Shown in pieces: positions 1 to 24,000 of a stretch of 24,000 nt of DNA (its first letter is position 1; every line of letters begins with the position of its first letter). The position numbers and the translations under genes were made by a program. Below the pieces are notes generated by a model. The model searched no databases. It saw only the letters and a program-made list of their open reading frames with translations, and had not been told where the DNA came from. This stretch comes from an uncultured Pygmaiobacter sp. (GTDB taxonomy: Bacteria > Bacillota > Clostridia > Oscillospirales > Ruminococcaceae). The DNA is taken from positions 328,105 to 352,104 of the forward strand of contig CAXXMP010000001.1 of NCBI GenBank assembly GCA_963664775.2. The letters run 5' to 3'.

Positions 1-87
1 GCGCTGGATATGTTGCGCCGTTTGCTACAGGGGCTGCCGCTGCCCGACACCCGTTGCTTTGGCCGGCACGATTTGCAGGATTTTTAA
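1..87 (+). CDS. C-terminal fragment of an unidentified CDS entering from upstream
   Basis: Frame 1 is open from the window edge (ALDMLRRLLQGLPLPDTRCFGRHDLQDF*) to TAA at 85-87, and a strong terminator hairpin follows at 134-167. It is too short to identify. Confidence 0.3.
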   Translation, partial: ALDMLRRLLQGLPLPDTRCFGRHDLQDF

Positions 88-133
88 GTGGCAGTAAAAG
101 ATGAAGTGCCCCTACATTGCAGGGTAAAAAGAG

Positions 134-167
134 GCCCGGTTTTGCAGGTGCTGCAAGCCGGGCTTTT
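134..167 (+). terminator. Intrinsic terminator after the upstream CDS
   Basis: Nested hairpin GCCCGG-t-TTGCAG-gtg-CTGCAA-g-CCGGGC followed by TTTT. Confidence 0.6.
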
Positions 168-210
168 AGTCTAGTTAAAGCGGGCGGTTTCGCCGGAGAG
201 GAACCCACTC

Positions 211-771
211 ATGAAAAAGCTGCAATACAATTCGCCGGTCATTCTCAGTTTCTTTTTGCTCTCACTGCTCTCGCTGGGGCTGGGGGCTGCCACAAACGGG
301 TGGACAACGCTGCATCTGTTTTCAGTGTACCGCGCCCCGCTCAGCGACCCGCTGTTTTATCTGCGGCTGTTTGGGCATGTGTTGGGGCACGCAAATTTTA
401 CGCATTTTTTGGGTAACATGCTGTTGTTGCTGGTCGTGGGCCCGCCGATGGAAGAAAAATACGGCAGTAACACGCTGCTGCTGGGCATGTTGCTCACCGC
501 GCTGGTGTCCGGCGTGCTGCAATGCATTCTTTTCCCCGGGGTCGTGCTGCTTGGGGCTTCCGGTTGTGTGTTTATGCTCATCATGCTCTCGTCACTTGCC
601 GGTATGCAGGCGGGGCGCGTCCCGCTGACCTTGCTTTTGGTGGCGGTGCTGTATCTCGGGCAGGAGGTTTACTCCATTTTATTTGTACAGGACAATGTCG
701 CGAATTTTATGCATCTGGTGGGCGGCGCCTGTGGTACGGTATTGGGGTTTGCGATGGCAAAAGCAAAATGA
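211..771 (+). CDS. Rhomboid-family intramembrane serine protease
   Basis: 186-aa polytopic ORF with RBS GGAGAGGAA upstream of the ATG. It has the rhomboid HxxxxHxxxN motif (GHVLGHANFTHFLGNM), the catalytic GxSG (LLGASGCVFML) and a downstream helix His (MHLVGGACG). Confidence 0.85.
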   Translation: MKKLQYNSPVILSFFLLSLLSLGLGAATNGWTTLHLFSVYRAPLSDPLFYLRLFGHVLGHANFTHFLGNMLLLLVVGPPMEEKYGSNTLLLGMLLTALVSGVLQCILFPGVVLLGASGCVFMLIMLSSLAGMQAGRVPLTLLLVAVLYLGQEVYSILFVQDNVANFMHLVGGACGTVLGFAMAKAK

Positions 772-781
772 AAAGTGAACA

Positions 782-825
782 AAACGCCCTTCTGTGCAAA
801 TTGCCGTTTGCACAGAAGGGCGTTT
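782..825. terminator. Long-stem hairpin terminator after the rhomboid gene
   Basis: Perfect 19-bp inverted repeat AAACGCCCTTCTGTGCAAA / TTTGCACAGAAGGGCGTTT with a 6-nt loop, starting 11 nt after the stop codon. The T tail is short. Confidence 0.6.
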
Positions 826-1006
826 GTCTGTAAAAAGAAATTTTAAAGTTTGTTTAAACCTTACTGGCATTAAGATGCCCGGCAAGCAAATAAAAGGCGC
901 CAGTAGCTTTCAGGTAAAACAACTGATATTGTGTGCCGCGTTTAAAACTAGGGTACGCAGCTTTTTTGTGGGTGCCAAGTTTCTCATGCTTTACGACCCT
1001 AGGCAT

Positions 1007-1057
1007 AACAACAAAAATCTCTTGTGTTTTTGCACAAGAGGTTTTTGTTGTTGTTTT
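1007..1057. terminator. Bidirectional terminator-like hairpin in the intergenic island
   Basis: 20-nt arms AACAACAAAAATCTCTTGTG / CACAAGAGGTTTTTGTTGTT (one G-U position) with loop TTTTTG. The core stem CTCTTGTG/CACAAGAG is flanked by an A-tract on one side and a T-tract on the other, so it can terminate on either strand. Confidence 0.45.
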
Positions 1058-1130
1058 GCTATGCGCAAAATGCACAAAATATAGATGCTGATGCGACAAA
1101 AAGGTTGACAGAGTGGAATGTCATTAGACA

Positions 1131-1149
1131 TGGTTTACTATAAACTACG
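1131..1149 (+). repeat. Left copy of a perfect 19-bp inverted repeat (TGGTTTACTATAAACTACG)
   Basis: Exact reverse complement of 1494-1512. An AATGTC motif lies just outside both copies. The core contains the half-palindrome GTTTA-N3-TAAAC. Confidence 0.9.
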
Positions 1150-1193
1150 CTTTTTCTATTAAAAGCCCAAGCTTCAACACGATTTCTGATTTT

Positions 1194-1217
1194 TTGACGG
1201 CGCTATCGACGGCGAAT
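1194..1217 (+). repeat. Two tandem 12-bp units TTGACGGCGCTA / TCGACGGCGAAT
   Basis: Read directly. The GACGGC cores are at 1196 and 1208, and the cluster is related to the one at 1303-1338. Confidence 0.8.
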
Positions 1218-1302
1218 GAAAATTTTTGCGCTTTTTTGAAAGTGCGGCAGATAATTTTTTGCTTTTATGTGGCTATTTTTTCATTTGAAAAAATGAAATT
1301 TT

Positions 1303-1338
1303 TTGACATTTTAATTGACGGCTGGATTGACGGCGAAT
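1303..1338 (+). repeat. Three tandem 12-bp units TTGACATTTTAA / TTGACGGCTGGA / TTGACGGCGAAT
   Basis: Read directly. The GACGGC cores at 1317 and 1329 are each exactly 121 bp downstream of the cores at 1196 and 1208. Confidence 0.8.
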
Positions 1339-1422
1339 ATGGAACAGTTTATATGAATTAAGGCAATTAATTTTTAACAAAATTGCCAAAACAGTGTAAA
1401 AAGAATATCAATTTTGTATTGC

Positions 1423-1451
1423 TTGACAGTTTGTTGTGACTGATATATAAT
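1423..1451 (+). promoter_or_regulatory. Consensus sigma-A/sigma-70 promoter directed at the MCP gene
   Basis: TTGACA (1423-1428), a 17-bp spacer and TATAAT (1446-1451), with an A/T-rich UP-like tract upstream. The predicted TSS near 1458 gives a ~165-nt leader. Confidence 0.75.
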
Positions 1452-1493
1452 CGAAAATGTCGAAATATACAAATTTGGGTGGCAATTAGGTGT

Positions 1494-1512
1494 CGTAGTT
1501 TATAGTAAACCA
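1494..1512 (-). repeat. Right copy of the perfect 19-bp inverted repeat
   Basis: The plus strand reads CGTAGTTTATAGTAAACCA, the reverse complement of 1131-1149. It lies 344 bp from the left copy, between the consensus promoter and the MCP start codon. Confidence 0.9.
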
Positions 1513-1625
1513 CGACATTAGTTGAGTCTATATAATTTCTTAAGCATAGCACGCAGGTGACAATAAGTTATAGTATTATGTATTGCATTTGAACAACCGG
1601 ATTGCAAAGAAAAGGATGGCTGAAA

Positions 1626-3365
1626 ATGAAAAAGTGGCTTGAAAACACAAGGATTTCCCACAAATTGCGCTTTGGCTTTTTATCAATCACATTTCTTGGT
1701 GTTCTCATTGGTATTGTTGGCGTCATTGGGATGATGTTGCTATTGAACAATGAAAAAACGACCTATAACAATACCACTCTGGGCTTACAGTATGCATCGG
1801 ATGCCGAGTCTGCATTTGTGCGCGTGCGCAACAAGACCAAAGATTTGTATATTCGATACAGCCAATATGGCAGCAAAGACCTTGACAGTTATCAGGCGGA
1901 AATTGAAAAACAGTTGATGATTGTGGATGAGTCGCTTTCTTCTTATACCGGTACGATTTCAGACGAGCAGGATCAGGCGAATTTTGATAAAGTAGACACT
2001 CTATTTAAAGAGTATAAATCCGGCGTTGACACTATTCTTGCGGCCGTTAACGCGGGTAATACGGCGACATCAGTTCTTGCCAGCATGAACAATATAACCG
2101 ATATGGCAAATAAAACCGATGCCGCATTCGACACCTTGTCAGCGCACATCACGGAGGTATCTGAACAGCAAATGAGCAACGACCAAATAATGGCATGGGC
2201 CTTAATGGGCATTGTTGCCGGGGTTGTGGTGTTGGCTTTTGTAGCAGCTGTTTTGCTGGGGAACCGCATTTCGGATATGATTGCGCAACCGATAGAAGTA
2301 TTTGCCGCATTTGCAAAAATACTGGCGGTTGGCGATGTGGATGTTGGCAAAGTGACAACAGAAAAAGATAGGTCGCTCGCAAAGCGCAAGGACGAGATTG
2401 GCACGCTTGCTTCTTCGTTTGATAGCGTGATAGAAAGCACAACCCTGATGGCGCAACAGACCAGCCGCGTTGCAAGTGGAGATTTGACCGTAGCGGTAAC
2501 GGTACGCTCACAGGAGGATGTGCTTGGCCAGTCGTTACAACAACTGGTTGAAAAAATGCACGACATGGTGGCGGAGATCGCCGCTTCGGCAAACCAGGTG
2601 GATGCGGGTGCAAAGCAGGTGGCAGATTCCAGTGTGGCATTGTCGCAGGGCGCTACCGAACAAGCAAGCTCGGTAGAAGAACTGACGGCATCGCTGGAAG
2701 AAGTGACTGCGCATACCACCCAAAACGCCGAAAACGCGCGGCGCACCGATGAACTGGCGCGCGGGATACAAAAGGATGCACAGACAAGCAGCGACCAGAT
2801 GAAGCAAATGCTTAAAGCGATGGTCGAGATTAACGGTGCTTCCGACAATATTGGCAAAATCATCAAAGTCATTGAGGACATTGCCTTCCAAACGAATATC
2901 CTTGCGCTGAATGCCGCGGTAGAAGCAGCACGCGCGGGGGAACACGGCAAGGGGTTTGCGGTGGTGGCAGAAGAGGTGCGCAATCTTGCGGGGCAGTCTG
3001 CAAAGGCCGCAAACGAGACCTCTCAACTGATTGAAAGCTCGATGCAGAAAGTGGATGACGGCACAAAGATCGCAGATGACACGGCAGAGTCATTGTACAA
3101 GATCGTCAGTGGTATTGGCCAGGCATCCGAGTTGATTGATGCAATCGCCACCGCTACCAATGAACAGGCGGCGGCGCTTGAGCAGATCAACCAGGGCGTT
3201 ATGCAAATTTCAGATGTAGTGCAAAACACCGCAGCGGCAGCAGAGGAGTCTGCGGCGGCAAGTGAAGAACTGTCTGGTCAGGCAGACAGCTTGAAGCTGG
3301 GGGTCAGTGCTTTTACACTGCAACAAAAGGACCTGCAGCCCGAGCAACAGATTGAAAGCGCTTAA
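1626..3365 (+). CDS. Methyl-accepting chemotaxis protein (two TM helices, sensor domain, HAMP, MA signalling domain)
   Basis: The ORF track gives 1602-3365. I prefer the ATG at 1626 (MKKWLENT), which is preceded by AAAGGA. TM1 is [22 protein letters not shown], a ~170-aa extracytoplasmic domain follows, and TM2 is [23 protein letters not shown]. The highly conserved MCP hairpin core is [37 protein letters not shown]. Confidence 0.93.
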
Positions 3366-3415
3366 AATAGGCACGGAATAGAAGTGGCAAATTCTACTAT
3401 TCCGTAGTTTCAGCA

Positions 3416-3447
3416 AAACAGGGGGCACCCGGCGCCCGCTGTTTTTA
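3416..3447 (+). terminator. Intrinsic terminator between the MCP and HD-GYP genes
   Basis: GC-rich hairpin AACAGGGGGC...GCCCGCTGTT followed by TTTTT. A second hairpin lies upstream (ACGGAATAGAAG/CTACTATTCCGT, 3373-3405). Confidence 0.6.
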
Positions 3448-3462
3448 TAGGAGAGTCACAGC

Positions 3463-4104
3463 ATGCAAGCTGATTTTTGCACCGAGATTGATCTGCCGCA
3501 GGAAATTCGCGGCTTGCCCCAAAACCTGATTTGCCATATGGTCAATGTCAGTATTTATGTGCGAAAAATGTCGCAGTTGATGGCAGAGTGTCAACATTTT
3601 TCTGCTGACCCGCAGGCAACCCAATTTCCGCTTTTTGGGCGAGCGGCTTTTTACCATGACATCGGTAAAATATGGGTACCACGTGAGATTTTAGTAAAAC
3701 CGGCGCGGCTAACAGAGGAAGAAATGGCTGAAATGCGCAGGCACCCCATTTATGGCCTGCGACTTTTGGCGGCGTACCCTAAAGAAGAGGTACCTGGCCT
3801 GCCGCAAGAGCTGTTGCCGCTGATCCACGATGCGGTGGGTTATCACCACGAATGGTGGGATGGCAGCGGGTACCCCTTTGGCTTATGTGGGGAAGAGGCA
3901 CCGCTGATTGCCCGTGTGACGGCAATTTGCGATGCGTACGATGCGATTACCGGTACACGGGCTTACCGTACAGGCCAGCCGCACGAGGTAGCCTGCGCAG
4001 AGCTGAAACGGTGTTCCGGCACCCAGTTTGACCCGCGTCTGGTCGACATGTTTCTTGCACATGAGGCCGAGTTTACCGGCCTTGGCAGGCGTGTTTGCAC
4101 CTAG
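3463..4104 (+). CDS. Stand-alone HD-GYP domain protein (putative c-di-GMP phosphodiesterase)
   Basis: 213 aa with RBS AGGAGA. It has the HD motif (FYHDIGKIWVP) and the GYP motif (HHEWWDGSGYPFGL). There is no receiver or sensor domain N-terminal to the HD domain. Confidence 0.88.
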   Translation: MQADFCTEIDLPQEIRGLPQNLICHMVNVSIYVRKMSQLMAECQHFSADPQATQFPLFGRAAFYHDIGKIWVPREILVKPARLTEEEMAEMRRHPIYGLRLLAAYPKEEVPGLPQELLPLIHDAVGYHHEWWDGSGYPFGLCGEEAPLIARVTAICDAYDAITGTRAYRTGQPHEVACAELKRCSGTQFDPRLVDMFLAHEAEFTGLGRRVCT

Positions 4105-4171
4105 ATGCAAAAGGAATGAAAGAAAGCTATTACAAATGGCCGCAAAGTATTGAAAGAATAACCGCTAAAAC

Positions 4172-4212
4172 AAACTACGCGCAGCCCCTTTTTTTGGGGG
4201 TGCGCGTAGTTT
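4172..4212. terminator. Bidirectional terminator between convergent HD-GYP and eda genes
   Basis: AAACTACGCGCAGCCCC-TTTTTTT-GGGGGTGCGCGTAGTTT forms a 17-bp stem with one mismatch, flanked by an A-tract and a T-tract. Confidence 0.7.
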
Positions 4213-4247
4213 TATAAGGCCGGTAATTATAGATATGCCATGCTCTA

Positions 4248-4883
4248 TTAGCCGCGAATAGCGTTGAGCAACAGCTTGCTGCGGCTGGCGGCTTCCGGCA
4301 GGTGGTCAAGGTCGATGCCCTTGGTCAAATAGCTGCCAATGCCAACGGCATAGGCACCGTTTTCAAACCAGCTGCCAATGTTGGAATAGTCGACACCGTC
4401 GGTTGGCATGAACTCCAAAAACGGCAACGGGGCCTGTACAGCACGGATAAACTCCGGGTTGATTGAGCAACCCGGGAACAGCTTGATCAAATCGCTGCCT
4501 GCAAGATAACTTTGATACGCTTCGGTTGCGGTGGCGGCGCCCATGCTGCACAGCATATCCAGTTGTTTGCAGGCGGCACCGACCTCCGGTAAAATGCAGG
4601 GGCTGGTCACAAAATCCGCACCGCTTTCCCGCGCAGCCTTTGCCTGGCCGGCCGTCAGCACGGTGCCCGCCCCAACCAGTGTTGTCTCGCCAAATTCGGT
4701 TTTTAATTCGTGAATCAGGCGGGGGGCATCTTTTACGGTAAAAGTGACTTCCAGCGCACCAATGCCAGCAGATGCAACGGTATGGGCAACCGCTTTTGCG
4801 GTTTCAAAATCATCAAAACGAATCAAAGCCACACACCTGCCTTTCAATGCGGCCATGGCCTCCTGCTTTGTCAGCGTTTTCAT
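4248..4883 (-). CDS. eda: KDPG / 4-hydroxy-2-oxoglutarate aldolase (Eda family)
   Basis: 211 aa with RBS GAGGAA. It has typical Eda-family motifs (EVTF..., GAGTVLT, VTSP, IKLFPG) and the expected length. Confidence 0.85.
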   Translation of the reverse strand: MKTLTKQEAMAALKGRCVALIRFDDFETAKAVAHTVASAGIGALEVTFTVKDAPRLIHELKTEFGETTLVGAGTVLTAGQAKAARESGADFVTSPCILPEVGAACKQLDMLCSMGAATATEAYQSYLAGSDLIKLFPGCSINPEFIRAVQAPLPFLEFMPTDGVDYSNIGSWFENGAYAVGIGSYLTKGIDLDHLPEAASRSKLLLNAIRG

Positions 4884-5143
4884 TTAGATTCCTCGCTTTC
4901 CGGCGAAAGGGCAATGAAGCGATTCATCCCCTTCGCAAATCATGATAATGTTGCTATTATACACCCAAAAAGCGATAAGAAAAAGTGAAAAACTGTTTTT
5001 TTTACACAAAAAACAGGCGTTTTTGACCTTTTATTGACTCATTTGTGCAGACTTTTTGTCTGCTGTGTAAACAAGCCTTTTGAAGCAGAACAAAAAGTGT
5101 TATACTAAAACAAATCCCTGCCCAGGCAGAAAGGAATTTACAA

Positions 5144-6925
5144 ATGCGTGTAAAAAGAACACTGGACCGCAGTAAATTAATCGCGGCGGCAATGGGCCAG
5201 TTGCCGTGCGACCTGACGATAGAAAACATCCGTTTTGTCAATGTGATGACGGGGGAAATTTACCCCGCCGAAGTTGATGTGCTGGATGGTGTAGTGGTGC
5301 GGGTGCGCGCGAAAGGCGAAAAGGCCCGCCAGATAAGCCGCCAGAGTTATGACGGCGCAAACCGGTACCTTGCGCCCGGTTGTATCGACATTCATATGCA
5401 TGTGGAAAGCACCATGTTGACGCCTGAAAATTTTGGCAAGGCGGCTATTTTGTGCGGCACGACCAGCGTATTTGTAGACCCGCACGAGATCGCCAATGTT
5501 TTAGGCATCGACGGCGTGCAGTTCATGGTCGATAACGCCAAGGCTTCGCCGGTGCGGCAGTTTAATTTGGCGCCCTCGTGCTTGCCGTCGGTACCGGGTG
5601 CAGAGGGCAATGGGGCCGAGTTTGGCCCGAAAGAAATTGCACAGCTGCTCGACACCGATGGGGTGTACGGCATTGCTGAAGTGATGGACTTTTACAACGT
5701 CGTGCACGATTCGGCTAAAATGCATGGCATTTTAAAAGAGGGGCTGGACCGCGATGTGCTGATTCAGGGCCATGCGCCGAAGCTTAGCCCAGCGGAGATC
5801 GCCGCCTATGCGCTTGCCGGCCCGACAGATAACCATAGCCTGCGCGGCAGTGAAGAAGTGGCAGAAAACCTGCATGTTGGGCTATATGCGCATTTACAGG
5901 AAAGCTCACTTTCTACCAACACCATGCCGCAACTGGTCGCCGGGCTGAAAGGCATGCGCTACACCGACCACGTTTGCCTGTGCAACGACGATGTACACGC
6001 CAAAGACCTGCTGGAGACCGGGCATGTCAACCGGCTGATCAAGGCCGTGCTGCGCCAAGGGGTAGACCCGATGGATGCTTTGCGCTGGGCAACTTACAAT
6101 TCAGCCCGCTCGGCCGGGGTAGAGGACATCGGTGCCATTGCGCCGGGCTTTGTGGCCGATATGCAGTTGTTGGATGAACTGGATGGGCGCGACCCTTACG
6201 CGGTGTTTTTTGAGGGCAAGCTGGTTGCCGAGGCGGGGCACCTTGTACAGGCCGCCCCCGCGGCACCACTGCCGGCAACGGTGCTGGGGGGCACCGTGCG
6301 TGTGCAAGGCCTGCACACTGCCACAGACCTTGCCTTACCCGTACCGGCGTGGGCCAAAGACCATGTAAAAGTGGCCGTGCTGGATTATGACACCCCCACG
6401 GCGCGCAGTGATTTGTTTTATGAAACGCTGCCGGTGAAAAACGGCTTTGTCGACCTTAGCGGCCGTGACGATCTGAGCTATATTGCGGTGTGGAACCGGC
6501 ACGGTAGCGGGGAGCATACGGTCTCGGTGTGCCGTAATTTGTATTTAAAAGAGGGCGCCATGGCGACGACAGTCTCGCACGACTGCCACAACCTGACGCT
6601 TTGTTATAAAACCCCACAGGATGGATATGCGGCGGCCCATGCCCTTATTGATTGTGGCGGCGGGTTTTGCACCGTGCGGCGCGGCGCGGTGACCGGCTTG
6701 TTAAAATTGCCGGTTGCGGGGCTGATGAGCCTGCTGCCCTGCACCGAGTTAGTGCCTGCAATTTCAGCGCAAGAGCAGGCGACCGACGAGATTTTTGAAC
6801 GGCCGGGGTACATGATGAAATTATCACTCGTTTCACTCGCCTGTACGCAAAATGCAGTCATCACCGACAAAGGGCTGTTTGATGGCCGTACCCAGCAGTT
6901 TTACCAGCAGTTTATTCAAAAATAA
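5144..6925 (+). CDS. ade: Adenine deaminase (amidohydrolase superfamily)
   Basis: 593 aa with RBS AAAGGAA. The N-terminal metal-binding motif PGCIDIHMHVESTMLTPENF matches the adenine deaminase pattern (xxDxHxHIESSM), and the length is typical of Ade. Confidence 0.85.
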   Translation: MRVKRTLDRSKLIAAAMGQLPCDLTIENIRFVNVMTGEIYPAEVDVLDGVVVRVRAKGEKARQISRQSYDGANRYLAPGCIDIHMHVESTMLTPENFGKAAILCGTTSVFVDPHEIANVLGIDGVQFMVDNAKASPVRQFNLAPSCLPSVPGAEGNGAEFGPKEIAQLLDTDGVYGIAEVMDFYNVVHDSAKMHGILKEGLDRDVLIQGHAPKLSPAEIAAYALAGPTDNHSLRGSEEVAENLHVGLYAHLQESSLSTNTMPQLVAGLKGMRYTDHVCLCNDDVHAKDLLETGHVNRLIKAVLRQGVDPMDALRWATYNSARSAGVEDIGAIAPGFVADMQLLDELDGRDPYAVFFEGKLVAEAGHLVQAAPAAPLPATVLGGTVRVQGLHTATDLALPVPAWAKDHVKVAVLDYDTPTARSDLFYETLPVKNGFVDLSGRDDLSYIAVWNRHGSGEHTVSVCRNLYLKEGAMATTVSHDCHNLTLCYKTPQDGYAAAHALIDCGGGFCTVRRGAVTGLLKLPVAGLMSLLPCTELVPAISAQEQATDEIFERPGYMMKLSLVSLACTQNAVITDKGLFDGRTQQFYQQFIQK

Positions 6926-6991
6926 GCCTGCACCACCCATTGTGGTAGAGGCTATGCCCGCACCCGCGGGACTAGAAAGGAGTGTTTCAAC

Positions 6992-8365
6992 ATGTCTGAA
7001 TCCGCAAGGGTTTTGAAACTACAACGAGAGTTTTTTTACACTGGGGCAACGTTGCCCGTAGAGGGGCGCAAAGCTGCCCTGCACCGGCTATTGAATGCAA
7101 TTACAGCAAGGGAAGATGAAATACTCGCTGCGCTGCATCAAGACCTTGGCAAGGCCCCGATGGAAGGGTATCTTACAGAAGTTGGTATTGTAAAGGCGGA
7201 AATCCGCACCGCAATGAAGCACTTGGCAGGTTGGGCGCGCCCGCGTGTGGTGCCAACCCCGCTTAGCCTGCTGCCGGCAATAAGCAAAATTTACCCAGAA
7301 CCGTATGGTGTGGTGCTGGTGCAAAGCCCGTGGAACTACCCGTTTCAGCTTTGCATTGCCCCGGTTGCCGGTGCCCTTGCGGCGGGTAACTGTGTGATGG
7401 TGAAACCCAGCAGCAGTGCACCCGCCACAGCGGCGGTGATTGAAAAGCTGATTGGGGATGTGTTTGAAGAGCGCTATGTGTATGTGCTGCGGGCCGGTGG
7501 TGACAGCCATGAAGAAATTTTGGCCGAAGCGTATGATTATATTATTTTCACCGGTTCTCAGCGGGTGGGCCGTGTGGTCATGGAGGCCGCGGCCAAACAT
7601 TTGACCCCGGTCACGCTGGAACTGGGGGGTAAAAGCCCTTGCATTGTGGAGGAAAGCGCCGACATCCCCCTTGCTGCCAAACGCATTGTATTTGGCAAGT
7701 TTCTCAACGCCGGGCAAACCTGTGTTGCCCCAGACCATGTTTTGGTGCAAAGCAGCATAAAAGATGCCTTTGTGCGCGAGTTGACCGAGGCAATTTTGGC
7801 ATTGTATGGGCCAGAACCGCTGCATAGCCCAGACCTGCCTAAAATCATCAATGCGCACCACTTTAAACGGCTGGTGGGCCTGATTGAGGGGCAAAAGGTT
7901 GCCGCCGGCGGTGTGTGGGACGAAGAAAACCGCAAAATTGCCCCGACCGTGATGGTGGATGTGACCGATGACGCGCCGGTGATGCAGGACGAAATTTTTG
8001 GGCCGGTGTTGCCGGTACTGACCTTTAACACCCTGCAAGAGGTGGTAGAGCGCCAGCAGGCATTGCCGAAACCTTTGGCACTTTACCTGTTTACCCGCAA
8101 CCCTGCGGCAGAGCGCAAAATTACCAGCAAAATCAGCTATGGCGGTGGCTGCATTAACGATACGGTAATGCACCTTGCAAACGATAACCTGCCGTTTGGT
8201 GGGGTGGGGGCATCCGGTATGGGGGCTTACCACGGCAAAGCCAGCTTTGAGACGTTCAGCCATTACAAAAGCGTGCTAAAAAAAGCGAATATATTTGACC
8301 TGCCGCAGCGCTATGCCCCTTATACCCAAGAGGCGTTTGCGTTTATTAAAAAATTTATGAAGTAA
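6992..8365 (+). CDS. NAD(P)-dependent aldehyde dehydrogenase (class-3-like, ~457 aa)
   Basis: RBS AAAGGAG. It has the ALDH catalytic motifs LELGGKSP and FLNAGQTCVAPD (catalytic Cys) and the C-terminal EIFGPVLP. Confidence 0.9.
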   Translation: MSESARVLKLQREFFYTGATLPVEGRKAALHRLLNAITAREDEILAALHQDLGKAPMEGYLTEVGIVKAEIRTAMKHLAGWARPRVVPTPLSLLPAISKIYPEPYGVVLVQSPWNYPFQLCIAPVAGALAAGNCVMVKPSSSAPATAAVIEKLIGDVFEERYVYVLRAGGDSHEEILAEAYDYIIFTGSQRVGRVVMEAAAKHLTPVTLELGGKSPCIVEESADIPLAAKRIVFGKFLNAGQTCVAPDHVLVQSSIKDAFVRELTEAILALYGPEPLHSPDLPKIINAHHFKRLVGLIEGQKVAAGGVWDEENRKIAPTVMVDVTDDAPVMQDEIFGPVLPVLTFNTLQEVVERQQALPKPLALYLFTRNPAAERKITSKISYGGGCINDTVMHLANDNLPFGGVGASGMGAYHGKASFETFSHYKSVLKKANIFDLPQRYAPYTQEAFAFIKKFMK

Positions 8366-8431
8366 AATACAGCGTAAAGGCCAGCCCCACAGCGGGTATG
8401 GCCTTTGCAATGAAAAAGCGAGGGTATTTAG

Positions 8432-8950
8432 TTGGAACCGGTTTTTGAAAATGCATATGTTTACACGATGGAAAGCCTGAAAGAGACAGCAAAGCATTCA
8501 ATGGTGCAAAAGTATAAAATTACTTCTATTACGCTGGCGGCATTGTGCTGCCTGATTGCGGTTTTGTTGCTGCTGCTGCACGAGTCTGTTGTATTGATTG
8601 CAGCGCTGCTGGTGGGTGCCGCACTGGTTTTGTTTAAACTGTTCAGGCTGCCCGCAAAACTGGCGGGGCAAACCTATCGGCGTAACGAGATTATGTACCA
8701 GTCACAGCCGCGTGTGGTCGTCGATTTTTTTGAAGACCAACTACAGGTGTGCAACGAGGGAAGCCATTCAACGCTGCGTTTTTCGTATGATAAAATCGAG
8801 CGCATAAAAGAAACAAAAAATCTTTACCTGTTCACTTTGCCGGAGCAACTAATCGTCATGGTGCAAAAGCAAAGCTTTGCCACCGGGCAGCAGGCAGATT
8901 TTGTGCCGTTTTTAAAGCAAAAATGCCCCGGTGCCGCGCGGCGCCTATAA
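8432..8950 (+). CDS. YcxB-like membrane protein (unknown function)
   Basis: 172 aa with a TTG start preceded by GAGGG (an alternative in-frame ATG is at 8468). Two central TM helices are followed by a C-terminal segment (LYLFTLPEQLIVMVQKQSF) typical of YcxB-family proteins. Confidence 0.6.
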   Translation: MEPVFENAYVYTMESLKETAKHSMVQKYKITSITLAALCCLIAVLLLLLHESVVLIAALLVGAALVLFKLFRLPAKLAGQTYRRNEIMYQSQPRVVVDFFEDQLQVCNEGSHSTLRFSYDKIERIKETKNLYLFTLPEQLIVMVQKQSFATGQQADFVPFLKQKCPGAARRL

Positions 8951-8975
8951 GCAAAAAAGTAGCGAGTATAAAATA

Positions 8976-9029
8976 AAAACAGCCAAGCAGCACAAAAGGC
9001 CTTGCCTTTTACCCTGTTTGGCTGTTTTA
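8976..9029 (+). terminator. Terminator after the YcxB-like gene
   Basis: AAAACAGCCAA...TTGGCTGTTTT forms an 11-bp outer stem with an inner AAAGGC/GCCTTT stem, and the T-run is contiguous with the stem. Confidence 0.55.
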
Positions 9030-9111
9030 TTCTGGGCTTTAGACCGCATTTCGCGAAGCGAAAGGCAACAAACCACCCGCTAAGCGGGTGAGTAGCCAAA
9101 GCTTAAGCAAA

Positions 9112-9181
9112 AAGGCATCACCTTTCTGATAAAATGAAGAGTGTTCAAGCCTTTAAAAAATCAGAAGAAAGGTGATGCCTT
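9112..9181 (+). promoter_or_regulatory. Stem-loop sequestering the tnpA RBS and start codon
   Basis: AAGGCATCACCTTT (9112-9125) pairs perfectly with AAAGGTGATGCCTT (9168-9181). The paired region covers the SD GAAAGGTG and the ATG at 9175. The same translational-occlusion architecture is known for Salmonella IS200. Confidence 0.65.
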
Positions 9182-9636
9182 ATGGCAGAAAGTTTAGCAC
9201 ACAGGCACACAGCAAGTGGGTATGCAAGTATCATGTGGTGTTCAGCCCAAAGTACCGGAGAAAAGCAATCTACAATGAATTGAGAGCAGACATCCAACAA
9301 TATATTAGAGATTTGTGCAAGTGGAAAGGGATAGAGATTGTAGAAGGGCACATGATGCCGGATCATGTGCATCTGCTGTTGTCGATACCGCCGAAGTATT
9401 GCGTTTCAAGTTTCATGGGGTATTTAAAAGGGAAATCGGCAACGATGATATTTGAAAAGCATGCAAATTTAAAATATAAATTTGGGAACAAGCACTTTTG
9501 GGCAACGGGGTATTACGTAAGTACAGTAGGGCTAAACGAAGCGACAATAGCAAAATATATCAGAGAACAAGAAAAGCAAGATATGCTGGAAGATAGGCTG
9601 ACAACAAAAGAGTACGAAGACCCTTTTAAGGGTTAA
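9175..9636 (+). CDS. tnpA: IS200/IS605-family Y1 transposase TnpA
   Basis: There is strong by-eye similarity to IS200 TnpA: WVCKYHVVFSPKYRRK, the HUH motif PDHVHLLLSIPPK, FMGYLKGKSA, and the catalytic-Tyr region FWATGYYVSTVG. I chose the ATG at 9175 rather than the GTG at 9172. Confidence 0.93.
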   Translation: MPYGRKFSTQAHSKWVCKYHVVFSPKYRRKAIYNELRADIQQYIRDLCKWKGIEIVEGHMMPDHVHLLLSIPPKYCVSSFMGYLKGKSATMIFEKHANLKYKFGNKHFWATGYYVSTVGLNEATIAKYIREQEKQDMLEDRLTTKEYEDPFKG

Positions 9637-9841
9637 TACGCAATCAGTCCACTGGGCTTGAACGAAGTGAAAGCCAGCGTCTTTTAGGCGCTGGCAATTA
9701 TTATGCCCTTTTAGGGCTCAGTCAAGCCACCCGTTTTACGGGTGGTATTGACTGTTTTTTAAAAAGTATAGCAGGTGCCCGCAACTCATGCGCCAGTTAA
9801 AAACAGAGATGCTTGCGGTGGGGGTTTGCAGATGCAACCCG

Positions 9842-10405
9842 CTACATAAACCAAACCTGTTCGTTGCTGGAGGAGACGGCAGCGGCCCCGGCGGAAAGTG
9901 CGGCCAGCACATCGGCCTTAGTTTTGATTAGCCCACCCGCAATGACCGGCAAATCGGGGTGCTGCTGCGCAATTTCGCCAATCGCGGCGGTCATTAACCC
10001 GGGCAGCAGCTCCACCATGTCGGGCTTGTTGGTCAAAAACTGCCGGTTGATATTGGCCTCTGCAATAGAATCCAGCAAAAAGAAGCGCTGCACCGTCAGC
10101 AGCCCGCGGCTGCGTGCGTGTTTCAGCAGTGACGGCTTTGTGGAGATGATGCCGTCCAGCTTCGTGTTTTCAGCCAGAAAATCTACGGCCACATCCTTGG
10201 GGGCCAGCCCGTCAATTAGGTCAATATGGACGAAAACCAGTTTATTGGCCTCTTTTAATTCCCGTACAATGTCACTAATGTTGCAGACTGTGCCAAACAA
10301 AATAAAAAACACTTCACTGTCGCAGGCCATTGCTTTGCGCATGCCCTCACGGTCTTTTACTGCGGCAATAATAGGGGAATTTCGCAAAATTTCCAGCATT
10401 TCCAT
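9842..10405 (-). CDS. glpP: GlpP-family (glycerol-3-phosphate-responsive) antiterminator-like protein
   Basis: Motifs resemble B. subtilis GlpP: IIAAVKD, VFVHIDLIDGL, DGIISTK, VELLPGL, IAGGLI..DV..AL.AGA.AVS.S. I start at the ATG at 10405 (MEMLEIL, RBS AGGGTGGA), giving 188 aa, rather than the track's 10441. Confidence 0.8.
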   Translation of the reverse strand: MEMLEILRNSPIIAAVKDREGMRKAMACDSEVFFILFGTVCNISDIVRELKEANKLVFVHIDLIDGLAPKDVAVDFLAENTKLDGIISTKPSLLKHARSRGLLTVQRFFLLDSIAEANINRQFLTNKPDMVELLPGLMTAAIGEIAQQHPDLPVIAGGLIKTKADVLAALSAGAAAVSSSNEQVWFM

Positions 10406-10431
10406 CGGTGGTTCCACCCTTTCCGGCCGCC

Positions 10432-11166
10432 CTAAAACCACAAATTGCCCTCAAAGCAGCGCTTGTCCTCATGCAGCCCGCTGACATACCAGCCGGCCTT
10501 GCCTTCTTTTTCTATTTCCGCCCGCTGTAATTGCATTTCTTGCCCCAGCGGCAGCTCGGCACGGTAGTGCAGCACGGCTTTGCGAAACCCGTGTTCACCC
10601 TGCAACAGCGCAACGGGCAGCGCGTCACACAAAATGTCGCCGTAGTAGGTGTTGTTCAAGTGGCCGTTTTGGTCCACCCGCGAATAACATGCCCTTGCAG
10701 TACCCGCGGAGGTCAACTCTTCTGCCCGTGTGACAGAAACATCCTGCTCTTTGTCAAGCTGCAAAAAGAACGGCAGGTCAAGCCCTTCCGGCGCATGGCG
10801 CAGTACCCGGCGGGTCGTGGTGTCCGCTAATACCCAGCGAGAGTCTACTGCGGCGGCCAGCTTACCGTCTTGCCCCAAAAAGCTGGTATAGCGGTTGTAA
10901 AAGGCATGTGCCGGGGCACCGGGCTCACTTACCAGCCGCAGCACCTCGCGTGCGCCGATGTCGCGGTGGGTTTCGACACTCACTTTTACCAGCACAAAAG
11001 CAGCCCCAAACCCAAGCAAACGCTCGGTCGTAACCCCAAGTGCGTCGCAGTGGTCGGTGCCCACCTGCTGGGCTTCGCGCAGCAGGGCACCCAAGGTCAT
11101 CCGCCCGCAAAGGTCACATTTCGTATGTTCCACAACAATTTCTTTCGTAAAAGTCTCCAGTTCCAT
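10432..11166 (-). CDS. Acyl-ACP thioesterase (double hot-dog, FatA/B-like)
   Basis: 244 aa with RBS AAGGAAGGAAG. The conserved second-domain motif YSRVDQNGHLNNTYYGDI and the length are typical of bacterial acyl-ACP thioesterases. Confidence 0.8.
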   Translation of the reverse strand: MELETFTKEIVVEHTKCDLCGRMTLGALLREAQQVGTDHCDALGVTTERLLGFGAAFVLVKVSVETHRDIGAREVLRLVSEPGAPAHAFYNRYTSFLGQDGKLAAAVDSRWVLADTTTRRVLRHAPEGLDLPFFLQLDKEQDVSVTRAEELTSAGTARACYSRVDQNGHLNNTYYGDILCDALPVALLQGEHGFRKAVLHYRAELPLGQEMQLQRAEIEKEGKAGWYVSGLHEDKRCFEGNLWF

Positions 11167-11198
11167 GCTATTCGGCTTCCTTCCTTTTCCTTAGCAAT

Positions 11199-11227
11199 AT
11201 TATACCGGAAAATTTTGCCCTTCGCAA
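11199..11227 (-). promoter_or_regulatory. Promoter for the thioesterase-glpP pair
   Basis: The minus strand reads TTGCGA (11227-11222), a 17-bp spacer and TATAAT (11204-11199). The leader to the ATG at 11166 is only ~25-30 nt. Confidence 0.6.
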
Positions 11228-11239
11228 ACATTGTGTGAC

Positions 11240-11273
11240 AAAAAACACGCCGCCCGGTAAACGGGCGGCGTGT
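11240..11273 (-). terminator. Terminator of the two-membrane-protein operon
   Basis: On the minus strand, ACACGCCGCCCG-TTTAC-CGGGCGGCGTGT is followed by TTTTT, directly after the stop at 11283. Confidence 0.75.
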
Positions 11274-11282
11274 GGCCGTTCA

Positions 11283-11963
11283 TTACAGACGATTCTTTTT
11301 GAATAGCAGGTAAGAGACACCAATGGCAATCAGCCCGGACGGAATGACGAGGAAACCGACATTGCTGATGACGGACGGCACAAAGATGCACAGCAGCGAC
11401 ATCAGGATAAAAGGCAGAATAGCAATTTTGAGGCCCTTGACATAATATTTGCAACCCAGCGCACCAAACAACGCGGCAACCACGTTGTTAAATGCCGGGG
11501 TGAGCACCGGGTTTTCCAGCACCGGGGCCAGCGGCACCATCATCAACACCCCAACGGCAATAACAATGGTGGTGGTCAGTGCACTGGCGGCGACCGAAAG
11601 GGTGGAGACGATTTCGTTTTCAGGGGTGCCGGCCTCGGTTTTGCAGATATCGCGCGCGTTGACCGCACAGGGAACTTTCATGTTGGTGACATTGCCGGTG
11701 AGAAAAGTCAGGTAGCTTGCACCGGACCCCAGCATGGGCGCATAGATCAAAAACTCGACGATGGCGACCGGCAGATAGATCAGTGCTACCTGTGCAATGG
11801 CCTTGCCAAACGCGGGCATCGACGGCATCGCCCCCAGTGCTGTGCCCATGGCAAACGGCACGCTGATCATCCAGATGATTGCGACGGTCAGCATGATACG
11901 GCCAAACCGATGAATGCCGTTATTATAGGTTTCAAAAAACTCTGTTTTTTGTTGCTCGTTCAT
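11283..11963 (-). CDS. Polytopic membrane protein, family not recognised (second gene of pair)
   Basis: 226 aa with RBS AGGGGGGA. It has about 6 hydrophobic helices and starts 14 nt after the upstream gene's stop, so the two are co-transcribed. Confidence 0.7.
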   Translation of the reverse strand: MNEQQKTEFFETYNNGIHRFGRIMLTVAIIWMISVPFAMGTALGAMPSMPAFGKAIAQVALIYLPVAIVEFLIYAPMLGSGASYLTFLTGNVTNMKVPCAVNARDICKTEAGTPENEIVSTLSVAASALTTTIVIAVGVLMMVPLAPVLENPVLTPAFNNVVAALFGALGCKYYVKGLKIAILPFILMSLLCIFVPSVISNVGFLVIPSGLIAIGVSYLLFKKNRL

Positions 11964-11977
11964 TTATAATTCCCCCC

Positions 11978-12718
11978 TTATACCAGTGATACAATGACGG
12001 CGGCGGCCATACCGGCCAGCATGCTCACCGCAATGGAAAAGTTGTCAAGCCAGGCAATTTTGCGCTTTTCGGTAAAGTAATAAAAGACCCCCATCACTGC
12101 TGCGGCAACCAGCGCGGTGATAATGGGCACAATATTTTTGTCGGCAGTAAACTGGCCAATATAGCTGCCAAGGTAAGCCGAAACAAGGCCAATAAACATG
12201 GCCAGGGTCAGCACATCGCCAAAGTTGCGCCCACTTTTGGTTTTGGTGGCTTTCTTTTCCGCCCCGTTTACTTTTTTCATATAGCGTTTGAGCAGGAAAA
12301 TGCAGCAGAACAGCCCCCAAATAATGCCGATCGTCATCACCAGCGCAATGGTGGTAAAGGCTTGTGGTGTCATTTCGCTGGCATTGAGGCCGGAAAGCCC
12401 GATGCTTTTAGAGGCCATGTCAGCCACATTGGTCTCGTACGGCAGTGCCCCCACGACGGACAGCCGCAGCCATGGCAATGGCACCCCAAGGCTGCCGGAC
12501 AGTGCAACGACCCCCAGCAGAATGCTGATACTGGGCAGCAGGGTAAAGGTAATGCTGCTGGTAACGGCCCGTTTGAGCTTGGTTTTATCCATGCCAAGGG
12601 CCAGCCCTGCGCGGTAGCTTTTGAGCATAAAAACAATGCACATTGCCACGACAAACACAATGACGCTGCCGCAGATCAGGTAGATTGCCGGTGAATTGAG
12701 CTGCTGTAGAACACTCAT
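11978..12718 (-). CDS. Polytopic membrane protein, family not recognised (first gene of pair)
   Basis: The track ORF is 11978-12772. I prefer the ATG at 12718 (MSVLQQLNSP) because GGGGAGGA lies 7 nt upstream. That gives 246 aa with about 6 TM helices and a Lys-rich central loop (KKVNGAEKKATKTKSGR). Confidence 0.7.
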   Translation of the reverse strand: MSVLQQLNSPAIYLICGSVIVFVVAMCIVFMLKSYRAGLALGMDKTKLKRAVTSSITFTLLPSISILLGVVALSGSLGVPLPWLRLSVVGALPYETNVADMASKSIGLSGLNASEMTPQAFTTIALVMTIGIIWGLFCCIFLLKRYMKKVNGAEKKATKTKSGRNFGDVLTLAMFIGLVSAYLGSYIGQFTADKNIVPIITALVAAAVMGVFYYFTEKRKIAWLDNFSIAVSMLAGMAAAVIVSLV

Positions 12719-12971
12719 CAATAAATCCTCCCCACGATGCAAACCAAAGACAGATGTCCGCTTTGGCAACACAAAAGATTAAAATATCTGTTACAGTATA
12801 GCATAGCACCCTAGAAAAAGGAACAAGGTTTTGGTGGGTTTCTTTATTTATGGTATAAGCTGCCGAACTGCTTGCGCTGCATTTTAAAATGCGGTAAAGT
12901 AATAAGCGTATAAGGCTTCAGCGTGAAGGTTTGCCGGCCGTCTTGCCGCGGCAAAAAAAGGAGAAACGCAA

Positions 12972-13634
12972 ATGAATATCAGTTTGTTCGATGTGCTGGG
13001 CCCGGTGATGATTGGGCCGTCCTCGTCCCACACGGCGGGTGCGGCAAAGCTGGCACGTGTTGCCCGCACGATCGTAGAAAAGCCGTTTCATCTGGTGACG
13101 TTTGGCTTGTATGGCTCGTTTGCAAAAACCGGGGTAGGGCACGGCACACGGCAGGCGCTATTGGCCGGGGCCATGGGGTTTAAAGAGGATGACGAGCGCA
13201 TTAAGACCATTGAGACGCTTGCAAAGCAAGAGGGGCTGGAATACGAGTTTTATGAGGCGGAACTGGACGGTGCCCATGAAAACACCGCGGTAATTACCTT
13301 TTACTGTGATGATGGCAGCAAGATGCGGGTCATTGGCTGCTCGATTGGGGGCGGGCGCATCCGCATCACCGAGCTGGATGGTCTTGCGTCGGACATCACC
13401 GCAGAATCCCCCACGTTGCTAATCACCCAAAACGACAAGCCCGGTGTGATTGGTGCGGTCAGCGGGTTGCTGGCGGAGTGCGGGCTGAATATTGCGGTCA
13501 TGCGAGTGTCGCGGGTGGCACGCGGGGAGCTTGCCAACTGCGTGATTGAAACCGACGGACGCATCAGTGCCGAGGTAGTGCGACAGCTTGAAAAAATACC
13601 GAATGTGCGCAGTGTGCGCGCCATTAATATTTGA
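12972..13634 (+). CDS. sdaAB: L-serine dehydratase, iron-sulfur-dependent, beta subunit
   Basis: The N-terminus FDVLGPVMIGPSSSHTAGA is near-identical to the B. subtilis SdaAB pattern. It also has IGGGRIRITELDG and a C-terminal ACT-like domain. RBS is AAAGGAGA. Confidence 0.93.
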   Translation: MNISLFDVLGPVMIGPSSSHTAGAAKLARVARTIVEKPFHLVTFGLYGSFAKTGVGHGTRQALLAGAMGFKEDDERIKTIETLAKQEGLEYEFYEAELDGAHENTAVITFYCDDGSKMRVIGCSIGGGRIRITELDGLASDITAESPTLLITQNDKPGVIGAVSGLLAECGLNIAVMRVSRVARGELANCVIETDGRISAEVVRQLEKIPNVRSVRAINI

Positions 13635-13659
13635 CCGGCAGCAGAAAGGGACGTTTGAC

Positions 13660-14550
13660 ATGTATAATACCATAGAAGAACTGCTGGAGCGGCAGCGGCG
13701 CACCGGGACCCCACTGCACCGCATTATTTTGCAAAACGAAATGAACCTTGCGGGCATCAGCGAAAAAGAGGTGTATACCCGGCTGAAAAAACGATATGAG
13801 GTGATGGTGGCCAGTGCAAAAAAAGCGCTGTTTCAGCCGCAAAGCATGGTACTGGGGCTCATCGAGGGGCAGGCCAGTTGCCAGCAACTGTATGCGGGCA
13901 AACAGAGCATTTGCGGGCCATTTTTAAACGAGCTGATGGCGATGGCCTTGTCCGGCAGCGAAGTCAATGCCTCCATGGGGCGCATCTGCGCGGCCCCTAC
14001 GGCTGGCAGCTGCGGTATTTTGCCCGCGGTGTTGTTGTCGGTGTCTAAGCGCTATGGCTCCAGTGAGCACGAAATCCTTTCTGCCCTGCTGGTTGCCGCG
14101 GGGTTTGGTGCCGTGATCACCAAAAACGCCACGGTGTCTGGCGCAGAGGGCGGTTGCCAGGCAGAATGTGGGGCGGCGGCCGGGATGGCTGCCGCTGCCG
14201 CAGTGGCATTGGCTGGTGGCGACGGAGAAATGGCGGCCAACGCCTGTGGCATTGCGCTGATGAACGTGATGGGGCTGGTGTGCGACCCGGTGGCCGGGCT
14301 GGTACAGCTGCCTTGCAGTTACCGCAATGCCTCCGGTGCGGTCAATGCGGTGTTGTCGGCAGATTTGGCCTTGGCGGGCCAGCGCACGATGATCCCGGTG
14401 GACCAGTGCATCGACGCGATGTACCGTGTGGGCAAAAAGCTGCCGGGTGAATTGCGCGAGACCGCACTGGGCGGCATTGCCACCCAGCCTGCGGGTAAAG
14501 AGTATGCAAAACAGTTGCAGGCATTGACCAGCGGTAAAAAAGAGGGGTGA
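13660..14550 (+). CDS. sdaAA: L-serine dehydratase, iron-sulfur-dependent, alpha subunit
   Basis: Motifs are ICAAPTAGSCGILPA, SGAEGGCQAECG, GLVCDPVAGLVQLPC and LRETALGG. I chose the ATG at 13660 (MYNTIEELL, RBS GAAAGGGA) rather than 13588, which overlaps sdaAB. Confidence 0.93.
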   Translation: MYNTIEELLERQRRTGTPLHRIILQNEMNLAGISEKEVYTRLKKRYEVMVASAKKALFQPQSMVLGLIEGQASCQQLYAGKQSICGPFLNELMAMALSGSEVNASMGRICAAPTAGSCGILPAVLLSVSKRYGSSEHEILSALLVAAGFGAVITKNATVSGAEGGCQAECGAAAGMAAAAAVALAGGDGEMAANACGIALMNVMGLVCDPVAGLVQLPCSYRNASGAVNAVLSADLALAGQRTMIPVDQCIDAMYRVGKKLPGELRETALGGIATQPAGKEYAKQLQALTSGKKEG

Positions 14551-14642
14551 CCCCAGCCGCGCGGTTTGCCTTTACAACAGCGCAAATAAGGGTGGCTATT
14601 TGGTACCCCCCGGCCAGCAAAACAAAGTGGCTAAAAACAAAT

Positions 14643-14698
14643 AAAACCGCAAAGCAAAGCGGCCTGTACCAGTGCAGGCCGCTTTGCTTTGCGGTTTT
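14643..14698. terminator. Bidirectional terminator between convergent sdaAA and the membrane-protein gene
   Basis: Perfect 24-bp arms AAAACCGCAAAGCAAAGCGGCCTG / CAGGCCGCTTTGCTTTGCGGTTTT, flanked by an A-tract and a T-tract. Confidence 0.75.
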
Positions 14699-14729
14699 TA
14701 TAATATAAAATTTAAATGGCCTAAAACGG

Positions 14730-15551
14730 TTACGCGGCATCCGGCAGGGCAGTTGCCTCCGGTGGGGGGGCTTGCGTTGGGGCAGGCTGCGGGGTTTCAC
14801 CGGGGTAGAAATCGACCCGCTGTGCCAGTTCGGCCGCCGCTTCATGTAGGGCAAAACTGCCGGTCAAATTAAGAGAAGCCGATGCAGTAGTGTCATTATT
14901 TTCATCAATTGTGCTCCAGCTAAAATACAGATTGTCTGGTTTTAAGCCGCTGGTAAGCACCTTATCCCGCAAGTCGGCGCAGGTTTTAGCAAAGCTTGCG
15001 GCATCTGCAAACGGGCCACGCAGATCAATAGAAATATCCACAGTGTCCCCGCCCGACAGTTCACCCAGTGTTACCTCTCTGGGGCGGCGCCAGTCGGCAA
15101 GGGTGACAGTGGAATACGAGTCGTAAACCACCTCGCTGTCTTTTAAAACAGAATAGACCTTTTCTTCCAGCTCTTTTGAAAGCCGCTGCTCGGCGTTGTG
15201 CTTTTCCGGGCCAAAGTAGGTAACAAAATAGGGGATGGTGGAAAGGCCCAAAGCGCTGAACACCAGCACAATGCATAAAAAGAACGACAGAAAATCATAC
15301 TTAATCGGGACATTGCTGCCGGCAAAATTGCTGGCCACGACCTCAATACCGAGAAAAATTAAAATCAGCGGGCAAAGCTTAAAGGCGATGGTCAAATCGA
15401 AAGACGGCCAAAGCAGGGAAGCACCAATGGCAAGGCCGGTCAAAATTAAGGCAAGCCCAGCGGTTAAGGTGCCAACCCGGCGGGGGTGGGGCGGCTTGGG
15501 TTGCGGTGTGCCGGGGGTTTGCTGCGGCGCTTGCTGCGTGGTATCTGCCAT
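14730..15551 (-). CDS. Membrane protein with Pro/Gln-rich termini and a C-terminal extracytoplasmic domain (unknown function)
   Basis: 273 aa with RBS GGGGGAGA. It has a disordered PQ-rich N-terminus, about 4 TM helices, a ~150-aa soluble domain and a Pro-rich tail. It is the last gene of the ECF operon. Confidence 0.7.
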   Translation of the reverse strand: MADTTQQAPQQTPGTPQPKPPHPRRVGTLTAGLALILTGLAIGASLLWPSFDLTIAFKLCPLILIFLGIEVVASNFAGSNVPIKYDFLSFFLCIVLVFSALGLSTIPYFVTYFGPEKHNAEQRLSKELEEKVYSVLKDSEVVYDSYSTVTLADWRRPREVTLGELSGGDTVDISIDLRGPFADAASFAKTCADLRDKVLTSGLKPDNLYFSWSTIDENNDTTASASLNLTGSFALHEAAAELAQRVDFYPGETPQPAPTQAPPPEATALPDAA

Positions 15552-15552
15552 C

Positions 15553-16107
15553 TTAATTCTCCCCCTTAAACTCTACAAAATCGTCCTGCTGTGCCTTTTT
15601 GCGCCCGCCGCGCATCAGCCGTATACCAAACAGAACCAGCAAAATGGCGACTGCAAGGGTGGGCAGGTTGCTGGCAATGCGCCACAGCCAGTTCAGGTCG
15701 TACGGCAGTGCATTCAGCAAATTGGCAAACAGCGAAAGGAAGAAGCTGTTGTACAGGATATAAACACCGATGACGATCAGCCCAATGCCCAGTGCAAGGT
15801 GATAGCGTTTGGCAACCTCCTGCGCGCCTACACGGTTACGCAGTTCTGGTGGCACAATGAAGTCATCCGGTTTGGCCGCGCATTCCTCCGGTGTCATATT
15901 GCGAATGGCGAAAGCGTCAAAAAAGGCAAAGAACCAGATGACTGGCAGTAGAATGCTAAAAAACCACAAATCGAGGAAACCGGCTACGCCAAGCACGGTC
16001 ACGAACGCGGTCATCAGTGAGGTGCCCCGTTTGGTATAGCCCAGATACATTTGCCCCGCACCGGGCCAGCAGGCAAAGATGAAAGTGAGGAAGGAACTCT
16101 TTTTCAT
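15553..16107 (-). CDS. Membrane protein with a TM2-like N-terminal motif (unknown function)
   Basis: 184 aa. Its start overlaps the anti-sigma stop (ATGA). The motif PGAGQMYLGYTKRG resembles TM2-domain proteins, and there are about 4 TM helices. Confidence 0.65.
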   Translation of the reverse strand: MKKSSFLTFIFACWPGAGQMYLGYTKRGTSLMTAFVTVLGVAGFLDLWFFSILLPVIWFFAFFDAFAIRNMTPEECAAKPDDFIVPPELRNRVGAQEVAKRYHLALGIGLIVIGVYILYNSFFLSLFANLLNALPYDLNWLWRIASNLPTLAVAILLVLFGIRLMRGGRKKAQQDDFVEFKGEN

Positions 16108-16622
16108 TTGTTGGTCTCTCCTTTTTGTGTGAATGTAGCAAAGAAGCTTTCAACAGCATCCGAAATTTGCATATTCAAGGTCGTGGGTTTTTGTCCGTCA
16201 TCCGCAAGGTATTTGCTTTTCATTTCTTCTTTCGCTGAAACAATGCGGGTTTGTTCTTGCTTTAGCAGGTAACTGCTGCGGTCAAAATCACCCTGTTGCA
16301 GCGGGATACTGACGGCAGAAAATACGCCGGTCAGCCACAGGCCCAGTGCAAGGCAGGCGGCAAGGCCTACTTTAAGCCCGCGGTTAAAGAAAATAGTGTT
16401 ACGTCGTTTTTGAATGCGCTGCATTACCGGTTCGGTCACCGGGTGTTCGGGTTGTAGCAGCACATCATCGGTCAACAGCGCGGCATACCGGCCGCAGCAG
16501 CTGTCACAAAACGAAAGGTGCTCGGCTGCCTCAAGGCTTTGCAGCTCGTCGAGATTTCCGGCAATCAGCGAGTCTAACCCTTCTTCTGTGAAGTGGCCCG
16601 TTTCATTGTCAAACAGATTCAC
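16104..16622 (-). CDS. Anti-sigma factor (zf-HC2 type, single-pass membrane)
   Basis: 172 aa with a GTG start overlapping the sigma stop (GTGA) and preceded by AAAGGAGGA. It has an N-terminal HxxxCxxC zinc motif (EHLSFCDSCCGRY) and one TM helix (VGLAACLALGLWLTGVF). Confidence 0.8.
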   Translation of the reverse strand: MNLFDNETGHFTEEGLDSLIAGNLDELQSLEAAEHLSFCDSCCGRYAALLTDDVLLQPEHPVTEPVMQRIQKRRNTIFFNRGLKVGLAACLALGLWLTGVFSAVSIPLQQGDFDRSSYLLKQEQTRIVSAKEEMKSKYLADDGQKPTTLNMQISDAVESFFATFTQKGETNK

Positions 16623-17134
16623 GAAAATCCTCCTTTCGGTGTCAGCTGCTTTTGCAGCAGCTGTTTAGCGCGGTAAAGCTGGGTGTGTACCGTTTTAGAT
16701 GGCCTCCCCAGCTGCTTTGCAATTTCCTCCACCGGTTTCTGTTCTAAAAAATACAAAACAGAAACCTGTAAATAGGGTTCGCGCAGGCTGCGAATTACAT
16801 CGGCAATCTCACCGGACATCACGGTGTCAACCACAATGTCCTCCGGTGGTGGGGTGGCGTATTGGCTGTACTGCACGTCCTCGTCATCATCCGTTAAGTT
16901 CACGCGTCGGTTGTAAGCACTTTTTAAATAATCCTTGGCTTTGTTGGTGGCAATGCGGCATAGCCAGGGCTTTGCGGTTTCGGGCGTACAACTGTCGCGG
17001 TGAAGATAGGCGGAAAGAAAGGTGTCTTGCGTGAGATCCTCGGCAGTCTGTGGGTTTTTGGTCATCTGATAACACACAGTATATACCAGCCTTTGATATT
17101 GCTGTACCAGTTCTTCAAATGCTGTGTCCCGCAC
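16619..17134 (-). CDS. ECF-type RNA polymerase sigma-70 factor
   Basis: 171 aa. Region 2 is DLTQDTFLSAY...WLCRIATNKAKDYL and region 4 contains the HTH (QKPVEEIAKQLGRPSKTVHTQLYRAKQLL). The start is a GTG as given by the track. Confidence 0.88.
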   Translation of the reverse strand: MRDTAFEELVQQYQRLVYTVCYQMTKNPQTAEDLTQDTFLSAYLHRDSCTPETAKPWLCRIATNKAKDYLKSAYNRRVNLTDDDEDVQYSQYATPPPEDIVVDTVMSGEIADVIRSLREPYLQVSVLYFLEQKPVEEIAKQLGRPSKTVHTQLYRAKQLLQKQLTPKGGFS

Positions 17135-17260
17135 CGCCGCTTCACCGCCTTTCTGTGCATGTTACGACCGGGCCGGGAATGTTTCTTCAAAAAATAGCAA
17201 AAAAGTATGAAATCAAGTAAAATTGGCATACAGCCGGCGTTTTACGCGCTTTTGCGGGCA

Positions 17261-17298
17261 AAAACAGAAAACCGGAAACGGGGGTACCCGTCTCCGGT
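17261..17298 (-). terminator. Terminator after the small-multidrug-export-family gene
   Basis: On the minus strand, ACCGGA-GACGGG-TACC-CCCGT-T-TCCGGT forms a nested hairpin followed by TTTCTGTTTT. Confidence 0.65.
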
Positions 17299-17312
17299 GA
17301 AGCTGGTACCCA

Positions 17313-17804
17313 TCAACCCAACAGCATGCCTAGCCCGCCAAACAACCCGGCAGAAAGGGCACCCATAATGATACCGGCAGTCAGCACGCCGCACATCACG
17401 GCAAACACGCTAGGCCAGAAATCCATATCCAGCAGGGTGGCGGCAAGGCTGCCTGTCCAGGCGCCGGTGCCCGGCAAGGGGATCGCCACAAACAAAAACA
17501 GGGCAAAATACAACCCGCGCCCGGCTTTTTGCTGCATTTTGTCGCCGGCTTTCATCCCTTTGTCGTAAATGACCTGAAAAAACCGGCCAAGCTTGCCGGG
17601 CAGTTTACAGCACCACAAAAGCACTTGTTTGCTGAACAGAATGATCACCGGCACCGGCAGCATGTTGCCCACAATGGCAACGAGATAAGTGCCAAGCAGC
17701 GGCAGGCCGCTGGCCACACCAACGGGGATTGCGCCGCGCAACTCGACAAGCGGCACCATAGAAATAAAAAAGACCCAGAAATATTTTTGAAACAGCGCCA
17801 GCAT
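17313..17804 (-). CDS. Small multi-drug export family membrane protein (COG2426-like)
   Basis: 163 aa. The N-terminal signature ISMVPLVELRGAIPVG is characteristic of this family, and there are about 4-5 TM helices. Confidence 0.75.
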   Translation of the reverse strand: MLALFQKYFWVFFISMVPLVELRGAIPVGVASGLPLLGTYLVAIVGNMLPVPVIILFSKQVLLWCCKLPGKLGRFFQVIYDKGMKAGDKMQQKAGRGLYFALFLFVAIPLPGTGAWTGSLAATLLDMDFWPSVFAVMCGVLTAGIIMGALSAGLFGGLGMLLG

Positions 17805-17944
17805 GGTAAAACCTCGTGTTCATAGAATTTGCCCCGGCGCGCAGCCGGGAAACAAAGACAGTATACCCTATTTTGGGGCACAGAGCAAATACATTTTAGC
17901 GTTTACACCGGCTTGGGGCAGGGACAAAAGCTGTGTGGTGTACC

Positions 17945-17973
17945 TTGCAGAGGGCAGGCCGTTTCGATATAAT
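17945..17973 (+). promoter_or_regulatory. Candidate galE promoter
   Basis: TTGCAG (17945-17950), a 17-bp spacer and TATAAT (17968-17973), leaving a ~150-nt leader. Confidence 0.5.
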
Positions 17974-18130
17974 AGGGGGGCGGCGGCACGGGGGCTTGTA
18001 CTGTTGCAGCAATTATGTATTATTGTTGCCGTCTGAAAAATGCAGATGTAGTACAGGATAATCCATTTTCATTTGTGGCGCGGTAGGGTACAATAAAGAA
18101 AACACAGTAATCCTTAAGGGAGGGTTTAAG

Positions 18131-19147
18131 ATGGCAGTACTGGTAAGTGGTGGTGCAGGCTATATTGGGTCACACACCTGCCTTGCGCTGATTGAGGCGG
18201 GGTTTGATGTTTTGGTTGCAGACAACCTTGTAAACTCATGTGAAGAAGCGGTGGTGCGCACCCGGCGGCTGGCGGGCAAAGAGTTTGAGTTTGTAAATAT
18301 AAACCTTTGCGACGAGCAGGCGGCCGAAGCGTTGTTCAACGCGCACCCGGAAATTGATGCGGTCATTCACTTTGCCGGGCTGAAAGCCGTGGGCGAAAGT
18401 GTTACAAAGCCGCTGGAGTATTACGACAACAACATTACTTCAACTTTGGTGCTGCTGAAAACTATGCGCCGCCATGGGGTAAAGCAGTTTGTATTTTCTT
18501 CTTCCGCCACGGTATACGGCGACCCGCACACCGTGCCCATTACAGAGGATTTTCCGCTGTCGGCGACAAACCCCTATGGGCAGACAAAGCTGATGATCGA
18601 GCAGATGCTGCGCGACATCCAAAAGGCAGACCAGGCGCTGAATGTTGCCCTGCTGCGCTACTTCAACCCCATTGGGGCACACCCGTCCGGCATGATTGGC
18701 GAAGACCCTGCGGGCATCCCCAACAATTTGGTGCCCTACATTGCGCAGGTTGCGGTGGGTAAGCTGAAACAGGTCAGCGTGTTTGGCGGCGATTACAACA
18801 CGCACGACGGCACTGGCGTGCGCGATTATATCCACGTGATGGACCTTGCAAGCGGGCACGTGGCTGCGCTGCGCAAACTGGCCCAAAAGCCCGGCCTTGT
18901 TACCTATAATCTGGGCACCGGGCACGGCTATTCGGTGCTGGATGTGATCCACGCATACGAAAAGGCCTGCGGCAAAACCTTGCCGTACGTTATTGCACCG
19001 CGCCGCCCCGGCGACATTGCCGCCTGCTATGCCGACCCGGCAAAGGCGGCCGCAGAGCTGGGCTGGCAGGCAAAGTACGGTATTGAAGAGATGTGCCGAG
19101 ATTCGTGGAACTGGCAGTCAAAAAACCCCAACGGGTACCGTGAATAA
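18131..19147 (+). CDS. galE: UDP-glucose 4-epimerase
   Basis: 338 aa with RBS GGGAGGG. It has the Rossmann motif VSGGAGYIGSH, the SSSATVYG and YGQTK (YxxxK) catalytic motifs, and the GalE-typical LRYFNPIGAHPSG and DGTGVRDYIHV. Confidence 0.93.
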   Translation: MAVLVSGGAGYIGSHTCLALIEAGFDVLVADNLVNSCEEAVVRTRRLAGKEFEFVNINLCDEQAAEALFNAHPEIDAVIHFAGLKAVGESVTKPLEYYDNNITSTLVLLKTMRRHGVKQFVFSSSATVYGDPHTVPITEDFPLSATNPYGQTKLMIEQMLRDIQKADQALNVALLRYFNPIGAHPSGMIGEDPAGIPNNLVPYIAQVAVGKLKQVSVFGGDYNTHDGTGVRDYIHVMDLASGHVAALRKLAQKPGLVTYNLGTGHGYSVLDVIHAYEKACGKTLPYVIAPRRPGDIAACYADPAKAAAELGWQAKYGIEEMCRDSWNWQSKNPNGYRE

Positions 19148-19177
19148 CCACGCCGGCTGCGAAAATTAAATGACAGT

Positions 19178-19209
19178 AAAACCCCGCACCGGCATGGCGC
19201 GGGGTTTTT
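19178..19209 (+). terminator. Terminator after galE
   Basis: AAAACCCCGC...GCGGGGTTTTT hairpin with a T-run. Confidence 0.75.
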
Positions 19210-19252
19210 GCTGCAAGCAGTACACCTTGCGGCAAAATGGTCATGAACTGCT

Positions 19253-19280
19253 TTGCGATTTGCAGCAAAAGGGGTATAAT
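19253..19280 (+). promoter_or_regulatory. Candidate promoter of the nucleotidyltransferase gene
   Basis: TTGCGA (19253-19258), a 16-bp spacer and TATAAT (19275-19280). Confidence 0.5.
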
Positions 19281-19312
19281 AAGCGAAACACAGTACGAAA
19301 AGGAGTAAGCAG

Positions 19313-20236
19313 ATGGACAAACCGACTCTTGTTGTAATGGCGGCAGGCATGGGCTCGCGCTATGGCGGGCTAAAGCAGATCGACCCGGTGGGGCCGGGGG
19401 GCGAAGTGATCGTGGATTATTCGCTGTACGATGCGCGCCGGGCCGGCTTTGAAAAGGTCGTTTTTGTGATCAAAAAAGAAAACGAGGCGGATTTTAAACA
19501 GATGATTGGGCGCCGGGTATCCCCTTATTTGCAGCTGGCTTATGTGCCGCAGCAGCTCGACGACCTGCCCGCAGGCTTTGCGGTGCCGGATGGCCGCCAA
19601 AAGCCGTGGGGCACCGCGCATGCCGTACTGGCCGTGCGCGGGGTGGTCGACGGGCCGTTTGCTGTGATCAACGCCGATGATTACTATGGGCGCGAGGCGT
19701 TTGAGCAGATTTTTGCCTACCTGTCGACCCACCCGGACACCGACCGCTACCAGTATGCGATGGTCGGTTATCACCTGCGCAACACCTTAACGGAAAACGG
19801 GCATGTTGCCCGCGGGGTATGTGAGGTCAATGCAGCCGGGGTGTTGCAAAGTGTCACCGAGCGCACGCAGATCTGCAAAGACGGTTTGGATGCCAAATTT
19901 ACCGAGGATGACGGTAAGACATGGCAGCCGCTTGCCGGGGACGCGACTGTATCGATGAACCTGTGGGGCTTTCAGAAAAGCTTTTTTGCGGAGGCACAGG
20001 CGGGGTTTGCCGAATTTTTGGCGGCGGCGTTGCCGCAAAACCCGCTCAAGGCCGAATATTATCTGCCCGGCGTGGTCAGCAGCCTGATTGCGCAGGGTAA
20101 AGCGCAGGTGCAGGTGCTGAAAAGCGCCGATAAGTGGTACGGAGTCACCTATAAAGAGGATAAACCTGCCGTAGAGCAGGCGGTGCGCGGGATGATTGCA
20201 AACGGGTTGTACCCGCAGCGGCTTTGGGCAGAGTAA
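19313..20236 (+). CDS. Sugar-phosphate nucleotidyltransferase (substrate unknown)
   Basis: 307 aa with RBS AAAGGAG. The N-terminal NTP-transferase loop is VVMAAGMGSRYGGLKQ, followed by KPWGTAHA and INADDYYG motifs. Confidence 0.75.
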   Translation: MDKPTLVVMAAGMGSRYGGLKQIDPVGPGGEVIVDYSLYDARRAGFEKVVFVIKKENEADFKQMIGRRVSPYLQLAYVPQQLDDLPAGFAVPDGRQKPWGTAHAVLAVRGVVDGPFAVINADDYYGREAFEQIFAYLSTHPDTDRYQYAMVGYHLRNTLTENGHVARGVCEVNAAGVLQSVTERTQICKDGLDAKFTEDDGKTWQPLAGDATVSMNLWGFQKSFFAEAQAGFAEFLAAALPQNPLKAEYYLPGVVSSLIAQGKAQVQVLKSADKWYGVTYKEDKPAVEQAVRGMIANGLYPQRLWAE

Positions 20237-20270
20237 CCATGCGGATATCATCAAGAATGATTTAATAAAG

Positions 20271-20300
20271 AAAGGGCGTGGCAAAAGCCGCGCCCTTTTT
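20271..20300. terminator. Bidirectional terminator between the nucleotidyltransferase and DUF362 genes
   Basis: AAAGGGCG-tggcaaaagccg-CGCCCTTT followed by TTT on the plus strand, with an A-tract on the other side. Confidence 0.65.
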
Positions 20301-20327
20301 AGGCTTAATTTGAAACCTTACGATGCT

Positions 20328-21452
20328 TTATACGCGCACCAGCTCGTACTCGCGGTTGCCAAGGCCAATTTTTTCAGCGTGGGCAAGGCAGCTTTTCCAG
20401 TTGGTTTCGGGCGAGGTGTTGGTAAAATGGTCGTGGTGCTCGCAAAAATGCTCTTCGTGCATCTCGTCGTCCAGCAGCGAGCCCGGCATGACCGGCATTT
20501 TATTACAGGCATCCGCACAGGCCTGGTCCAGTGCGACGGGGTCAAAGCTGGCGAACATACCCACGTCGGGGATGATGGGGGCGTCATTTTCAGCATGGCA
20601 ATCGCAGTACGGCGAAACGTCCATCACCAAACTGATGTGAAACGCCGGGCGCCCGTCTACGACCGCTTTCGAATATTCGGCAATCTTTTTGTTGAGGTCA
20701 TCGTTGGCCGAAGAATTTTCGTTGTAAATTGCGTCAAAGTTGCAGGCCCCAAGGCAGCGCCCACAGCCCACACATTTGTCGTGGTCAATCGAGGCCTTGC
20801 GCTGCTCGTTAAACGAAATCGCCCCGTGCGCGCAGTTTTTGGCGCAGGTGCGGCAGCCCACACAGGTGTCCTGGTCTACACTGGGCTTGCCGGAGTTGTG
20901 TTGTTCCATTTTGCCGCCACGGCTACCACAGCCCATACCGATGTTTTTCAGGCAGCCGCCAAAGCCGGTGGCCTCGTGCCCTTTAAAATGAGACAGCGAG
21001 ATAAACACGTCGGCATCCATAATGGCGCGCCCAATTTTGGCGTTTTGCACCAGTTCGCCGCCCACGACCGGCACCTCAACGTCGTCGGTGCCTTTCAGCC
21101 CGTCGGCAATGATCACGTTGCAGCCGGTCGAAAACGGGGAAAACCCGTTTTCATAAGCGGCATCAATATGGTCCAGCGCATTTTTGCGGCGCCCCACGTA
21201 CAACGTGTTGCAGTCGGTTAAAAACGGCTTGCCGCCCAGTTCTTTAATGACATCAGCCACCGCTTTGGCGTAGTTGGGGCGCAAAAAAGACAGGTTGCCC
21301 GGCTCTCCAAAGTGAATTTTAATGGCGACCAATTTGTTGTTCATGTCGATTTCGCCGATCCCGGCCCGGCGGATCAGTTTTTGCAGCTTCAGCAGCAAAT
21401 TGGTCCCCGGCAGTGCCCGCAGGTCACTGTAGAATACTTTGGCTTTTTCCAT
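20328..21452 (-). CDS. DUF362-family protein with an inserted 2x[4Fe-4S] ferredoxin domain
   Basis: 374 aa with RBS AGGGAGA. It has two CxxCxxCxxxC motifs (CVGCRTCAKNC, CVGCGRCLGAC), a DUF362-like N-terminal part (VAIKIHFGEPGN, FLTDCNT) and a His/Cys-rich C-terminus. Confidence 0.8.
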   Translation of the reverse strand: MEKAKVFYSDLRALPGTNLLLKLQKLIRRAGIGEIDMNNKLVAIKIHFGEPGNLSFLRPNYAKAVADVIKELGGKPFLTDCNTLYVGRRKNALDHIDAAYENGFSPFSTGCNVIIADGLKGTDDVEVPVVGGELVQNAKIGRAIMDADVFISLSHFKGHEATGFGGCLKNIGMGCGSRGGKMEQHNSGKPSVDQDTCVGCRTCAKNCAHGAISFNEQRKASIDHDKCVGCGRCLGACNFDAIYNENSSANDDLNKKIAEYSKAVVDGRPAFHISLVMDVSPYCDCHAENDAPIIPDVGMFASFDPVALDQACADACNKMPVMPGSLLDDEMHEEHFCEHHDHFTNTSPETNWKSCLAHAEKIGLGNREYELVRV

Positions 21453-21559
21453 ACATCATTCTCCCTTGCTGTGCGCCGCTTCCTGCGGCGTGTGTTTGGC
21501 ACGGCCATGCCCAAGTATGCCGCCAGCATACGCGGCACACCCGGCGGTACAGGTTGCAG

Positions 21560-21588
21560 TTGCATTTGTGCCGCCGGGCTACTACAAT
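21560..21588 (+). promoter_or_regulatory. Candidate promoter of the merR-family gene
   Basis: TTGCAT (21560-21565), a 17-bp spacer and TACAAT (21583-21588). It overlaps back-to-back with the divergent promoter. Confidence 0.5.
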
Positions 21589-21589
21589 A

Positions 21590-21620
21590 AATATAGACCT
21601 TAAAGTATGGTTTAAGTCAA
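21590..21620 (-). promoter_or_regulatory. MerR-type promoter (19-bp spacer with operator palindrome) driving the DUF362 gene
   Basis: The minus strand reads TTGACT (21620-21615), a 19-bp spacer and TATATT (21595-21590). The spacer carries the palindrome CTTAAA-N6-TTTAAG (21599-21616). An over-long spacer plus a dyad is the hallmark of MerR-activated promoters. Confidence 0.65.
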
Positions 21621-21649
21621 GACTATTTTTTTGAAAAGAGGGTAAAACA

Positions 21650-22102
21650 ATGGGGTACAGCATTCGCCAGGTGGTACAACTTACCGGCATACCGGCCTCT
21701 ACATTGCGGTTTTATGAGGCAAAGGGGCTGCTTGCCCCCGTGGGGCGCAACTGTAACGGTGTGCGGGAATATACTGATGCGGACCTGGAACGGCTGGGTT
21801 CAATCACCTGTTTGAAAAATACGCGCATGCCTATTGCAGAAATTCGCCGGTTTATGGAGCTTTGCGGCCAGGGGGACGGCACGCTGCAAAAACGCCGTGA
21901 GATGGTGCAGGCGCAACAGGCAGCGCTTGAAAAAAGAATTTATGAATTGCAACAGTATAAAGAACACATTGACAGCAAGTTGCGTTACTATGATATTGCC
22001 TGTGCGTCGGGTAGTGAAGCAGAGGCAAAGCGCCGCTATTGCTGCGAAAAACCAAAGGTAAAACGGGCCACTGTTGAAAATAAGTCGATAGAAATTGTAT
22101 AG
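21650..22102 (+). CDS. MerR-family transcriptional regulator
   Basis: 150 aa with RBS AGAGGG. It has an N-terminal winged HTH (YSIRQVVQLTGIPASTLRFYEAKGLL), a coiled-coil dimerisation helix, and several Cys residues (LELCGQ, DIACASG, RRYCCEKP). Confidence 0.88.
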   Translation: MGYSIRQVVQLTGIPASTLRFYEAKGLLAPVGRNCNGVREYTDADLERLGSITCLKNTRMPIAEIRRFMELCGQGDGTLQKRREMVQAQQAALEKRIYELQQYKEHIDSKLRYYDIACASGSEAEAKRRYCCEKPKVKRATVENKSIEIV

Positions 22103-22145
22103 GTTTAATAAAATTACATTGTTTTGAAATTGATATACTGTATAC

Positions 22146-22174
22146 TTGCCTAAAACGAGAAAACCAGATATAAT
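22146..22174 (+). promoter_or_regulatory. Candidate promoter of the araC-family gene
   Basis: TTGCCT (22146-22151), a 17-bp spacer and TATAAT (22169-22174). A TATACT-g-TATACT repeat abuts the -35. Confidence 0.5.
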
Positions 22175-22242
22175 AAAATCAGACCTGAAACCCAAAAGAG
22201 GAAACTGGTTTTAGCACTGTTCCTCAGGCAAGGTGAGACGCA

Positions 22243-23082
22243 ATGAGCAAAGAAGCAAAATGGCATGGTGCTTGCGGGGATTCGATACCAAAGGCGCGGT
22301 TTTTGGAGATCAACGAGCTATCGTATACGTCGCAGTGCCCTAAAAATGTGATGGCACATCGCTTTACTGAAATTTTTTATCAGGTATCCGGTGAGGGGCA
22401 TACTGTGGTTGAAGGGGCCCCTGTGACATTGGCTGCGGGGGAACTGCTGCTTTTGAACCCCGGTATTCAGCACCGTATGTTGGCCATGCAGACCCCCAAA
22501 GCAAAAACATTGCAACTGCGCGCAGAGCATTTGCTTTTTGATTTTGCGGGTAACGGGTTTGCACAGTATGGAAATACAAGCACCAACAATTATTTGCTTG
22601 GCTGTATGTATGGGATGCTGTATGAAACCGCAGAGAGGGCGCTGGGCTATGAAGTGGTGTGCGACCAGTTGCTCTCCATAGCGGTCATTCAACTGCTGCG
22701 GTTTACGCGCTGCTCGCTGACGATACTTGGCAGTGGTGGCTTACCTGCACAGTGCAGCATGGTGCAGCAATATATCAGCAACCATTTCAAAGAGGACCTG
22801 AATCTCGACCAGCTTGCGGATCAGTGCGGGCTCAACAAATTTTACCTGGTGCACTCCTTTAAAAAGGCAACCGGCACTACGCCAATCAACTATTTGAATC
22901 AACTTCGGTTGCAAGAAGCGGAAAAACTGTTGAAAACGACCGACCTGCCGGTGGCAAAGATTGCACAAGAGGTAGGGTTTTCGTCTCAAAATGGGTTTAG
23001 CCAAAGCTTTCGCCGCTTTAAAGGGGTATCGCCAACCCACTACCGGCAAGTGCAAAAAGTGGCGGAGATAACAACTATTTAA
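22243..23082 (+). CDS. AraC-family transcriptional regulator (cupin-like N-domain plus HTH)
   Basis: 279 aa with RBS AAGGTGA. The C-terminal double HTH is LNLDQLADQCGLNKFYLVHSFKKATGTTPINYLNQLRLQEAEKLL...IAQEVGFSSQNGFSQSFRRFKGVSPTHYR. Confidence 0.88.
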   Translation: MSKEAKWHGACGDSIPKARFLEINELSYTSQCPKNVMAHRFTEIFYQVSGEGHTVVEGAPVTLAAGELLLLNPGIQHRMLAMQTPKAKTLQLRAEHLLFDFAGNGFAQYGNTSTNNYLLGCMYGMLYETAERALGYEVVCDQLLSIAVIQLLRFTRCSLTILGSGGLPAQCSMVQQYISNHFKEDLNLDQLADQCGLNKFYLVHSFKKATGTTPINYLNQLRLQEAEKLLKTTDLPVAKIAQEVGFSSQNGFSQSFRRFKGVSPTHYRQVQKVAEITTI

Positions 23083-23093
23083 TAATAGATGGT

Positions 23094-23131
23094 AAAAGAC
23101 GGCTGTTTTTGCTTATCCCCGTCTTTTTTTT
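23094..23131 (+). terminator. Terminator after the araC-family gene
   Basis: AAAAGACGG...CCGTCTTTT followed by a T-run of 8-9. Confidence 0.75.
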
Positions 23132-23576
23132 ATTTGAAGTATCGGCGAAGATGGCACGGCAGAGGATAATCTGAGATTTTGCTACAGTGAAACGAGTGTT
23201 ACAAGAAATCTGTTCTGTTCTTCAAAATCCGTTGTGGGTGCAGTCAAGGCAAAAATGCCGTTGCTTGCGGGTAAAAATCAAAGCGGTACCCGCTTTTTGT
23301 CCTGGGTGGCGGCACAGAGGCCGCCGATACCCAGCCACAGTGGCAGCAAAATTTGACAGCACTGCGAAGCACCTTGTCTTTTTAGCAGTGGTGGCAACAT
23401 AGGGAGTAAAGCCACTGGTTTATGCCGGTGTTTTAGCTATGCTTACCGGACCATATTTGTTGCAATATCGGCGGTTTTACCATGCAAGGACGGGGTGGGC
23501 TGTAATTTTTCTGTACGTGATATCGTTTTCTTGAGTAAGATTACTTGTAAATGACCGCATAAATGGAGGATTGACG

Positions 23577-24000
23577 ATGCACCGCAACGCGACAGCAGCA
23601 AACGGCACCGCCCCGCGCCCAAAAAACAGGTCAGCTTTGCGTATTGCCGTTGGCAATGCCTGTTACGGTACGGCCCGCAGATTGAGCTGGCTGCTGCATG
23701 CTGGCCGTTTTGCCCGGCAACAGGTGCCGCCGCTGCCTTTTTTACAGTTTGCACACCACACGCCGCTGCTGCGCAAGCTGAAAGATGTTGACATGAAGTA
23801 CCAATACAATAAAATCATCAACCTGCGCCTTGCCGTAAAAAAACTGAACGGGGTGGTGGTGCGCCCGGGCGAAACCTTGAGTTATTGGCGTTTGATTGGT
23901 AAGCCGACCCGCCGGGCAGGGTATGTAGATGGGATGATACTGCGCGGCGGCAGGGTTTGCAGCGGGGTCGGCGGCGGGCTTTGCCAGCTTTCCAACCTGA
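23577..24000 (+). CDS. VanW-family protein, 5' part (runs off the window)
   Basis: This ORF is not in the track because it is open-ended. The ATG at 23577 lies 6 nt after GGAGGA. The translation MHRNATAANG...KYQYNKIINLRLAVKKLNGVVVRPGETLSYWRLIGKPTRRAGYVDGMILRGG...GGGLCQLSNL carries the VanW-domain signature GGGxCQxSn. Confidence 0.75.
   Translation, partial: MHRNATAANGTAPRPKNRSALRIAVGNACYGTARRLSWLLHAGRFARQQVPPLPFLQFAHHTPLLRKLKDVDMKYQYNKIINLRLAVKKLNGVVVRPGETLSYWRLIGKPTRRAGYVDGMILRGGRVCSGVGGGLCQLSNL

Follow-up and report, generated by a model that had tools for sequence, protein, structure and literature searches.

The stretch of 24,000 nucleotides analysed here (the window) very probably carries a site-specific DNA-inversion switch (inverton) for a chemoreceptor (MCP) gene and an HD-GYP gene, operated by a recombinase that is encoded elsewhere. 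The initial annotation, which had read the region upstream of these genes as a candidate invertible promoter, is supported, and a phase-variation switch is now well supported in uncultured Oscillospiraceae, relatives of Pygmaiobacter. According to the mechanism that we propose, two inverted 21-bp sites (1129-1149 and 1494-1514) would be recombined by an enzyme encoded elsewhere in the genome, and strand exchange within a 13-bp core, GTTTACTATAAAC, would flip the 344-bp interior. With the interior in the ON orientation, which is that of the window, transcription from its promoter would cross the right site, cover the MCP and HD-GYP genes and stop at a hairpin at 4172-4212; with the interior in the OFF orientation, the promoter would fire at a two-way terminator (1007-1052) and the operon would be left with no recognisable promoter. 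One chemoreceptor and one enzyme of the c-di-GMP phosphodiesterase type would thereby be produced in a phase-variable manner. The elements of the switch and its upstream neighbour are:

211-771: rhomboid gene, upstream of the switch
1007-1052, no strand assigned: two-way hairpin separating the rhomboid gene from the left site, scoring terminator-like on both strands
1129-1149, plus strand: left recombination site, 21 bp, CATGGTTTA-CTA-TAAACTACG, which includes the left 19-bp repeat (1131-1149)
1150-1493, no strand assigned: invertible interior of 344 bp, non-coding; L002 has it on the opposite strand, and in L026/L027 the MCP flank adjoins it on both sides
1194-1217, plus strand: direct-repeat block 1, TTGACGGCGCTATCGACGGCGAAT, with two T[TC]GACGGC units 12 bp apart
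1315-1338, plus strand: direct-repeat block 2, TTGACGGCTGGATTGACGGCGAAT, oriented like block 1 and 121 bp downstream of it
1423-1451, plus strand: sigma-70-type promoter TTGACA-17-TATAAT, consensus 12/12, facing the MCP gene (the window is ON)
1494-1514, plus strand: right recombination site, 21 bp, CGTAGTTTA-TAG-TAAACCACG, which includes the right 19-bp repeat (1494-1512)

The perfect 19-bp inverted repeat that had been annotated around a 344-bp segment was found again: TGGTTTACTATAAACTACG occupies 1131-1149, and its exact reverse complement follows after 344 bp, at 1494-1512. With up to three mismatches the 19-mer occurs at two places only in the window (0 expected from 100 shuffles), and when the window was resampled 200 times with a first-order Markov model, no perfect inverted repeat longer than 17 bp arose with arms 30-1000 bp apart; the repeat is unique in the window and beyond chance. 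The 21-bp sites are the dyad-symmetric extension of these repeats and have the pattern CRTRGTTTA-CTA-TAAACYAYG, i.e. 9-bp arms, which match CRTRGTTTA in every lineage, around a 3-bp centre, CTA, so that the dyad axis runs through a base pair.

The window's own MCP and rhomboid proteins gave no exact record, and orthologous loci were reached via MCP homologues. A search of such loci for the opposite orientation had been suggested as a check and, indeed, it was positive. The interior of L002 (MAG contig JAEWRN010000005), from a sister lineage, lies on the strand opposite to both flanks, with the breakpoints inside the repeats, whereas L012 (ENA ERZ27269008, contig k141_59316), L013 and L015, which belong to the same species as L002, have the orientation of the window. 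Between L002 and these three contigs, identity amounts to 98.5% for the MCP side and 95-97% for the rhomboid side, and the repeat-bounded 378-bp span of L002 aligns to them at 97%, on the opposite strand. L002 is a contig of 119.6 kb in which both novel junctions are assembled. The names of its source contig, of L010 and of L012 contain the labels k127/k141; if these are read as MEGAHIT k-mer sizes, which is a reading of names, single long k-mers span the 19-bp repeat.

Two short metagenome contigs of two further lineages, which were fetched with an ORF inside the segment as query, read rc(MCP flank)-site-interior-site-MCP flank: L026 (ENA ERZ28614842), which is 97% identical to the window, and L027 (JGI 3300001865), which is 100% identical to the L016 lineage. 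Since this path holds the ON as well as the OFF junction on the MCP side, both orientations were present within one sample; this mixture is deduced from assembled contigs, and the samples are communities in which ON and OFF may be co-existing strains. Contigs L014, L020, L022 and L025 begin within or at the edge of the right site, at the base at which ON and OFF diverge. L014 begins at CGTAGTTTATAG, which in its lineage is where the repeat has its inner edge; L020 and L022 begin at GTTTATAG, just past the inner-arm A/G difference of their lineage, and L025 likewise begins at GTTTATAG. The divergence base was predictable from the own lineage for L014, L020 and L022 and matched in all three (3/3). 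OFF junctions were found in three separate lineages. The contigs that span the full switch comprise 12 different ON contigs (the window included) versus 1 OFF contig, indicating that switching may be rare.

These contigs also bear on the reading that the repeats are a palindromic operator pair for a regulator and that the apparent inversions are assembly artefacts. Each site is palindromic and operator-like, in line with this reading, and the hairpin contigs L026 and L027 are assembly chimeras themselves. However, the long contig L002 contains both novel junctions, and OFF junctions recur in independent ENA, JGI and NCBI samples, in different lineages and at identical base positions. Furthermore, the 19-bp repeat is shorter than common assembly k-mers and, if such k-mers were used, breaks and chimeras would need real reads from the alternative junction. 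We therefore consider artefacts exceedingly improbable; static operators, which had been named as an alternative, do not account for a DNA rearrangement that is observed.

The positions of sequence differences within the sites delimit the exchange. When the segment is inverted, differences in the outer arms remain with the flanks (L002 versus L012), the left outer arm staying with the rhomboid flank, and the A/G difference in the inner arm moves with the interior (L027). Therefore, the exchange is confined to the 13-bp core. The centre of the site is CCA on the left and TGG on the right in the distant lineage L024, showing that both sites changed together. Dyad symmetry of the sites and co-variation of their centres lend indirect support to a site-specific recombinase. 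Its gene had been predicted to lie outside the window, in agreement with a scan of 30 ORFs in the 24-kb window which revealed neither a tyrosine nor a serine recombinase; the only DNA-rearranging enzyme found there was an IS200 Y1 transposase (9172-9636). Likewise, the 10-kb flanks of the switch in L012, L016 (Ga0183095_10037) and L024 contained no recombinase gene. The odd length of the site centre argues weakly against the 2-bp staggered crossover of the serine type and, because of this odd length, a tyrosine recombinase is weakly favoured.

The missing recombinase gene in the window and within 10 kb in those three relatives would fit a different origin of the inversion, namely rare, unprogrammed recombination at short repeats (e.g. 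RecA-mediated) that became fixed in some strains and left a polymorphism, not a switch. The predominance of ON among full-length contigs and the nature of the samples, which are mixed communities, are compatible with it as well. But repeats of 19-21 bp are very short for homologous recombination, and OFF junctions occur in three separate lineages, with contig breaks in several more samples. Moreover, each site is dyad-symmetric, as expected if a recombinase dimer binds, the centre co-varies in both sites of L024, and the sites are among the best-conserved parts of the intergenic region. Unprogrammed recombination is thus decidedly improbable, and site-specific inversion, which may also take place within clonal cells, is the preferred reading.

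A third possibility is that the 382-bp unit is a MITE or an IS remnant whose terminal inverted repeats bracket the promoter by accident. Terminal inverted repeats do exist, an IS200 transposase is encoded elsewhere in the window and, in the window, in L010 and in the L016 lineage, each 21-bp site has a copy of a 6-bp direct repeat, CATTAG, 1 nt beyond its outer edge. However, L001, L024 and the L012/L002 lineage lack this direct repeat, and exact matching against 185,579 species genomes and 241 million metagenome records placed the 19-bp repeat at the orthologous locus alone, the remaining matches being isolated singles that have no partner. Unrelated single matches in L003, L004, L005, L007 and L008, which had no inverted partner, were taken as chance and rejected. 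The unit had no plasmid or phage match, lineages that share only 83% identity in the MCP protein have it at the same place, and the rearrangement that is observed is an inversion, not presence or absence. The initial annotation had named dispersed copies as the mark of a MITE; by exact matching in genome, metagenome, plasmid and phage collections the unit is single-copy, which leaves this reading extremely unlikely.

Having been described as far more AT-rich than the flanking genes, the segment indeed has a GC content of 0.30-0.34 versus 0.50-0.58, but the AT-richness covers the whole intergenic region (~830-1625) and goes beyond the segment alone. The promoter that had been proposed to point at the MCP gene consists of TTGACA (1423-1428), a 17-bp spacer and TATAAT (1446-1451) and is the sole 12/12 match in 700-1900 on both strands; it lies 42 bp inside the right site. 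Both hexamers are invariant across 6 lineages and the spacer is nearly so. From the consensus, the promoter is predicted to be active with a transcription start site (TSS) near 1458. As also claimed before, the consensus scan revealed no comparable promoter between the right repeat and the MCP start, and a second promoter of opposite direction was not found on the minus strand of the segment. The 12/12 promoter of L002, the natural OFF copy, aims away from the MCP gene and at a terminator-like hairpin, which matches the prediction that a flip would direct it leftward at the two-way terminator, and no promoter-like site faces the MCP gene in this copy. Taken together, inverted repeats surround a short intergenic segment that occurs naturally in both orientations with breakpoints inside the repeats, and at the sequence level the promoter faces the gene in one orientation only (6 lineages, reversed in L002), as is typical of an inverton. 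The hairpin at 1007-1052 may act as an insulator for the OFF state; sister lineages have a hairpin at the same position, and in the distant L024 this place is taken by another two-way hairpin.

Orientation could also act not through the direction of the promoter but through an RNA-level feature, i.e. termination or a leader structure, or through the site of a regulator. There are precedents for this, since the flg and cwpV switches of Clostridioides difficile act after transcription initiation (PMC9286219), and at the locus itself the 21-bp site followed by CTTTTTCT scores terminator-like and conserved repeat blocks are present in the interior. On the other hand, the 12/12 promoter next to the right site is invariant across lineages and no other promoter-like site was found ahead of the MCP gene, whichever way the segment lies. 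Two terminator-like hairpins after the rhomboid gene separate it from the switch and make read-through from upstream unlikely, and the leader matched no known RNA or riboswitch at the Rfam gathering score, the sub-threshold matches being generic hairpins. Control by anything other than promoter direction is therefore quite improbable, and inversion of the promoter is retained as the explanation.

Within the intergenic region the sites, the promoter and both repeat blocks form conserved islands, and the spacers and the leader drift. Block 1 is 79% identical to the distant L024 versus 50-54% in the adjoining spacer, and block 2 is located within a conserved stretch (1286-1362) in which 6 lineages agree at 60 of 77 positions. 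The blocks could be accessory sites; nothing ties them to Fis. A small internal ORF (55 aa in the window, 63 aa in L016) was considered as a gene and rejected, since L010, L012, L002 and L024 have stop codons within it and the reading frame differs between the two DNA repeat blocks.

Downstream of the switch the following features were found:

1626-3365, plus strand: MCP gene, 579 aa, first gene downstream of the switch, with Pfam domains 4HB_MCP_1, HAMP and MCPsignal
3463-4104, plus strand: gene of a stand-alone HD-GYP domain protein, 213 aa, Pfam HD_5
4172-4212, no strand assigned: hairpin (17-nt inverted repeat, 94% complementary) with a T run behind it, downstream of the HD-GYP gene
4248-4883, strand opposite to the HD-GYP gene: aldolase gene, the next gene

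The MCP gene is preceded by a ribosome binding site, AAAGGATGG, 6 nt before the ATG, and its orthologues likewise encode 579 aa. The motifs HDIGK and HHEWWDGSGYP in the HD_5 protein indicate a true HD-GYP domain. Since no terminator-like site was found on the plus strand in the 97-bp gap between the two genes, and the HD-GYP gene is next after the MCP gene at every orthologous locus, both are probably co-transcribed, with the hairpin at 4172-4212 as the likely end of the switch-controlled transcription unit.

One flip would then set a chemoreceptor and a c-di-GMP-degrading HD-GYP enzyme together. Such a switch would link random cell-to-cell ON/OFF variation to decisions on motility and chemotaxis, a link that has been worked out only for C. 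difficile. Literature searches found no report of this rhomboid-MCP switch locus. The delimited site, with its 13-bp exchange core and defined arms, can be used to seek the recombinase and further switches under the same control, and the data illustrate that an inversion can be recognised from public assemblies alone, by segments in opposite orientations, by hairpin contigs and by contigs that break at the repeat. It is tempting but rather doubtful that a so far undescribed recombinase/site family (arms CRYRGTTT ... AAACYRYG) phase-varies chemoreceptor genes of Oscillospiraceae in several genera, with the internal blocks as accessory or arm-type sites for switching that is regulated or directional and not just random. 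A similar 21-bp dyad site, CGTAGTTTC-AAC-TAAACTGCG, is present in L028 upstream of a gene for a 57%-identical MCP; it is a single site, 33 bp from the contig end, and a lead rather than evidence.

Among known switches, the capsule-promoter invertons of Bacteroides (Mpi) are likewise promoter cassettes flanked by inverted repeats with a master recombinase encoded elsewhere, but they belong to another phylum and have other target genes, and Mpi is a serine invertase. In serine invertase systems (Hin/Gin/Mpi) the site is of even length with the crossover at its 2 central bp, often accompanied by an enhancer and a neighbouring invertase gene; at the locus described here, the site centre has 3 bp and no invertase gene is adjacent. 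The fimS element of Escherichia coli (FimB/FimE) is also an invertible promoter element of ~300 bp with short inverted repeats. It contains binding sites for the accessory proteins IHF and Lrp, and these internal sites parallel the two conserved repeat blocks found here. The fim recombinase genes are located directly beside the switch, whereas none is nearby here; the fimS repeats have 9 bp versus 19-21 bp, and fimbriae genes are controlled instead of genes for signalling proteins.

The RecV switches of C. difficile (flg, cwpV and cmrRST) share with our locus that a recombinase acting in trans flips short intergenic clostridial switches, and the cmr switch holds a promoter; flg and cwpV differ in acting after transcription initiation. 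RecV sites follow the pattern AWAGTWNCCNTTW-N6-WAANGGNWACTWT with 13-bp arms and a 6-bp spacer (PMC12282940), which had no match with up to three mismatches in the window. A RecV-type site was therefore rejected; the site described here has 9-bp arms, CRTRGTTTA, and a 3-bp centre.

Closer in function is the invertible promoter that controls the c-di-GMP phosphodiesterase gene pdcB (Cdi2) in C. difficile (PMC9286219). Both are short clostridial intergenic segments between inverted repeats whose promoter drives (here, by prediction) an adjacent gene for a c-di-GMP-degrading enzyme in one orientation, and in both cases the recombinase is not encoded alongside; for pdcB it was not identified in that study. 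The differences are that the enzyme here is a stand-alone HD-GYP protein encoded after the MCP gene and PdcB is a PAS-GGDEF-EAL protein, that the internal TSS of pdcB has no sigma-70 consensus, which is perfect in our promoter, and that in pdcB another promoter precedes the switch (PMC9286219). In addition, the published RecV motif is absent here and the host is an uncultured Oscillospiraceae lineage.

According to Sekulovic et al. (2018, PMC5903667), inversion sites in Clostridia most often adjoin signalling and chemotaxis genes, and inversion signatures were described there for CPRO_12170 (MCP) of Anaerotignum propionicum and for an HD-type phosphodiesterase of Desulfitobacterium dehalogenans. 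These cases were found via read signatures in isolates, unlike ours, and the likeness is one of description, not of sequence comparison; they share with our locus the bacterial class and the presence of MCP and HD-type phosphodiesterase genes beside an invertible site. Inversion sites beside chemotaxis and c-di-GMP signalling genes have thus already been reported in Clostridia, and the locus described here adds a new example.

The initial annotation had proposed that a perfect 19-bp inverted repeat encloses 344 bp of invertible DNA (1150-1493) between a rhomboid gene and a gene encoding a methyl-accepting chemotaxis protein (MCP), and that a promoter inside it is aimed at the MCP gene. The repeat is indeed present, and a search for the 19-mer at ≤3 mismatches returned only its two positions in the window, with none expected by chance; when the window was resampled 200 times by a Markov model, perfect inverted repeats with arms 30-1000 bp apart reached at most 17 bp. 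The promoter was the sole full consensus match on either strand within 700-1900, and the consensus scan found none comparable from the right repeat to the MCP start. The hairpin to the left scores terminator-like on both strands, as had been described. The segment had also been called AT-rich; its GC content is low (0.30-0.34), but the entire intergenic region is likewise AT-rich, not the segment alone.

Features of the switch region and its surroundings (window coordinates)
211-771: rhomboid protease gene
1007-1052, both strands: terminator-like hairpin
1131-1149: left repeat, TGGTTTACTATAAACTACG
1423-1451: promoter TTGACA-17-TATAAT, 12/12 consensus match
1494-1512: right repeat, exact reverse complement of TGGTTTACTATAAACTACG, 344 bp from the left repeat
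1626-3365: MCP gene
3463-4104: stand-alone HD-GYP gene, product with HDIGK and HHEWWDGSGYP motifs
4172-4212: hairpin with T runs, 3' of the HD-GYP gene
9172-9636, + strand: IS200 (IS200/IS605-type) Y1 transposase gene

An exact 19-mer scan of one genome per species revealed two related loci. L001, from a Pygmaiobacter MAG (family Oscillospiraceae), is oriented as the window is, on a contig that stops ~110 bp inside the segment. L002, a 119.6-kb MAG contig labelled Bacillota bacterium, carries 'ctttttctattaaaa...' next to the MCP-side repeat, while the window has 'ctttttctattaaaa...' beside the rhomboid-side repeat; in BLAST, window 1-1149 and 1494-6132 matched one L002 strand and 1131-1510 the other. 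Among 16 further contigs fetched through MCP homologues, L012, L013 and L015 are conspecific with L002 (98.5% identity on the MCP side, 95-97% on the rhomboid side), but their interior lies in the window's orientation and aligns to that of L002 at 97% on the opposite strand. Therefore, one species exists in both orientations, with breakpoints inside the repeats. A static operator pair without rearrangement is excluded, because rearrangement is observed.

Both states were also found within single samples. A spurious small ORF called inside the segment by gene callers served as a handle to fetch two metagenomic contigs, L026 (ENA ERZ28614842, 512 bp, 97% identical to the window) and L027 (JGI 3300001865, 960 bp, 100% identical to the L016 lineage), both of which read MCP flank in reverse complement, site, interior, site and MCP flank. 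One junction in each joins the MCP flank to the 'ctttttct' end of the interior (OFF), the other joins the promoter end to the MCP flank (ON); since such a hairpin path through the assembly graph needs both, each sample held both kinds of junction. Furthermore, four contigs (L014, L020, L022 and L025) begin on the inner edge of the right site or slightly further in: L014 with CGTAGTTTATAG, which in its lineage marks the repeat's inner edge, and L020 and L022 with GTTTATAG, the base after a lineage-specific A/G difference in the inner arm. In these three the first base is exactly that at which ON and OFF junctions are predicted to diverge in the respective lineage; L025 starts with GTTTATAG too, its lineage having no full-length locus for comparison. 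Common assembly k-mer sizes exceed the 19-bp repeat, and if such k-mers were used, a break at the divergence base would imply two alternative continuations in the reads. Counting different contigs, 12 were ON over the whole switch (the window, L006/L016, L009, L010, L012, L013, L015, L017, L018, L024 and the partial L001 and L021), one was OFF (L002), two were hairpins with both junctions and four were broken at the site. An assembly artefact would leave unexplained why the same junctions recur in independent samples and lineages. The switch proposed in the initial annotation is real; its recombinase and its effect on expression are parts that we infer.

Each repeat belongs to a 21-bp site in which 9-bp dyad-symmetric arms flank a 3-bp asymmetric centre; the window has CATGGTTTA-CTA-TAAACTACG on the left and CGTAGTTTA-TAG-TAAACCACG on the right. 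Arms of all lineages fit CRTRGTTTA and vary at positions 2 and 4 only. In the L012/L002 species the outer arms are unlike (CATAG... and CGTGG...) and each stays with its own flank in both orientations, and in the L016 lineage the inner arms are unlike (CGTA and CGTG) and the inner arm moves with the interior in L027, which places the exchange, as judged from these variants, within the 13-bp core GTTTACTATAAAC. Two inverted dyad-symmetric sites bound a 344-bp interior that inverts naturally. The distant lineage L024 (MCP protein 83% identical) shows a coordinated change of the centre, to CCA on the left and TGG on the right. Dyad symmetry, confined exchange and centre co-variation are requirements of site-specific recombination and, together with the short length of the sites, argue against accidental homologous recombination; a rare, unprogrammed inversion has a low probability. 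The odd-length centre would suit a tyrosine recombinase (~7-bp overlap) better than a serine invertase (2-bp stagger).

In exact-match scans the unit is single-copy and resides at one orthologous locus, and it was absent from the other collections searched, all of which speaks against a MITE. A 6-bp direct repeat, CATTAG, at 1122-1127 and 1516-1521, 1 nt outside each 21-bp site, is found in the window, L010 and the L016 lineage; it is missing from the L012/L002 lineage, L001 and L024 and is therefore probably due to chance and not a target-site duplication.

Alignment of six lineages, with L002 flipped first, revealed conserved islands at both sites, in the promoter block and at two direct-repeat blocks.

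Conservation across the switch (window coordinates; identity to L024; positions invariant in all six lineages)
1129-1149: left site; 85.7%; 18/21
1150-1188 and 1223-1285: interior spacers; 50.8-53.8%; 14/39 and 24/63
1189-1222: block around repeat 1; 79.4%; 24/34
1286-1362: block around repeat 2; 81.8%; 60/77
1395-1472: promoter block; 88.5%; 63/78
1494-1514: right site; 90.5%; 18/21
1515-1608: leader; 53.2%; 33/94
1194-1217 and 1315-1338: conserved direct-repeat blocks, 24 bp each, inside the invertible segment

The invertible segment thus carries a conserved predicted promoter of consensus type. Each direct-repeat block (TTGACGGC-N4-T[CT]GACGGCGAAT) is built of a pair of T[TC]GACGGC units, 12 bp apart, with GAAT after them, and has no further copies elsewhere in the window. 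The internal ORF was rejected as a gene: stop codons interrupt it in four lineages, and the blocks lie in different reading frames; the blocks are therefore DNA-level elements. They could act as activator sites of the promoter or, by analogy with the IHF and Lrp sites in fimS, as accessory sites in recombination. A nearly invariant TCGAAAATGTCGAAAT at 1450-1466, at the predicted transcription start, contains TGTCGAA (1458-1464; TGTTGAA in L010 and L026), which we take to match the Spo0A-box heptamer. Control at the RNA level instead of by promoter direction is improbable; the leader gave no Rfam match. The 21-bp site followed by CTTTTTCT (L002 4607-4637; window 1129-1160) scores terminator-like, with a 9-bp stem that is weak and AT-rich and a 3-nt loop.

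In L002 the 12/12 promoter is aimed at a terminator-like hairpin ~150 bp away, and no promoter-like site facing the MCP gene was found in this OFF copy. Every lineage has a two-way hairpin between rhomboid gene and left site, of a different sequence in L024, and in each of them the MCP gene followed by the HD-GYP gene lies downstream of the switch. No terminator-like site was found on the + strand in the MCP/HD-GYP gap, and the gene after the 4172-4212 hairpin is on the opposite strand. We propose a trans-acting recombinase that flips the segment. In the ON state, transcription would start near 1458 and run through the right site and over both genes to the 4172-4212 hairpin; in the OFF state, the promoter would fire into the 1007-1052 terminator and the MCP/HD-GYP operon would be silent. 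The population would thereby split into cells with and without the chemoreceptor and the c-di-GMP phosphodiesterase-type enzyme.

Eight bases of the recombination-site arm recur in the stem ends of the 4172-4212 hairpin (AAACTACG / CGTAGTTT), probably by coincidence. A stretch of ~180 bp (826-1006) separates the rhomboid terminator (782-825) from the second hairpin (1007-1052); the window, L010 and the L016 lineage have it, the L012 lineage has only a weakly similar sequence, and L001 and L024 lack it.

In line with the initial annotation, a scan of 30 ORFs across the window found neither a tyrosine nor a serine recombinase; the Y1 transposase was the only DNA-rearranging enzyme among them. 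An imperfect hairpin repeat (9095-9127 / 9166-9198) directly precedes its gene, which appears to have inserted only in the window's lineage, since the orthologous L012 and L016 loci have none between the YcxB-like and acyl-ACP thioesterase genes. An ECF-type sigma factor gene (16619-17134, - strand; region 14730-17134) is followed by three ORFs without significant Pfam match, one having sub-threshold hits only, which may form an anti-sigma or membrane module.

L028 (GCA_032091395.1, DAMDCV010000096.1) has a similar 21-bp dyad site, CGTAGTTTC-AAC-TAAACTGCG, at 34-54, 255 bp ahead of an MCP gene that is 57% identical and lies in another genomic context. The contig ends 33 bp from this site, which directly follows a TATAAT and is the only one visible; it may represent a related switch in another genus.

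In sum, the locus qualifies as an inverton at both the sequence and the population level, and no earlier report of this MCP/HD-GYP switch was found in the literature searched. What it adds is a precisely delimited site, conserved internal repeats and, ahead of a distant MCP gene, a possibly related site. It differs from C. difficile RecV-type sites, the published pattern of which (PMC12282940) is absent from the window. It is paralleled most closely by the C. difficile pdcB switch, in which an invertible promoter serves a c-di-GMP phosphodiesterase gene and for which PMC9286219 identified no recombinase, and by inversion signatures next to genes for MCPs and HD-type phosphodiesterases, a pattern that Sekulovic et al. 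(PMC5903667) found typical of Clostridia.
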